A stretch of 64,000 bases of DNA from Rhodospirillaceae bacterium. Its GTDB lineage: Bacteria > Pseudomonadota > Alphaproteobacteria > Rhodospirillales > UBA2165. The stretch's first letter is position 1, and every line of letters starts with the position of its first letter. Below, piece after piece: positions 1 through 64,000 of this stretch. Position numbers and translations under genes: made by a program. A model generated the notes under the pieces. That model saw only the letters and a program-made list of their open reading frames with translations. It had not been told where the DNA came from and searched no databases. The stretch spans positions 8,128-72,127 of the forward strand of contig CANIGJ010000003.1 in assembly GCA_947467145.1 (NCBI GenBank), read 5' to 3'.

Positions 1-269
1 ATGTCGTCGCCGTAACCGCGATAGAAGTTCCGCTCGGGCGCCTTTTCCTGTCCGCTGGCGTCGATCTCGCCGCGATCGAAGCGCGCGCGTTTGTCCTTGT
101 CGGACAGCAGCTCGTAGGCCGACGCGATTTCCTTGAATGTGTTCTCGGCGTCTTTGTTGCCGGGATTGACGTCGGGATGGTGCTTCTTGGCGAGCTTGCG
201 GTAGGCCGATGTGATTGCCGCATCGGTGGCGCTGCGTTCGACGCCCAGGATTTCGTAAGGATCTCTCAT
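1..269 (-). CDS. J-domain (DnaJ-like) protein, N-terminal part; gene runs off the left window edge
   Basis: Own reverse-strand translation from ATG 269-267: [70 protein letters not shown]. This is a canonical J domain with HPD. It is absent from the track because the window cuts the ORF. Confidence 0.8.
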
Positions 270-318
270 GACCATAAATCGCACTCAAATTGAGTCGTGC
301 TTGATATAGGCAGACGCG

Positions 319-765
319 TCAACCGGCGCACCAGCCGGCCCGTTTGGCGCCGCCATAGGCGCGGACATATCCTTCGCGCGTCAGCGCCGTGCCGAGATCC
401 TCGCCGGCCTCGGTTTCGACCTTGCTCATCACCCGGCCGGCATATTTCTCGAAGCGGATGTTGCGCAAAATGACGTCGCCGCCGGCGAGCTTTTCCTCGA
501 TGCGCGCCTTGGCGCGCTGCGCCGCCGCCCGTTCGCTGTCGCATTTGCCCTTGAGTTCCGGGGCATCGATGCCGCCGAGGCGCACCAGGGTGGTGACCTC
601 CTGGCCGAGCCAGATGTGGGCGCGCACCTCGATCGTGTCGCCATCGACGACGCGCAGCACCTCGGCCGCCACCGGCCCGTCGAGGCGGTTGAGCTGGGCC
701 CGCTCGGCGGCTCCGGCGGGGGCCGCGACGAACAGCACGGACAGGCAGAGGGCGATGGCGCGCAT
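319..765 (-). CDS. secreted thermonuclease (staphylococcal nuclease-like) family protein
   Basis: 148-aa ORF with signal peptide MRAIALCLSVLFVAAPAGAA. SNase-like motifs VVDGDTIEV and RLGGIDAPE. Confidence 0.7.
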   Translation of the reverse strand: MRAIALCLSVLFVAAPAGAAERAQLNRLDGPVAAEVLRVVDGDTIEVRAHIWLGQEVTTLVRLGGIDAPELKGKCDSERAAAQRAKARIEEKLAGGDVILRNIRFEKYAGRVMSKVETEAGEDLGTALTREGYVRAYGGAKRAGWCAG

Positions 766-935
766 CTGGAAATTTCTTGACTTTTTGGTGTATTTTATGG
801 AATTATTTTATAGATAATTTGCGGTCGCACAAACAGATATTTATTTCGTAATCAAAACGACTATGCAAATCTGGGCATGATGCGGGCTTTAGCCGCCGCG
901 CGCTTGGAATTAAATGTAGCAGCACATAGGCGGCG

Positions 936-1000
936 TCTCGACAGACTCTCGACAGGATTTGTCTATTTACGTCGAGTTTTGTCGATAAATGTCGATAAAT
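936..1000. repeat. short direct repeats inside an AT-rich intergenic island (TCTCGACAG x2, GTCGATAAAT x2)
   Basis: TCTCGACAG at 936-944 and 947-955 (11-bp phasing). GTCGAG at 971-976. Exact tandem GTCGATAAAT at 981-990 and 991-1000. The surrounding 766-1002 is conspicuously AT-rich in a GC-rich genome. Confidence 0.6.
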
Positions 1001-1002
1001 GA

Positions 1003-1434
1003 CTAGAGAGCCAGAACGACCGCGCCGGTCGCGACCAGGGCAATGCCCAGCCAGTGCAGCAGGCTCAGGCTTTCGCCCAGGAAAGTGACGCTGAATAGCG
1101 CCACTAGGACGACAGACAGTTTGTCGATCGGCTGCACCTTGGCCGCCTCGCCCATCTGCAGGGCGCGGAAATAGCAGATCCACGAGGCGCCCGTGGCGAG
1201 GCCGGACAGCACCAGGAAGATCCAGCTTTTTTGCGAGATCTGGTTGAGCGGCTGCCATTGGCCGGTCGCCGAAATGATGGCGGCCAATGCGCCCAGAATG
1301 ACGATGGTGCGGATGAAGGTCGCGAAATCGGAATTGATGCCCTCGATGCCGACCTTGGCGAAGATCGCGGTCAGCGCGGCAAAGGCCGCCGAGAGGAGGG
1401 CCCAGAACTGCCAGGCTGCGAAGGCGATCTTCAT
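1003..1434 (-). CDS. small EamA/DMT-family membrane transporter (single EamA domain)
   Basis: The track ORF 1003..1509 is trimmed to the internal ATG at 1434 (MKIAFAAWQFWALLSAAFAAL...). About 143 aa, all hydrophobic helices, EamA-like C-terminus GESLSLLHWLGIALVATG. Confidence 0.65.
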   Translation of the reverse strand: MKIAFAAWQFWALLSAAFAALTAIFAKVGIEGINSDFATFIRTIVILGALAAIISATGQWQPLNQISQKSWIFLVLSGLATGASWICYFRALQMGEAAKVQPIDKLSVVLVALFSVTFLGESLSLLHWLGIALVATGAVVLAL

Positions 1435-1641
1435 GTCAGAAATCGATGCAGCGGCCGTTCTTTTCCCAATCGCCGTAGCGCGTCGGTTCCAGACCCTTGG
1501 GGCCGCCATGTTCCTTGGGCTTGGCAGGTGCTGGCGCGTCCGGCTGTGCTGGTTGGATCGCGGGCTCGGTGGGTTCGTTTTTGGCTGTGTCGGTCATGCT
1601 TCCTTGTAACCCCATCGGCCGCCCGTTAGGAAGGCCCAGCT

Positions 1642-2412
1642 TTGGGCGGATCAGTCTTGGTGGACATCTCCGGTTTTCTTTCGACCTACGTCTTCGATTG
1701 GGGCTTCGCGCTGTGCGCGGGTGTCGCCGTGCTGGCCGCCATCGTGCGCGCCTTCACCGGCTTCGGCGCCAACGTCGTGTGGGGCCCGGTCCTGATGCTC
1801 TATTACGGCCCGGTCGAGATGGTGGCGATCATGGCCATCGCGGCGGTAGCGACCTCGTTCCAGGTCGCCTTGCCGTCGGCCAAGCAGGCCGACTGGCGCA
1901 CCATCGGCGTCATGTTCGCGGCCATGCTGGTTTTTACCCCGCTCGGTGTGCTGACCCTGCTCGAGGTCGATCCGCACATCTTCAAGAAGGCGTTCGGCAT
2001 CTTCATCCTGATCTGCGCGGCGGTGCTGGCGTCGGGCTGGGTCTATCGCGGCACGCACAGCAAGTTCGCGACGGCGGCGACCGGCGCGCTGTCCGGCTGG
2101 ATCGCCGGTTTCGCCGGCGTCGGCGGTCCGATCCTCGTGATCTACTTCCTGGCCGCTCCCGGCGATCTGCGCCAGAAGCACGCCAACAATTCGATCTCGG
2201 TCACCCTGCTGGCGCCGATCACTCTGGCCGGGCTGCTGTGGCAGGGCGCCGTGGACAGCGATGCCTGGATCCGTGGGTTACTATTCCTGCCGGCGGTTTA
2301 CATCGGCCAGTGGATCGGACTGCGGCTGTTCAAGGTCGCCCCGATCGAGCTGTTCCGGAAGGTTTCCCTGGCCCTGATGATGATCATCGGCGTGGCGGTT
2401 TTGGTGGGTTGA
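1642..2412 (+). CDS. TauE/SafE (TSUP) family anion exporter
   Basis: 256-aa polytopic membrane ORF with TSUP-type glycine motifs (FTGFGANVV, GFAGVGGPILVIYF). The start is a TTG; TTG 1657 and GTG 1660 are alternatives. Confidence 0.65.
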   Translation: MGGSVLVDISGFLSTYVFDWGFALCAGVAVLAAIVRAFTGFGANVVWGPVLMLYYGPVEMVAIMAIAAVATSFQVALPSAKQADWRTIGVMFAAMLVFTPLGVLTLLEVDPHIFKKAFGIFILICAAVLASGWVYRGTHSKFATAATGALSGWIAGFAGVGGPILVIYFLAAPGDLRQKHANNSISVTLLAPITLAGLLWQGAVDSDAWIRGLLFLPAVYIGQWIGLRLFKVAPIELFRKVSLALMMIIGVAVLVG

Positions 2413-2427
2413 GCGCAAATCCGCCAT

Positions 2428-2457
2428 ATTTGAAATGTGGAATAGGGCTGACTATCT
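2428..2457 (+). promoter_or_regulatory. possible sigma32-type heat-shock promoter for htpX
   Basis: ATTTG (2428-2432), 18 nt, ACTATCT (2451-2457). This resembles the alphaproteobacterial RpoH consensus CTTG-N17-CYTATNT and sits 45 nt before htpX. Imperfect match. Confidence 0.25.
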
Positions 2458-2501
2458 GATCACCAATTGGTGAACTGCCTTTTGAAAGGAAGGACAAGAC
2501 A

Positions 2502-3464
2502 GTGAGTTACTTCAAGACCGCCATGCTGCTCGCCGGCCTGACGGCTTTGTTCATGGGCGTCGGCGCCCTGTTGGGCGGTTCAACCGGCATGGTGATCGCG
2601 TTGGCCTTCGCGCTCGCGATGAACGCCTATTCCTATTGGAACTCCGACAAGATGGTGCTGCGCATGTACGGCGCGCGCGAAGTCGACGCGCGCTCGGCGC
2701 CTACCTTCTACAATATTGTGCAACACCTGGCGCAGAACGCGCAGCTGCCGATGCCCAAGGTCTATGTCATCGAAGACGCACAACCCAATGCGTTCGCGAC
2801 GGGCCGCGATCCGGAGCATGCCGCGGTCGCCGCGACCACCGGCCTGCTCGATCATCTGAGCTCCGAAGAGATCGCCGGCGTCATGGCGCACGAACTCGCA
2901 CACGTGAAACATCGCGACACCTTGATCATGACGGTAACGGCGACCTTGGCCGGTGCGCTGTCGATGCTCGCTAACTTCGCCATGTTCTTCGGCGGTTCGC
3001 GCGATCGCGAAAACGGCGGCGGTGTCGGTATCGTCGGCACGATCGTGCTGATGATCGTCGCCCCCATGGCCGCCATGCTGGTGCAGATGGCGATCAGCCG
3101 CGCGCGCGAATATGAAGCCGACCGCGAGGGTGCGGAAATTTCCGGCCAACCGATGTGGCTAGCGTCGGCGCTGGGCAAGTTGGAATCGCTGGCGCATCAA
3201 ATTCAGAACCCGCGCGCCGAGGCGAATCCCGCGACGGCGCATCTGTTCATCGTCAATCCGCTGTCGGGTTCGCGCATGGACAATCTGTTCTCGACGCATC
3301 CGAGCATGGAGAACCGCATCGCGCGCCTGCAGGCGATGGCGAATGGCGAGCCGGTGCAAACGACGCGCGGGTTCAGCCGGGCCGCGCGCGCCGAACGCCG
3401 GCGCAGCATCCTGCCGACCAGCGGCAGCGCCGACGGCAGTGTCGGCCGCCGTCCCTGGGGATAG
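2502..3464 (+). CDS. htpX: zinc metalloprotease HtpX
   Basis: 320 aa with N-terminal TM helices and [10 protein letters not shown] (HExxH). Typical HtpX order: [21 protein letters not shown]. Confidence 0.9.
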
Positions 3465-3511
3465 TTTGACTTAAAGGTTGCGCGGAGAATCGTCAGAGAC
3501 GATTCTGCCGC

Positions 3512-4306
3512 GTGATCTTGTCTCCCGAATATCTGCCGTGGCTTGAATTCGCCATCCGCCTCGTCGCCACCGCATCGATGGTCGTCGTTGCGACCTGGGC
3601 CGCCGAACGTAGCGGCCCGTTGGTGGGCGCGCTGATCGCCACCCTGCCGATCTCTGCCGGGCCGGCCTATATTTTCGTTGCCGTCGCGCACGATCCCGCG
3701 TTCATCGCCCAGGCCGCACTCGCCAGTCTCGCGGTCAATGCCGCAACGATCTCCTTCATGCTCGCGTACGTCGTCATGGCGCAGAAGCGCGGCCTGATCT
3801 TGAGTTATAGCGTAGCTTTCGTCAGTTGGGTGGCGATCGGTTATCTGGTCCAGTCGCTCGACTGGTCCTTGCCCGCGGCCATCGCGCTCAATGTCGCGGT
3901 CACGGCGCTGGCACTGCCCATTGCGCAACGTCTCGCTACGCACAAGATGCCGGCCGCGCAGCGACGCTGGTACGATGTGCCGTTCCGCGCCGGCCTCGTC
4001 GCCTGTTTCGTCTGCATCGTCGTGGCGCTCAGCGCGCATGTCGGGCCGGCGATCACCGGCATGCTTGCGGTCTTTCCCATCGTGCTGTCGAGCCTGATCC
4101 TGATCTTGCAGCCGCGCGCCGGCGGCGTAGCCACGGCGTCGCTGATCGCGCACGGCATGTTCGGCACCGTCGGGTTCGGCACGTCGTTGATCGTCCTGCA
4201 CCTGGCCGCCCCGGCCTTCGGCTCGGGTTTAGCGCTCGGCGCGGCCCTTGCGGTCTGCATCGGCTGGAACCTGGCACTGCTGGCGTTGCGCCGCGTGCGG
4301 CCTTAA
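3512..4306 (+). CDS. integral membrane protein of unknown function (internally duplicated)
   Basis: 264-aa hydrophobic ORF with a GTG start. Its two halves share a pattern (SGPLVGALIATLPISAGPAYIFV vs VGPAITGMLAVFPIVLSSLILIL). Confidence 0.5.
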   Translation: MILSPEYLPWLEFAIRLVATASMVVVATWAAERSGPLVGALIATLPISAGPAYIFVAVAHDPAFIAQAALASLAVNAATISFMLAYVVMAQKRGLILSYSVAFVSWVAIGYLVQSLDWSLPAAIALNVAVTALALPIAQRLATHKMPAAQRRWYDVPFRAGLVACFVCIVVALSAHVGPAITGMLAVFPIVLSSLILILQPRAGGVATASLIAHGMFGTVGFGTSLIVLHLAAPAFGSGLALGAALAVCIGWNLALLALRRVRP

Positions 4307-4401
4307 CCATTTAACATTGTTCACGATTCCGGCGCCGGATTGACGGCGCGTGCGCGATAGGCCCACAATCCTTGTGGAATAAGGCCCATAGGGAGGCTGC
4401 G

Positions 4402-4827
4402 ATGGCGATCGAGATCATCAATCCGTTGGAAATCGGCAAAGCAAAAAAAGAACGCACCAAGGTGTTCAACAGCCGTAAGGCGCATGCCTGGGTGCATTAT
4501 TACACCCGGCCCGGCGACCATGACGAACTGCACTGTCACAATGCCGATCAGGTCTTCATGTGCCTCGAAGGCGAATGCACGATGAGTTTTCCGGACGGCG
4601 GCGAGGCGGTCCTGAAGCCGGGCATGGCCGCGATGATCAATGGCGGTTCGTTCTACAAGCTCGAGAATACCGGCGATTGTCCGATGATCATGATGGGCTG
4701 GCGCACCGGCGATGGCGATAGCGTGAAGACCATCGATTACGTGACCGGCGAAAACATCACCTTCGACGGCAAACGTCCGGTCATCCGCAATCGCTTCGAC
4801 GAAGAGGCCGCCAAGGCCGCCGAATAG
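4402..4827 (+). CDS. cupin domain protein
   Basis: Cupin motifs LHCHNADQVFMCLEGE and PGMAAMINGGSFYKLEN. Start moved to ATG 4402, which is preceded by GGAGG; the track starts at 4372. Confidence 0.7.
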   Translation: MAIEIINPLEIGKAKKERTKVFNSRKAHAWVHYYTRPGDHDELHCHNADQVFMCLEGECTMSFPDGGEAVLKPGMAAMINGGSFYKLENTGDCPMIMMGWRTGDGDSVKTIDYVTGENITFDGKRPVIRNRFDEEAAKAAE

Positions 4828-4885
4828 TCATCGGCAAAAATCCGGCTGCGGCCAACCGTACCCGGAAAAAACAGGGAGACTGGTC

Positions 4886-6430
4886 ATGCGTCCTATCACC
4901 AACATGACGTTGGCGTGCGTCGCGGCGGTAGTTTCGCTCCTGCATATCGGAAGCGTGGCATACGCGCAGAAATCGAACGACACGTTGCGGATCGCGATCA
5001 ACGATCCCATCGATGTGCTGTCGCCGTATGACCGGCCGAACGAAGAAAGCTCGCCGTTCTTCACCGAGGTCTATCAGACTTTTCTGCGGCGCAACGAATA
5101 TACCGATACCTTGTTCTCCGATTATTTCTCGTCGTGGAAGCGCATCGATCCGACGACGATCGAATTCGAGCTGAAGGACGGCATTACGTTCCATAGCGGC
5201 AATAAGTTCAGTGCCGACGACGTCGTCTATACCTTGAACTGGGCGGCCGATCCGAAGGTCAAGTTGCCGAACAAGGGTGCCTACTTGCTGTTCGATCGCG
5301 CTGAGAAGATGGGCCCGACGACGGTGCGTATCAAAACCAAGGACTTCTACGCCGCCGATACGACGGCACTCGCCTATCGCGTCTATATGCTGGATTCGCA
5401 GGTCCACAAGGCGTTGGACAACACGGCTGACTACGGCCGTGTGTCCGCGTCCGGCACCGGGCCCTATAAACTTGCCTCGATCGATCGCAACAAGGGCATG
5501 GTGCTTGAGCGTTGGGACGGTTACCAGGGCGACGCCAAAATCGCGCGCGCGCCGATCAAGCGCATCCACGGCATCCCAATCCCCGACGGGCAGACTCAGA
5601 CCGCACAATTGATGACCGGTGGCATCGACGTGTTGCGCAATGTCAGCGCCGATGCATCCAAGGAGCTGGCCAAGAACAAGGAGCTCGCCGTTACCGCGAT
5701 TCCGTCCGGCACGTATCTGTACATCCATCTCGACGCCATCGGCCGCGCCGGGGTAAAGGCGCTGGAGGATGTACGTGTGCGCAAGGCCTTCGTGATGGGT
5801 ATCAACCGCAAGGAGATCACAGATAATTTCATCGCCGGCGCCAATGCGGCCGAAGTGATCGACTCGGTCTGCCTGAAATCGACCATCGCCTGCGCGTCAT
5901 CGACACAGCCTTATCCGTACGACCCGGCGGGTGCCAAGAAGCTGTTGGCGGAAGCGGGCTATCCCAATGGCCTCGATCTGCAATTCTATGTGCATGCGCC
6001 CTATAAGGATGCGGCCGAGGCGGCGGCCGGGCAATTGCTGCGCGCCGGTATCCGGGCATCGGTGCAGCCGCTGACCATCAGCGTCTATTTCAAGAAACGC
6101 GACGACGGCGAACTGGCGATTTTCATGGGTGTCAGGCCCACCGGATCGTTCCCGGAAGTGCTGGCCTCGTTCGATTCCTTCTTCGCCGAAAAGCGCGATT
6201 ATTGGCGCGATCCCTTCATCCACGCGCAATGGAAACTGGCGCTGGCCGAGGGCGATCCGGCCAAGCGCGCTCAGATCGTCAAGCCCGTCATCGACCGGCT
6301 GAACACCGAAGCCTATGTGCTGCCGATTGCCACGGTGCCCACGACCTTCGTACATTCCAAGAATGTGCGGGTGGAACGCAATCTGATCCAAAGCGGCGAT
6401 ATCACTGTCGCCGACTTCTTCTGGAACTGA
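4886..6430 (+). CDS. ABC-transporter periplasmic substrate-binding protein, family 5 (peptide/nickel type), orphan
   Basis: 514 aa with a signal peptide ending VAYAQ. Family-5 SBP length and motifs (GITFHSGNKFSADDVVYT). No permease or ATPase genes are adjacent. Confidence 0.75.
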   Translation: MRPITNMTLACVAAVVSLLHIGSVAYAQKSNDTLRIAINDPIDVLSPYDRPNEESSPFFTEVYQTFLRRNEYTDTLFSDYFSSWKRIDPTTIEFELKDGITFHSGNKFSADDVVYTLNWAADPKVKLPNKGAYLLFDRAEKMGPTTVRIKTKDFYAADTTALAYRVYMLDSQVHKALDNTADYGRVSASGTGPYKLASIDRNKGMVLERWDGYQGDAKIARAPIKRIHGIPIPDGQTQTAQLMTGGIDVLRNVSADASKELAKNKELAVTAIPSGTYLYIHLDAIGRAGVKALEDVRVRKAFVMGINRKEITDNFIAGANAAEVIDSVCLKSTIACASSTQPYPYDPAGAKKLLAEAGYPNGLDLQFYVHAPYKDAAEAAAGQLLRAGIRASVQPLTISVYFKKRDDGELAIFMGVRPTGSFPEVLASFDSFFAEKRDYWRDPFIHAQWKLALAEGDPAKRAQIVKPVIDRLNTEAYVLPIATVPTTFVHSKNVRVERNLIQSGDITVADFFWN

Positions 6431-6466
6431 TATCTTTACGCCAAAGCCAATATTCAGGAGGCCGAT

Positions 6467-6937
6467 ATGAACGAAGCAACAAAGCCGATCAATCCCGAGA
6501 AAGAAAAGATCCATCTCGAAGCCGAAAGCCGCGTCCATACCTTCAGTTATGCCTCGCCCAGCGCGATCGGCCGTGTGAAGGAAATGGTGAACATGGTCCG
6601 CACGCCCAATGTGCGCGTGCAGGTCCAGGTCGTCAGCGAAGGCGGCGAGAACAATCTGCACTACCACACCAATTCCGACGGCGTGTGGATGGTGCTGAAG
6701 GGTGCGGCCAAGTTCTACGGGCCGAGCGACGAAATCATCGGCGATCTGAAGGAAATGGACGGTATCCTGCTGCCCGGCGGCACGCGCTACTGGTTCGAGA
6801 CGACGGGCGACGTTCCGCTCGAAATCCTGCACATCACCGCGGTCGAGAATTCCAAGACCAAGGATCAGCGCATCAACGTCGATAAACACAAAGATTGGAT
6901 GACGGACGCCAACTTGCAGGTTTACGACGACAAGTAG
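6467..6937 (+). CDS. cupin domain protein
   Basis: 156 aa with cupin motifs NNLHYHTNSDGVWMVLKG and LLPGGTRYWFETTG. AGGAGG lies upstream of the ATG. Confidence 0.7.
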   Translation: MNEATKPINPEKEKIHLEAESRVHTFSYASPSAIGRVKEMVNMVRTPNVRVQVQVVSEGGENNLHYHTNSDGVWMVLKGAAKFYGPSDEIIGDLKEMDGILLPGGTRYWFETTGDVPLEILHITAVENSKTKDQRINVDKHKDWMTDANLQVYDDK

Positions 6938-6970
6938 ATCGCGCTACGCGTCCTTTAATAAACTGAATCA

Positions 6971-7005
6971 GCGGGCCGTCCTTGCGACGGCCCGCGACGT
7001 TTTTG
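6971..7005 (+). terminator. rho-independent terminator after the cupin gene
   Basis: GCGGGCCGTC (6971-6980), loop CTTGC, GACGGCCCGC (6986-6995), then GACGTTTTT. Confidence 0.6.
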
Positions 7006-7017
7006 GGCTGCCAGCGG

Positions 7018-8682
7018 TCAGGCCAACGCAGCCAGCGCGCGCGGATCGGCGACGGCGTAAACATTGATCTCGCCGACGCGGCCGCGCACGCCGGTCGTGC
7101 GTTTTTCGCAGCCGCTCATGTCGAATCCGGCATGAGCGGCGGCTTCTTCCGACAGCACCAGCGCGCAGCCGAAATCCTTGGTCAGCGCTTCGAGGCGCGC
7201 GGTCACGTTCACCGCATCGCCGATGGCGGTAAAGGCTTGCGCCGTCGGCGGGCCCATCGAACCGACGATCACCTCGCCGCAATGAATGCCGAGCCCCATG
7301 CGCAGAGGTTCGGGCAGATCGTTGGCGAAGCGGCGGTTCAATTCGTCCAGTCGCGCGAGCATTGCCGCGGCCCCTTTGACGGCATTGCGGCAACCATCCT
7401 GAATGGATCCGGTCACGCCATACATCGCCATCAGGCCGTCGCCGGTGAAATTGGAATAGTGTCCGCCGGTTTCGCTGAGCGCGGCGGACATTTCGGCGAA
7501 GAATTGATTGAGGGTGAACAGCACGTCATACGGCAACTTGCGTTCGCCCAAACGGGTCGAGCCGCGAATATCGAGAAACATCACCGCGATGGTCTGCTCG
7601 CGCGCGGCCATCACCCCCGGCTTGTTGGCATCGCGCGCCGTCGCGGAGGCAGGCAGCAGCGGATGGATGGCCAGATCGTGCACTGGATGCGTCTGGCAAG
7701 CGAGGCGGACATTGGGTTCGGCGCTGATGCGCGCGAGCGCTTTCGCCTCGACCTCGCTGGGTGCGGGTAAGTGGTTGATCGCTTCGCCGACCTCAATGCG
7801 GCAGGTAGTGCAACGCCCGCGTCCGCCGCAGACCGAGGCATGCGGGATGCCGTTGATGCGGAGCGTTTCAAGAATTGTCTGGCCGTTGGGGGCGTCGATC
7901 TTGCGGCCGTCGGGCAGGCGGATGGCGTGGCTGCCGTGGCGCCGGCGCCAGTAGTGACGCACAACGCGCGCGATCAGGACGGACAAGGTCAGGTTGGCGA
8001 AGACGAGCCAGCCGTTGGGTTCGACCAGTTTCAATTGCGCGACCATATCGGCCATGGCGGGCACGAAGATGGGCCCGAACAGGCGGCCGAGATATCCCGG
8101 ATCCATTTCGGCGCGCACGCTGAGCAAGCGCCCGATGACGGAGAATCCGAGCAACGATAGGACTGGGGTCAGGATCATCGCGGCATAAGCATAAGGCAGG
8201 GCCGCGCGATACCAGGCATACATGCGCAACCAGAAGTGCAGCCCGACGCACAGATGCGCCCATACGACGACGGCCATGATCGCTTGCTGGACGCCCCGCA
8301 TCGGATCGGCGACCCAAAGGGCAGCGATCACGTATTCATAGGTCGGCTCGTAGTCGAGCGAATGGCGCACGCCGCTGGTGCCGGCGATATGGACGAGGAT
8401 CAGCGGAAAGATCAGCAGGCCGAGTAGGATCTGAATGGCTTCCCAGGCCGGCATGCGCAGCGTCGATCGGGTAAACAAGGTCCACAGCGCCAGGAAGAAG
8501 TGCATCAGGAACGCGCCGAACAGGATGACCTCGCCCACCGGGCCCAGCCAGATGATATGGATGGCGCGGCGCATGGCCTCCATCGCGTCAAGCGACACGA
8601 GGCCGAGCGCATGGTTGAGCATGTGCGGTATGACGTAGGCAGCGACGATCACGCCCGCCCATAGATGCAATTTCTTGATCAC
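7018..8682 (-). CDS. membrane-anchored 2Fe-2S ferredoxin / class III adenylate-guanylate cyclase fusion
   Basis: 554 aa in three parts. N-terminal polytopic His-rich membrane part (HLWAGVIVAAYVIPHMLNH). Ferredoxin motif CGGRGRCTTCRIEV...RLACQT. Cyclase motifs MFLDIRGST, FTGDGLMAMYG, GDAVNVTARLE. Confidence 0.8.
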   Translation of the reverse strand: MIKKLHLWAGVIVAAYVIPHMLNHALGLVSLDAMEAMRRAIHIIWLGPVGEVILFGAFLMHFFLALWTLFTRSTLRMPAWEAIQILLGLLIFPLILVHIAGTSGVRHSLDYEPTYEYVIAALWVADPMRGVQQAIMAVVVWAHLCVGLHFWLRMYAWYRAALPYAYAAMILTPVLSLLGFSVIGRLLSVRAEMDPGYLGRLFGPIFVPAMADMVAQLKLVEPNGWLVFANLTLSVLIARVVRHYWRRRHGSHAIRLPDGRKIDAPNGQTILETLRINGIPHASVCGGRGRCTTCRIEVGEAINHLPAPSEVEAKALARISAEPNVRLACQTHPVHDLAIHPLLPASATARDANKPGVMAAREQTIAVMFLDIRGSTRLGERKLPYDVLFTLNQFFAEMSAALSETGGHYSNFTGDGLMAMYGVTGSIQDGCRNAVKGAAAMLARLDELNRRFANDLPEPLRMGLGIHCGEVIVGSMGPPTAQAFTAIGDAVNVTARLEALTKDFGCALVLSEEAAAHAGFDMSGCEKRTTGVRGRVGEINVYAVADPRALAALA

Positions 8683-8811
8683 GCGCTCCGAACCTCCGAA
8701 TCGACGTTAGCACGATTTTGCGTCATGATGCCCGTCAAGCGGTGCCACGACGAGCGCCCAATATCTGGCCTTGGGGTTGATCGCACAGCCGAACCGACGG
8801 AAGTTAGCGGC

Positions 8812-9396
8812 ATGCGAGGATTTTTTGGGATCGGCGTCGCCGGCGTCAGCAAGAGCATGAATGTCGGAAGTCTTTTCCGCACCGCTCATGCCTTCGGCGC
8901 GTCCTATATTTTCACGGTCGGCGCAAAATATACGCGCAAAGTGGGGCGCGGCGCCGATACGTCGAACACACCGCTGCAGGTTCCGTTCTACGAATTTCCC
9001 GATGCCGAGCATATGGTTCTGCCGGAAGGGACCGAATTGGTCGGGGTCGAGATCGTCGACGATGCGGTCGAATTGCCGTCTTTTCGCCATCCGCGTCAGG
9101 CAGCCTATATTCTGGGCGCGGAACGCATTTCATTGCCGCCGGAACTGCTCGCCAAATGCGCCTATTCGGTAAGGATTCCGACACACTTTTCCATCAATGT
9201 TGGGCTGGCGGGTGCTTTGGTCATGTACGACAGATTGGTCAGCCTTGGCCGCTTCGCCCGCCGTCCGGTCAGCCCACGCGGCGTGCCGGAACCCTTGCCG
9301 GAGCATGTTTTCGGCGGCCCACGCTTTCGCACGCAGGCTTCGCCTTATCTGGCGAGCCCGCCGGATATAACTGAGAAACCCGGATCCAAATCATGA
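8812..9396 (+). CDS. SpoU/TrmH-family RNA 2-prime-O-methyltransferase
   Basis: SPOUT motifs: MNVGSLFRTAHAFGASYIF, AAYILGAERISLP, VRIPTHFSINVGLAGALVMYD. Start set at ATG 8812; the track ORF begins at 8665 and ATG 8725 is also possible. Confidence 0.65.
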   Translation: MRGFFGIGVAGVSKSMNVGSLFRTAHAFGASYIFTVGAKYTRKVGRGADTSNTPLQVPFYEFPDAEHMVLPEGTELVGVEIVDDAVELPSFRHPRQAAYILGAERISLPPELLAKCAYSVRIPTHFSINVGLAGALVMYDRLVSLGRFARRPVSPRGVPEPLPEHVFGGPRFRTQASPYLASPPDITEKPGSKS

Positions 9397-9917
9397 AGAG
9401 CAGCATCATGAAAAAATCGTCTCTCGCTCTTGCGCTCTCCATCGGCGCGGCCGTGTCGTTCGCGACCCCCGCCTCGGCGCAGACCTTCATCAGCACGTCC
9501 GGTGATTGGAACGCGTTCCATGACGGCGCGGGCCGTGACAAGGTCTGTTACATCGCCTCGCTGCCGAAAAGCACGACGCCCGCCAATGTGCAGCGCGGTA
9601 AGAACTACATCATGATTTCGCATCGCCCGGCGGATAAGACGCGCAACGTGTTCGAGTTCCGCTCGGGCTATCCGTTCAAGGACGGACAAGAGGTCGATCT
9701 ATCCATCGACGGCAACAAACCGATCAAGCTATTCACAAAGGACGATGCCGCCTGGGCGCGCGACGATGCGACCGATCAGGCAATCGCCGATGCGATGAAG
9801 AAGGGCAAGGCGGTCACTATCGTCGGTACTTCGGCGCGCGGCACCAAGACGACGGATAATTATTCCTTGTCGGGCATCAGCGCGGCGCTCAGCGCCATCG
9901 ACAAGGAATGCAAGTAG
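9393..9917 (+). CDS. periplasmic IalB-like (invasion-associated locus B family) protein
   Basis: 174 aa with a signal peptide ending ASAQ. IalB-like length and pattern (SGDWNAFHDG...KVCYIASLP). ATGA overlap with the upstream stop. Confidence 0.5.
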   Translation: MKSSIMKKSSLALALSIGAAVSFATPASAQTFISTSGDWNAFHDGAGRDKVCYIASLPKSTTPANVQRGKNYIMISHRPADKTRNVFEFRSGYPFKDGQEVDLSIDGNKPIKLFTKDDAAWARDDATDQAIADAMKKGKAVTIVGTSARGTKTTDNYSLSGISAALSAIDKECK

Positions 9918-9938
9918 TTCTGAGTTCCGTTTAGGAAG

Positions 9939-10052
9939 CGTCATGGCCGGGCTTGACCCGGCCATCCACGTTTAAGGCGCGTCTGCGCCTGTAAGAGTCT
10001 TTTCGCGCTATCGCGCTTTCGTGGATGCCCGGATCAAGTCCGGGCATGACGG
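9939..10052. repeat. REP/MITE-like palindromic element between convergent genes
   Basis: Left arm CGTCATGGCCGGGCTTGACCCGGCCATCCACG (9939-9970) is the imperfect inverted complement of the right arm CGTGGATGCCCGGATCAAGTCCGGGCATGACGG (10020-10052). Each arm is itself a hairpin. The centre has AGGCGC-GTCT-GCGCCT. Confidence 0.7.
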
Positions 10053-11396
10053 CTAGGCGGGTTTCCGACTTGCCGCGTTCCAGTATTTTTCCAGATTTCC
10101 TACCAGTGCCGGGCTGACATGGCAGAACGCCTGTTCGCGCGTATAGGCCGCCATATATTGCCGGAACAAGTCGAGCGGCTCGACCGCGGCGCGGATCATG
10201 CGCCGATTGCCTTCGGCGCTGACGACGCCCGATCCCGTCAGATGCGTGATGGTGTGATCGAGCGTTTGGTCGATCGCGCTCGCATCGACCACCTGATCGC
10301 AGATCATACGTCCTTCCGGGCTGTCGCAGTCGAGGCGGCGTTCGCCGAGGATCGCCTGACGCGCGATGCGATCGCCGACGAAGCGCGGCAGGCGCATATT
10401 GGCGAGGCCGGGAATGATGCCTTCCTTGCGCGCGGGTAAGGTCATGTAGGCGCCCGTCTCGGCGATCACATGATCGCAGACCAGCAATAATTGACAGGCG
10501 CCGCCGATGGCGAAACCTTCGACCAGCGCGATCCAGAGTTTCTCGCTCGTGCCGCCACCGATCTCGGATGGATCGGCATCGGGACGCGCGATCCCGCGGA
10601 AGAGTTTGTTCACCAGGCCCATATCGCGATTCATGTAAAACAGATACGGGATCTGGCCATGATAGAGCGCGGTCAGATTGATGCCGCTACCGAACAGATG
10701 GCGGCCCGCATATTTCGGATGCTGCACGACATCGCCACGCAGCACGCCGATCTTGCTCTGCTCGTCCATCAGCACGACATCGATGGCGGTCTCGAACGCA
10801 TCGATCACGGTGTGGTCTTCGCTGTTGAGCCGTTCGGGATTGGAAATGATGATGACGGCCGCCGCGCCCTGGCGCGTCACGCGCACGCGGCCGAAATCGA
10901 GCGCGCCGTCGCGGATGAATTTGGCCAGCGCTTCTTTTGAATCCGGCTTCGGCAACAACATGGCGTGGCACAGATGTGCGCCCGCGCGTTTGTCGGCCAG
11001 CACCTTGCTCAGAAAGATGCCCTGCTGGATTTCGAGGCCGGGTTTGTCGCCGGTCTTCAGCTTGGTCTCGGCGGCATAGGATTCGGTGTCGGGCACCAGG
11101 CCCGGGACGGCGCGCGCCGCCTCGGCCAACAGTTCATCCAGGCGCAGGAATGCGCGATAGCCGTTGGTGAGTTGGGGATAGAGATAAGGTACGTGTAGGT
11201 CGAGGAAGGGGACGCGGGCATCGGCGGCGATCCGGCGCAGCGCCAGGACGGCTTCCTGATCGCCCGAAACGGCGCCGCCGAAGCCGCGCTGTAACTCGTC
11301 CAGCTTGTGCCAATAGGGCGTGCAGATGGCCGCATCGCGGGCGAAATCGCCGGTGAGCACCGGAGCCGAGGGGAGGGTGTCGAGGAAGCCTGCCAT
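10053..11396 (-). CDS. crotonase-superfamily protein with long N-terminal extension (DpgC-like architecture)
   Basis: 447 aa from ATG 11396; the track extends to 11531. The C-terminal ~270 aa are enoyl-CoA hydratase/isomerase-like (GRHLFGSGINL, VEGFAIGGACQLLLVCDH). The ~170-aa N-terminal domain is as in DpgC-type cofactor-independent dioxygenases. Confidence 0.55.
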   Translation of the reverse strand: MAGFLDTLPSAPVLTGDFARDAAICTPYWHKLDELQRGFGGAVSGDQEAVLALRRIAADARVPFLDLHVPYLYPQLTNGYRAFLRLDELLAEAARAVPGLVPDTESYAAETKLKTGDKPGLEIQQGIFLSKVLADKRAGAHLCHAMLLPKPDSKEALAKFIRDGALDFGRVRVTRQGAAAVIIISNPERLNSEDHTVIDAFETAIDVVLMDEQSKIGVLRGDVVQHPKYAGRHLFGSGINLTALYHGQIPYLFYMNRDMGLVNKLFRGIARPDADPSEIGGGTSEKLWIALVEGFAIGGACQLLLVCDHVIAETGAYMTLPARKEGIIPGLANMRLPRFVGDRIARQAILGERRLDCDSPEGRMICDQVVDASAIDQTLDHTITHLTGSGVVSAEGNRRMIRAAVEPLDLFRQYMAAYTREQAFCHVSPALVGNLEKYWNAASRKPA

Positions 11397-11439
11397 ACGC
11401 CGATTCGCCTTTTTCCTGTGGAATGCTATATAGGGCCCC

Positions 11440-12540
11440 ATGAGCGAGTCAAAGATCAACCTGGTCGGCCAAACGCGCGACGAACTGGCGGCAACGGTCG
11501 TCGGCCTCGGCGAAAAGGCGTTCCGTGCCAAGCAGTTATGGCATTGGATTTATTATCGCGGTGAAACCGACTTCACCAAGATGACGACGCTCGCGAAATC
11601 GTTCCGCGAGACCTTGGCCGGGTCGTGCGAAATCCGCCGTCCTGAAACCGTGACCGCGCAATTGTCCACCGACGGCACGCGCAAATGGCTGCTGCGCGGC
11701 AAGGACGGCAACGAATTCGAATCCGTTTACATCCCGGAAGAGGATCGCGGCGCGCTCTGCGTCTCCTCGCAGGTCGGTTGCACTTTGACCTGCGCGTTCT
11801 GTCACACGGGCACGCAGAAACTCGTGCGCAACCTGAGCGCCGCCGAAATCGTTGGCCAGATCATGGTCGCGCGCGATACCTATGCCGAATGGCCGTCGCC
11901 GCCCGAAGGCCGCATGCTCACCAACATCGTCATGATGGGCATGGGCGAGCCGCTCTATAATTACGATGCCGTCGCCAAGGCGCTCACTATCGCGATGGAC
12001 GGCGAAGGTCTCGCCATGTCGCGCCGCCGCATTACGCTCTCGACGTCCGGCGTTGTGCCGATGATCGAACGCGTCGGCGAAGAATTGGGCGTCGGGCTCG
12101 CGATCTCGCTGCATGCCACCAACAACGAATTGCGTGACGTGCTGGTGCCGATCAACAAAAAATATCCGATCGACGAATTGCTGGCGGCGTGCCGCGCCTA
12201 TCCGGGATCGAGCAATGCGCGCCGCATCACGTTTGAATATGTGATGCTGAAGGGCATCAACGATTCACCCGCCGATGCGCGCGCTTTGATCAAACTGCTC
12301 CATGGCATCCACGCCAAGGTGAACCTGATCCCGTTCAACAAATGGCCGGGATCGGATTACGAATGCTCCGAGCCCGAGACGATCGAGAAGTTCGCCGATC
12401 TGCTAAACAATGCCGGCTACAGCTCGCCGGTGCGCACGCCGCGCGGGCGCGACATTATGGCGGCGTGTGGCCAGCTTAAATCGGCCTCCGAACGCGAACG
12501 CGGCCAACGGGTCCTGCTCGACGCATCGTCCGTCGTCTGA
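11440..12540 (+). CDS. rlmN: 23S rRNA/tRNA (adenine-C2)-methyltransferase RlmN (radical SAM)
   Basis: 366 aa with the [11 protein letters not shown] radical-SAM cluster motif, MGMGEPL, and a C-terminal DIMAACGQL. Confidence 0.9.
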
Positions 12541-12618
12541 TTTTCGCCTGACTGGCGCCACAACTCCGCCATAAAGCCCTGGCCTGCTCGCACTCTGTCT
12601 CAACAACGGAGTGGCGCT

Positions 12619-12897
12619 ATGAATTGTCCTGCCTGCCAGGTCGATCTCGTGATGAGCGAACGACAGGGAATCGAGATCGATTATTGCCCGAAATGCCGCG
12701 GCGTCTGGCTCGATCGCGGCGAACTCGACAAGATCATCGAAAAGAATATGGCCGGGCAGGCGCCGCAGCCGCGCTATCAAGAACCGCCGCGCAGTGCGGA
12801 ACCGCGTTACCAGGATTCTCATCCGCAACGCGGCTACGATTACGGCTACAAGAAACCGCACCGCCGCAAATCCTGGCTCGAAGAAATCTTCGACTGA
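12619..12897 (+). CDS. zf-TFIIB-type zinc-ribbon protein
   Basis: 92 aa with CPACQ...CPKCRGVWLDRGELDKI and a basic C-terminal tail ending SWLEEIFD. Confidence 0.7.
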   Translation: MNCPACQVDLVMSERQGIEIDYCPKCRGVWLDRGELDKIIEKNMAGQAPQPRYQEPPRSAEPRYQDSHPQRGYDYGYKKPHRRKSWLEEIFD

Positions 12898-13029
12898 CTC
12901 AGCCACTGACGGTTTGGCGAGGTTTTGTCGTTTTGTAAGTCCGTGATAGCATAGACCCCTAGTAAGCGTTCGTATGCGTCGGTTCCTCACAGGGGAGCGC
13001 GTCATGAAGATCGTTTTACGAGTCTAGCC

Positions 13030-13446
13030 ATGCTGGACGCCGCCTATCAAAGCCTCGCCAGTGGGCTTCCTAACCTCGTCGTGCAATTTTTCGTCGCGCC
13101 CGCCATGTTGGCTGCGAGCGTAGCCGTCTATTTGACCCTTACCCCAATGCGCGAAATCCAGTTGATCCGCGCAAACAACGCGGCCGCTGCGCTTGCGACA
13201 TCTGGGGCCATCGTTGCTTTCTCCATCCCACTAGCGGCGGTGATTGTCTCCAGCGTGAATATCTACGACGTCATCGTTTTTGGCGTCGTCGCACTTTTCT
13301 TCCAGCTCGTGGCGGATTTCGTCGCTCATTTCATACTGCGGGAGCTGCCGGAGCGGATCAGCAATGGTGAAGTATCGGCGGCGATCATCCAGGTCGGAAT
13401 TAAGTTTTCTGTAGCGTTGTTAAACGCGGCAGCGGTCACGGTCTAG
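13030..13446 (+). CDS. DUF350-family small membrane protein
   Basis: 138 aa with four hydrophobic helices. The pattern is typical of DUF350/YjfL (REIQLIRANNAAAALATSGAIVAFSIPL). Third codon positions are visibly less GC-biased than in the neighbours. Confidence 0.55.
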   Translation: MLDAAYQSLASGLPNLVVQFFVAPAMLAASVAVYLTLTPMREIQLIRANNAAAALATSGAIVAFSIPLAAVIVSSVNIYDVIVFGVVALFFQLVADFVAHFILRELPERISNGEVSAAIIQVGIKFSVALLNAAAVTV

Positions 13447-13448
13447 AC

Positions 13449-14417
13449 GTGATGAACGCTCTTCGCGCTCTGGCAGTTGTGGCTGCGGTCTGCTCGGGGA
13501 TGGCGATTGTGCTTGGTGTGTTCGTTTTCGTCGCGTCGCCGTCGCAAAGCTCATACCGATCCGCCGGCGATGAATCGGGACCGAAGCTGTCATTCTCGGC
13601 GCGGCGAGCGCAGCGCTCATGGAAGGACGACACAGCCGATTGGCGCGCCGGCGTGCCGGTTCCGTCCAATGAGGTGACCGATTCAAAGGCTGTGCCGGTG
13701 GAATCCACTATGGGCCCAAGGCCGCCCACCGGAAATCGGCAAGCCGGTTCCGCGGTCGCCATCGGTCTCGATGGAGACAACGGATTGTTCTGGCTGACCG
13801 CTCGACATATGACGGAGGGCTGTTCAACGATTTGGATCGCGGCGGGTACAATCGATGGAACGACCCAGTATCTCTTAGGAGGACGCACCTTTTCGAGCCA
13901 TCCGACAGCAGATCTCGTGCTTGTCGAGACGGCGCCCAACGGCGAGCGTAATTTTTCGCTCCCGCTTGGACGCGGCAATGTGCTCGCCGTCGAGGCGCTG
14001 CATGTCGGTTTCCCGAGCGGGCGTCCGGCGGCAATTTATAGTTCATATCTCGGGCTGACACGTGTGCGATGGGTGGATGGTTCTGCGCCGGTGGAGTCTT
14101 ATGGCGTTTGGGCCGAACGTTTGCAGGTACCCGACCAAGTCGGTGGTTTGGGTGGCCTTAGTGGCGGCGCTACGATGGATCGTAACGGCTCGGTGATCGG
14201 CACTGTCGTGGGTGTTAGTGAACGTCGGGGTCGAATCTTGACCACGCGTCCGGCCCAAATCGCGACTTTGATCGATGGGCTCGGGGCGACGATGCCGAAA
14301 GCTAATGGCGACATCCGTCTTGACCAGAAGACCTTCCCCGCTTTCGCGCGTCAACTCATCGAGCAACGTCGCGTTGCACTGTTGAATTGTGAATTCTCGC
14401 CCAGCACAAAAAAATAG
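13449..14417 (+). CDS. membrane-anchored trypsin-like (S1/Trypsin_2) serine peptidase
   Basis: N-terminal TM anchor ALAVVAAVCSGMAIVLGVFVFVA. Triad candidates: His in GSAVAI...WLTARHM, Asp in HPTADLVLVE, Ser in GGLGGLSGGATMDRNGSVIGTVVG. Starts (GTG 13449 / ATG 13452) 2-5 nt after the DUF350 stop. Confidence 0.65.
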   Translation: MMNALRALAVVAAVCSGMAIVLGVFVFVASPSQSSYRSAGDESGPKLSFSARRAQRSWKDDTADWRAGVPVPSNEVTDSKAVPVESTMGPRPPTGNRQAGSAVAIGLDGDNGLFWLTARHMTEGCSTIWIAAGTIDGTTQYLLGGRTFSSHPTADLVLVETAPNGERNFSLPLGRGNVLAVEALHVGFPSGRPAAIYSSYLGLTRVRWVDGSAPVESYGVWAERLQVPDQVGGLGGLSGGATMDRNGSVIGTVVGVSERRGRILTTRPAQIATLIDGLGATMPKANGDIRLDQKTFPAFARQLIEQRRVALLNCEFSPSTKK

Positions 14418-14482
14418 GGCGCCGCGGGGGGTGGCGCCCAGTCGATAGATAGTCGGGTGGACTTATCTGTTGCCCAGCAACC

Positions 14483-14578
14483 TCACGCGACCAGGGCGAA
14501 GGCGGCGCGCGCACTCAGCGAGGCGAGCGCCAACAGGGCGCCAATCGCGATCGGGCGGTAAATCGGATGATGTTTCAT
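14483..14578 (-). CDS. possible 31-aa hydrophobic peptide
   Basis: Own reading: ATG 14578, MKHHPIYRPIAIGALLALASLSARAAFALVA, stop 14485-14483. GGAG lies 10 nt upstream. Below the track length cutoff, with no other support. Confidence 0.2.
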   Translation of the reverse strand: MKHHPIYRPIAIGALLALASLSARAAFALVA

Positions 14579-14737
14579 TGCAGATGGACTCCATGCCCAT
14601 GGTGTTAAGGCATCCTAGGTCTGCTCTGCGGACATAGCGTGAATCCCGTGCGACAGTTTCGTGACGCTGCTTTTCTAATATTGGCCCGATCCCTGCATTG
14701 ATTTCTGCGCTGCCATGCGAAAGAGGGAGGAGTAAGC

Positions 14738-15259
14738 ATGTCTAATGTGTTCGGTGCGACCGGGGTTTCGGGCGCTGGATTTGCTTCTTTCGGGCCGGAG
14801 CCCGCCGCCGATCCGAACCAGCCGGAATGGATGACCTCGTTTCAGGACACCCTGAAACAAATCCACAAGAAGGGTTTCCAGGCCTACGCCAAGGAGGTCA
14901 ACGACGAGAAGCTTGCCGAGATGCGCAAGAAAATTCTCGATTCGATGGGCATTTCCGAGGAAGACCTCGCAAAAATGTCGTCCGATCAACGCAATATGAT
15001 CGAAAAGATGATCGCGGAGGAAATCCGCGAACAGCTGGCCGCGCAGCAAGAGATGAAGGCCAAGGGCAAGGACGGCGCCGAGAACGGCATCGATACCAAG
15101 GGCGCTGTCGGGCCGGACGGACTGACCCAGGCCGATGCCGCCGCCAAGACGGCCGCTGAGGCCAAGGCACCTAACGGGTTCGGCCCCGGCATGACCCTGA
15201 TCCGGGCTATGGAAACCCGCAGCCAGCTTGAGTCTGCGGACAGCCAGAAAGACATCTAA
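14738..15259 (+). CDS. hypothetical hydrophilic protein (Glu/Lys/Ala-rich)
   Basis: 173-aa ORF preceded by GAGGGAGGAG. I recognise no family. Confidence 0.5.
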   Translation: MSNVFGATGVSGAGFASFGPEPAADPNQPEWMTSFQDTLKQIHKKGFQAYAKEVNDEKLAEMRKKILDSMGISEEDLAKMSSDQRNMIEKMIAEEIREQLAAQQEMKAKGKDGAENGIDTKGAVGPDGLTQADAAAKTAAEAKAPNGFGPGMTLIRAMETRSQLESADSQKDI

Positions 15260-15283
15260 AACCGGGTAATTTTTGCCCGGTTT
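15258..15283 (+). terminator. hairpin after the hypothetical gene
   Basis: AAACCGGG (15258-15265), 10-nt loop, CCCGGTTT (15276-15283). No strong T tract. Confidence 0.35.
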
Positions 15284-15324
15284 AGGCCCGATTCTGCCCC
15301 AGTTTTACCTTGGTCGGTGCGGTC

Positions 15325-15352
15325 TTGCCGTGCCCGTTCGGCTGCCTATACT
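15325..15352 (+). promoter_or_regulatory. sigma70-like promoter candidate for argG
   Basis: TTGCCG (15325-15330), 16 nt, TATACT (15347-15352). It lies 42 nt upstream of the argG ATG. Confidence 0.4.
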
Positions 15353-15393
15353 GCGCCGCCTTAACGATATTTGGCGCTATTTAGGAAGAGATC

Positions 15394-16617
<1,224 letters not shown>

Positions 16618-17841
16618 TTACGCCGCCGTCTTCGTGCGGCGGTTCATCACGATCAGCCAGACAAAGGCGGCGATCTCAAAGCACACCATGACGCCGAGCG
16701 CGGTTCGATAGCCTGTGGGCGCGAACCGGCCTTCGGCGATGGGCGGCCACAGATCGATGATGGCGCCGATGCCCCATTGTGCGGCGAAGCCCACAACGAA
16801 GACGACGAAATTGTAGGCCGTGTTGACGCGCCCCGCGAGTGCGTGGGGAAAACTTTGCGTCAGCACGGTATAGATCAGCACCGGAATGGTGCCGAGGAAC
16901 GCCATCGGCATCCAGATCGCATAAGGGCTGACGGCGGGATTGGCGATCAGCACGCATTGCATCGCAATAAAGCAGGCAATGCCGCAGCAGGCCGTCGTCA
17001 GGATCGGAATGCCGGCGCGCGCCAAACGTTCGACGATGGAGCCGGTGAAAAAGACCGCGATGGTCATCATGGCGGCGTTGGCGAGCAGGACGCTCGCGAT
17101 ATCTTCACGCGGCACGCCCATGACGTCGCGAAGCCACGGCCCGCTCCACAGGTTGTTCACGCTCATGCTGATGCCCATGGTGATCCCGCCGAGCGGCGCA
17201 TTGGCGATGAAGGCGGGTGACACGAAGATTTGCTTGAGGCCGCGCCAGACCTCGGCGATGGAACGCGCTTCCGCGCCGCGCGGCTTTTCGGGTGCCACGA
17301 ACAACACGATTGCGGCGATGGCAAAGGTGGCGAAGCCGAGGCCGAAAATGACACCGCGCCAATCGGTCATCGACAACGCGAACTGCACCGGCAGCGTGGC
17401 GCTCATCGATCCCAGCCCGCCCGCCATCAAAATGATGCCGTTGCCGAAGGCGGTGCGATCGCGCGGCAGCCAATCGACCATCGCCTTGAAGCCGCCCATC
17501 AGCGCCACCGACATGCCGAGACCCATGAGGGCACGGCCCAAGGCGAGCAAGGCGATATCGTGCGACAGACTGAAGACGAGGCATCCCACGCCGCCGATGA
17601 CAAAGGTCGTTACCGTCACGATGCGGGCACCGAAGCGATCGAGCAGCACGCCCATCGGCAATTGGGCGGCGGCGAAGACTAGGAAATAGATCGAGGTGAG
17701 CAGGCCAAGCTCTTCCGCGCCCAGGCCCAGCTCGTCGATCAGGTCCGGCGCCAGCACCGCCATGACCGTGCGATAGAACGCGCCCAGCACATTGCCCAGC
17801 GCGTACGGAATGAATACGCGCAGCAACAGGTTCGCGATCAT
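16618..17841 (-). CDS. MFS transporter (paralogue 1 of a tandem pair)
   Basis: Track ORF trimmed to ATG 17841 (MIANLLLRVFIPYALGNVLGAFYRTV...), giving a 12-TM-type profile with LDRFGAR. The start overlaps the stop of the upstream paralogue (ATGA). Confidence 0.75.
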   Translation of the reverse strand: MIANLLLRVFIPYALGNVLGAFYRTVMAVLAPDLIDELGLGAEELGLLTSIYFLVFAAAQLPMGVLLDRFGARIVTVTTFVIGGVGCLVFSLSHDIALLALGRALMGLGMSVALMGGFKAMVDWLPRDRTAFGNGIILMAGGLGSMSATLPVQFALSMTDWRGVIFGLGFATFAIAAIVLFVAPEKPRGAEARSIAEVWRGLKQIFVSPAFIANAPLGGITMGISMSVNNLWSGPWLRDVMGVPREDIASVLLANAAMMTIAVFFTGSIVERLARAGIPILTTACCGIACFIAMQCVLIANPAVSPYAIWMPMAFLGTIPVLIYTVLTQSFPHALAGRVNTAYNFVVFVVGFAAQWGIGAIIDLWPPIAEGRFAPTGYRTALGVMVCFEIAAFVWLIVMNRRTKTAA

Positions 17842-19085
17842 GCTGGCTTCTTTTGGAAGCGCGGCGCGATGGTCATCCAGCAGAACGCGGTCAGTTGGAT
17901 ACCGATGATCACGGCGAATCCCCAGTGATAACCCTCGGGGGCGAAATGTCCCTCGCTGATCGGCGGCCACAGATCGATCACCGCACCCATGAACCATTGC
18001 ACGATGAAGGCAAAGGTGAAGGTTGTGAAATTGTAGGCGGTGTTGACGCGGCCCGCCATGTGCGGCGGAAAGCTTTCGGCGAAGACGGCATAAACAAGTG
18101 TCGGCGCGGTGGCGCAGAACGCGTACGGTAGCCACAGCAGCCAGGGGCTCACCGGCGCATCGAGCAGGATCAGGGTCTCGAAGAACATGAAACCGACGAT
18201 ACCGGCCGACGAGGTGCGGGTCAGCGGGATGCCGTAACGCGACAGAAACCCGCCGATTGATCCGATGCTGAGCGCGGAAATGGTGATGGTCGTCGCCATA
18301 CCGAACAGCACGGTCGCGGCTTCTTCACGGCTGAGCCCCATCACGTCGCGCATCCACGGCCCCGCCCACAAGGACGACATCGCCATGTTGACGCCTTGCG
18401 CGGATGAGCCCAACGGCACCATGCGCAGGAAATCCTTGTTGGTGAAGACCTGGATGACGCCGCGCATTGCGCTGATCGTAGGGGCGCCCGCGACGCGCGG
18501 CTTCTCCGGGGGCAGGACGAAGATCGCGACGACGATGACGGCGGTGACGATCGACAGCCAGAAAAAGATGCCGCGCCAATCGGTGAAATTCAGCATGAAT
18601 TCGAGCGGATAGGTCGCCGCCATCACACCGGCCCCGCCCATCGTCATGATCAACGAATTGGTGAAGGGTAATTTCTCGCGCGGCACCCAATCGACGACTG
18701 ATTTCAGCGCCCCCATGAAGGTAACCGAAATGCCGAGCCCCATGGCGGCGCGTGCGATCAGCATCACGCCGAAATCGCTGGCGTGTGCGAGCACCAATGC
18801 GCTCAGCCCGGCGACAAGGAACAGCAGTGCCGAGACGCGGCGCGCGCCGAAACGGTCGAGCGCCATGCCGAGCGGGATCTGCACGCCGGCATAGACCAGG
18901 AAAAAGACGGAGGTGAGTAGGCCGATATCCTCGGCGCTCAGATGCAGCTCGGCAACGATGTCATGCCCCAGCACGGCATTAACCGAGCGGTAGAACGAGC
19001 CCAGGAAATTGCCGATGGCAAAGGGCAGGAAAAGGCGGAGGAATAAAATCGCTGACACGCGGACCGGCCCGATGTTAGGCTTCAA
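17838..19085 (-). CDS. MFS transporter (paralogue 2 of a tandem pair)
   Basis: 415 aa, collinear with paralogue 1 (LRLFLPFAIGNFLGSFYRSV, LDRFGARRV). The track start is TTG 19085; GTG 19058 is an alternative. Confidence 0.75.
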   Translation of the reverse strand: MKPNIGPVRVSAILFLRLFLPFAIGNFLGSFYRSVNAVLGHDIVAELHLSAEDIGLLTSVFFLVYAGVQIPLGMALDRFGARRVSALLFLVAGLSALVLAHASDFGVMLIARAAMGLGISVTFMGALKSVVDWVPREKLPFTNSLIMTMGGAGVMAATYPLEFMLNFTDWRGIFFWLSIVTAVIVVAIFVLPPEKPRVAGAPTISAMRGVIQVFTNKDFLRMVPLGSSAQGVNMAMSSLWAGPWMRDVMGLSREEAATVLFGMATTITISALSIGSIGGFLSRYGIPLTRTSSAGIVGFMFFETLILLDAPVSPWLLWLPYAFCATAPTLVYAVFAESFPPHMAGRVNTAYNFTTFTFAFIVQWFMGAVIDLWPPISEGHFAPEGYHWGFAVIIGIQLTAFCWMTIAPRFQKKPA

Positions 19086-19141
19086 GTCTTAGTGAAGGCG
19101 GCCCAAGACCGCAACCATACGAAATTCCAGGGAGTTCGACG

Positions 19142-20239
19142 ATGATCTACCGTTTTGTGACTGCTGCTGCTCTTGCCGTTTCCTGCTTGATCTCAACGGG
19201 GCCGGCGCGTGCGGCCGATGCGGTTGCCGACTTTTTCAAAGGCAAGACGGTCACGATCTCCATCGGCTATACGCCGGGCGGCGGCTACGACATCTATACG
19301 CGCTCGGTCGCGCGCTATATCGGCAAATATATTCCGGGCAATCCCAACGTCATTGTACAAAACATGCCGGGCGCCGGCTCGCGCGTGGCGGCTAACTGGC
19401 TCTATAACATCGCGCCGAAGGACGGCACGGCCTGGGCGGTGATCGGCGAAAACTCCGCGCTCGATCAGGCCTTGAAGGAAGAAGGCGTGAATTTCGATGT
19501 CGCGAAATTCAATTGGATCGGCAATCCCATCGCCGACACCAATATCAGCTTCATCAATGCCTCGACCGGGCTGACCAGCCTCGACGATGTGATCGCCAAG
19601 GGCGGCGCGATCTGCGGCGGCACGGGCGCCTCGTCACCTTCGATCCTGCAGCCGACGATCCTCAACAATCTGCTCAACGCCAAGATCAAGATCGTGACCG
19701 GTTATCCGGGCGGCGGCGACGTCAATCTGGCGATGGAGCGCAACGAGGTGAATTGCCGTGGCTCCAACAGCTGGGCGTCGACCAAATCGACCTTGCGCCA
19801 ATGGCTCGACGACAAGCGGATCAATGTCCTGGTGCAGTTCTCGGTGAAGAAAGATCCGACGATCTCGCAATATCAGGGCAAGGACGTGCCGATCATCACC
19901 GATCTCGCCAAGAACGAGACTGACCGCAAGGCGTTGGCGGCACTCGTCGCCGGCACCGCGTTCGGTCGTCCGATTCTGACCGCGCCGGGCGTGCCCGAGG
20001 CGCGCGTCGTCGCCATCCGCAAGGCGTTCGACGACACGATGAAGGATACGGACTTCCTGGCGGAAACCGCCAAAGCCCAGATGGATATCAATCCCATCGG
20101 CGGCGCGGAATTGCAAAAGGTCGCGCAAGCCTCGGTCGCCATCGACGATGCGGTGGTCAAGCGCGTGCGCGAGCTGATCCAGATCAAGGATCTGCAGGAT
20201 GCGCCGGCCCAGCCGAAGGGTGCGAAGAAGGGGGAGTAA
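19142..20239 (+). CDS. Bug/TctC-family periplasmic solute-binding protein (orphan)
   Basis: 365 aa with a signal peptide ending ARAAD. Bug-type N-terminus FFKGKTVTISIGYTPGGGYDIYTRSVARYIGKYIPGNPNVIVQNMPGAG. Confidence 0.75.
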   Translation: MIYRFVTAAALAVSCLISTGPARAADAVADFFKGKTVTISIGYTPGGGYDIYTRSVARYIGKYIPGNPNVIVQNMPGAGSRVAANWLYNIAPKDGTAWAVIGENSALDQALKEEGVNFDVAKFNWIGNPIADTNISFINASTGLTSLDDVIAKGGAICGGTGASSPSILQPTILNNLLNAKIKIVTGYPGGGDVNLAMERNEVNCRGSNSWASTKSTLRQWLDDKRINVLVQFSVKKDPTISQYQGKDVPIITDLAKNETDRKALAALVAGTAFGRPILTAPGVPEARVVAIRKAFDDTMKDTDFLAETAKAQMDINPIGGAELQKVAQASVAIDDAVVKRVRELIQIKDLQDAPAQPKGAKKGE

Positions 20240-20248
20240 CTCCCCCTT

Positions 20249-22645
20249 TTATCCCCGCAGCGTTCCGCCGGTCTGCTTCGTCACATTGGCGACGATCTTC
20301 TGCGACAGCGCATCGATCTCGGCTTCCGTGAGCGTTGCGTCCTTGGGCTGGATCGTCACCGTGACGGCAATCGATTTCTTGCCGGCCGGGATGTCCTTGC
20401 CTTCGAATACGTCGAACACGCCGGCATTGACGATCAGCGCCTTGTCGGCATTGGCCGCTGCGCGTGCGACCGCATCCGCCGCCACGCCGGCATCGACGAC
20501 GAAGGCGAAATCGCGCTCGAGCGGCTGCAAGGCCGCCAAATCGAGTTTCGGTTTCGCGTGCCCTCGCGCTTTCGGCAGCGGGATCGCGTCGAGATAAAGC
20601 TCGAACGCGACGATAGGCCCATCGACATCCATGGCTTTCAGGATGCGCGGATGGATCTCGCCGAACTGCGCGACCAGCATCGTGCCCATGTGCAAGGATC
20701 CTGAGCGGCCCGGATGATACCAATCGGCCGCACCGGCTTCGATCTTTAGCCCGCCCGGCGCATTCAATTGTTCGAGCAGTGCTTCGACATCGGCTTTCGC
20801 ATCGAAGGCATCGACTTTACGCGCCGGGTCCGACCAGTTGCGTGTGATCGCTTGGCCGGTGCGGATGCCGGTGGCGGCAATCGCCTGGCCTTGCGGCGTC
20901 TCGTCCTTATATTGCGGACCGACCTCGAAGAGTGCCACGTCGGAAATGCCGCGTGCCGCATTGCGTCCGGCCGCCGCGATCAGGTTCGGCAATAGGGACG
21001 GACGCATGACGTCGAGATCGGCGCTGATCGGATTGGTCAGGTGCAACGCCTTGGCGCCGCCGCCGAACAATGTCGCCTGATCGCCCTTGATGAAGGAATA
21101 GGTCACCGCTTCGGTCAGCCCGCGCGCTACCAGTGCGCGGCGTGCGCGGCCACGCCGTTCCTGCGCCAGGTTGACCGCACCGGTCGGCAAGGATGTGGTG
21201 CGCGTCAGCGAGACGGCAGGAATATTGTCGAAGCCGTTGATGCGGATGACTTCCTCGACCAGATCGGCTTCGCCGACGATATCGGCGCGCCACGACGGCA
21301 CGGCGGCATCCCAGCCGTCACCGGCTTTGGTCACGCCGAAGCCGAGATCGGTGAGGATCTTTTCGATCTTGTCGGCCGGCACATCGACGCCGCCCAGCGC
21401 TTTGACGCGACTGCTGCGCAGATGATAGCTGCGTTGCCATTTCGGTTCTTCGCCCGCGATGACAAGTTCGCTCGCCTCGCCGCCGCACACGCCGAGGATC
21501 AGGCTAGTCGCCAATTCGGTCGCATCGACGAGGAAGGCGGGATCGATGCCGCGCTCGAAACGATAACGCGCATCGGAAATGATGCCGAGCTTACGGCCCG
21601 TCATGGCAGTGCGCACCGGATCGAAATAGGCAGTTTCGAGGAATACGTTCGCCGTATTCTCCGACACACCCGATTCTTCGCCGCCCATCACACCGGCGAG
21701 ACCCTGCGGGACCTTATCGTCGGCGATGACGGTCATCTGATCGTCGAGCGTATAGGTCTTGCCGTCGAGCGCCTTCAGGCTCTCGCCGTTTTTGGCGAGG
21801 CGTGCATGCAGATCGCCCGAGACTTTATCCGCGTCGAATACATGCAGCGGACGGCAGTATGCGAGCGTCATCAGATTGGTGATATCGACGAGCGCCGAGA
21901 TCGGGCGCAGGCCGACGACCTTCAGCTTGTCGGCAAGCCAGGCGGGACTCGGCTTATTCTTCACGCCGCGGAAATAGCGCCCGACGAATTGCGGGCAGGC
22001 GTTTTTGGCGTCGGCAGCGAAATCCAGATGCACTTTGATTGGGCTTTGGAACTTGCCCTCGACCTTTTTCACCGCGAAGGGCTTCAGAGTGCCGATGCCG
22101 ACGGCGGCGAGATCGCGCGCAATGCCGCGCACGCCGAGGCAATCGGCGCGGTTCGGGGTTACCGAAATATCGAAAACCGGATCGTTGAGGCCCATGGCGG
22201 CGGCGGCGGGCGAACCGACAACCGTGCTTTCCGGCAATTCGACGATGCCGGCGTGATCGTCGCCGAGGCCCATTTCGCGCGCACTCAGCAACATGCCGTT
22301 CGACGTGATACCGCGGATCTTGGATTTCTTCAGCGTGATGCCGCTGCCCGGGATGTAGCTGCCGTCCTTGGCGAACACCACCTTGATGCCGGTGCGTGCA
22401 TTGGGTGCGCCACACACGACCTCGACACTACCCGTGCCGGTATCGACCTGACAGACGCGCAGACGATCGGCGTCGGGATGCTGCTTCGCATCGGTCACTT
22501 GGGCGACGACGAAGTCCTTCAAGGTCTCGGCCGGATTTTCGATGCTTTCGACCTCAAGCCCGACGCGCGTCAGGCCGTCGGCGATTTCCTGGATCGAAGC
22601 CGTGGTGTCCAGCTCCTTAAGGAGCCATTGCATGGAGAATTTCAT
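20249..22645 (-). CDS. pheT: phenylalanine--tRNA ligase beta subunit
   Basis: 798 aa with N-terminal [13 protein letters not shown]. tRNA-binding, B3/4, B5 and FDX-ACB order. The start shares one nt with the pheS stop (TGATG). Confidence 0.95.
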   Translation of the reverse strand: MKFSMQWLLKELDTTASIQEIADGLTRVGLEVESIENPAETLKDFVVAQVTDAKQHPDADRLRVCQVDTGTGSVEVVCGAPNARTGIKVVFAKDGSYIPGSGITLKKSKIRGITSNGMLLSAREMGLGDDHAGIVELPESTVVGSPAAAAMGLNDPVFDISVTPNRADCLGVRGIARDLAAVGIGTLKPFAVKKVEGKFQSPIKVHLDFAADAKNACPQFVGRYFRGVKNKPSPAWLADKLKVVGLRPISALVDITNLMTLAYCRPLHVFDADKVSGDLHARLAKNGESLKALDGKTYTLDDQMTVIADDKVPQGLAGVMGGEESGVSENTANVFLETAYFDPVRTAMTGRKLGIISDARYRFERGIDPAFLVDATELATSLILGVCGGEASELVIAGEEPKWQRSYHLRSSRVKALGGVDVPADKIEKILTDLGFGVTKAGDGWDAAVPSWRADIVGEADLVEEVIRINGFDNIPAVSLTRTTSLPTGAVNLAQERRGRARRALVARGLTEAVTYSFIKGDQATLFGGGAKALHLTNPISADLDVMRPSLLPNLIAAAGRNAARGISDVALFEVGPQYKDETPQGQAIAATGIRTGQAITRNWSDPARKVDAFDAKADVEALLEQLNAPGGLKIEAGAADWYHPGRSGSLHMGTMLVAQFGEIHPRILKAMDVDGPIVAFELYLDAIPLPKARGHAKPKLDLAALQPLERDFAFVVDAGVAADAVARAAANADKALIVNAGVFDVFEGKDIPAGKKSIAVTVTIQPKDATLTEAEIDALSQKIVANVTKQTGGTLRG

Positions 22646-23724
22646 CAGCGTGCCTTCGCGATCAGGCTGGGCACATCGAGCGCCGCGAAGCCGTAATGAT
22701 TGAGCCAGCGCACATCCGATTCATAAAACGTGCGCAGATCGGGAATGCCGTATTTCAACATCGAGATGCGTTCGATCCCCATGCCAAAGGCGAAGCCCTG
22801 GTATTTGGTGGAATCGATGCCGCAATTTTCCAGCACCTTCGGATTGACCATGCCGGAGCCGAGAATCTCCAACCAGCGATCGCCGGCGCCGATCTTCAAG
22901 GTGCCGTCGGCGAAGGAACAGCCGATGTCGACTTCGGCCGAGGGTTCAGTGAAGGGGAAATAGGACGGACGGAAGCGCACCGGCAGATCGTCAACACCGA
23001 AGAAGGCGCGGCAGAAATCGATCAGGCAGCCTTTGAGGTGACCCATATGCGTCGCCTCGTCGATCACCAGGCCTTCGACCTGATGGAACATCGGCGAGTG
23101 CGTCGCGTCATGATCGCAACGGAAGGTGCGGCCCGGCACGATAATGCGCAGCGGCGGCTTGGTGTTCTGCATGGTGCGGATCTGCACCGGCGAGGTATGC
23201 GTGCGCAGCAGCAGCGGCGCGCCGTCCTTCGGCGAGTTTGCATCCAGATAGAAGGTGTCGTGGTTCTGACGCGCCGGATGTTCGGGCGGAATGTTGAGCG
23301 CGGTAAAATTGAACCAGTCTTCTTCGATGTCCGGCCCTTCGGCGACGGTGAAACCCATCTCGCCGAAAATCGAAATGACCTCGTCGATGGTCTGGCTGAT
23401 CGGGTGGATTTTTCCGGTGCGGCTCGGGCGCGCCGGCAAGCTGATGTCGATCTTTTCGGCAGCGAGGCGTGAATCGATCGCGCTCTCTTCGAGCACCGCT
23501 TTGCGTGCATCGAGCGCCGCGCCGATCTCGTTCTTCAGCACGTTGAGCGCCTGGCCGGCGGTTTTGCGCGCTTCGCCGTCCATCTGGCCGAGGCCCTTGA
23601 GGAGCTGCGTGACGCGGCCGTTGCGACCCAGCACGTCGATGCGCACGGCTTCGAGGGCGGCGAGATCGGCGGCGCCGGCAACCTGCGCCAGCACGTCGGC
23701 CTTCAATTTATCTAGATCGTCCAT
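22645..23724 (-). CDS. pheS: phenylalanine--tRNA ligase alpha subunit
   Basis: 359 aa with class II motifs ([32 protein letters not shown]). Confidence 0.95.
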
Positions 23725-23764
23725 CTATGTGCCTGTGTGGAGGTCTGCAAAAAAAGAAAAGGGC

Positions 23765-23800
23765 CACAAAAAAGGGGGTTGGCCGTTAGGCCACCCCCTT
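23765..23800 (-). terminator. rho-independent terminator between rplT and pheS
   Basis: Minus strand: AAGGGGGTGGCC-TAAC-GGCCAACCCCCTT followed by TTTTTGTG. It begins 31 nt after the rplT stop. Confidence 0.7.
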
Positions 23801-23831
23801 CTCAGTCCGAAGATTCGGAAACTCAGATCGC

Positions 23832-24197
23832 TTAAGCGGACTTGGCGAGGGCGGATTGAGCCTGTTCAACCAAGCTTTTAAACGACTCGGGTTCGCGCGT
23901 CGCCAGATCCGACAGGATCTTACGATCGACCTCAATCCCGGCCTTGATCAGGCCGTTGATGAACTGCGAGTAGGTGAGACCGTGTTCGCGCGCACCGGCG
24001 TTGATGCGCTGGATCCACAATGCACGGAAGTCGCGCTTACGGACGCGACGATCGCGATAGGAATACTGCAGCGCCTTTTCCAGGCGTTCCTTGGCGATAC
24101 GGTAGTTGTTATTCGAGCGACCACGGAAGCCCTTGGACTTCGCGAGAAGCTTCTTGCGGCGTGCGCGCGAGGCGACGGACGGTTTTGAGCGTGCCAT
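23832..24197 (-). CDS. rplT: 50S ribosomal protein L20
   Basis: 121 aa: [37 protein letters not shown]... Confidence 0.95.
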
Positions 24198-24202
24198 GTC
24201 TG

Positions 24203-24406
24203 TTAGCTCCGGTGATAGGGCATGTATTTCATGACGAGGCTCGTATCGCCCGGCTGCAGGATCGTGGTCCCGCGGGCTTTACGCTTCATCTTCTGCGTAC
24301 GCTTACGCAGATTGTGCCGTTTGCCGGAGACACCGACCTTAACGCGGCCGGAGGCCGTTACACGGAAGCGCTTTTTCGCTCCCGATTTGGTCTTCATTTT
24401 GGGCAT
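24203..24406 (-). CDS. rpmI: 50S ribosomal protein L35
   Basis: Last 67 codons of track ORF 24203..25033: [46 protein letters not shown]... Confidence 0.9.
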
Positions 24407-24493
24407 TCTATCCTCACATCTTAGTTCGCGCGGGTGGGCTGCCCTGGACCGAACGCACTCGCGCCTATCCTGCCCGTACCGCTGGGAGGCGGG

Positions 24494-24522
24494 TTTATAG
24501 CGATCCAGGGTGGGGTTGGCAA
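24494..24522 (-). promoter_or_regulatory. sigma70-like promoter candidate for rpmI-rplT
   Basis: Minus strand: TTGCCA (24522-24517), 17 nt, TATAAA (24499-24494). This leaves a GC-rich 5-prime UTR of roughly 85 nt. Confidence 0.35.
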
Positions 24523-24631
24523 GCGGCTGCCGGGGCGGATTTAGGCCGATTTCCGGCCCTGGGCGGGGTGATCCACCGATAGCGCCCGGGCGTAAATAAC
24601 ATAACAGCATCAAGTATTTCCGGAGAAAGCC

Positions 24632-25045
24632 ATGGATTCGGGCGGTACCTTCGAAAAACGGGTCCTGCAGGCCGCCGTGGCGCTGAGCTGCCTGGTCCCG
24701 CTCGCGGCGGGGCTGTCGGGCATGATCCTGGGGCCGTACCTGTCCGGCGGTCTTGTATCGGTCCCCACCGACCTGGACAGCCATTTTCGTTATCTTTCCG
24801 GCCTGTTGTTCGCCATCGGGCTCGGGTTTTTGTCGACCGTGCCCCGGATCGAGCACCAGCGGGCCCGGTTTTTGGGGCTGACCGGCATTGTGGTCGTGGG
24901 CGGCTTGGGCCGTTTGGCGTCGGTTGCAGCCCTCGGGCTGCCCCCGGCCGTCTCTATGAAAGCGGCCCTGGTGATGGAATTGCTGGTCACCCCAGCGCTC
25001 TGTTTGTGGCAGGCGCGGATCGCGCGCCGCCATATTTCGAGCTGA
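24632..25045 (+). CDS. DUF4345-like small membrane protein
   Basis: 137 aa with four TM helices. The pattern [18 protein letters not shown] recalls DUF4345. Confidence 0.45.
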
Positions 25046-25086
25046 AACGAAAAAGCCCCGCCCTGTCGCCAGGGTGGGGCCTTTCG
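25044..25086. terminator. bidirectional terminator hairpin between convergent genes
   Basis: GCCCCGCCCTG (25055-25065), TCGC, CAGGGTGGGGC (25070-25080). The minus-strand side is followed by CTTTTTCGTTTC and the plus-strand side by CTTTCG. Confidence 0.65.
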
Positions 25087-25126
25087 ACCACGCGGTGGTG
25101 CCGTGTGGATCTACCTAGGTAGCCAA

Positions 25127-25657
25127 TTACTTCTTGGCGCCCTTGGGTTCAGCTGCCGGCGCGGCCGGGGCGGCATCCGGTCCGCGACGCGGGCCACGCA
25201 TGTCGTCTTTGTTCAGCTTGCCGTCATTGTTGTGATCGCGCATCTCGACGATCTTGCTGGTCGGCTTGCTGTACTCCTCGCCGGTGACGATAGCGTCGCC
25301 GTTGGTATCGAGGCGCTGGAAGTCGCGCACCATCTGCAGGCGATGAGCGTCGAGCCACAGGGCTTCATATTCCTTGAGGTCGAGCTTGCCGTCCTTGTTG
25401 GCGTCGAACTTGGTCAGGCGGTCCTTGCGGGCCTGATCGATCTCGGCCTGGGTCAGGCTGCCATCCTTATTGGTGTCGTACTGTTCCATGAAGGCCTGGC
25501 GATCCATCATGCCCGGGCCGCCGCGATGGTGCTCGCCGTGATGCGGGCGACGATGGTCGTCGCCTCCGTCACGGGCGCGGACGGTGCCGGCGATGGCAGC
25601 GCTGCCGACGATGGCGGCGATGCCGGCGATCAAAACAGTTTTAGTGGTACGGTTCAT
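25127..25657 (-). CDS. secreted EF-hand calcium-binding protein with His-rich N-terminal segment
   Basis: 176 aa with an N-terminal anchor or signal. Four EF-hand loops: DTNKDGSLTQAE, DANKDGKLDLKE, DTNGDAIVTGEE, DHNNDGKLNKDD. Preceded by HRRPHHGEHHRGGPG. Confidence 0.75.
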   Translation of the reverse strand: MNRTTKTVLIAGIAAIVGSAAIAGTVRARDGGDDHRRPHHGEHHRGGPGMMDRQAFMEQYDTNKDGSLTQAEIDQARKDRLTKFDANKDGKLDLKEYEALWLDAHRLQMVRDFQRLDTNGDAIVTGEEYSKPTSKIVEMRDHNNDGKLNKDDMRGPRRGPDAAPAAPAAEPKGAKK

Positions 25658-25831
25658 TTCTGGTGCGCCTCCTAGCGCGGTTGGTATGACTAGGAGACTA
25701 CTGCCCGGGTCGGCGAAAATTATGTCCGCAAACCCGTCAAAGTGTCGCGGGCCATGGCATGAAGGCTGGCCTGATACAGTCTGTTACAATTAAAACCAAC
25801 GCGAACTCGTCTCGCCCGGCAAAATGGATTC

Positions 25832-26557
25832 ATGGACGCACAACAACCTCATCTGCTGATCGTCGACGACGACCGCGAAATCCGGGAATCGCTCTCGCGC
25901 TATCTCATCAAGAACGGCTATCGCGTATCGGCCGCCGATGGCGGGCCGGCGATGAAGCGCGTGCTCGCCGCCGGCGCGATCGATCTTGTCATCCTCGATG
26001 TCATGATGCCGGGCGAAGACGGCCTGACGCTCTGCTGCTTCTTGCGTGAAACCACGCGTCTGCCCATCGTTATGCTGACGGCGGTGGGTGAACAGACCGA
26101 CCGTATCATCGGCCTTGAGATGGGCGCCGACGACTACATCGTGAAGCCGTTCAATCCGCGCGAGCTGCTGGCGCGCATCCGGGCCGTGATCCGCCGCACG
26201 CACAGCCTGCCACCCGAACAGACGACGCCCGCCAGCGGCCTCGTCAAGTTCGCCGGACTCGCGCTCGATATGGCGCGCCATGAACTGACCGGAACCGACG
26301 GCGTCGCGATGCCGCTGTCGCAGGGCGAGTTCACGCTTTTGATGGCGTTCATCGATCATCCGGGCCGCGTGCTGACGCGCGATCAATTGCTCGATCTCAC
26401 GCGCGGCCGCGCCGCCATCCCGTTCGACCGTTCGATCGACAATCAGGTCAGCCGTCTGCGCCGCAAGATTGAACCCGATCCCAAATCGCCAACCTTGATC
26501 CAAACGGTATGGGGCGGCGGCTATCGCTTCACGCCAGATGTCGAGCGCAGCGAATAA
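25832..26557 (+). CDS. OmpR-family response regulator
   Basis: 241 aa. Receiver domain (LLIVDDD, DLVILDVMMPGEDG) plus winged-helix domain (LTRDQLLD...VWGGGYRF). Confidence 0.9.
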   Translation: MDAQQPHLLIVDDDREIRESLSRYLIKNGYRVSAADGGPAMKRVLAAGAIDLVILDVMMPGEDGLTLCCFLRETTRLPIVMLTAVGEQTDRIIGLEMGADDYIVKPFNPRELLARIRAVIRRTHSLPPEQTTPASGLVKFAGLALDMARHELTGTDGVAMPLSQGEFTLLMAFIDHPGRVLTRDQLLDLTRGRAAIPFDRSIDNQVSRLRRKIEPDPKSPTLIQTVWGGGYRFTPDVERSE

Positions 26558-28011
26558 TGCATTTTCTAAAACGCCTTTGGCCGCAAAGCCTCGCCGGACA
26601 ATTGGTCGTCTTCCTGTTGACGGCCATCGTGCTGGCGCAAGCGGTCGCCTTCATCGTTGTCACCGACGAGCGTCGTATCGCGGTCGAACGCACGACGCGC
26701 GATCAGGTCGTGGCGCGCACGGTCGATTTCGCGCGCCTGGTCGCTGAAAGCCCGATCGATCTGCAAAACCGTATGATGCGCAATGCCTCGGACCGCCGCC
26801 TGCGCTTCGACGTTTCGGATACGAGCATTCTCAGCCGCGAGGATTTCGACGAACGCGATAACGTGCTGGAGCGGCGCATCGCCGACGAGCTGGGATCGCT
26901 CGCCCGCGAAGTGCGCGTGGTCTACGAAACTGAAGGCCTCGGCGCCTGGTTTCGCGGGGCGAAAAAAGGCGAGCCGAAAATCGAAGGCAAAGGACCTGGC
27001 CCGCAAGGCTCTGTTGGTGGGCCGCCACGCGGCGGACCGGCGTTTCGCGATTTCGTCGGCCTGACCATTTCCATCAATTTGGCGCCGGGCACAACATCGG
27101 GCGGGCGCTGGCTGAACATGCGCACGCTGGTGCGCACCCAGCCGCCGACCTTCGAAGGCCTGGCTTTGGCCTCCGTGATCGCGACCGCGGCGGTGCTGGT
27201 GATCATCGTCGTCTTCACGGTGCGGCGCACGACGCGGCCGTTGCGCGAACTTGCGGGTGCTGCCGAACGGTTCGGGCGTGGCGAGGCGGTGGCGCCGCTG
27301 TCAGAACACGGGCCGTCGGATGTGCGCCAGACCGTCGTGGCCTTCAACGCCATGCAGGATCGCCTGAAACGTTTCGTCGACGATCGTACGCGCATGCTGG
27401 CCGCCATTTCACACGATCTGCGCACACCGATCACCTCGCTGCGCCTGCGCGCCGAGATGGTCGACGATGCCGAGACGCGCGAAGCGATGATGCGCACCTT
27501 GGCCGATATGCAAACGATGGTCGAAGCCACGCTTTCTTTCGCCAAGGATGAGGCGACAGCGGAAGCGACCCGTACGGTCGATCTGGCTGCCCTGCTCGAC
27601 AGCCTGTGCGACGACCTGGCCGCCATCGGCAAGGACGTGACCTTCAGCGAAAGCGATGAGAAGCTGGCGATTGCCTGCCGGCCGACCGCGTTGGGCCGTG
27701 CGTTGCGCAATCTGATCGAGAACGCGGTGAATTACGGTGTTGCCGCGCGTGTCGCGGTGCGGCGCGCAGACGATGCCGTCGTGATCGAAATCGACGACGA
27801 CGGTCCGGGTATCGCCGAAGCCGACCGCGCGCGTGTGTTCGAGCCGTTCATTCGTTTGGAAACCTCGCGCAGTAAACAGACCGGCGGCATCGGCTTGGGG
27901 CTGTCCATCGCGCGCACGATCATCCACGCCCATGGCGGTGAGATCGCGTTGGTCAATCGTGCGGAAGGCGGCCTGCGCGCGACCGTGACCTTGCCGACGG
28001 CGAAAGTCTGA
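26557..28011 (+). CDS. sensor histidine kinase (partner of the OmpR-type regulator)
   Basis: Start ATG 26557 overlaps the regulator stop (TAATG). Two TM helices flank a ~190-aa periplasmic domain. H-box ISHDLRTPITSL, N-box NLIENAVNYG, G-boxes DDDGPGI and GGIGLGLSI. Confidence 0.85.
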   Translation: MHFLKRLWPQSLAGQLVVFLLTAIVLAQAVAFIVVTDERRIAVERTTRDQVVARTVDFARLVAESPIDLQNRMMRNASDRRLRFDVSDTSILSREDFDERDNVLERRIADELGSLAREVRVVYETEGLGAWFRGAKKGEPKIEGKGPGPQGSVGGPPRGGPAFRDFVGLTISINLAPGTTSGGRWLNMRTLVRTQPPTFEGLALASVIATAAVLVIIVVFTVRRTTRPLRELAGAAERFGRGEAVAPLSEHGPSDVRQTVVAFNAMQDRLKRFVDDRTRMLAAISHDLRTPITSLRLRAEMVDDAETREAMMRTLADMQTMVEATLSFAKDEATAEATRTVDLAALLDSLCDDLAAIGKDVTFSESDEKLAIACRPTALGRALRNLIENAVNYGVAARVAVRRADDAVVIEIDDDGPGIAEADRARVFEPFIRLETSRSKQTGGIGLGLSIARTIIHAHGGEIALVNRAEGGLRATVTLPTAKV

Positions 28012-28014
28012 ACG

Positions 28015-29268
28015 TCAAAGGGCCGGCGGGATCTCGCGGCGCTTACGGATCAGGTGGCGGATATTGATAGCCGTCAGCATGATCACGACGGCCGCGCCGG
28101 TGCCCACGGCGATCTGCAGGCCGACATATTCCGCGATCCATCCCAGAACAAGCGAGCCCAACGCCGGCGTGCCGACCTGGAACGCCATATTCAGGCTGAC
28201 CACGCGGCCGCGATAGTTCGTATCGACATATTGTTGGATCAGTGTTGCGTTCGAGATCCCGGTGGTCGTCGCAAGGCCGCCGACGAAGAACAGGCAGATC
28301 AATCCGACCCAATATTGAGCCGTTGTCGTGAACAGCAGCAGCATGATCGCCGAGCCGATCATGCCGATCGCGAACGAATAGACGAGCCAGCGCTCGCGCG
28401 AATACATGGTGAGCAGGATCGAAAAGATCAGCGCGCCGACGCCGGATGCAGCGAGTAGGCTGGCCAGACCTTGTTCGTCGCGCCCGAAGACCTGCACGGC
28501 GAACCCCGGCATCAGATCGATATAGGGTCGCACGAGGAGCGAGGCCGCCACCTGCAGGCCGATGATCCACGGAATGACGGGATGACGCAGGGTGTAGGTG
28601 ACGCCCGTGGCGATATCACCGAATAGCCCGCTGAACTTCACGTCGCGGAGCGGCGGTTCGTTGGCCGGGATGCGGAACAGCGAACCGGTCATCCAGGCAT
28701 AGGTGCAGATGGCGCTGGCAAAGGCGAGCTGCGGCCCGCCGAGCGTCAGCAGGATGCCGGCAAACAACGGGCCGGTGAAAAACGCCATGTTGAACACGGC
28801 CCAATTCAGCGCCATGCCTTCGGTGAAGGCGTCGCGCGGCAGTAAAGACGGCACCAACGCCTGGCGCGACGGGAACTCAAACGCGACGCAAACCGCCAGC
28901 ACTATAACGAGCGAGAACAGCAAAATCGGCGTCATGAGGTGCAGTGCGGCCAGCACGGTCGTGCAGACCATGACACACATCCCGCTGGCGGTCGCCAGCA
29001 CCGCGGTGCGGCGATGACCGATGCGGTCGCAGACGGCACCGGCGATGGGACTGAGGATGAGGGAAGGTGCCGCGATCGCGAAGCCGATGGCGCCGAGCCA
29101 AGCTGGCGAGCCGGTCATATCGAAAATCATCCAGCCGGCCGCGACGCGGTGTAGCCAGATGCCCTGGACGTGCGGAAGTTGTCCGATCCAGTACAGCCGA
29201 TACGGTCGGCTCGCCAACGCACGCCGGGCACCAGCGAAGGGTGCGGCGAGGCGGGCGAGCCAACTCAT
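28015..29268 (-). CDS. MFS transporter (EntS/MFS_3-like)
   Basis: 417 aa, 12-TM profile, with N-terminal YRLYWIGQLPHVQGIWLHRVAAGWMIF. Confidence 0.7.
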   Translation of the reverse strand: MSWLARLAAPFAGARRALASRPYRLYWIGQLPHVQGIWLHRVAAGWMIFDMTGSPAWLGAIGFAIAAPSLILSPIAGAVCDRIGHRRTAVLATASGMCVMVCTTVLAALHLMTPILLFSLVIVLAVCVAFEFPSRQALVPSLLPRDAFTEGMALNWAVFNMAFFTGPLFAGILLTLGGPQLAFASAICTYAWMTGSLFRIPANEPPLRDVKFSGLFGDIATGVTYTLRHPVIPWIIGLQVAASLLVRPYIDLMPGFAVQVFGRDEQGLASLLAASGVGALIFSILLTMYSRERWLVYSFAIGMIGSAIMLLLFTTTAQYWVGLICLFFVGGLATTTGISNATLIQQYVDTNYRGRVVSLNMAFQVGTPALGSLVLGWIAEYVGLQIAVGTGAAVVIMLTAINIRHLIRKRREIPPAL

Positions 29269-29288
29269 ATCAATTCAGGAAACGCGCT

Positions 29289-30395
29289 TTATGCGCGGCC
29301 CCAGACGTCATCGGCGGTTTCGAGCACGAGCGCCAACTTGCGCTTCTGATCGTCGACGGTGAGCTTGTTGCCTTTCGCGGTTGAGGCGAAGCCGCACTGC
29401 GGCGACAGGCACAGATTGTCGACCGACACATACTTGGACGCTTCGTCGATGCGGCGCTTCAGCATGTCCTTGGTTTCGAGCTCTGGCGACTTGGAGGTCA
29501 CGAGGCCGAGCACGACGGTCTGGTTCGGCTGTATGAAGCGCAGCGGTTCGAACCCGCCCGAACGGTCGTTGTCCCATTCCATGAAGAAGCCATCGACCTT
29601 CAGGTTGGCGAACATCTTCTCGGCAACGGCTTCGTAGCCGCCTTCGCCGTTCCAGTTGGATTCGAAGTTGCCACGGCACATGTGGACGGCCGCGCGCATG
29701 TTCGCCGGACGGTCGGCAACCGAACGCGACACGACGTCGCAATAGGTCAGCAGCAGTTCTTCCGGATCGTCGCCGCGTTCTTTCAAGGATGCGCGGGCGC
29801 GCTGGTCGCACAGCATGGCGAAGCAGGTATCGTCGATCTGCACATAGGTGCCGCCGAGCTTGGCGATGTGGTTGATCTCGGATTTCCAGGCGTCGACCAC
29901 ATCGTTCCAGAACAGCTTAACGTCCGGATAAACTTTTTTGTCGATGTTGGCTGTGCCGCCGCGATGATAGGCGAGCGTCGGCGACGGGATGCAGACCTTG
30001 GCGGTCTTGCTGACCAGCGGCTTCAGGAAGCCGAAATCTTCGGTCATGATGCCGTTGGGGTTCTTGATCTTGTCGGTGATGGCGAAGCCGAAGGCATGCG
30101 GCGTCTTGGCGGTGACGCTGGTGCCCATGTCCTCAATGAATTCGACGCCGTCCATCGCGCGCAGGAAGTCGCGCTGCCAGGATTCGCGGCGCAGCTCACC
30201 GTCGGTGATGGCTTCGAGGCCCAGGCTTTCCTGCATCTTCACGACGTCGCGGATGCAATCGTCCTCGATCTTGCGCAGCTCGGCGTCGGATAGCTTGCCG
30301 TCTTGATGCTTGGCGCGCGCAGCTTTCAGGTTCTCGGGGCGCAGCAGGCTGCCGACCTGGTCGGCGCGGAAGGGCGGTGTTTTACGTACGGTCAT
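29289..30395 (-). CDS. cobalamin-independent methionine synthase II (MetE C-terminal-like) family protein
   Basis: 368 aa. N-terminus FRADQVGSLLRP, ITDGELRRESW, and C-terminal LCLSPQCGFAS (Zn ligands of the MetE-like fold). Confidence 0.7.
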   Translation of the reverse strand: MTVRKTPPFRADQVGSLLRPENLKAARAKHQDGKLSDAELRKIEDDCIRDVVKMQESLGLEAITDGELRRESWQRDFLRAMDGVEFIEDMGTSVTAKTPHAFGFAITDKIKNPNGIMTEDFGFLKPLVSKTAKVCIPSPTLAYHRGGTANIDKKVYPDVKLFWNDVVDAWKSEINHIAKLGGTYVQIDDTCFAMLCDQRARASLKERGDDPEELLLTYCDVVSRSVADRPANMRAAVHMCRGNFESNWNGEGGYEAVAEKMFANLKVDGFFMEWDNDRSGGFEPLRFIQPNQTVVLGLVTSKSPELETKDMLKRRIDEASKYVSVDNLCLSPQCGFASTAKGNKLTVDDQKRKLALVLETADDVWGRA

Positions 30396-30451
30396 GATCT
30401 CGCGGTCGCTTTCGTTGTGGGAGTCATTATTCGGGAACGCGCGAGTATAGG

Positions 30452-30486
30452 CAAAAAAACCGCTCCGTCACGGGGGCGGAGCGGTC
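30452..30486 (-). terminator. rho-independent terminator about 125 nt downstream of the EEP gene
   Basis: Minus strand: ACCGCTCCG-CCCCCGTGA-CGGAGCGGT followed by TTTTTTTG. Confidence 0.7.
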
Positions 30487-30611
30487 AAATGCTTGAGGGA
30501 CAGAGGAATGGATGACGCCCCAGGGGTGCTCGAAAAGGGGGGACCTTTCCCCTCCGAAGGTCATTGCTTCCAATAAGGCAAACAGCGACCCCCAGGCTTT
30601 ATTCCGGGGGT

Positions 30612-31529
30612 TTATTCCGCCGCGGTCTGGAGGGCGGAAATCCGCGATTTTGCGGCGCTTTGGCCGCCGAATTGCCCGAAATGCGGGGTGTGGGCCCAGA
30701 TTGGGTGATCGCCGACCGGGAAGACATGGGCCGGCCGGACCGCCGTCAGGGTCAATTCGCAGGCCAGGGCCGGGCGATCGCCGGGATAGAGGTTGGTGGC
30801 GCTATCGGCGGCGTCCAGTTCGGTGCGGCTTTCGCTCAGCACGATGGGCGCCACCGGGCGATAGCCGGGTGTGCGGCTGATGGCGAACAGCCGGTCGACG
30901 CCGCGTTCCGGGGCGGCCTCGGCGACGGCAAAGCCCGCTAGGTTGCGGATCGGATCGAGCGCCGGCTCGATCCGCCCGGCATTGAAATCGCCGCCGGCCA
31001 GGATGTGGTCGAAATCGTGGGCGCCGGCCAAGCATTCGGCGAGCTTCTCGATTTGGTGGCGGCGCGCGGCATCGGTCCCGGCCCGGTGACCCAACTGGAT
31101 ATTGGCGACGAGCAGGTGGGTGCCCTGCAGTTCGATATCGCAGAACTGGGCGATGCGTTGGCCGTCGCGCGGATCGCACGGCAGTTCGATATGGCTCGCG
31201 CTGACGATGGCATGACGGCTGAGGATGGCGAGTCCGCTGTGGCTTTGCGTCGGCCGGCCGTCCAGATGACGCAGCTTGGGGCGCAGCGGCAGAAAGGCGC
31301 ATTGCATGCCGAGCCGGCGTGCGAGATGCGCGGCCGTGTTGTAGCGATTGTCCGCCGTCGCGAACACGTTCTGCAGCAGCAAGATATCGGGTGCGAGGGA
31401 TTGCAAATCCTTCGTCATCACGTTCAGGCGTGCGCGATAGTCGTCTCGGCAGGACGAGGTGTCGAAGGTGATCGCGTTGAAGCGATGATAGGACTGATAT
31501 GTATCGTGTGGCATGGCGTAGATTTGCAC
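30612..31529 (-). CDS. endonuclease/exonuclease/phosphatase (EEP) family protein, active-site-degenerate paralogue
   Basis: 305 aa, collinear with the upstream paralogue. It reads FDTSS, LLQNV and GDR where that paralogue has LNTWN, LLQEV and SDH. It retains GGDFNA and has an extra ~45-aa tail. Confidence 0.7.
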   Translation of the reverse strand: MQIYAMPHDTYQSYHRFNAITFDTSSCRDDYRARLNVMTKDLQSLAPDILLLQNVFATADNRYNTAAHLARRLGMQCAFLPLRPKLRHLDGRPTQSHSGLAILSRHAIVSASHIELPCDPRDGQRIAQFCDIELQGTHLLVANIQLGHRAGTDAARRHQIEKLAECLAGAHDFDHILAGGDFNAGRIEPALDPIRNLAGFAVAEAAPERGVDRLFAISRTPGYRPVAPIVLSESRTELDAADSATNLYPGDRPALACELTLTAVRPAHVFPVGDHPIWAHTPHFGQFGGQSAAKSRISALQTAAE

Positions 31530-31584
31530 GACAACAATGACGGTTGGATGTCAAAGTTGTGACCTTGGGGGGATATTCCGATCG

Positions 31585-32373
31585 TTACGCCGGTGCGGCG
31601 CCGAGTGTGATCCACGCCTGTACGCCGACATGATCGCTGGCGAAAACGCCGGTCTGTTCGTCGGCTTTGTCGAGCATCGCGGATGCGGATGACAGCAACA
31701 GCGGCGCCGCATCGCGCCGCCGCACGGCGAACAGATGATCGACACCAAGGCCGATCGGTGCGCTCGATAGTGCGCGCATCGCCGACAACGCCGGATAATC
31801 GGCGAAGAGTTCGAACAGCGTTGCATCGGCGTCGGCATTGAAGTCGCCGCCGAGCAGGATGTGATCGTGCGTCCATGTGTTGGCCATGCGGCGGACAATG
31901 CAATCGAGTTGCTGGCGGCGCAGATTGTCGGCGTATTCGAGATGGCTGAGGTGCAGATTGACGATCAACAGGCGTGTGCGGTTGATGTCGATCTCGGTGA
32001 ACTGCGCGATCCGTTCGCCGTCGCGTGGATCGGCCGGCAGTGCGAACCGTTCCGACCAGACGATCGGATGACGCGACAGCACGGCCAGGCCCGAGGAACA
32101 CAAGATCGGCTCGTCGGCGAGGCGCCGCGTCTTGGTGCGCGCGGGATGATAGGCGCAAGCGAGATTGAGATCCTTGGCCAGTGCGCGCGCCGTGTTGTCG
32201 CTGCCGTCGCGGTTCGAAAAGACTTCCTGCAGCAAAATGATGTCGGGTGTTGCGGCGGCGAGCCCACGCGTCATCGCGGTCAGCCGCGGGCGATAGTCGC
32301 CCTGGCAATTCCACGTGTTGAGCGTGAGTGCAGAGAGACGGACGGTCGTGGCTTTGGGGGCGTTATCCAGCAT
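31585..32373 (-). CDS. endonuclease/exonuclease/phosphatase (EEP) family protein, canonical motifs
   Basis: 262 aa with LNTWN, DIILLQEV, GGDFNA and a C-terminal SDHVGV. Confidence 0.75.
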   Translation of the reverse strand: MLDNAPKATTVRLSALTLNTWNCQGDYRPRLTAMTRGLAAATPDIILLQEVFSNRDGSDNTARALAKDLNLACAYHPARTKTRRLADEPILCSSGLAVLSRHPIVWSERFALPADPRDGERIAQFTEIDINRTRLLIVNLHLSHLEYADNLRRQQLDCIVRRMANTWTHDHILLGGDFNADADATLFELFADYPALSAMRALSSAPIGLGVDHLFAVRRRDAAPLLLSSASAMLDKADEQTGVFASDHVGVQAWITLGAAPA

Positions 32374-32445
32374 GGCGTCGCCGACGTTTAAGTCGGCGAC
32401 GTTACAGCCGTATGACAGGAGCGGATGAGTTATTTCAGTTCCGCG

Positions 32446-32982
32446 TTAGCGCGGCGCAAACACCATCGTCATCTGACGGCCTTCCATACGGGGGAAGGCT
32501 TCGACCTTGGCGAGCAGGTTCAGATCGACCTGGACGCGTTCGAGAACTTTCGCGCCGATTTCCTGGTGCGCCATTTCGCGGCCACGGAAACGCAAGGTTA
32601 CTTTCACCTTGTCGCCTTCTTCGAGGAAGCGATGGATCGCCTTCATCTTGACCTGGTAATCGTGCTCGTCGATGCCCGGGCGCATCTTGATCTCTTTGAC
32701 CTCGATGACCTTCTGCTTCTTGCGAGCCTCGTTCTTACGCTTCTGCTCTTCATATTTGAATTTGCCGAAGTCGAGAATTTTGGCGACCGGCGGATCCGAA
32801 TTGGGCACGATCTCGACGAGGTCGAGGCCGGCGGCTTCGGCGCGGCTCAGCGCATCGCTGATGGTAACGACACCGACATTCGAGCCATCGGCATCGATCA
32901 GGCGCACTTCGGGCACTCTGATGTCGGTATTGATATTGGGCCCGTCCTTGGAGGGGCCGGCATTCATGGGTGGACGAGGGAT
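32446..32982 (-). CDS. infC: translation initiation factor IF-3, probable AUC start
   Basis: IF-3 motifs ([37 protein letters not shown]). Start extended from ATG 32967 to the in-frame ATC 32982-32980. That ATC lies 8 nt after AAGGAG and directly after an in-frame TAG. Confidence 0.9.
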
Positions 32983-33101
32983 CTAGGCAACTCCTTATGG
33001 GCCCCCGCTACCGCCAAGGACCGCTGCACTTGAGTTGCATGCGACCATTTCCTGGGCGGAAACGAAGGACTTCTCCTTACTGATTAACGCAGGCTCTGGG
33101 T

Positions 33102-35015
33102 TTACATACCGGGGGCCCGCGCTTCGTTAATGAGTGTAGCCAGGGCGGCGTCCAAGGCAAGAAATTCTTGCTTTTCGCCACCCAGACGGCGCATCGCGAC
33201 CTTCTTTTCCTCGGCTTCCCGGCCGCCGACGACGAGGATGACCGGCACTTTGGCCAAGGAATGCTCGCGCACCTTGTAGTTGATCTTCTCGTTGCGCAGG
33301 TCCCCCTCGGCCCGGAGCCCGGCGGCCTGGAGCATCTCGACGACCTCTTCGGCATAGCCGTTGGCGGCATCTGTGATCGTGGCGACCACGATCTGGCGGG
33401 GCGCCAGCCAGAGCGGGAATTTGCCCGCGTAATGCTCGATCAGGATGCCGATGAAGCGTTCGAAAGAGCCCAAAATGGCGCGGTGCAGCATGACCGGGCG
33501 GTGTTTCGCGCCATCTTCGCCGATATAGACCGCATCCAAGCGTTCGGGTAGGACGAAATCGACCTGCAAGGTGCCGCATTGCCAATCGCGCCCGATGGCG
33601 TCGCGCAGCACGAATTCGAGCTTCGGTCCGTAGAACGCACCTTCGCCCGGATTGGGGATCGGGTCGATGCCGGCCGCATGGGCGGCGTCTAGAAGTGCGC
33701 GCTCGGCCTTGTCCCAGGTTTCGTCCGTACCGGCGCGCACGGCGGGCCGATCGGAAAACTTGATCGCGAAGGACTCGAAGCCGAGGTCTTTATAGATCGA
33801 GGACAACAGATCGATGAATTTCTTCGTCTCGACCTCGATCTGGTTCTCGGTGCAGAAGATATGCGCATCGTCCTGCGTGAAGGCGCGCACGCGCATCAGG
33901 CCGTGCAGCGCGCCCGACGGTTCGTTGCGATGGCACGAGCCGAACTCGGCCATGCGCAGCGGCAGATCGCGATAGCTCTTGATACCCTGGCGGAAGATCT
34001 GCACATGGCAGGGACAGTTCATCGGCTTGACCGCCAAGGTGCGGTCTTCGGATTCCGACGTGAACATGTGCTGGCCGAATTTTTCCCAATGGCCGGACGC
34101 TTCCCACAGGCTGCGATCGACCAATTGCGGCGTTTTCACTTCGATATAGCCCGTGCGCTCCAGTCGGCGGCGCATATAGGCTTCGAGCGAGCGATAGATG
34201 CTCCAGCCACTCTGATGCCAGAAGGCCGAGCCCGGTGCTTCTTCCTGGAAATGGAACAGATCCATCTCGCGGCCGATGCGACGATGATCGCGCTTCTCGG
34301 CCTCTTCGAGCATCTCGAGATAAGCGGCGAGTTGTTTCGTGTCCGGCCACGCCGTCGCATAGATGCGCTGCAGCTGCGCCTTGGTGGAATCGCCGCGCCA
34401 ATAGGCACCGGCCAGCTTCATCAGCTTGAAGGCTTTCGGCAGTTTGCCTGTGCTCGGCAGATGCGGCCCGCGGCACAGATCGGTCCAGTCACCCTGCTTA
34501 TAGATGGTGATCGTTTCCGTGCCGGGCAGATCCTGAATGATCTCGGCTTTGTAATCCTCGCCGACGCCTTTGAAATAGTTGATCGCGTCATTGCGATCCC
34601 ACACTTCGCGCACGATCGGCAGATCGCGGTCGATGATCTCGGCCATGCGCTTTTCGATCTTTTCGAAATCATCCGTCGAGAACGGTTCAGCGCGGGCGAA
34701 ATCGTAATAGAAGCCATTGTCGATGGCCGGGCCGATCGTCACCTGCGTGCCCGGAAACAATTCCTGCACCGCCTGCGCCATCACGTGCGCCGCATCGTGA
34801 CGCAACAGTTCGAGCGCGTCGGCATCCTTGGTCGTGACGACGGAGAAATTGACGTCATGATCGATCTCGCGTTTGAGATCGCGCATCTCGCCATCGATGC
34901 GCACCGCCAGCGCCGCCTTAACGAGGCCCGGCCCGATATCGGCCGCGACATCCAGGCCCGTGACCGGGCGGTCGTATTGCCGAACTTTGCCGTCGGGGAG
35001 TGTTACTGCAACCAT
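33102..35015 (-). CDS. thrS: threonine--tRNA ligase
   Basis: TGS-domain start [11 protein letters not shown] and class II motifs ([41 protein letters not shown]). The track start TTG 35033 is replaced by ATG 35015. Confidence 0.95.
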
Positions 35016-35042
35016 CGAAGTTGTCCTGATCAATAAGCCGCT

Positions 35043-35083
35043 AAAACGAAAAAACCCTCCTGCCGGAGCGAGGAGGGCTGTGA
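35043..35083 (-). terminator. thrS attenuator: terminator hairpin plus overlapping antiterminator strand
   Basis: Minus strand: CCCTCCT (35077-35071) pairs with AGGAGGG (35061-35055), then TTTTTTCGTTTT (35054-35043). UCACAGCCCUCC (35083-35072) can instead pair with 35021-35010. Confidence 0.7.
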
Positions 35084-35109
35084 GTTCCGCTATCTACGCG
35101 CGCCGAACG

Positions 35110-35169
35110 TCACGGCCCCCAAAAGGTGGTCGCGGTGGTGGTCGCAGTGGTAGAGGCACTCTTATGCAT
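35110..35169 (-). CDS. Thr-rich leader peptide (19 aa) of thrS
   Basis: ATG 35169: MHKSASTTATTTATTFWGP, stop TGA 35112-35110. Seven Thr codons within nine consecutive codons. It corresponds to the last 19 codons of track ORF 35110..35310. Confidence 0.6.
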   Translation of the reverse strand: MHKSASTTATTTATTFWGP

Positions 35170-35176
35170 GGCCGGA

Positions 35177-35205
35177 TATATGGGAAATCCTGGCCGTACT
35201 GTCAA
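35177..35205 (-). promoter_or_regulatory. sigma70-like promoter of the thrS leader
   Basis: Minus strand: TTGACA (35205-35200), 17 nt, CATATA (35182-35177). The -10 element ends 7 nt before the leader AUG. Confidence 0.5.
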
Positions 35206-36176
35206 GAAGTTGCGCTGTTTTGCGGGATCGCGGCCAGTACCTCGTCGAGGCGGATCTGGGTCAGATCGTCGCGGCGCAGCACGGCCACGCGGGCCCCGCG
35301 CGGCGCGCACAGCGCCGGATCGGACGCCTTGGAGAACAGCACGACCGTCGGGCAGCTCATGGCGGCGGCAATGTGCATGGGGCCGGTATCGTTGCCGATG
35401 GCGAACTCCGCCTCGCGGGCCAGGGCAAACAAGTCGGATAGATCGGTTTCACCGCACAGATTGCGCGCGCGCGGCGCCACGGCGCAGATTGCGTCGGCCA
35501 TGGCTTTTTCCGATGGGGCGCCAATGATCACGGGGGTAACCCCGCGTTGTGCGATTTGAGTGGCGAGCGCTGAATAATGCCCGATCGGCCAGCGTTTCTT
35601 AGGCCGATGGGCCGAGCCCCCGGGCACCAGCAGGGCGAACGGGCGCGGCAGCCAGAATCTCAGCGCGCTGCGGATGATCCAGGAAAAATCGGGCGGGCGC
35701 ACCTCGGCGATGCCGGCCATCGCCAGCTGGTCCTTCTGGCGCTCGACCGTATGCATAAAATCGCGCTGGGGATTGGCGTGCGGATGCGAGGCGGCCCGCG
35801 CGATGCCCGACCATTCCGGCATCGGGCCAGGCCAGAATAATCGACGATAGCCACTGCTGCGGTCCGATGTTTGTAGATCGTAGACGCGAGCGAAGGTTCC
35901 GTCCCGTAGACGACGACGTAGCGCCAGCATATCGCCGGGCCGCGTCAGCCTGGGCCTTGTGTCGACCCACACATCGTCGAACCACGGTGCGCGGCGCGCG
36001 AACTCGGCAAACGGCTGGGTGGTCAGAAGCGTGATGCGCGCACCCGCATGATGTGCGCGGATGGCGGCGAAGGGTCCGGCGGCTTGGACGAAATCGCCGA
36101 GCGCCCCCAGTTTGATGACCAGGATGTTTTGGTCAGCCAACCGTCGCGTGCTCCCGCAGGAGCTCGTTGTAAACAT
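35202..36176 (-). CDS. glycosyltransferase family 9 (LPS heptosyltransferase-like)
   Basis: 324 aa with ILVIKLGALGDFVQA and a C-terminal GNDTGPMHIAAA. The start is uncertain: ATG 36176 overlaps the upstream gene by 44 nt, and TTG 36140 is an alternative. Confidence 0.75.
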   Translation of the reverse strand: MFTTSSCGSTRRLADQNILVIKLGALGDFVQAAGPFAAIRAHHAGARITLLTTQPFAEFARRAPWFDDVWVDTRPRLTRPGDMLALRRRLRDGTFARVYDLQTSDRSSGYRRLFWPGPMPEWSGIARAASHPHANPQRDFMHTVERQKDQLAMAGIAEVRPPDFSWIIRSALRFWLPRPFALLVPGGSAHRPKKRWPIGHYSALATQIAQRGVTPVIIGAPSEKAMADAICAVAPRARNLCGETDLSDLFALAREAEFAIGNDTGPMHIAAAMSCPTVVLFSKASDPALCAPRGARVAVLRRDDLTQIRLDEVLAAIPQNSATS

Positions 36177-37377
36177 CGAGCGTGCGGCGGCTCATTAGTT
36201 CCTTGGTGTAATTGGCGCGCACATGCTCGATGGCCTTGGCGCTGAGCTGAACGCGCTGCGCCTCGCTCAACGACAACGCTTTGGCGATGGCTTCGGCGAG
36301 CGCGGTGGAATCGCCGGGCGGTGTCAGCCAGCCGGTCACGTTCTCAATCACCGTTTCGCGCGCGCCGCCATGATCTGTCGCGACGATCGGGCGGCCGAGT
36401 GCCTGTGCCTCGACAATGACGCGGCCGAAAGCTTCCGGATCGGTCGAGGCGGAGATGACGAGATCGGTGAGCATGTAGGCGGCCTGCATATCGTTGCAGT
36501 CGTCGATAATGTGCACGATCGAGCTGAGATTGCGGCGTTTGATTTCCTGCTTCAGCTCGCCGCTATAACTTTCGCGCCCCTGATCGGAGCCAACGAGCAG
36601 GCATTGGATGTCGCTACGTCCCAATTTCTGGATCGCTTCGATGAAAACGGTCTGGCCTTTCCAGCGCGTCAGGCGCCCGGGCAGCATGATCACCGGCATG
36701 CCGTCCGGCAGGCGCCATTTGAGCGCCAGGTTGATCATGCGTTCGTTGCTGATGGCGTGTTGATCGTAGCGCGCCATGTCGACGCCACGCGGGATCACGC
36801 GGATGCGGTTGGTCGGCACGCCGTAGATCTGGCGGATATGTCCGGCGATGAAATCGGAAATGGCGATGACGCGTTCGCCCTTCACCATCACCGAATTGTA
36901 CCAGCGCTTGAGCGCGTTCGAATGCCCATAAGTGCCGTGATAAGTGGTGAGGAACGGCACACCGGCCGCCTTGGCGGCGCGATAGGCGCTCCACGCCGGA
37001 GCCCGCGAGCGCGCATGCACGATATCGACCTTTTCACGCACCATCAGTTCGGCGAGCCGCGCGATGTTCTTGAACATCACGACCGGATTTTTGGAGGCCA
37101 GCGGCAGCGTTATATGTGTCGCGTGCGCGCGGTTGAGCTCGGTGACCATGGGCCCGCCGGTCGAGGCGACGATGGCCCGCCCGCCGGCCGCCACGATGGC
37201 TTCGGCAATATCGACTGTGCCGCGTTCGACCCCGCCCGTCACCAGCGCCGGCAGAACCTGCAAGATGGTGGCGCCGCGGATATCGGCCGGCCGGGCGCGG
37301 ATGTCGGCCAGCGTTTCCACGCCTGCCGCGGCGATGCTATGGTTCGCTTCCGCGTCCGTTAGAGTTGTGGATTCCAT
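36133..37377 (-). CDS. glycosyltransferase family 4 (GT-B, EX7E type)
   Basis: Trimmed to ATG 37377. ILQVLPALVTGGVERG at the N-terminus; PEAFGRVIVEAQALGRPIVATDHGGARE near the C-terminus. Confidence 0.75.
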   Translation of the reverse strand: MESTTLTDAEANHSIAAAGVETLADIRARPADIRGATILQVLPALVTGGVERGTVDIAEAIVAAGGRAIVASTGGPMVTELNRAHATHITLPLASKNPVVMFKNIARLAELMVREKVDIVHARSRAPAWSAYRAAKAAGVPFLTTYHGTYGHSNALKRWYNSVMVKGERVIAISDFIAGHIRQIYGVPTNRIRVIPRGVDMARYDQHAISNERMINLALKWRLPDGMPVIMLPGRLTRWKGQTVFIEAIQKLGRSDIQCLLVGSDQGRESYSGELKQEIKRRNLSSIVHIIDDCNDMQAAYMLTDLVISASTDPEAFGRVIVEAQALGRPIVATDHGGARETVIENVTGWLTPPGDSTALAEAIAKALSLSEAQRVQLSAKAIEHVRANYTKELMSRRTLDVYNELLREHATVG

Positions 37378-38161
37378 GAGCGTCGAACAAACCGCCGAAC
37401 CGAAGGCCGCGCCCCATGCGCCGCGCGCGCGGATATTATCACGCGATAACGCCCCGTCCATCGCTTACCACGCTCGCGCGGGCAAGGGCCCCGGCGTGCT
37501 GTTCCTGACCGGTTTCATGTCCGATATGTCGGGATCCAAGGCGCTAGCATTGGACGAATTCTGCGCGGCGCGGGGCCAGGCCTATGTGCGGTTCGACTAT
37601 CGCGGCCATGGCCAATCGGACGGTGCGTTCGAAGATGCCGATATCGGCACCTGGTTCGCCGATGTGCTCGATGTCTTCGACAATCTGACGACGGGGCCGC
37701 AGATCGTTGTCGGCTCGTCGATGGGCGGCTGGATGATGCTGTTGCTGGCGCGCGCGCGGCCCGACCGGGTGAAGGCGCTGGTGGGCATCGCCGCCGCGCC
37801 CGATTTCACCGAACGGCTGGAAGCGCAGATGACGCCGGAACATCGCGCCGAGATCGATGCCACCGGCAAGGTCGTTGTCGCCAGTGCCTATGGCAGCGAT
37901 TACATCTTCACCCGCGCGTTGATTTCGTCCGGGCGCTTCCATCGCCTACTGGAGGACGGCATCGCCTTCGATGGGCCGGTGCGTCTGCTGCAAGGCACGG
38001 CCGATCACGCGGTGCCCTGGGAAACGGCCTTGCGCATTCAATCGGTTCTGACGTCCAAGGATGTCGAGGTGACCTTGATCAAGGACGGCGATCATCGATT
38101 GAGCGAGCCGGCCGACCTCGTGCGTCTGACCGATACGCTCGCTAGCCTGTTGGATCACTGA
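37376..38161 (+). CDS. alpha/beta-fold hydrolase
   Basis: 261 aa from ATG 37376. HGQSDG, nucleophile elbow VGSSMGG, C-terminal DGDHRL. GTG 37367 is an alternative start. Confidence 0.7.
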   Translation: MSVEQTAEPKAAPHAPRARILSRDNAPSIAYHARAGKGPGVLFLTGFMSDMSGSKALALDEFCAARGQAYVRFDYRGHGQSDGAFEDADIGTWFADVLDVFDNLTTGPQIVVGSSMGGWMMLLLARARPDRVKALVGIAAAPDFTERLEAQMTPEHRAEIDATGKVVVASAYGSDYIFTRALISSGRFHRLLEDGIAFDGPVRLLQGTADHAVPWETALRIQSVLTSKDVEVTLIKDGDHRLSEPADLVRLTDTLASLLDH

Positions 38162-39008
38162 GCAGCGCGGCGAGGCCGTCGCGATAGGTCGGATATTTCA
38201 ACACAAGGCCCAGCTCGGTCTTTGCTTTGGTATTGTCGACGCGGCGATTATCGTCCCAGAACGAGCGCTGCATGGGCGACATGCCGGGCTCGGCGTCTTC
38301 GAATGGAATCGCGTGCGGCGGGGCGACGCCCAACAATTCGCAGGCGTAGGTGACGACGTCGATCTGTTCGGCCGGCGCGTCGTCGCACAGATTGTAGATC
38401 GCACCCGGCTGCGGCGCGTTCATGGATAACGCCAGGGCGGTGGCGATGTCGTCGACATGAATGCGCGAAAAGGCGTGCCCCGGTTTGACGATGCGTCGCG
38501 CCGTGCCGGCACGCACCTGATCGAGCGTGTTGCGCCCCGGCCCATAGATGCCGGCCAGACGGAAAATGTGCAGGGGCAGCGCCTGCGTCGCCGCCAGATC
38601 CTGCCAATCGAATTCGGCCTTGATGCGCCGACGCGACCGATCGGCGGTCGGCACCAGCGCGGCCGTTTCGTCGACGGGCCGCCCGCCCGTATCGCCATAA
38701 ACGCCGGTGGTCGACAGATACCCCAGCCATTTGAGCTGCGTGAGCCCGGCGAACGCATCGGCATGGCGGTGCAGGGTCGGATCGCCGTGGCGGTCGGGCG
38801 GCACGGAAATCAGGATGTGGGTGGCTGCGGCGATCGCGAGACCGGCATCGGCAAACGGCAGCAAATCGACCGGACGGCTGGACAATCGCGGCTGCTTATC
38901 GTGCACGGTCGCACTGATGCGCCACCGGGCGGGGTCCAGTGCGGCGGCGAGTGCCTGCGCGGTGTAGCCAAACCCCACGCATAAAAGGTGTGCCTTATTT
39001 TCGGACAT
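38142..39008 (-). CDS. NAD(P)-dependent epimerase/dehydratase-like SDR family protein
   Basis: Trimmed to ATG 39008 (MSENKAHLLCVGFGYTAQALAAAL). Rossmann GxGxxA motif, YLSTTGVYGD. The 3-prime end converges on and overlaps the hydrolase gene by 20 nt. Confidence 0.6.
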   Translation of the reverse strand: MSENKAHLLCVGFGYTAQALAAALDPARWRISATVHDKQPRLSSRPVDLLPFADAGLAIAAATHILISVPPDRHGDPTLHRHADAFAGLTQLKWLGYLSTTGVYGDTGGRPVDETAALVPTADRSRRRIKAEFDWQDLAATQALPLHIFRLAGIYGPGRNTLDQVRAGTARRIVKPGHAFSRIHVDDIATALALSMNAPQPGAIYNLCDDAPAEQIDVVTYACELLGVAPPHAIPFEDAEPGMSPMQRSFWDDNRRVDNTKAKTELGLVLKYPTYRDGLAALLSDPTG

Positions 39009-39049
39009 GAACCTTGCTACGACTGCGCCGGTAGCGGAGTCTAGCATCT

Positions 39050-39829
39050 ATGATCGTACGCATATGTTTCAGCCTGCTTGTTCTGGTCTCGCTCGGTTCG
39101 GCCGTCTCTGCCCAACAGATCGATCCGCGCCGTGAATATGCCGTGTGCATGGCTGACGCGCGCTCGAACCCCAAGGAGGGTTTCGATCACGCCACCCAAT
39201 GGTTGGGGCTCGGCGGCGGCGATGCCGCGCGCCATTGCCAGGGGGCGGCCTTGATCGGCATGGGCCAACACGAGGAAGGGGCGCGTCGGCTCGAGGGTTT
39301 GGCCCAGGAGATGCGCGCCGATTCGGGCTTTCGCGCCGAATTGCTGGCGCAGGCCGCGCAGGGCTGGATGCTTGCCGGCAAGCCGGACAAAGCTGAGGCA
39401 ACCTTAAATGCGGCGATCAAGCTCGATCCCGAGGATCTCGAACTGCATATCGACCGCGCCGGGGCCCTGGCGCAGCGCGGCGATTTCGAAGGCGCGGTGC
39501 AGGATCTCAATTTCGTGTTATCGCGCGATCCGATGAAATCGGATGCCTATGTCTTCCGCGCGAGTGCCTATCGCCAGCTCGGCAAGACCGCTCAGGCCTC
39601 GGCCGATCTGGTCACGGCGCTGCAGATCAATCCGACGCATCTCGAGGCGTTTCTCGAGCGCGGCATGCTGAACCGCCTGGCCGGCAATACGGCCGCGGCG
39701 CGCCGCGACTGGCTGACCGTGATTGAGAAGGCGCCGAAATCCCCGGCGGCGGCGGCGGCGAGCCAGAATCTGGAACAGATGGACGGCAACGCCACCGGCC
39801 AACCCAAGGGCAAAGCCAAAAGTAAATAA
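39050..39829 (+). CDS. secreted tetratricopeptide-repeat protein
   Basis: 259 aa with a signal peptide ending AVSAQQ. Repeated TPR-like A/L/Y patterns (AEATLNAAIKLDPEDLELHIDRAGALAQRGDFEGAVQDLNFVLSRDP). Confidence 0.7.
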   Translation: MIVRICFSLLVLVSLGSAVSAQQIDPRREYAVCMADARSNPKEGFDHATQWLGLGGGDAARHCQGAALIGMGQHEEGARRLEGLAQEMRADSGFRAELLAQAAQGWMLAGKPDKAEATLNAAIKLDPEDLELHIDRAGALAQRGDFEGAVQDLNFVLSRDPMKSDAYVFRASAYRQLGKTAQASADLVTALQINPTHLEAFLERGMLNRLAGNTAAARRDWLTVIEKAPKSPAAAAASQNLEQMDGNATGQPKGKAKSK

Positions 39830-40003
39830 GCCGGGCTTATTCCCGAAGCGCATACAAGTACATCTCGCGCGTGTTTTTCGAGCGGCGTGTTCCATATTTT
39901 GCGTCCCGCGCCCCGATGGCGGATGTTTTATCCGACAGGCGCTCGACTTGCGGGCGCAACTCGAAAAGCTCAAGGGCTGATCTTAGCGCTGAGGGGCTGA
40001 TTC

Positions 40004-40019
40004 TTAACGCCGCGTTAAC
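40004..40019. promoter_or_regulatory. perfect CtrA-box (TTAA-N7-TTAAC) upstream of ftsK
   Basis: TTAA (40004-40007), CGCCGCG, TTAAC (40015-40019), 24 nt before the ftsK ATG. A GANTC site (GATTC 39999-40003) abuts it. Confidence 0.5.
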
Positions 40020-40042
40020 CTTCGCCTTCCATAGTCCGCTGC

Positions 40043-42547
40043 ATGGCATATTCCACAGCTAAGGCGCGCCCGGCTTTCCTGCCGGCGGGCGCCATAGACG
40101 GCTTCAAGCGCCGTTGTATCGAGGCAGTGGGCGCCGCCGTGGTTGCCGGCGCCGCCGTCCTGTTCGCGGCCGTTGCGACCTACGCGCCGTCCGATCCGTC
40201 CTATAATGTCGCCACCGAGCTGCATGCCCGTAATCTGATCGGCATCTGGGGCGCACACGCGGCCGATGTGCTGATCCAATTGTTCGGTCTGGCCGCCATC
40301 CTGCCGTCGTTACTACTGGGTGCGTGGGGCGTTCAGATGCTGCGCGCCAAGGCGCCGACCATGTTGTGGTTCCGCAGCCTGATCTTCATCGCCAGTTGGT
40401 TTGCCGCGTCGGTCTGGCTCAATGCTTTGCCGCTGCCCGAGGGTTGGCCGTTGCGCGCCGGCCTGGGCGGGGTCTCCGGCATGCTGATCGTCAGCTGGCT
40501 CGATACATTGATCTTCAGCTTCTTCCATTTCGATGCCTCGGTCGTGCTGGCGGCGGCCAGTGCCGCGCTGTGGCTGGCGACCTTTGCCTTCGCGCTCGGT
40601 CTCGATCGCAGCGATTGGCAGGCGGTGGCGGGTGCGGCGGCGAGTACGGCGCGCATATCGGCGCGCACCATTGGGCTGCTGCGTTATGTCGTGCGCCTGC
40701 GCCGCATCGGCACGAGCGTGAGCGAAAAATCCGGCGCGCTGCTGGAACGCGCGCATAGTCTGAAACCCCATCTCGAACGCAAACCCGTGCGCGAGCGGTT
40801 GGAGCCGTCGTTGCATGGCGACGGTCCAGAAATTGGTGATGGGCCCGAGTATGACGATCGCGTTCCTGAACGCGCGCGCGCGCCGGAGATCGAGATCGCC
40901 GAGGTCGACGACGATGAGCCGGACGAGGTGGCCGAGGCCATCATCGAACGCGCGCCTAAGACCATCGTCGAGAAAAAGGAAGAGAAGGCGCCGGAAGGAT
41001 CGCGCGCCCAGACTGCCCGTCAGGGCCGCCTTGCGCTCGGCCGTGAAAAGCCGGGCGACTTCCAATTGCCGCCGCTCGACCTGGTCGAAGCGCCGCCGCC
41101 CGGCCATGGCGAAACCAGCACGGATAAGGGTTCGCTCGAAGCCAATGCGCGGCTGTTGGAATCGGTGCTCGAAGAATTCGGCGTGAAGGGCCAGATCGTC
41201 AAGGTCCGCCCCGGTCCTGTGGTTACGCTTTACGAGCTCGAACCGGCACCCGGCATCAAGACGGCGCGCGTCGTGAGCCTGGCTGACGATATTGCGCGCT
41301 CCATGAGCGTGCGCAGCGTGCGTATCGCGGTGGTGTCGGGGCGCAACGTCATCGGCATCGAAATGCCGAACGCCAAGCGCGATACGGTCTATTTCCACGA
41401 ATTGCTGGCGGCCCGCGCGTTCGAACAATCGGGTGCGGCACTGGCTATCGCGCTCGGCAAGGATATCGGCGGCACGCCTGTCGTGGTCGATTTGTCCAAG
41501 ATGCCGCATCTGCTCATCGCCGGCACCACCGGGTCCGGCAAGTCGGTCGCGATCAATACGATGATCCTGTCGCTGCTCTATCAGCGCACGCCCGACGAAT
41601 GCAAATTCATCATGATCGATCCGAAGATGCTGGAACTCAGCGTCTATGACGGCATACCGAGCCTGCTGTCGCCGGTCGTCACCGATCCGAAGAAGGCCGT
41701 TGTCGCCCTCAAATGGGCGGTGCGCGAAATGGAAGACCGCTATCGCCTGATGTCGCAGTTGGGTGTGCGTAACCTTGCGGGTTACAACGCGCGCCTGCTC
41801 GAAGTGAAAAAGAAGGGCGAGGTACTGTCGCGCAAGATTCAGACGGGCTTCGACGAGAACGGCAAGCCGATCTACGAGGATCAGGCGTTGGGTACCGATC
41901 CGCTGCCGCTGATCGTCATCGTCGTCGATGAAATGGCCGATCTGATGATGGTGGCGGGCAAGGATATCGAAGCCTCCGTGCAGCGTCTGGCGCAGATGGC
42001 GCGCGCGGCGGGTATTCACCTCATCATGGCGACGCAGCGTCCGTCGGTCGACGTCATCACCGGCACGATCAAGGCGAACTTCCCGACGCGCATCTCGTTC
42101 CAGGTGACGTCGAAGATCGACAGCCGCACCATCCTGGGCGAGCAGGGCGCTGAACAACTGCTTGGCCAGGGCGACATGCTCTACATGGCCGGCGGCGGAC
42201 AGATCACGCGCGTGCACGGCCCATTCGTCAGCGATGGCGAGGTCGAAAAGATCGTGAATTTCCTGAAGGTCCAGGGCGAGCCGACCTACGTCGACGCCGT
42301 CACCGAGGATGTCGAAGGCGGCTTCGATGTGCCGGGCGCCGAGGGCGGCTCGTCGGGCGACGATCTCTACGATCAGGCGGTGGCGCTGGTGGCGCGCGAA
42401 GGCAAAGCGTCAACCAGCTTCATCCAGCGTCATTTGCAGATCGGCTATAACCGCGCGGCGCGCATCATCGAACAGATGGAAGAACAGGGCGTAGTCAGCA
42501 AAGCCGATCGCGTCGGCCGCCGCGAGGTTCTCGTCGGCGATCACTAA
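40043..42547 (+). CDS. ftsK: DNA translocase FtsK
   Basis: 834 aa. N-terminal TM helices, an acidic/Pro linker, Walker A GTTGSGKSV, Walker B IVVDEMADLM, and a C-terminal gamma domain SFIQRHLQIGYNRAARIIEQME. Confidence 0.95.
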   Translation: MAYSTAKARPAFLPAGAIDGFKRRCIEAVGAAVVAGAAVLFAAVATYAPSDPSYNVATELHARNLIGIWGAHAADVLIQLFGLAAILPSLLLGAWGVQMLRAKAPTMLWFRSLIFIASWFAASVWLNALPLPEGWPLRAGLGGVSGMLIVSWLDTLIFSFFHFDASVVLAAASAALWLATFAFALGLDRSDWQAVAGAAASTARISARTIGLLRYVVRLRRIGTSVSEKSGALLERAHSLKPHLERKPVRERLEPSLHGDGPEIGDGPEYDDRVPERARAPEIEIAEVDDDEPDEVAEAIIERAPKTIVEKKEEKAPEGSRAQTARQGRLALGREKPGDFQLPPLDLVEAPPPGHGETSTDKGSLEANARLLESVLEEFGVKGQIVKVRPGPVVTLYELEPAPGIKTARVVSLADDIARSMSVRSVRIAVVSGRNVIGIEMPNAKRDTVYFHELLAARAFEQSGAALAIALGKDIGGTPVVVDLSKMPHLLIAGTTGSGKSVAINTMILSLLYQRTPDECKFIMIDPKMLELSVYDGIPSLLSPVVTDPKKAVVALKWAVREMEDRYRLMSQLGVRNLAGYNARLLEVKKKGEVLSRKIQTGFDENGKPIYEDQALGTDPLPLIVIVVDEMADLMMVAGKDIEASVQRLAQMARAAGIHLIMATQRPSVDVITGTIKANFPTRISFQVTSKIDSRTILGEQGAEQLLGQGDMLYMAGGGQITRVHGPFVSDGEVEKIVNFLKVQGEPTYVDAVTEDVEGGFDVPGAEGGSSGDDLYDQAVALVAREGKASTSFIQRHLQIGYNRAARIIEQMEEQGVVSKADRVGRREVLVGDH

Positions 42548-42584
42548 CGGCTGTTAGCGATCTGCCGTCTCCAATAACCGCTCC

Positions 42585-42818
42585 TTAGTGAACGCTAACC
42601 GGCGTCATGTCGTGCTGGATCGTTGCGGCAGCGGCCGTATCGCGGTCCGGCGCCACGCCGATCGCTACACCATTGGCCGAGAAAATACCGTAAGCGGGTT
42701 TTCCCTCGTCGATGACGGGTTTCAAGAAGGCGAGTTCATTTAGACCCAATGCCGCGAAATTCTTCGGGGTCATTGAAATATCGGCGTCGTCTATTTCACT
42801 TCTTTTCGGATTCCACAT
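42585..42818 (-). CDS. DUF1150-family protein (hsp20 companion)
   Basis: 77-aa ORF with LGLNELAFLKPV...YGIFSANGVAIGVAPDRD. ATG 42773 (MTPKNF...) would avoid the 23-nt overlap with hsp20. Confidence 0.55.
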   Translation of the reverse strand: MWNPKRSEIDDADISMTPKNFAALGLNELAFLKPVIDEGKPAYGIFSANGVAIGVAPDRDTAAAATIQHDMTPVSVH

Positions 42819-43263
42819 CTATTGTTCGGCTGGCCGGTTTCCCGGTCGCGCCGCCCTTCTGGATTTTAATGGATTTCACTTGGGGCTCGGGCATCGGGCG
42901 ATACAGCTCGATATGCAAAAGCCCATCTTCGAGACGTGCCGCCGTGACTTCGATCCCCTCGGCCAACACGAAACTCCGTTGGAACTGGCGCGCCGCAATG
43001 CCGCGGTGAAGAAAGACGCGGGTTCCCTCGTCGGCCGATTGTCGGCCACGGATGACGAGTTGGTTGTCCTCGATGTTGCAATCGAGGTCGTCCATGGAAA
43101 AGCCGGCGACCGCCAAGGTGATACGCAGGCGTTCGTCGCTGAGTTGTTCGATATTGTAAGGGGGATAGCCGTCCGCCGACGCCTTGGCGACCCGGTCGAG
43201 CACCCGTTCAAAATGATCGAACCCCAACAGCAAGGGGCTATTGAACACGGGCATACGAGACAT
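42796..43263 (-). CDS. Hsp20/alpha-crystallin small heat-shock protein (IbpA-like)
   Basis: 155 aa with YPPYNIEQLSDERLRITLAVAGFSMDDLD and GLLHIELYR. Confidence 0.9.
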   Translation of the reverse strand: MSRMPVFNSPLLLGFDHFERVLDRVAKASADGYPPYNIEQLSDERLRITLAVAGFSMDDLDCNIEDNQLVIRGRQSADEGTRVFLHRGIAARQFQRSFVLAEGIEVTAARLEDGLLHIELYRPMPEPQVKSIKIQKGGATGKPASRTIDVESEKK

Positions 43264-43345
43264 TTTGGCCGTCCTCCTCCATGCGAAGCGAGCGTGGCGT
43301 TCGGGCCCTAACTAGGCACCCTAGCCGTACAGTTGTGAGGTTGGC
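43264..43345 (-). promoter_or_regulatory. ROSE-like RNA thermometer in the hsp20 5-prime UTR
   Basis: Minus strand: ...GCUCGCUUC-GCAU-GGAGGAGGACGGCCAAAAUG. The UCGCU segment (UYGCU motif) pairs with the SD GGAGGAG, leaving a single bulged G. A CUAGG-GUG-CCUAG hairpin lies upstream. Confidence 0.4.
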
Positions 43346-43451
43346 ACGGTTCGTCAAGGTTGGCCAATGGGGAAAACCAGTGTTTTCCAGGGCTCTGACC
43401 GCACCCACGCGCATGGCTCGGGCGGAACAAGCATCCGTCGGGCCGGGCGAA

Positions 43452-44228
43452 TTAGCTAAACAGCTGGAGGATCGAGCGGCCGGATTTGGCGGACAGGGCC
43501 AGGGCCTCGGTCGCCAATTGGTTGCGGGTCGATGCGGTGATCGCCTGCGCGGCAACTTCGTTCAGATCGACGTTGACGAGTTTGGCCGCGCCTTCCTGCA
43601 AGCCGTTCACCAATTTGTCGGTGAAATTCTCGCGGATTTGCACGGTGGCCGCATCCGAACCGATGGATTGTTCGGCGGCGCGGATCTGTGCCTTGGCGGT
43701 ATCGATCGATTTCACGTTGGTGATGTCGAGATTGAGCGAGGCGCTGTCGCTCGCCTGGCCCTTGATCGTGATCGAGGAGTCCTTGGACACGGGAATGACC
43801 AGATCGTCCGGCTGATCGGAGATCAACTGCGTGCCGCCGAAGGAGGAATCGCGGGCGAAATTATCGACTTGCTTCGACAGCGCGTCGAATTGGGCCTGCA
43901 GTTTGGCCTGGGTCGCGGCATCTGAAGTATTTTCGTGCTGCAGGGCCAGGGATTTCAGCTGATCGAGCGTTTTATCGATCGAGCGCAGCCCGCTTTGCGC
44001 GACCAGCGATTTGGACGCGCCCTGCCGGATGGAATCCTTGATTGCCAGATAGTCGGAGGCCTGATCCGACAATTGCTTCGCGACATAGTCGGCGATGCGC
44101 TGGGTTTTCTGGTCGTCGTTCTTGCGAAAGGTCGCCAGCTCTTCCGACTTCTTGTCATAGCTCCGCTGGATCGCCCGAATGGAATCGAGCTGATTGCTGA
44201 TCGGAGCTGTGAGTTGGACGTCGGCCAT
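43452..44228 (-). CDS. flagellin-family protein, short and N-terminally divergent, outside any flagellar cluster
   Basis: The C-terminus NLVNVDLNEVAAQAITASTRNQLATEALALSAKSGRSILQLFS matches the flagellin C-terminal helix. The central block SLVAQSGLRSIDKTLDQLKSLALQHEN...LQAQFDALSKQVDNFARDSSFGGTQLIS matches the flagellin N domain. Start ATG 44228 (the track uses TTG 44246). Confidence 0.6.
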   Translation of the reverse strand: MADVQLTAPISNQLDSIRAIQRSYDKKSEELATFRKNDDQKTQRIADYVAKQLSDQASDYLAIKDSIRQGASKSLVAQSGLRSIDKTLDQLKSLALQHENTSDAATQAKLQAQFDALSKQVDNFARDSSFGGTQLISDQPDDLVIPVSKDSSITIKGQASDSASLNLDITNVKSIDTAKAQIRAAEQSIGSDAATVQIRENFTDKLVNGLQEGAAKLVNVDLNEVAAQAITASTRNQLATEALALSAKSGRSILQLFS

Positions 44229-44263
44229 TCCCCTATTTTGCGACAAACGGCCAAATCGCGCCA

Positions 44264-44298
44264 GTGACCCGAGTCACAAGATGTGATCTTAGATCACA
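44264..44298. promoter_or_regulatory. two palindromes immediately upstream of the flagellin-like gene
   Basis: GTGAC-CCGA-GTCAC (44264-44277). TGTGATCT-T-AGATCACA (44282-44298, perfect 8-bp arms) overlaps the stop codon of the upstream kinase gene. Confidence 0.4.
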
Positions 44299-45793
44299 AA
44301 ATCCTTTCTGCTTGAGCCCGGACGCTGTCCAAATCTCCGCCGGCGTCCAGGATTTGCCAGTCCAGCGGGCCTAAATCATAGGAATCCTGCGCTTTTGCGA
44401 CCTCGGCGGTGGCGTCCGAGGCGTCGTGTTGGCGCCCGCCAATGCGGTCTTGGCGGACCGCCAGGGGCACATCCAGCCACAGCCCGGTGAACGGCACCTT
44501 CAGCTCATGGGCTAGGTTGTGGGCTTGATCGCGCTCGCCCGCCTTGGCGTGGACGGCGTCCAAGATGACCGAATGGCCGGCCGCTAGGGCGCGCTGCGCA
44601 TCGCCCAACAGGCTGGCATAAACCCGATCCGACATGTCCGGCGTATAGGCACCGGTGGGTAGCTTGTCGTAAAGGCCGACGCCGGCGAGCCGTTTGCGGA
44701 TGGCATCGCTGCGCAGCACCACTGCGCCAGGGGCGCGTCCGATAGCGGGTGCGATCTGCTGGGCGAGCGACGACTTGCCGCTGCCCGATAGGCCGCCGAC
44801 GGCAATCAGACGCACCGGCCTCGCCGTCAGGTAATCCAGCGCTAGATCGAGATAGGCTTGGCCCTCTTCGAATTTGCGTTGCGCCGCATCGACATGGGCG
44901 CGCACCGCCGCGCGCATCGACAGGAACAGGGGCAGGCACGCCAGCCCATCGACATCGCCCGTCAGATCGAGCGTGCGGTTGAGCACGGCGTTGGCGAGAC
45001 CGCGAGAACCGCGATGGTCGAGATCCATCAGCAGAAACGCGAGATCGTACAGCACGTCGATCACGGCGAAATCGTCGTTGAATTCGATGCAATCGAACGG
45101 CGTCGGTTTGTCGCCCAGCAGGACGATATTGCGCAAATGCAGATCGCCATGGGCGCGCCGCACGCGGCCGGAATCGCGACGGGTCTCGAGCAGCGCCTCG
45201 GTGCGCGCGAGCGCAGCTTCGGCGAACCCTGCCAGGTCAGCCATCTTGCGGGCATCGAAGGTGCTGTCGCCGAATTTGTGCAGCATCTCGACATTGCCAC
45301 GCGCGATCGCAGCGTTTGCCTCGAAGCCGCCGCGATCTTTCACGATCTCGCACGCTTGGTGGAAGGCGAACAGCGACTCGGCCAGGTTTTCCATATGCGC
45401 ACGCGAGAGCGCGCCCGGTTTCTGCGCGAGTGCGTCGAGCAGCTGATCCTGATCGAAGCGCTGCATGACGACGACCCAATCGATCGCGGCACCGTCACCA
45501 TCCAGCGCCAAGGCGCCGTTCGGCGCCTTTGTGATCGCGGCAACCTTGAGGTAGATCGCGGGCGCAGTGCGGCGGTTGAGCGCTAATTCCTGCTCGCACG
45601 CCCATTTGCGCGTGTTCGGATCGGTGAAATCGACATAGGGCAATTTGACGGCGCGTTTGAGCTTGTAGACGCGCTCGCCGGCCAAAAAGACGCGCGAGAT
45701 ATGCGTCTCGATCACCTCGACCTCGGTATCGATGCCATAGGCATCGGCCCGGCCGAGGAATTTAATCGTTTCGCGTTGGGTTTCCTCGCTCAT
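44294..45793 (-). CDS. bifunctional aminoglycoside-phosphotransferase-like kinase / P-loop ATP-binding protein
   Basis: Trimmed to ATG 45793. APH-type catalytic region HGDLHLRNIVL...DCIEFND. C-terminal P-loop GGLSGSGKSSLA. Confidence 0.65.
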   Translation of the reverse strand: MSEETQRETIKFLGRADAYGIDTEVEVIETHISRVFLAGERVYKLKRAVKLPYVDFTDPNTRKWACEQELALNRRTAPAIYLKVAAITKAPNGALALDGDGAAIDWVVVMQRFDQDQLLDALAQKPGALSRAHMENLAESLFAFHQACEIVKDRGGFEANAAIARGNVEMLHKFGDSTFDARKMADLAGFAEAALARTEALLETRRDSGRVRRAHGDLHLRNIVLLGDKPTPFDCIEFNDDFAVIDVLYDLAFLLMDLDHRGSRGLANAVLNRTLDLTGDVDGLACLPLFLSMRAAVRAHVDAAQRKFEEGQAYLDLALDYLTARPVRLIAVGGLSGSGKSSLAQQIAPAIGRAPGAVVLRSDAIRKRLAGVGLYDKLPTGAYTPDMSDRVYASLLGDAQRALAAGHSVILDAVHAKAGERDQAHNLAHELKVPFTGLWLDVPLAVRQDRIGGRQHDASDATAEVAKAQDSYDLGPLDWQILDAGGDLDSVRAQAERIL

Positions 45794-45945
45794 GCGCTCC
45801 GCGCTCGACAACACATCTTGGCAACACATTGATAATATAGGCGCGCAAAATGATAGCGCTTGATCCCGATCAATGCGAAACGGGCGGGAACCCGATCATA
45901 TACTCACGAGTTTGTTATGTAGCTTCGATCTATGGAGTAACAACC

Positions 45946-46770
45946 ATGGCCATCAAAGATATCCTCGTGCATGTCGATACCCAACCTGGGTCCGAAGACC
46001 GGATCGCCTTTGCGGCAAGCCTTGCCAAAAAGACCAAAGCGCATCTGACGGGACTGCATGTGAAGGCCGATGTGGTCATTCCGGTCACCGAGAACGACGT
46101 GATCGTGCCGGAATCCTTGATCGAGGATCAGGAGCGCGTCATCGAATTGCAGGCCCAGGCGGCGAAGAACCAGTTCGACGGCGCTGTCAGCGCCAACGAG
46201 ATCAAGGGCGAATGGCGCACGGCGCACGGCCTTGCCGCCGATGTGCTGCGTCATCATGCGCATGCGACCGATCTCATCATCGTTGGCCAGCAGCATCCGG
46301 ACGCCACGGACGCTCAGGACGTTCCCGAAGGCGTGTTGCAGGATACCGGCTGTCCGACCCTGATCGTGCCTTATGCCGGTGTCGGCCGGACCTTCGCGGA
46401 AAACGTGATGGTGGCGTGGGACGACAGCGCACCGGCGGCGCGTGCCGTGCATGATTCCCTGGCCTTGATCGGCAAGGCGAGCCGCGTCGAAATCGTGTCG
46501 ATTAGAGCTAAGGACGAGGCGTCCGACGGCGATCCATGCGCCGAGATCTGCGCGCATCTGCGGCGTCACGGCGTGAAGGCCGAAGGCACCACCTTGTACA
46601 AGAACGGTAGCAAGGTATCCGACATCCTGCTGGCGCACGCCGCCGACAATGGTTGCGACCTATTGGTGATGGGCAGCTACGGCCATTCGCGTTGGCGCGA
46701 ATTCATCTTCGGCGGCGTGACCGAGGATATGCTCGAGAAAACCATGATTCCGATTTTCACGTCGCACTAA
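45946..46770 (+). CDS. tandem universal stress protein (UspA family)
   Basis: Start ATG 45946 with GGAG 9 nt upstream. MAIKDILVHVD at the N-terminus, and a second domain ending DLLVMGSYGHSRWREFIFGGVT. Confidence 0.8.
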   Translation: MAIKDILVHVDTQPGSEDRIAFAASLAKKTKAHLTGLHVKADVVIPVTENDVIVPESLIEDQERVIELQAQAAKNQFDGAVSANEIKGEWRTAHGLAADVLRHHAHATDLIIVGQQHPDATDAQDVPEGVLQDTGCPTLIVPYAGVGRTFAENVMVAWDDSAPAARAVHDSLALIGKASRVEIVSIRAKDEASDGDPCAEICAHLRRHGVKAEGTTLYKNGSKVSDILLAHAADNGCDLLVMGSYGHSRWREFIFGGVTEDMLEKTMIPIFTSH

Positions 46771-46844
46771 AGTTTACGGCCCGCTCAACGAGAAAGGGCG
46801 AGCACATCGTGCTCGCCCTTTTTTCTTGTTCGTCGCTGCAGAAC

Positions 46845-48032
46845 TTAGTCGCGTTCGATGCACATGGCGATACCCATGCCGCCGCCGATGCACAAGGTGG
46901 CCAAGCCCTTCTTCGCATCGCGTTTGCCCATCTCGTAAAGCAACGTGGTGAGGATGCGGGCACCCGATGCGCCGATGGGATGGCCGAGCGCGATCGCGCC
47001 GCCATTGACGTTGACGCGTTCGTCCTTGAAGCCGAGATCTTTGGACACCGCGCAGGCCTGCGCGGCGAAGGCTTCGTTGGCTTCGATGAGGTCGAGCTGA
47101 TCGGCCGTCCAGCCGGCTTTCTTCAGCGCGGATTTTGACGCCGGGATCGGGCCGACGCCCATGATCTTCGGATCCAATCCTTCGGTCGCCCAGGACGCGA
47201 TGCGGCCGAGCGGTTTGATGCCGCGCTGTGCGGCTTCTTCCGCGCTCATCAGCACCAGCGCCGCGGCGCCGTCATTGATGCCCGATGCATTGCCTGCCGT
47301 CACGGTGCCTTCCTTGTTGAAGGCGGGGCGCAGCTTGGCCAGACCTTCAACGGTCGTGTCGGGCTTCGGATATTCGTCGGCATCGACAACGATGTCGCCT
47401 TTGCGCGACTTCACCGTCACCGCGACGATCTCGTCCTTGAATTTGCCGGCTTTTTGCGCGGCGCCGGCTTTTTGCTGTGATGCGGCGGCGAAGGCGTCCT
47501 GCGCATCGCGGCTGATCTGATATTGCTGGGCCACGTTCTCGGCCGTCACACCCATGTGGTAGCCGTTGAACACGTCCCACAAGCCGTCATTGATCAAGGT
47601 GTCGATCAGTTCGGCATTGCCCATCTTGGTGCCGTTGCGCAGATGCATGCAGTGCGGCGAGTTGCTCATGCTTTCCTGGCCGCCCGCGACCATGATCTTG
47701 GCGTCGCCGACCATAATCGCCTGGGCGGCGAGTGCGACCGTGCGCAGACCCGAGCCGCAGACCTGATTGATGACGAAGGCGGTGCGTTCCTGCGGGATGC
47801 CGGCCGCCATGGCGGTCTGACGTGCCGGGTTCATGCCGTTGCCGGCCGTGAGTACCTGGCCGAGGATCACCTCGTTCACGTCGCTAGGGCTGATGCCGGC
47901 GCGCTTCATTGCCTCGACGACGGCGATGGTGCCGAGCTCGTGCGCCTTCAAAGATGCGAAGGCGCCGTTGAACGCGCCGATGGGCGTGCGTGCGGCGCTG
48001 GCGATCACGATGTCGGTGGAACGTCCTGCCAT
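46845..48032 (-). CDS. phaA: acetyl-CoA acetyltransferase (beta-ketothiolase)
   Basis: 395 aa with [10 protein letters not shown] (active Cys), [15 protein letters not shown] and CIGGGMG. Confidence 0.9.
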
Positions 48033-48078
48033 GGGTTTATTCTCCAGTGAAAATAAGGTGCGGCGTACGGCCGATTTT

Positions 48079-48516
48079 TCAGAGCGCTTTTTTTGCGCGC
48101 GGCGCCATCAGGATGGCGGTGCCGTCGAGCACGATCTTGCCGTTGACGCGACAGGTCGTGGCGAATTCAACAAAGCCTTTGTCGGGCATGAGTTTGGTGG
48201 CGACGACGAGCGCGGTCACTTCCGATCCGACCGGCACAGGCGCTTTGAATTTCAGATTCTGTTCGATATAGACCCAGCCGGGCCCCGGGAAGACCGAGCC
48301 TAGTGCGGCCGAGATCATGCTCGCCGTGTGCATGCCGTGCGCGATGCGTCCGCCGAAGATGGTCGTCTTTGCGTAAGCTTCGTCGATATGGATCGGATTG
48401 TGATCGCCCGAGACGTCGGCAAAGGTCCGCACGTTGCTGTCGCTGAGGACTTTCGCAAACTCGCCGCTCATGCCTTCGGCGATATCGTCGAAGGTTCTGA
48501 TTTTGATGTCGTTCAA
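48079..48516 (-). CDS. phaJ: MaoC-like (R)-specific enoyl-CoA hydratase
   Basis: 145 aa, hot-dog fold, with hydratase motif [14 protein letters not shown]. It lies between phaR and phaA. Confidence 0.7.
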
Positions 48517-48527
48517 ACCAAGCGGCC

Positions 48528-49136
48528 TTATGGAGTCTCGCGTCCGATGGCATCGAGCCGCTTCTGCAGCAGTTCGAGCTGGCGTTTGAGATTGCGCACT
48601 TCGTCTTCGCTGGAATCCGTGGGCGCTGCCGCGGCAGGTGTGGCAGGCTTGGCGGCACCCGGTGCGGCGCCCGCGTTCTGAGCGGCGAACATGTTGAAGC
48701 TTTGCTGGAACATCTCCATGTTGCGGCGGCCGACCTCGGCCCAGTTTTCCATCGCGTCGCCACCACCGAACACGCGGGCCATCTGGGCGATCATCTGCTG
48801 CTGGTTGGCGGTGAAGGTGTCGAGCGACGTCTCGAGATAGGCCGACAATTGCGGGCCGATGCCTTCGTTGTAGAGCTTTAGCACTTGGCGCAAATAATTC
48901 GGGGGCAACATATTGTGCCCCTTGTTTTCCTCGTCCGCGATGATCTGCGCTAGCACCGAGCAGGTGATGTCGGAGCTCGATTGTGCGTCGATCACCGTGA
49001 AACGGGTGCCGTTTTTGACCATCTCATGGAGGTTGTCCAGGGTCACGAAACTGGCCGTCGAGGTGTTGTACAGCCGCCGATTGGCGTACTTTTTGATGAT
49101 GATCGGCTTGTCGTCGTCCGCCGGTTTTTCGGCCAC
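48528..49136 (-). CDS. phaR: polyhydroxyalkanoate synthesis repressor PhaR
   Basis: PIIIKKYANRRLYNTSTASFVTLDNLHEMV is the hallmark N-terminus. Start set to GTG 49136, with GGGAG 7 nt upstream. The track ATG 49235 lies inside an operator-like palindrome. Confidence 0.85.
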   Translation of the reverse strand: MAEKPADDDKPIIIKKYANRRLYNTSTASFVTLDNLHEMVKNGTRFTVIDAQSSSDITCSVLAQIIADEENKGHNMLPPNYLRQVLKLYNEGIGPQLSAYLETSLDTFTANQQQMIAQMARVFGGGDAMENWAEVGRRNMEMFQQSFNMFAAQNAGAAPGAAKPATPAAAAPTDSSEDEVRNLKRQLELLQKRLDAIGRETP

Positions 49137-49210
49137 GCGCGTGCTCCCGCCTAGTGGGTACCTAGCCTCTGAGGGCCGGTTCTGAGGAACTGTCGCATAA
49201 GCGACGGGGC

Positions 49211-49335
49211 TTTTGTAGCGCAAAATATTTTGCATCGCAAAAGAAACCCTCTTGACGCCGCCTAGGGCCTTATCCTATATATTTTTGCAGTGCAAAATAA
49301 ACGCGGTTCTGGACAGTAGGTTCGCAATCGCAAAA
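49211..49335. promoter_or_regulatory. array of TTTTGC-N3-GCAAAA palindromes (candidate PhaR operators)
   Basis: TTTTGTAGCGCAAAA (49211-49225), TTTTGCATCGCAAAA (49228-49242) and TTTTGCAGTGCAAAA (49283-49297), plus the half-site ATCGCAAAA (49327-49335). Confidence 0.6.
49252..49281 (+). promoter_or_regulatory. sigma70-like promoter candidate for phaP
   Basis: TTGACG (49252-49257), 17-18 nt, CTATATA (49275-49281). The third palindrome starts 2 nt downstream of the -10 element. Confidence 0.45.
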
Positions 49336-49376
49336 CGTTCCCTGTTGAACTCGCCCGCTTATTAGGAGCGCCTGTG

Positions 49377-49898
49377 ATGAATGCCACGAAACCCAAAGAC
49401 AAGGCTGTAGGCCTGGACGCCGTCGAAGCCATGGCGGCCGTCGGCAAGGAAACCTTCGAATCCGTGATGAGCATGAGCACCAAAGCCGCCTCGGACGGCT
49501 ACAAGAGCGCCACGGCGTTCAGTAAGGACCAGCTCGACTCCGCCAAGGCCGGCTACGACAAGGCCGCCGCGTTCGGCAAAGGCAACTTCGAGGCCGTCTC
49601 GGTCGCCTCGACTGCCGCTCTGTCGGGCGTCGAAGCCTATTACGAGGAAGTTGTCGATTACGCCAAGACGACGACCGCCCAGAACGTCGAACTCATGCAG
49701 AAGTTCTTCGCCGTGAAGACCCCGCAAGAATTCTTCGATATCCAATCGGAAGCGATGAACCTGATGGTCAGCCGTTCGATCAGCCAGACCACCAAGCTGT
49801 CGAAGATGGCCGGCGACACCATGACCAAATTCGTCACGCCGCTGAAGGCCCGGGCCGAAGGCAACATCGATTCCTATGTGAAGCCGTTCATGGGCTAA
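49377..49898 (+). CDS. phaP: phasin family protein
   Basis: About 173 aa, Ala/Lys/Glu-rich helical protein with phasin_2-like text (TPQEFFDIQSEAMN). AGGAG lies 8 nt before ATG 49377. Sits next to phaR. Confidence 0.75.
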   Translation: MNATKPKDKAVGLDAVEAMAAVGKETFESVMSMSTKAASDGYKSATAFSKDQLDSAKAGYDKAAAFGKGNFEAVSVASTAALSGVEAYYEEVVDYAKTTTAQNVELMQKFFAVKTPQEFFDIQSEAMNLMVSRSISQTTKLSKMAGDTMTKFVTPLKARAEGNIDSYVKPFMG

Positions 49899-50068
49899 CG
49901 CCTCCCGGCTGAGACCAAATTCCTCCCTGTTACCGACTGGGCCGAATGAAGGATGAAACCTTTGTTCGGCCCATCTGTTTTTCCGGATAAATCATGCTAA
50001 GACGTTGGGTCAGGACGTAACATCGCCCTAATCCACTTGTGGGCCAATTCACTGGGAGAGAGAAAAAC

Positions 50069-50791
50069 ATGAGCCGCGTTGCAATCGTCACCGGAGGAAC
50101 CCGCGGCATTGGCGCCGCCACCAGCACGACCTTGCGCGATGCGGGATATAAGGTCGCCGCCAATTATGTTGGCAACGATGAGCGCGCCCAGGCCTTCAAG
50201 GCCGCCACCGGCATCGCCGTCTATAAGTGGGATGTCGCCAACTTCGATGCTTGCGCCGCCGCCGTCGCGCAGATCGAAAAGGATTTGGGTGCGGTCGATG
50301 TCGTCGTGAACAACGCCGGTATCACGCGCGACGCCACCCTGCACCGCATGTCGTTCGACGATTGGAAGGCTGTCATCGATACCAATCTCGGCTCGTGCTT
50401 CAATATGAGCCGCGCAGTTTTTCCCGGCATGCGTGAGCGCAAGTTCGGCCGTATCGTCAATGTCGGCTCGATCAACGGTCAGGCCGGCCAATACGGCCAG
50501 GTGAATTACGCCGCCGCCAAATCGGGCATCCACGGCTTCACCAAGGCGTTGGCGCAGGAGGGTGCGGCGCACGGCGTGACCGTCAATGCCATCGCGCCCG
50601 GCTATATCAACACCGACATGGTGGCCGCCGTGCCCGAGCGCGTGTTGGAGAAAATCATCGAACGCATCCCCGTCGGCCGCCTCGGCACCGCCGCCGAGAT
50701 CGCGCGCGCCATCCTGTTCCTCGTCGCCGACGATGCCGGTTTCATCACCGGCTCGACGTTGTCGGTCAACGGCGGCCAGCATATGTATTGA
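50069..50791 (+). CDS. phaB: acetoacetyl-CoA reductase
   Basis: Start ATG 50069 (MSRVAIVTGGTRGIG). SDR YAAAK catalytic motif. The C-terminus ITGSTLSVNGGQHM is typical of PhaB. Confidence 0.9.
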   Translation: MSRVAIVTGGTRGIGAATSTTLRDAGYKVAANYVGNDERAQAFKAATGIAVYKWDVANFDACAAAVAQIEKDLGAVDVVVNNAGITRDATLHRMSFDDWKAVIDTNLGSCFNMSRAVFPGMRERKFGRIVNVGSINGQAGQYGQVNYAAAKSGIHGFTKALAQEGAAHGVTVNAIAPGYINTDMVAAVPERVLEKIIERIPVGRLGTAAEIARAILFLVADDAGFITGSTLSVNGGQHMY

Positions 50792-50816
50792 GTTATAAGG
50801 GTCGATAGAAACACTC

Positions 50817-52601
50817 ATGGCCGACCAATCCAGCGACACGCCGGACGCGAACGATCCTTTTGCCGCCTTCACCGGCGAAATGGGCAAGCTCGCCGCCGGC
50901 TATCAGCAGACGATGGCGCAGTGGATGAATGCCTGGGGCAGCGCCGCCGCCAAGCCCGAGGGCAGCAATGAGCTGCCTGAGATGCCGCATCTCGATACGC
51001 AGAAGATCCTCGAAAATCAGATGCAATTGATGAACGATTATCAGGCGCTGTGGATGTCGACGACGCAACGCCTGATCAATCGTGCGCAGGCTGAAGAGGC
51101 ATCGGCGGATCCGGTGGTGAAGCCGGAACCAGGCGACAATCGCTTTCGCGATGCAGCATGGTCGCAGGATCCGATCTTCGATTTCATCAAGCAGTCGTAC
51201 CTATTGAACTCGCGCTGGATGAAGAACGTGCTGCACGATGTCGACGGGCTCGACGACGATGCGGCACGCAAGCTCGATTTCTACGGCCGCACCATTGTCG
51301 ATGCGCTGTCGCCGACCAATTTCCCGATGACCAATCCGGTCGTGCTGCGCGAAACCGCCGAAACCAAGGGCGAGAATCTCCGCAAGGGCTTTGCGCACCT
51401 GATGGAAGATTTGAAGGACGGCTCCAACGGCCTGCGGCCGCGCCAGACCGACATGAATGCGTTCGAGGTCGGTAAAAACGTCGCGGTTTCGGACGGCGCC
51501 GTGGTCTTCGAAAATCCGTTCTTCCAGCTGCTGCAATACGCGCCGAGCACGCCGAGCGTGCATAAGAAGCCGCTGCTGATCATCCCGCCGTGGATCAACA
51601 AGTTCTACATCCTCGATCTCAAGCCGGAGAATTCCTTCATCCGCTGGGCGGTCGGCCAAGGCTATACCGTGTTCGTGATGTCGTGGGTCAATCCCGACGA
51701 ACGCTATAGCGAATTCACCTTCGTCGATTACATGAAGGACGGCATCTTCGCCGCCCTCGGCGCGGTGGAAAAAGCTACCGGCGAACGTCAGGTCACCGCG
51801 ATCGGTTATTGCATCGGTGGCACGTTACTGGCGATGGCTTTGGCCTACATGGCGGAAAAGGGCGACGACCGCATCACGGCCGCGACCTTTTTTGCCGCGC
51901 AGGTCGATTTCGCCGATGCCGGGGATCTCAAGGTGTTCACCGATGGCGGCCTCGTGCAGTCGATGGAAAGCCAGATCAAATCGAAGGGCTATCTCGACGG
52001 CGCGTCGATGGCCGCGACCTTCAATCTGCTCAGGCCCAATGATCTCATCTGGTCGTTCGTGGTGAACAATTATTTGCTGGGCAAGGAGCCGCCGGTTTTC
52101 GATCTGCTCTACTGGAATTCGGATTCGACGCGCTTCCCGGCGAAGCTGTGGGTCGATTACATCCGCTGCCTCTATAATGAGAACAGGTTGGTCGAGCCGG
52201 GTGGCATGGTGATCGATGGCGTGCCCATCGATCTCACCAAGATCACCATCCCGGTCTATATTCAGGCGTCGAAGGAAGATCACATCGCGCCGTCGAAATC
52301 GGTCTTCAAGGCGATGCGCCTGTTCAACGGGCCGAAGCGCTTCGTCATGGCGGGCTCGGGTCATATCGCGGGCGTGATCAATCCGCCCGACAAAAAGAAG
52401 TATCAATATTGGACCAACCCGATGCAGGCATCCTACGGCGATGTCGAAGCATGGTTCGCCCATGCCGAAGAGCATCCGGGATCGTGGTGGCCAGACTGGA
52501 ACGAGTGGCTCGGCAAATTGTCGGGCGAGGATGTGCCGGCGCGCACCATCGGATCGCAGATCGAACCCGCACCGGGATCCTATGTGAAGGTTAAGGGCTA
52601 A
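50817..52601 (+). CDS. phaC: class I poly(R)-hydroxyalkanoate synthase
   Basis: 594 aa with PPWINKFYILDL, lipase-box GYCIGG and SGHIAG. Confidence 0.9.
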   Translation: MADQSSDTPDANDPFAAFTGEMGKLAAGYQQTMAQWMNAWGSAAAKPEGSNELPEMPHLDTQKILENQMQLMNDYQALWMSTTQRLINRAQAEEASADPVVKPEPGDNRFRDAAWSQDPIFDFIKQSYLLNSRWMKNVLHDVDGLDDDAARKLDFYGRTIVDALSPTNFPMTNPVVLRETAETKGENLRKGFAHLMEDLKDGSNGLRPRQTDMNAFEVGKNVAVSDGAVVFENPFFQLLQYAPSTPSVHKKPLLIIPPWINKFYILDLKPENSFIRWAVGQGYTVFVMSWVNPDERYSEFTFVDYMKDGIFAALGAVEKATGERQVTAIGYCIGGTLLAMALAYMAEKGDDRITAATFFAAQVDFADAGDLKVFTDGGLVQSMESQIKSKGYLDGASMAATFNLLRPNDLIWSFVVNNYLLGKEPPVFDLLYWNSDSTRFPAKLWVDYIRCLYNENRLVEPGGMVIDGVPIDLTKITIPVYIQASKEDHIAPSKSVFKAMRLFNGPKRFVMAGSGHIAGVINPPDKKKYQYWTNPMQASYGDVEAWFAHAEEHPGSWWPDWNEWLGKLSGEDVPARTIGSQIEPAPGSYVKVKG

Positions 52602-52624
52602 GTCAGGGCTGAGCGGAGAGTGTC

Positions 52625-52849
52625 ATGAAATTCTCGATCGACATCGATTGCACACCGGAAGAGGCGCGCAGCTTTTTCGGGCTCCCGAATGTGGAGATCC
52701 TGAATAAGGCCATCATGGATCAGGTCCAGACGCAGATGATGGATCAGATGAAGGCGATGGCGCCGGACGAGATCATGAAGGCCTGGATGCCCAACGGCGC
52801 CGCGTGGGACCAATTCCAGAAGATGTTCACCGGTTACGGCAGCAAATAA
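52625..52849 (+). CDS. small conserved-looking protein downstream of phaC (unknown function)
   Basis: 74 aa: MKFSIDIDCTPEEARSFFGLPNVEILNKAIMDQVQTQMMDQMKAMAPDEIMKAWMPNG... It starts 23 nt after the phaC stop on the same strand. Confidence 0.55.
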   Translation: MKFSIDIDCTPEEARSFFGLPNVEILNKAIMDQVQTQMMDQMKAMAPDEIMKAWMPNGAAWDQFQKMFTGYGSK

Positions 52850-52974
52850 GCCCCAACGACGCCTTTCGCGCCGTCATTCACAAATTTTAGCGTAACGCTC
52901 ACGCGTTCGTGAGAACGCCTACATTTCCGAAACCGCCGTTTCGCGGCGGAAATCGCACCCCTGTGACTTTTTTT

Positions 52975-53005
52975 GGCCCAAATCCATGATTTGGGCCTTT
53001 TGTTG
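52975..53005 (+). terminator. rho-independent terminator of the phaP-phaB-phaC unit
   Basis: GGCCCAAAT (52975-52983), CCATG, ATTTGGGCC (52989-52997), then TTTTGTTG. Confidence 0.6.
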
Positions 53006-53088
53006 TCACTTCCGTTCGGGTGCCCCCCTTGCGACCCTGAAGAGGTTAAAGGACGAAACTCCACGCCAAGAAAAGAAAGGAGACGATC

Positions 53089-53538
53089 ATGACCAGCAAA
53101 GTAACTTATCTCGCTGCTGCAGCGATCGCCCTCGCTCTTCCTGCCTCGGCGATTGCGCAGAGCAGCTCGCCCAGAATTCCCGGCACCGAGCCGGCGTTGC
53201 CCACCATCCAGGCCCCGTCGATGAACGACCGTGTGGCCCCAGGTGGTCTGCATAAATCCACCTTTGAATCGTCCGATCTGAAGGGTAAGGCCGTTTACGA
53301 TCAGGCCGGCAAGAAGGTCGGTTCGATCGACGATGTCGTGCCGACACAGGGTCAGCCGCGCGAAGCGATTGTCGCGGTCGGCGGCATTCTCGGCATCGGC
53401 ACGAAAAAAGTGCTGATCCCGGCCACCGATATTGAACGCAACGACGACGGTCGCTTGATCGTCGCGATGTCGGAAAACCAGTTGGAAAATTTGCCTGAAT
53501 TCGAACGTCCGCGCACGGCGTCACCGGGAGCGCGCTAA
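53089..53538 (+). CDS. secreted PRC-barrel domain protein
   Basis: 149 aa with a signal peptide ending ASAIAQ. PRC-barrel text: LKGKAVYDQAGKKVGSIDDVV...AIVAVGGILGIGTKKVLIP. Confidence 0.7.
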   Translation: MTSKVTYLAAAAIALALPASAIAQSSSPRIPGTEPALPTIQAPSMNDRVAPGGLHKSTFESSDLKGKAVYDQAGKKVGSIDDVVPTQGQPREAIVAVGGILGIGTKKVLIPATDIERNDDGRLIVAMSENQLENLPEFERPRTASPGAR

Positions 53539-53676
53539 CGCTTCGTATCTGAACCTCCCTGAGGGAGACGGCTCCCACGAGCTGTCTCCCCGCCCCAGAC
53601 GCCCAGGTTCCCCAAGCCTGGGCGTCACCCCATCTCGGATCGTCGGCGCGCCCCCCCCAGCCACGATCCCATAAAG

Positions 53677-53709
53677 AAGCCCGCTTCACCTCGTGAAGCG
53701 GGCTTTTTA
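53677..53709. terminator. bidirectional terminator hairpin
   Basis: AAGCCCGCTTCAC (53677-53689), CTC, GTGAAGCGGGCTT (53693-53705), then TTTAT. The minus-strand side is followed by TCTTTAT. Confidence 0.65.
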
Positions 53710-53732
53710 TCTTCGTGTGAGGACGATCAGAG

Positions 53733-55769
53733 TTACAGGATCAGCCATTCCGGCAGCCAGTCGGGCAGGGCGCCGTCCAGCAGATCGTACAGCAGGGAGG
53801 GATGCCACGAGGTATGCAGCACCTGATCGTAGAACCCGACCAGGAAGGCATAGCACACGCCGGCATAGATCAGCGCCGGCCGCCAACCCACCTTGCCCCA
53901 GCTCATCAGGAAGACAACGACATAGAGCGGGATGGCGATCTTGATGCCGACCAGGAGCATGACCAGCAGCATCGCGATGAGCATGGCGAAGAACCAGAGC
54001 GACGGCGTCAGTTCGGCTTTTTCGGATGCCGCCCGGGCCGCCGGTTTCAAACCACCGGCGAAGGCCACGTCACGGCGCAGGCTTTTCCAATCGTAGAACA
54101 AGGCGATCAGGGTGAAGATCGCGCCCGGGATCGCAATGGTCAGCGGGAACATACGCACCGACTTGGTCCACTCGAACGAACCGGCGATGGCATAAAGGAA
54201 GGTGATGCTGAGCAGGATCGCGAACGGGAAGGACAGCACCGAATTGCGCATCGAGCCTTCCTCGGCGCCTTCTTCCATGACCTCGCCAGCCTTCTTCATC
54301 TTGAGGATGCCGCGTGCCGACAGCACGACCGTCAGCACCGCACCGGCGAAGATGAGCAGGGTGACCGGGCGCAGTAGCCAGCTATAGCCGTCGTAGGCGC
54401 GGATCGAGATGACGTAGGCATTCTCCATGATCTCGCCCAGCACATAGCCGAGCACGACGGGCGGTCGCGCCCAGCCGGCGCGCTTCATCGTGTAACCGAT
54501 GACGCCGAAAGCGATGCACAGCACCCAATCGCCGACCGAGGTCGTGCTGAGCCACGCACCCATGAAGACGAACAAGATGACGCCGGGCACGATGTAATAG
54601 CCGGGCGTGAAGGCGAGCTTCGCAACCTGGCGCGCCCACGCCATCATCATCAGCGCGACGATGATGTTGGCGATGGCGACGGTCCACACCATGCTGAACG
54701 TGATATCGAGCTTGGTGGTCAGCATTTCCGGCCCTGGGCGCAGGCCCTGGATCAGGAAAGCGCCGAGCAGGATCGCCATGCCGGCGCCGCCTGGAATGCC
54801 GAAGGCGACGGTGGGGATCAGCGAGCCGCCGAGTACCGCGTTGTTGCACGATTCCGGCCCGATGACGCCGCGGATGTCGCCCTTGCCGAACATCGACTTG
54901 TCTTTGGCGGTCTGCTTCGCATGACCGTAGGCGAGCCAATCGGCGACCGATCCGCCGAGGCCGGGCAGGATGCCGATATAGACGCCGATGATGCAGCAAC
55001 GGATGTTGAGGCCGATATGCGTCCAGGTGTCTTTTACACCCTGCCACATGCTGCTCTTGGACTGATCCTCCTGCACGCGGCTGATCGAGGTGTTGCTGGT
55101 CGCGAGTTCCATCAGTTCCGGAATCGCGAACAGGCCGAGGATCAGGGGCAGGAACGGCAGGTTATCGAGCAGGTAATCGGTGCCGAAATTATAGCGCGGG
55201 ATGGCGGACGCCTCGGCGTAACCGACCGCCGACAGCAACAGACCGAAGGCGCCGGCAGCCAAGCCTTTATAGATCGACGATCCGGCGAGCGAGGCGACAA
55301 GCGATAGTCCTAATATCCCGAAGGCGAATGTTTCCGGCTGCCCGATGGCAAGGATGATCGGCAATGCGACCGGCATGGTGATGGCGAGCGCGATGGCGCC
55401 GAACACGCCGCCGAAGGCGGATGCGGCGAAGGCCGCGCCCATGGCGCGATTGGCCTCGCCTTTTTTGGCGAGGGGATGGCCGTCCATGATTGTCGCCTGC
55501 GCGGCGGACGATCCAGGCACTCCCAGCAAGATTGCCGTCACGGAGTCCGATGTGTTGGTCACCGCGATCATGCCGAGCAGCATGGCGAAGGCGGGGACCG
55601 GGTCCATGTCGAAGGTGAAGGGGATGAGGATGGCAAGACCGGTGAGGCCGCCGATGCCGGGAACGGCGCCCAGCCAGATGCCCAGCAGGATGCCGATGAA
55701 CATATAGCCGATAGCGGGCCACATCAGGACCTGGATCAGGCCTGAAAAGAATGCGTCGAACATCGGCAC
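53733..55769 (-). CDS. tripartite tricarboxylate transporter permease, TctA fused to a TctB-like C-terminal module
   Basis: 678-aa single ORF. Residues 1 to about 495 are TctA-like (LGAVPGIGGLTGLAILIPFTF). An acidic linker (KMKKAGEVMEEGAEEGS) follows, then ~175 aa with four TM helices resembling TctB. Confidence 0.7.
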   Translation of the reverse strand: MPMFDAFFSGLIQVLMWPAIGYMFIGILLGIWLGAVPGIGGLTGLAILIPFTFDMDPVPAFAMLLGMIAVTNTSDSVTAILLGVPGSSAAQATIMDGHPLAKKGEANRAMGAAFAASAFGGVFGAIALAITMPVALPIILAIGQPETFAFGILGLSLVASLAGSSIYKGLAAGAFGLLLSAVGYAEASAIPRYNFGTDYLLDNLPFLPLILGLFAIPELMELATSNTSISRVQEDQSKSSMWQGVKDTWTHIGLNIRCCIIGVYIGILPGLGGSVADWLAYGHAKQTAKDKSMFGKGDIRGVIGPESCNNAVLGGSLIPTVAFGIPGGAGMAILLGAFLIQGLRPGPEMLTTKLDITFSMVWTVAIANIIVALMMMAWARQVAKLAFTPGYYIVPGVILFVFMGAWLSTTSVGDWVLCIAFGVIGYTMKRAGWARPPVVLGYVLGEIMENAYVISIRAYDGYSWLLRPVTLLIFAGAVLTVVLSARGILKMKKAGEVMEEGAEEGSMRNSVLSFPFAILLSITFLYAIAGSFEWTKSVRMFPLTIAIPGAIFTLIALFYDWKSLRRDVAFAGGLKPAARAASEKAELTPSLWFFAMLIAMLLVMLLVGIKIAIPLYVVVFLMSWGKVGWRPALIYAGVCYAFLVGFYDQVLHTSWHPSLLYDLLDGALPDWLPEWLIL

Positions 55770-55956
55770 GACAGACCTCCCCTACATTTACGTGCGGGCA
55801 CGTGTGCCGTGCCTCGCTGCCTTGGAGAGGAGAATAACGTTTATCTCCCGTGGTTCGAGTATTAATCTTGATATCGAATTAAATAATTTGGCACTTTAGC
55901 CATAAACAATGTGCGGATGGGACGCCTATCCACGCAAATACAACAGGAGGAATAAG

Positions 55957-57045
55957 ATGACCCCGCGCCCGATATTTCTGCGCGCTGCCGCTCTTGCGGC
56001 GGTTGCCGTCTCGACACTCGCGTTCGCCGCATCCGCCGCCGACTTCAAAGGCAAGACCATCAAGCTGGTCATCGGCCAGTCGCCGGGCGGCGGCACCGAT
56101 ACCTTGGCGCGCACGTGGTCGCCGTTCTTGTCCAAACATATCCCGGGCAATCCGACCATCGTCATCGAGGCGCAGACGGGTGCGGGCGGCATGCAGGCCG
56201 TCAACTTCGTTTACGAGAAAGCACGCCCCGATGGCTTGACCCTCGCCTGGGGCGGTTTCAACCCGGTCGGCATGGCGACCGATGCGCAGGGTCTGCGGGC
56301 CGACTTCACCAAATTCGAATTCATCGGCGCTGGATCAAGCGGCGGTCGCGTGCAGATCACGCGCACCAACGTCAATCCGCCGATCAAGACGTCGGAAGAC
56401 ATCATGAAGGTGCAGGGCCTCAAGCAGGCCGGCTTCCGTCCGACTGAATCGCTCGACATCGTCGGCCGTCTCGGCATGGACGTGATGGGTGTCAAATACC
56501 GCTACGTGCCGGGTTATCAGGGTGCGGCCAAGATTCTGCCCGCCATGTTGCAGGGCGAGATCGACGGCATGACGACGGGCATCACCAGCTTACGCACCGC
56601 GTTCGAACCGCAGATGGTCAGCCAGGGTAAGGCGATCATGCTGTGGTACTTCCCATTCTTCGACATCAATGGCAATCCGGTGAAGAACAGCGATTTCCGC
56701 GACGACGAACCGGCGATCCAGGACGTCTACAAGAAAGTCCATGGCAAGGATCCGTCGGGCGAACATTGGGAAGCCTTGAAGTGGATGCAGACGGTCAGCG
56801 GCAAAACGTCGATGACGGTCGTCGCGCCGCCGAAAACGCCGAAGGATATCGTCGATACCTTGCGCAAGGCGTATGAGGCGGCGAAGGCCGATCCGGAGCT
56901 CGCACCGGCGCTGATCAAATCGACCGGGTCCGACATGGTCTATGTGACCATCCCGGAAGGCCTGAAGATCATGCAGATGGCGCAGAACCCCGATCCGAAG
57001 ATCGTGAAATTCCTCAAGGAATACATCGCGGCGGCGGAACAATAA
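55957..57045 (+). CDS. Bug/TctC-family periplasmic solute-binding protein
   Basis: Start ATG 55957 with AGGAGG 6 nt upstream. Signal peptide ending ASAADFKGKTIKLVIGQSPGGGTD. Divergent from the TctA-B fusion gene. Confidence 0.8.
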   Translation: MTPRPIFLRAAALAAVAVSTLAFAASAADFKGKTIKLVIGQSPGGGTDTLARTWSPFLSKHIPGNPTIVIEAQTGAGGMQAVNFVYEKARPDGLTLAWGGFNPVGMATDAQGLRADFTKFEFIGAGSSGGRVQITRTNVNPPIKTSEDIMKVQGLKQAGFRPTESLDIVGRLGMDVMGVKYRYVPGYQGAAKILPAMLQGEIDGMTTGITSLRTAFEPQMVSQGKAIMLWYFPFFDINGNPVKNSDFRDDEPAIQDVYKKVHGKDPSGEHWEALKWMQTVSGKTSMTVVAPPKTPKDIVDTLRKAYEAAKADPELAPALIKSTGSDMVYVTIPEGLKIMQMAQNPDPKIVKFLKEYIAAAEQ

Positions 57046-57208
57046 TCGCGCACCGTCCCGCTGCTTCGATAACACGAACAACGACGGCGGCCTACGGGCC
57101 GCCGTTTTTTATGGCGCCTCATTTGACTCCATGTGTCGTATCGCCTTAACGTCGCAATAACAGCGAGTGTGAATACACACCGCGTCCATAGATCCAGGGA
57201 GGATCACC

Positions 57209-58228
57209 ATGACCATCACACGACGCAACTTCGTTGCCGGCGCGCTGAGCGCTACCGCTTTGTCTGCGCTGCCGGGTACCCGTGCTTTTGCGCAGGCGGC
57301 GGACGAATTGAAGCTTTCGACCTTCGTTGCCCCCAATCACATCATCTATGCGCAGGTCTTGCAGCCCTGGGCGGCGGAGCTGGCGGCCAAATCGGGCAAT
57401 AAGCTTGCGGTGAAGATGTTCCCCGCGATGCAGCTGGGTGGCACGCCGCCGCAGCTTTATCGTCAGATGGCGCAGGGCATCTCGGATATCTGCTTCAGCC
57501 TGCCCGGTTATACGTCGGCTGATTTCCCCATGATGGGCCTCACCGAATTGCCGGGCACGGCGGACAGCGCCGATGACGGCACCAAGAAGCTATGGGCGCA
57601 CTATGAGAAATTCTTGGCGCGCGACTTCAAGGAAGCCAAGGTGTTGATGTTGTGGAACTCCGACAACGCCAGCCTGATGAGCAAGAACAAGCCGATCAAG
57701 ACCTTGGAGGACATGAAGGGCCTGAAGATCCGCACGCCGTCGGCCGCGCAATCGGCGCAGATCGAGGCGTTGGGCGCCACACCGATCGATATGCCCGCCA
57801 ATCAGATCTACACCAACCTCGATCGCGGCGTGATCGATGCGGCGATGATCCCGATGTCGGCGGCGATCGATTTTAAGCTGATCGAGGTTGCGAAATACTT
57901 CACGATCAACGCGCCGCTCGGCCGTTCGCCTTTCATGGTCTGCCTGAACAAGGCGCGCTACGACAAAATGCCGGCCGACGCCAAGAAGGCCATCGACGAA
58001 ACCACTGGTCTGGCACTCAGCCTCAAGGGTGCGCAGACCTACGACAAGCAGAACCACGAGGCCGTCGATGCGGCGAAGAAGGATCGCGAGATCGTCATGT
58101 TGTCTGACGCCGAACGTAAGCGTTGGCTCGACGCCTTCCGTCCGTTGGTGGCGAAAAGCATCGCCGACGGCGAGAAGGCCGGTCTGCCCGCCAAGGGTCT
58201 GATTGGCGCCTACGGGTTGGCGAGCTGA
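57209..58228 (+). CDS. TRAP transporter substrate-binding protein (DctP type), Tat signal
   Basis: 339 aa with the twin-arginine signal MTITRRNFVAGALSATAL. DctP-like body. Confidence 0.85.
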   Translation: MTITRRNFVAGALSATALSALPGTRAFAQAADELKLSTFVAPNHIIYAQVLQPWAAELAAKSGNKLAVKMFPAMQLGGTPPQLYRQMAQGISDICFSLPGYTSADFPMMGLTELPGTADSADDGTKKLWAHYEKFLARDFKEAKVLMLWNSDNASLMSKNKPIKTLEDMKGLKIRTPSAAQSAQIEALGATPIDMPANQIYTNLDRGVIDAAMIPMSAAIDFKLIEVAKYFTINAPLGRSPFMVCLNKARYDKMPADAKKAIDETTGLALSLKGAQTYDKQNHEAVDAAKKDREIVMLSDAERKRWLDAFRPLVAKSIADGEKAGLPAKGLIGAYGLAS

Positions 58229-58243
58229 CGGTTCGGACGAAAC

Positions 58244-58771
58244 GTGTCTGAAATCATCGATATCGAAGCGCCCGAACGCGTCGAAGGACCGTTCGGGCGC
58301 GTGCTTCGTTGGCTGGCCCTTGGCGCCGGCTGGGTCCTCATGGGGCTGTTGTTCTATACGGTCCTCGATGTTGTGCTGCGCTACATCTTCAATGCGCCGT
58401 TTCGCGGCTCGTTGGAGTTCACGCAGTTCACCATGTCGGTCATCGTGTTCCTGAGCCTCGCCTATTGCGGCTGGACCGGCGGTCACGTCGCGGTCGATAT
58501 CTTCGTGAAGCCGCTTGAAAAGCCGGGGCTGCGTTACATCCCGGTGATCCTCACTGTGATCAGCGCGGTGCTGTTCGGCGCCATTTCCTGGCACACGTTC
58601 CAGGATGGCATCATGGAAATGCGGCGCGTCAGCAACATGCTGCGCTGGCATTATTCGCCGTTCATCTTCATCGCGTCCGTCGGCTGCTTCGTCTACGCGA
58701 TCGTTCTGTTCATCCAGGCGATCCAGGAATTGAAGCGCACGGCGCCAGATTCTCCGCAGGGCACTCCGTAA
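58244..58771 (+). CDS. TRAP transporter small permease (DctQ type)
   Basis: 175 aa with four TM helices and a GTG start. Lies between the DctP-type and DctM-type genes. Confidence 0.8.
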   Translation: MSEIIDIEAPERVEGPFGRVLRWLALGAGWVLMGLLFYTVLDVVLRYIFNAPFRGSLEFTQFTMSVIVFLSLAYCGWTGGHVAVDIFVKPLEKPGLRYIPVILTVISAVLFGAISWHTFQDGIMEMRRVSNMLRWHYSPFIFIASVGCFVYAIVLFIQAIQELKRTAPDSPQGTP

Positions 58772-60079
58772 ATGGATCAAAACGATTTTATCGGGGTTGG
58801 CGGGGTTCTCGTCATGATCCTCCTGCTGGTGCTGCGCATGCCGATCGGCACGGCGATGCTGCTGGTGGGCGTCGTCGGCTTTGCCATCCTCAACGGCATT
58901 CCGGCCGCGCTTATGGCGATCGGCACCTATCCGTTCCAGTATGCCGCCGTCTACGATCTGGCGATCATTCCGCTGTTCGTGCTGATGGGCAATTGCGCCG
59001 CCGCGTCCGGCATGGCGCGCGATCTATTCGCTGCCGCCTATGCCTGGTTCGGCCATTGGCGCGGCGGCCTCGCCTCGGCCACCATCGCGGCCTGCGCGGG
59101 TTTCGCGGCCGTGTCGGGCTCGTCGGTCGCATCGGCCATCACGATGGGGCGGGTCTGTTTGCCCGAAATGGCGCGCTACAAATATGATCCGCGTCTGTCT
59201 TGTGGCACGGTCGCGGCCGGCGGCACCATTGGCATCCTAATCCCGCCGTCCACTGCCTTCGTCATCTACGGCATCCTCACTGAACAATCGATCGGACGGC
59301 TGCTGCTCGCCGGTATCCTGCCGGGTCTTTTGCTCACGTCGATCTTCATGGCGACAATCGCGATCTGGATGCGCTTCAAGCCGGAATATGGTCCGCGTGG
59401 TCCGCGCGCGAGTTGGGGCGAGCGCCGTCGCGCGACGTTCCAGGCCGGTCCGATGATGACGGTGGTGCTCATCTCCATCGGCGGCATCTATGCCGGTATC
59501 TTCACCGAATCCGAGGCTGCCGCAGTCGGTGCGTTCCTGGCGCTGCTCTATGCCTTGGCGAAGCGCATGCTGACCGGCAAGTCGTTCAACAAGATCCTGC
59601 TGGAGACCGTCAGCACGACCGCGATGGTCTTCCTGATCCTGATCGGCGCGCAGGTGTTCGGTCCGTTTCTCGCGCTCTCCGGTCTGCCAGAACATATCGC
59701 CGGCGTGGTGAAGGATCTCGACGTGCCGCGCGTCGTCATCCTGATGATCATCCTTGGCATCTATCTGCTGCTCGGCACCTTCCTCGAAGGCTTCTCGATG
59801 CTGGTGCTTACCTTACCCATCGTGATCCCGATCGTCACTGCGCTCGGTTACGACCTCATCTGGTTCGGCGTCGTGATGGTGATCGTGCTCGAGATGGGGC
59901 TGATCGATCCGCCTGTCGGCATCAACGTCTTCGTCGTGAAGTCCTTGGTGCCCGAGGTGCCGATGTCGCAGATCTTCGCCGGTATCGCGCCGTTCTGGTT
60001 CGCGATGATGTTCTGCATCGGCCTCTTGATCATGTTCCCGGACATCGCGCTGCTGATCCCCAACAGCATGATCAACTGA
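58772..60079 (+). CDS. TRAP transporter large permease (DctM type)
   Basis: 435 aa, 12-TM profile. The ATG directly follows the DctQ-type stop. Confidence 0.85.
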   Translation: MDQNDFIGVGGVLVMILLLVLRMPIGTAMLLVGVVGFAILNGIPAALMAIGTYPFQYAAVYDLAIIPLFVLMGNCAAASGMARDLFAAAYAWFGHWRGGLASATIAACAGFAAVSGSSVASAITMGRVCLPEMARYKYDPRLSCGTVAAGGTIGILIPPSTAFVIYGILTEQSIGRLLLAGILPGLLLTSIFMATIAIWMRFKPEYGPRGPRASWGERRRATFQAGPMMTVVLISIGGIYAGIFTESEAAAVGAFLALLYALAKRMLTGKSFNKILLETVSTTAMVFLILIGAQVFGPFLALSGLPEHIAGVVKDLDVPRVVILMIILGIYLLLGTFLEGFSMLVLTLPIVIPIVTALGYDLIWFGVVMVIVLEMGLIDPPVGINVFVVKSLVPEVPMSQIFAGIAPFWFAMMFCIGLLIMFPDIALLIPNSMIN

Positions 60080-60090
60080 TCCCCAAACGA

Positions 60091-60118
60091 AAATGGCCGG
60101 GCGTTAGCCCGGCCATTT
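60091..60118. terminator. bidirectional hairpin between the TRAP operon and the HU gene
   Basis: AAATGGCCGGGC (60091-60102), GTTA, GCCCGGCCATTT (60107-60118). Confidence 0.6.
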
Positions 60119-60169
60119 CAAGTAACAACGCTAAACCCCCGAGTGCAGCGCACCGGAGATTGAGTGGAA

Positions 60170-60439
60170 TTACATACGCTTCTTCAGCGTCGTCGACGCC
60201 TTGAAGCGAACCGACTTGGACGCCTTGATGGTGATCGTGGCGCCGGTCTGCGGGTTGCGGCCCTTGCGCGCGCCGCGCTTGCTGACCATGAACGTGCCGA
60301 ACCCAACCAGGCCGAATTTGCCTTCTTTCTTGAGCGCTTTGGCAATCACTTCGGTGACCGCGCCGACGGCTTCGTTCGCCTGGGCGTTGGTGCAACCGGT
60401 AACATCGCGGATCGCATCCGCCAGCATGACTCTACTCAT
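60170..60439 (-). CDS. hup: HU-family DNA-binding protein
   Basis: 89 aa from ATG 60439. GFGTFMVSKRGARKGRNPQTGATITIKASKSVRFKAS is the HU/IHF beta-arm signature. Confidence 0.85.
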   Translation of the reverse strand: MSRVMLADAIRDVTGCTNAQANEAVGAVTEVIAKALKKEGKFGLVGFGTFMVSKRGARKGRNPQTGATITIKASKSVRFKASTTLKKRM

Positions 60440-60692
60440 AATCTTAATACCTCGTCTCTGATCGCTGCACGTTGTACCTGTGTGTAAACACACCGATTCG
60501 GGTGCTTAATTCAACATCTTGTTTCCAACGGATGTAGAAAACACGAGGGTTTGTGGATAACTCGCTCTTCACGATGTGCAATGTAGAGTGCGCGAAAGCA
60601 ATCCTGACGACGTTAATGTATTGCCGGTAAATCCTGCATTTAGTGCGGTTTTTCGGTTAGGGTGACGAAAGTCAGAACGACTTAATATTGGC

Positions 60693-61394
60693 ATGATCGA
60701 TAAGACAGGCACCTCGACCGGCAACACACTCGCCACCTTGCTGCGCTCGGCTGGCCGCACGGCGTCATCGTCAACGGCGAACACGGACACCGCCGATGCC
60801 GAGACAGCGGCGGCACCCACCAATGTGCCGCCGGATGCCGGCGCAGGCGACAATGTCGATCTGTCGGACATGGCGAAAAGCCTTCTGCAGCAGGCTTCTA
60901 GCACTGTCGACGCCTTGGGTGTGCCTGCGTCGCTCCGCGATCGCACGAACAACCTCGCCACCAAACTGACGAACGATTTCAAGGCCCTGAAGATTTCGCA
61001 AGGTAGCGCGATCACCTTCAAGATCGATGCGTCCGGTGCGATCGAGGCCAGTGGGGCCGAGGCCGATAAGATCGAGAAATATTTCCAGGACAATCCTGAG
61101 GTGGCCGAACAGTTCAAGGCGCTGTCCGCTTTGCATACCATGTCGGCCATGCAGGACGTGATCCGCGCGTACAATGCGGAAAAACGTTCCGCCGGCGGCG
61201 ACAAGGACAAACAGGCGAACGCGTGGGACAATTACGCGCTCCGTTCGATGCAGGTGCAGTCGTTGTCTGGCGCCTTCCAATTGAAGGACGGTCAACTCAC
61301 ATCGGCGACGACTGAATATGCCGCGACCATGCAGGGTGCGGCACCATCGTCGGGTGCGACGATGGCCCGTGGGGTCACAGATATTTCGGTCTGA
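60693..61394 (+). CDS. hypothetical protein (Ser/Thr/Ala-rich N-terminus, no recognised domain)
   Basis: 233-aa ORF with GC-rich codon usage like the core genome. No family recognised. Confidence 0.45.
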   Translation: MIDKTGTSTGNTLATLLRSAGRTASSSTANTDTADAETAAAPTNVPPDAGAGDNVDLSDMAKSLLQQASSTVDALGVPASLRDRTNNLATKLTNDFKALKISQGSAITFKIDASGAIEASGAEADKIEKYFQDNPEVAEQFKALSALHTMSAMQDVIRAYNAEKRSAGGDKDKQANAWDNYALRSMQVQSLSGAFQLKDGQLTSATTEYAATMQGAAPSSGATMARGVTDISV

Positions 61395-61423
61395 TCGCCG
61401 GGATTCGATGGTTTGGAAGGCGA

Positions 61424-61472
61424 TGGTGGAGCCGAGGGAAATCTAACCCCTGACCGCTACAATGCCGTTGTA
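61424..61472 (-). other. degenerate tRNA-Ala(GGC) 3-prime fragment (outer att-like repeat)
   Basis: The reverse complement reads ...ACGGCAT TGTAG CGGTC AGGGG TTAGATT TCCCT CGGCTCC A CCA. The T loop is mutated (TTAGATT) and U33 is lost. There is no 5-prime half. Confidence 0.65.
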
Positions 61473-61613
61473 TCTGAGTATCCAAGCGTTTTTCAGCGTT
61501 TATTTTCAATAAGATATATCCGACGTCTGACGACGTTCGCGATAGCGTCCCTGACGAGATCGTTCTATTTTGGTGCGGCAACCTGCGTGCACTGCATAGA
61601 TAGATCGGACTTT

Positions 61614-62762
61614 ATGATGTTTCTCAGGCTTCCCACGCTATTCGCGTTTGCATGCGGACTTTTCCTTTGGTCTGGGGTCGTGTCGGCCAAACAACCGGAT
61701 GGATTATATCTTGATGGCGGTCAATCAAAGATCGGCGTCATTCTGCTCCATGGTCGAAATCGTGGGAACGGAGACGCAGATGATTTGGTCGTCAGGCCAT
61801 TACGGAAGACTATTCACGAGCGACTTGGCGCCCATACTCTTTCGTTAAACTATCCGCAGTCTAAAAATAGCCAGAGCGCCGCCGAGGATCTCAGACTTTT
61901 CCCGGACGCCTATGCGCGCATCGACGATGCAATTAAGTTTCTCACTGAAGAGAAAGGAGTGACGCAACTGTACTTCATGGGCCACAGCGAGGGCGCGCGC
62001 ATATCAACCTATTATCTGGTCAGCCATTCGGTGACGAACGCTCGCGGCTACATCGGAGCCGGTGTTGTGGGTTCTCCGTGTCAAAGAACAAAGGAAGATC
62101 CGGAGGATCAGCTGAGCAGCAACTGTAGTCTTTCAAAAATTCTGACGAAAACCCCGAGTTTCCCAGTTATCGATGTTGTGGCGATGAAAGGAAATCAGGG
62201 AGACGCTTTTTTCGCTGACCAAAGAAAGAGATTTATCTCTCCGACCTATCAGCAGGTTCGCCTGGAGGATGCTAACCATGGCTTTACCGCGCATGAGCGG
62301 GAATTAACTAACGCCGTTGTCGATTGGCTGAAGCGGCAATCGGATGAATTGAAGCCCGCTCACTGGCTCGTCGGTATTTGGAAGGGGCAGCTACCGGAGA
62401 CCACCGGCAAAGGAGATTCGACACGGACTTTGAATGTCACGAGCGTCGGGCCTGATGGTTCAATACAAGGCGGGTTCGGTGGGCAGGTCCCACAAATGAA
62501 CATCGCCAGCGCTAAATTCTCCGATAGTGGCGAAACAGTCACCATCGAGTTGAAGAACGGCATTCATTTAGAATTCGCAAAAAACGGCGCTCTTCTCGTC
62601 GGGATGGTGGCGAACCCAAATGGCAATTCAGTGCCGTTGGAACTCTCGAAAACAGACGGCGCAATCAGTTCCGCAGGAGCCGCGAAGGGTTCCGAAGCAA
62701 GCCCCGGCGCAGCCGATGGCTTCTTCAAAGGGAAGAAAGGTAAAAAAGGGCCGGGCGAATAA
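61614..62762 (+). CDS. secreted alpha/beta hydrolase with C-terminal extension
   Basis: Start ATG 61614 (MMFLRLPTLFAFACGLFLWSGVVSA). GHSEG nucleophile elbow, then a ~110-aa extension and an FFKGKKGKKGPGE tail. The track ORF start 61413 lies inside the tRNA fragment. Confidence 0.65.
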   Translation: MMFLRLPTLFAFACGLFLWSGVVSAKQPDGLYLDGGQSKIGVILLHGRNRGNGDADDLVVRPLRKTIHERLGAHTLSLNYPQSKNSQSAAEDLRLFPDAYARIDDAIKFLTEEKGVTQLYFMGHSEGARISTYYLVSHSVTNARGYIGAGVVGSPCQRTKEDPEDQLSSNCSLSKILTKTPSFPVIDVVAMKGNQGDAFFADQRKRFISPTYQQVRLEDANHGFTAHERELTNAVVDWLKRQSDELKPAHWLVGIWKGQLPETTGKGDSTRTLNVTSVGPDGSIQGGFGGQVPQMNIASAKFSDSGETVTIELKNGIHLEFAKNGALLVGMVANPNGNSVPLELSKTDGAISSAGAAKGSEASPGAADGFFKGKKGKKGPGE

Positions 62763-62865
62763 GGTGGCATTTGGTTCGTCAGTTGCGACATGCGAATACG
62801 GCGCCGCAGGCAAAATAAAAGGGCCAGCGACATTAATCACTGACCCATGGATTTGATTGAGGTGA

Positions 62866-62914
62866 TGGTGGAGCCGAGGGGAATCGAACCCCTGACCTCT
62901 ACAATGCCATTGTA
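62866..62914 (-). other. tRNA-Ala(GGC) 3-prime fragment (inner att-like repeat)
   Basis: The reverse complement reads TACA ATGGCAT TGTAG AGGTC AGGGG TTCGATT CCCCT CGGCTCC A CCA. The anticodon arm (GGC), variable loop, T arm and acceptor 3-prime strand are intact. AT-rich non-tRNA sequence replaces the 5-prime half. Confidence 0.75.
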
Positions 62915-63032
62915 TCTAAGAATTTTATTAGTCTTTATTTTCAATATGTTAGAAGACGATTTCCAAGGCCATGTTTTGGATGTGTAAAACAAGCGACCTC
63001 TTGCCACAAAAATCATCTCTCCAATTTCAGCC

Positions 63033-63482
63033 TCAACGTTTGCCACGCATTTTGGTTCGTCTGTCATCCAGTGCAGCCTTCAACGCACCGTCCAATTCAC
63101 CGGCTTCCACAGCTTCCACGACCAAATCAATTGTTTCCGGGACTTTGGCCAAGTCCTTTGCCTCAATCGTCGTGCTGCCGTCCTGCAATTTGATAACGCA
63201 TGTGCCGTAGAGCAAATTTAGGCACACGGCACCGGTCTGTTCCTGCCAGTACCAGCGTCTAATCCTCACCGGCACCTGTTGACGGATCGCTTCTCCCGTC
63301 ACCTTGTTCTGTACGTAACGGGCCGTCGTTTTGATGATTTGCTGGCCAGCAATATCAGCAGTCACGAACCCGCGCTGCTCTTTGAGCCGGTCAATCATTT
63401 GGCGGCGGAGCCGTTGCTCAACCGTTTCCCTGCTGCCAGCACGTTCCTTCTTGTTGATCTTCAACTTGGACAAAATAGCCAT
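63033..63482 (-). CDS. island-borne hypothetical protein
   Basis: 149 aa from ATG 63482 (MAILSKLKINKKERAGSRETVEQRL...VEAVEAGELDGALKAAL). From memory it resembles small proteins seen in integrative elements. Unverified. Confidence 0.5.
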   Translation of the reverse strand: MAILSKLKINKKERAGSRETVEQRLRRQMIDRLKEQRGFVTADIAGQQIIKTTARYVQNKVTGEAIRQQVPVRIRRWYWQEQTGAVCLNLLYGTCVIKLQDGSTTIEAKDLAKVPETIDLVVEAVEAGELDGALKAALDDRRTKMRGKR

Positions 63483-63741
63483 TACCGATCTCCATGTTGT
63501 TGTAATGTTTTTTTGTAGTGTCGGTGGCTCAAACGACAAAGAGGTTTCCGAGTCGTTTAGTGGGTTTTTTGATCAGCCGCTGTTTGTTGGATTTTTCTCA
63601 TTCAGCGGTGGCTTGTTTTCCAACGTCAGGGCGTTGTTTCGTTTCCAACGTGTCCAAGTACTCAAAAACGTTTTTCGTTAGCCCACGTACGAGCCACGTG
63701 ATGCCAGCGTCTATCCAACGAAAAGAAAAACCTAACTACAA

Positions 63742-64000
63742 TCAATTGCACCTGTGGCGTACTTCTTTGAATGTCAGCGTAGCCAGCTTATGAAGTTCTG
63801 CTGCATCAAGTCCCAATCGTGCGTGACGAAGATTTTCCTCAAGCAATTTGAAGTGCAATCTCATCAGTGTCTCAATGCTGGGTTGGCTGTCAGTGGATTT
63901 CAGATACGCAAAATATCCAGGCTTCTTTCCCAGCCAGCTTTCATCGAAGCTGTACTGATCTAAAACGTATCCATGACGGCGCAGAATTTTAAATGCCTCA
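63742..64000 (-). CDS. island-borne hypothetical protein, C-terminal part (start beyond window)
   Basis: Own reverse-strand translation: ...EAFKILRRHGYVLDQYSFDESWLGKKPGYFAYLKSTDSQPSIETLMRLHFKLLEENLRHARLGLDAAELHKLATLTFKEVRHRCN, stop 63744-63742. Open to the window edge. Confidence 0.45.
   Translation of the reverse strand, partial: EAFKILRRHGYVLDQYSFDESWLGKKPGYFAYLKSTDSQPSIETLMRLHFKLLEENLRHARLGLDAAELHKLATLTFKEVRHRCN

Follow-up and report, generated by a model that had tools for sequence, protein, structure and literature searches.

The thrS gene in the window (the whole stretch of DNA analysed, 64,000 nt) is very probably tuned to the supply of charged tRNA-Thr by a ribosome-mediated leader-peptide transcription attenuator, a reading that rests on sequence comparison and predicted folds. 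Expression of infC, the next gene, is possibly under the control of the same attenuator. The original prediction had placed a promoter, a short Thr-rich ORF and a terminator hairpin in this order upstream of thrS, and when the minus strand was read from 35400 to 34900 each element was found at its predicted position (Table 1). The likeness that it saw to the attenuation logic of thrL and pheM was supported by the conserved elements, codon-level selection on Thr, covariation and the geometry of the switch.

Table 1. Features of the thrS leader region (window coordinates; segments 1 to 4 are numbered from 5' to 3')
Feature	Position	Strand	Remarks
-35 hexamer TTGACA	35200..35205	-	minus-strand reading; overlaps TGA stop of upstream GT9 gene
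-10-like hexamer CATATA	35177..35182	-	17 nt past -35; spacing conserved
Leader ORF MHKSASTTATTTATTFWGP*	35110..35169	-	19 codons + UGA; ATG at 35169, 7 nt past -10, no SD; stop at 35112-35110; codons ATG CAT AAG AGT GCC TCT ACC ACT GCG ACC ACC ACC GCG ACC ACC TTT TGG GGG CCG TGA
Thr-codon run	35125..35151	-	7 of 9 codons (ACC x6, ACT x1); putatively regulatory; unique in six frames
Segment 1 CGCGACCACC	35125..35134	-	5' strand of a possible anti-antiterminator/pause hairpin with segment 2
Segment 2 UGGGGGCCGUGA	35110..35121	-	last leader codons + stop codon; 5' strand of the antiterminator base
Antiterminator hairpin (2:3)	35073..35120	-	GGGGGC/GCCCUC, GUGA/UCAC, apical GUUC/GAAC + GC/GC
Intrinsic terminator hairpin (3:4) GCCCUCCU.GC-UCCG-GC.AGGAGGGU	35054..35078	-	fold -18.2 kcal/mol; arms CCCTCCT 35077-35071 / AGGAGGG 35061-35055
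Terminator U-run TTTTTTCGTTTT	35043..35054	-	U6; minus-strand reading
thrS	33102..35015	-	ATG at 35015; 637 aa; TGS, tRNA_SAD, tRNA-synt_2b and HGTP_anticodon domains; presumed regulated gene
infC	32446-32967		next after thrS

The thrS product of the window was identical to the database ThrS P0001 over its full length (100% identity). Upstream, the ORF of the glycosyltransferase-9 (GT9) gene has its TGA stop at 35204-35202, within the overlap with the -35 hexamer. The promoter pattern TTGACA-N17-SATATA matched once in the window and not at all in 100 shuffles. Most relatives carried GATATA as the -10 hexamer where the window has CATATA. A simple promoter and terminator scan under strict sigma-70 rules made no call at the thrS leader, because the -10 hexamer does not end in the canonical T and the 9-nt loop of the plain-stem terminator exceeds the scanner limit of 8. 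As such elements are excluded by the rules of the scanner, its silence was not counted against the leader device. The distance between the U-run and the thrS ATG is 27 nt, which is too short for a promoter of its own, so transcription of thrS must pass the terminator.

The device was found at 13 distinct thrS loci with ThrS proteins 76-100% identical and the synteny GT4-GT9-[leader]-thrS-infC, and when these upstream regions were aligned the Thr-run ORF and the covarying stems proved to be conserved. Seven of the 13 loci, namely the window and six retrieved through ThrS protein identity alone, were independent of any DNA search pattern. Metagenomes were searched with the pattern TTGACA-N17-SATATA-N55-85-GGCCRTGAC-N45-65-TTTTTT, in which no condition is set on the Thr run, on the stem of the terminator or on the gene that follows. 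It matched 10 loci, each of which had an ORF rich in Thr and sharing the frame of the UGA, a hairpin preceding the U-run and thrS downstream. The device was associated exclusively with thrS. GGCC[GA]UGAC was invariant in 13/13 sequences; since 10 of these were retrieved by a pattern already containing the promoter, GGCCRTGAC and T6, it is only at the six loci retrieved via ThrS that conservation of this trio counts as independent. In those six loci TTGACA-N17-[CG]ATATA was found in every case and T6 was invariant.

No such device preceded thrS at 77 further loci, most of them alphaproteobacterial, for which upstream DNA was available. ThrS relatives at 61-74% identity, none of which carried the leader among the matches listed, were used as the negative set; two closer relatives, P0018 (84% identity) and P0019 (81%), stood outside the leader comparison. 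A sister group with the same synteny had neither the Thr ORF nor the terminator, and its gap between GT9 and thrS was 89 nt. As judged from these loci, the device is a conserved element of a small clade of uncultured alphaproteobacteria. Because the syntenic sister group is without it, an essential gene appears to have come under a different sensor in one narrow clade of alphaproteobacteria.

The Thr run exceeds what would be expected by chance. Nine-codon windows with at least seven (or at least six) Thr codons occurred in the leader only across the six frames of the 64-kb window, and none arose in 100 dinucleotide shuffles of it. Orthologues of the leader ORF were present at 13/13 loci, with lengths of 19-27 codons (exactly 19 in nine) and 7-10 Thr codons each, compared to 0-3 Thr in the other frames. 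Over the 13 leaders the Thr codons added up to ACC 61, ACG 29, ACT 10 and ACA 9. Every ORF ended in Pro-UGA-C, with a conserved Gly-Pro C-terminus, and the last Thr codon preceded the stop by 4-6 codons in all 13; apart from the Thr codons and this terminus the peptide varied. The predicted Thr-codon leader ORF is thus conserved at all loci with synonymous variation, which supports selection on the Thr run at the codon level.

In 12 of the 13 leaders the ATG lies 6-10 nt past the -10 hexamer, a space in which no SD sequence can fit. The sole exception was L085, which has AAGGAG plus a TTG start. These distances back the earlier suggestion that the leader is read from a leaderless transcript, which is probably the case.

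Between the leader ORF and thrS, an intrinsic terminator had been predicted, and a stem followed by U6 was recovered there with covariation. Across the 13 sequences the terminator pairing held in 88.5% of cells, compared to 45-63% in slid controls. The covariation score was 0.192 against 0.122 in shuffles, a value reached by 0 of 500, and compensatory changes were seen in pair 90/102 (UA 5, CG 4, AU 1). Terminator energies ranged from -15.5 to -21.6 kcal/mol among the 13 loci. The 5' arm of this terminator is shared with the antiterminator.

The competing helix had been described as 4+6 bp, and this part was found as claimed: GGGGGC/GCCCUC (6 bp, one G.U), a C.A mismatch and GUGA/UCAC (4 bp). 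The description was incomplete, as the antiterminator is a longer three-part hairpin that also includes the apical GUUC/GAAC and GC/GC pairs. The sequence given for its 5' strand was correct; the coordinates 35021-35010 were a typing error for 35121-35110, and the range proposed for folding, 35005-35095, was off because of the same slip. In the window the antiterminator was both the MFE and the centroid fold (z = -2.47), at -24.9 kcal/mol compared to -18.2 for the terminator. It formed in the single-sequence folds of all 13 loci, at -20.3 to -30.0 kcal/mol (z from -1.2 to -3.8), and was more stable than the terminator of the same locus in each, confirming a helix that competes for the 5' arm of the terminator. 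Its inner helices covaried (GUUC/GAAC, GUCC/GGAC, GACAUUU/AAAUGUC and ACGGAA/UUCCGU), and at column pairs 52/75 and 53/74 CG in 5 sequences stood against UA in 4 and 3, respectively.

Fixed-column covariation of the antiterminator was modest, with 76.8% of cells pairing, and the score was similar when the partner was slid by -1 (0.173 against 0.164). RNAalifold recovered 4 pairs on the MAFFT alignment because the register of the helix differs between subgroups. The antiterminator was therefore judged by per-sequence folds, a cognate-versus-chimera test and a covariance-model alignment instead of RNAalifold. In the chimera test the mean was -9.8 kcal/mol for native halves and -7.9 kcal/mol for swapped ones, a result equalled or bettered by 19 of 20000 permutations. 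The stability of the whole 160-nt leader was ordinary (z = -0.20).

All four elements of the original prediction (promoter, ORF, terminator and alternative helix) were conserved in order and spacing at the 13 loci, and a further hairpin between segments 1 and 2, present in most members, was missing from its list. This 1:2 hairpin was the MFE of the 3' part of the leader in 11 of the 13, being of the CNCG.CC/GG.CCGUG type in 10 and a different one in L085; it was weak or absent in L086. In free nascent RNA it was the MFE in about half of the sequences, the window not among them. For the window, the hairpin is present in the whole-leader MFE, and the MFE of the sub-sequence is another fold. The apical loop carries a semi-conserved GCGYGYGU motif with CGU/UGU triplets, and this motif lies 8-16 nt downstream of the 1:2 hairpin.

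To evaluate the switch, leaders were folded with a ribosome footprint assumed to run from -12 to +15 around the P site, and the constrained folds depend on this value. The leader stop codon lies inside segment 2. With the ribosome at the stop and the nascent RNA ending before segment 4, 0 antiterminator bp were left in 13/13 leaders. With a stall at nearly all of the Thr codons before the last two, 6-8 antiterminator bp were left in the nascent RNA; three leaders showed one further exception to this pattern. These folds agree, under the assumed footprint, with the earlier claim that a ribosome at the stop masks the antiterminator strand and a ribosome stalled on Thr codons frees it. The full-length leader at equilibrium formed mostly the terminator and the apical hairpin under every ribosome mask. 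Since the masks did not switch the structure at equilibrium and did so in nascent-transcript folds, the proposed switch would have to be kinetic.

On this basis the following course of events can be proposed. Transcription would start at the leader AUG or within about 2 nt of it, and a ribosome would load on the leaderless or near-leaderless RNA and trail the polymerase. When Thr-tRNA is plentiful, the ribosome would cross the run of seven Thr codons, reach the Pro-UGA stop and cover segment 2 (GGGGGCCGUGA, 35120-35110). Pairing of segment 3 (GCCCUCC, 35078-35072) with segment 4 (GGAGGG) would then form the terminator, which together with the U-run would halt transcription 27 nt short of thrS. 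When Thr-tRNA is scarce, because threonine is short or ThrRS is not active enough, the ribosome would stall on the early or middle Thr codons and cover segment 1. Segment 2, left free, would pair with segment 3 (-24.9 kcal/mol) before segment 4 emerges, no terminator could form, and the polymerase would continue into thrS. Of this scheme, the geometry and the conserved, covarying elements tied exclusively to thrS are read from the sequences and their comparison, and the start of transcription, translation of the ORF, kinetic coupling and the response to charging of tRNA-Thr are inferred.

A more specific version, which we put forward tentatively and consider rather unlikely, makes the lack of a leader sequence part of the mechanism. 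With initiation of the 70S type at a 5'-terminal AUG, the leading ribosome would be coupled to the polymerase as soon as the first nucleotides are made. The invariant Gly-Pro-UGA-C, which puts Pro in the P site and gives the stop a weak context, would act as a site of programmed slow termination, holding the ribosome over the antiterminator strand until the terminator forms. The GCGYGYGU motif might be the matching polymerase pause site.

The leader could also be an RNA switch that senses a signal unrelated to translation, for example ThrRS protein or uncharged tRNA-Thr bound to the conserved apical hairpin, the ACC-rich stretch serving only as a pairing strand for the G-run. The CGU and UGU triplets of the apical motif equal tRNA-Thr anticodons, the C-rich Thr codons are complementary to the G-run, and E. 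coli ThrRS autoregulates its synthesis via mimics of the anticodon arm. The Thr codons, however, carry all four bases at the third position, including ACA and ACU that weaken pairing with the G-run, and their first two letters, AC, do not vary in the reading frame. The position of the start codon is constant, L085 having an SD and a TTG instead, and the UGA is in frame in 13/13 leaders. Covariance models of Rfam, with which the predicted leader was checked, gave no match at gathering thresholds in the window or the 12 related loci, and the T-box model RF00230 matched none of these 13 loci; at E <= 10 the minus strand of 34900-35400 matched no family either, Thr_leader (RF00506) included. Moreover, an antiterminator stabilized by the protein would create positive feedback, which makes little regulatory sense. 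We therefore consider such a switch improbable.

It is still harder to explain the hairpin and U-run as a mere terminator that serves the glycosyltransferase operon or a separate small gene, with the Thr ORF and the alternative helix incidental and thrS expressed from elsewhere. The GT9 stop overlaps the -35 hexamer, so the leader terminator is indeed the first one downstream of the glycosyltransferase operon, and it is favoured in the full-length equilibrium fold. Nevertheless, the GT9 stop and the terminator are separated by a conserved promoter, and a separate thrS promoter cannot fit into the space after the U-run. An incidental ORF is also at odds with the retention of the Thr codons, the frame and the stop spacing at 13/13 loci with synonymous variation. 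In the sister group of the same synteny, ORF and terminator are missing together, indicating that the terminator travels with the leader and not with the GT9 gene. We regard this explanation as highly improbable.

That the ORF encodes a functional trans-acting Thr-rich peptide, linked to thrS by genomic context and not by cis regulation, has in its favour the conserved Gly-Pro C-terminus and the known trans functions of leader peptides in alphaproteobacteria, such as peTrpL of S. meliloti (PMC7298713), and is nonetheless extremely improbable, since the peptide is unconserved beyond the Thr run and Gly-Pro end, RNA segment 2, which spans those codons, accounts for the Gly-Pro-UGA end, the competition between terminator and alternative structure is conserved, and a trans role would supplement cis attenuation rather than replace it.

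The attenuator reading places the thrS leader beside several known systems. In E. coli, a Phe-codon leader peptide, pheM, with a terminator and antiterminator controls the pheST operon (Rfam Phe_leader). Leader-peptide attenuation also has a precedent in alphaproteobacterial trpS. The pheM system is alike in combining a cognate-codon leader with an attenuator on aminoacyl-tRNA synthetase genes, and in its neighbourhood thrS-infC-rpmI-rplT-pheST; it differs in amino acid, gene and lineage (gammaproteobacteria) and in its SD-dependent leader, and the Rfam scan of the window found no sequence or covariance-model similarity to Phe_leader. E. coli thrL (Thr_leader, RF00506) has a Thr-rich peptide, a G-rich stretch lying a few codons ahead of the stop and the classical four-segment arrangement of terminator and antiterminator, but is gammaproteobacterial, counts Ile codons as well and controls the biosynthetic thrABC rather than thrS. 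The translational operator of E. coli thrS and the T-box of Bacillus thrS act on the same gene and respond to the same variable (ThrRS level or tRNA-Thr charging). The former works by protein-RNA mimicry at the RBS and the latter by tRNA-RNA sensing, and neither has a translated leader. No hairpin of an E. coli-type operator was found within the 27 nt between U-run and ATG, where the space is too short, and the NGU triplets lie in the distant apical loop.

Among alphaproteobacteria, the uORFC-8-2 motif of Rhodobacterales cysS is a comparative prediction of a cognate-codon uORF (Brewer et al. 2021, PMC8632094). There too a uORF in front of an aminoacyl-tRNA synthetase gene is in competition with an intrinsic terminator, and both that motif and the thrS leader are predicted by comparative genomics only; it has Cys codons, belongs to a different alphaproteobacterial order and is unrelated in sequence. 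In S. lividans, a leaderless thrL lies upstream of thrS (Droste et al. 2021, PMC8079986). Target gene, short Thr-codon leader and leaderless transcript are shared, whereas the actinobacterial leader has two Thr codons only, its peptide MKRVRPFLETTPGFVPAR is unrelated, and a clear intrinsic terminator was not found by the authors. A His leader is also known for a hisS paralog of Bacillus (PMC2965389). The earlier view of the device as unusual thus stands as far as control of thrS differs from the textbook operator and T-box, and has to be qualified, since leader attenuation of aminoacyl-tRNA synthetase genes has precedents in cysS, trpS and Streptomyces thrS.

A literature search, which was not exhaustive, found no earlier description of an alphaproteobacterial thrS Thr-leader. 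The device would therefore be a classic attenuation mechanism at a gene and in a lineage for which none had been described in the works found, leaving the principles of gene regulation unchanged and adding a third mode of thrS regulation next to the E. coli operator and the Bacillus T-box. The 13 sequences provide a seed and a covariance model for a cis-regulatory family missing from Rfam, which should improve the annotation of these uncultured genomes, many from marine metagenomes. As a compact natural attenuator with an apparently leaderless ORF, the thrS leader may also be useful for the study of transcription-translation coupling beyond enteric models.

The thrS leader is well supported as an attenuator of a known class. 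The original prediction, leader-peptide attenuation of thrS, holds across the leaders compared (13 distinct sequences in all), in which the ORF, terminator and antiterminator are conserved. Its positions for the promoter, ORF, stem, TTTTTTCGTTTT and thrS ATG were all correct on the minus strand, as were the flanking genes; the sole error was the antiterminator strand, which had been placed at 35021-35010. In six frames of the 64-kb window, the leader run was the only 9-codon stretch with at least six Thr codons (0/100 dinucleotide shuffles), and the promoter-like pattern was also unique within the window (0/100 shuffles). A strict consensus promoter/terminator scanner found nothing at the leader, a miss that its own thresholds account for. 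The thrS stop and the predicted infC ATG are separated by a 134-nt gap (window 32968-33101, minus strand).

Features of the thrS leader and neighbouring genes in the window
Feature	Position	Strand	Remark
TTGACA (-35-like)	35205-35200	minus	sequence reading; overlaps TGA stop of upstream ORF
CATATA (-10-like)	35182-35177	minus	17 nt beyond TTGACA
Leader ATG	35169	minus	sequence reading
Leader ORF MHKSASTTATTTATTFWGP	UGA stop 35112-35110	minus	sequence reading
Antiterminator strand (segment 2)	35121-35110	minus	corrected coordinates
Terminator stem CCCTCCT / AGGAGGG	35077-35071 / 35061-35055	minus	sequence reading
TTTTTTCGTTTT	35054-35043	minus	3' of terminator stem; sequence reading
thrS ATG	35015	minus	27 nt beyond TTTTTTCGTTTT
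GT9 heptosyltransferase-family gene	35202-36176		upstream of leader
GT4 gene			also upstream of leader
thrS	33102-35015		downstream of leader; TGS, tRNA_SAD, class II core and anticodon-binding domains
infC	32446-32967		beyond thrS; predicted ATG start, 173 aa

The leader ORFs were 19-27 codons long, exactly 19 in 9 of the 13, and contained 7-10 Thr codons each; the other frames held 0-3 Thr. Over the 13 leaders ACC was used 61 times, ACG 29, ACT 10 and ACA 9, the residues flanking the Thr run were not conserved, and the last Thr always stood 4-6 codons before the stop. Here AC is invariant and the third base free, in a constant frame and at a set distance from the stop, as codon counting predicts and a pure RNA strand would not. 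The stop was UGA in all 13, always with Pro before and C after. In 12 of them the ending was Gly-Pro-UGA-C (window 35109-35118, minus strand), with only synonymous change of the Pro codon (CCG or CCA). The constancy of Pro-UGA-C may reflect an RNA requirement of segment 2 (the last leader codons plus the stop) or a slow-termination context, and the data fit either. The ATG lay 6-10 nt past the -10 hexamer in 12/13, with no space for a Shine-Dalgarno sequence, and the leader is probably translated from a leaderless transcript. The sole exception, L085 (1300-1500), carries a Shine-Dalgarno AAGGAG and then a TTG start 20 nt past the -10 hexamer, which looks like a compensating solution; this replacement of the start site argues that the preserved feature is translation of the leader ORF.

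Leader peptides encoded upstream of thrS in the window and in related loci
Locus	Peptide
Window	MHKSASTTATTTATTFWGP
L081	MSSNKSATSTATTTTTFGRP
L082	MNTPITTTVTATATSFRGP
L083	MLTITATTTTTTTPHWEGP
L085	(L)KTNRVTTTGTTTTLTDVQGGP
L086	MIKQLTLTTTTTTTLSGGP
L087	MTHNRATSTTTTTTLHGGP
L088	MIRQLTTTTNTTNTTSTILGGP
L090	MELKLKMMQIQTTTTTITTTPTIFGGP
L091	MYGALTTTGTTTTTTRKGP
L093	MMNNRVTTTATTTTTQEGP
L096	MTKMTAATETTTTTTMEGP
L100	MRKHTTETTTATTTPTTHGGP

A terminator was present in 13/13 leaders (-15.5 to -21.6 kcal/mol). In the model-based alignment 88.5% of its cells were paired (slid controls, 45-63%), and its covariation score was 0.192 vs 0.122 for shuffles, 0/500 of which reached it; pair 90/102 was UA in 5, CG in 4 and AU in 1. 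When each sequence was folded alone from its G-run through the terminator 5' arm, the antiterminator formed one long hairpin in all 13 (-20.3 to -30.0 kcal/mol, z from -1.2 to -3.8), more stable than the terminator every time. The window antiterminator reached -24.9 kcal/mol (z = -2.47), a fold that took up 45% of the ensemble. The alternative helix originally proposed (G-run/CCCUCC plus GUGA/UCAC) forms the base of this longer hairpin; above it, an apical helix varies in sequence by lineage and keeps its pairing (GUUC/GAAC, GUCC/GGAC, CGUCCG/CGGACG, GACAUUU/AAAUGUC, ACGGAA/UUCCGU). On fixed columns the support was moderate: 76.8% paired, covariation 0.164 vs 0.110 (reached by 0/500 shuffles), and pairs 52/75 and 53/74 with CG 5 vs UA 4 and 3, respectively. 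A -1 slide scored about equal to the true register because the helix register differs between subgroups. An alignment-free swap of the 5' and 3' halves of the inner hairpin agreed: the native mean was -9.8 vs -7.9 kcal/mol when swapped, and only 19/20000 permutations were as good.

In the 1:2 (anti-antiterminator or pause) hairpin, the last Thr codons pair with the G-run and CCGUG (CNCG.CC with GG.CCGUG). This hairpin was the MFE of the leader 3' part in 10 relatives; L085 formed a different hairpin, L086 essentially no 1:2 hairpin in the fold of that part, and the window formed it only in the whole-leader fold. These predicted structures suggest that the hairpin is probably real. The antiterminator apical loop (window 35094-35104, minus strand; alignment columns 54-62) showed more conservation than its role as a loop would require. 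Most of the 13 have a GCGYGYGU-like motif there, 8-16 nt 3' of the 1:2 hairpin, which could be a polymerase pause site. The loop also holds CGU/UGU triplets, both of them tRNA-Thr anticodons.

Ribosome masking was modelled on nascent RNA stopping short of segment 4, with the footprint assumed to span -12 to +15 relative to the P site. A mask at the stop codon removed all antiterminator base pairs in 13/13 sequences; at nearly any Thr codon before the last two, 6-8 remained, with one more exception each in L090, L091 and L096. Stalls on the first five Thr codons of the window (35151-35136) keep 35121-35110 free. The equilibrium fold of the full-length RNA favoured the terminator plus the apical hairpin, so the decision must be kinetic, as in classical systems. 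We infer a transcription start, leader translation and an antiterminator-first step, in which the antiterminator would form before segment 4 is transcribed. Scarcity of charged tRNA-Thr, from low threonine or low ThrRS, would then raise thrS transcription, a regulatory logic like that of pheM-pheST.

Attenuation of this mechanism class is textbook, and leader-peptide control of aaRS genes is known from E. coli pheST. Rfam gave no match at gathering score anywhere in the window, none at E <= 10 on the leader strand (34900-35400) and none in 12 related loci; the leader is thus not a T-box, a Thr_leader or another curated leader. Further precedents exist among aaRS genes: in bacilli, hisS paralogs follow a His leader (PMC2965389); in Rhodobacterales, cysS is preceded by a Cys-codon uORF with a terminator (PMC8632094); in Caulobacter, a leader CDS lies ahead of trpS (PMC4117421); and in Streptomyces lividans, thrS, alaS, trpS and leuS each have a leaderless leader, the one of thrS holding just two Thr codons and lacking a clear terminator (PMC8079986). 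No alphaproteobacterial thrS Thr-leader attenuator was found in the full-text literature covered, which excludes the two likeliest Russian-group surveys, and the leader of this clade is apparently new to the literature. Its distinctive traits are the probable leaderless leader and the invariant Pro-UGA-C ending. It brings no new regulatory principle and is a good candidate for an Rfam-type family.

Only a small alphaproteobacterial clade carries the leader; its members are uncultured, and many come from marine metagenomes. A GTDB genome scan with ThrS gave at least 80 loci at 61-74% identity; in the 77 with upstream DNA among the matches listed, neither a Thr-rich short ORF (0/77) nor a match to our leader covariance model was found. 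Closer ThrS proteins from a large protein database formed a graded series from 100% down to 76% identity. On their contigs the GT4-GT9-thrS-infC synteny was kept, the intergenic gap measured about 180-235 nt, and every such gap contained the same device. The metagenome collection was scanned with TTGACA-N17-SATATA-N{55,85}-GGCCRTGAC-N{45,65}-TTTTTT, which leaves the Thr codons, terminator stem and downstream gene free; in each of the 10 loci found, thrS lay downstream, the UGA closed a Thr-rich ORF in its own frame, and a hairpin preceded the U-run. A sister group whose ThrS is 642 aa long (76% identical), including the complete genome CP073746.1 ('bacterium SCSIO 12827'), kept the synteny with an intergenic region of only 89 nt, which carries a TTGACA-N17-TACATT promoter and no leader ORF or terminator (L097:1412-1500, L098:1412-1500, L101:1412-1500). 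It follows that this lineage either acquired or lost the attenuator, which makes the locus a neat example of an essential gene changing its regulator in evolution.

A conserved short ORF of a different kind, MERRF[FS]TAPA[CF]TTTVRT*, ends 103 nt before thrS in a Reyranella sp. MAG (NZ_CBDDJN010000002.1; L012:1308-1500) and in MAG VGCQ01000303.1 (L019:1308-1500). Its Thr codons ACGACCACCG are a perfect complement of CGGUGGU, about 4-11 nt before the thrS AUG. The ORF could represent a Thr leader of independent origin that acts on translation by sequestering the RBS.
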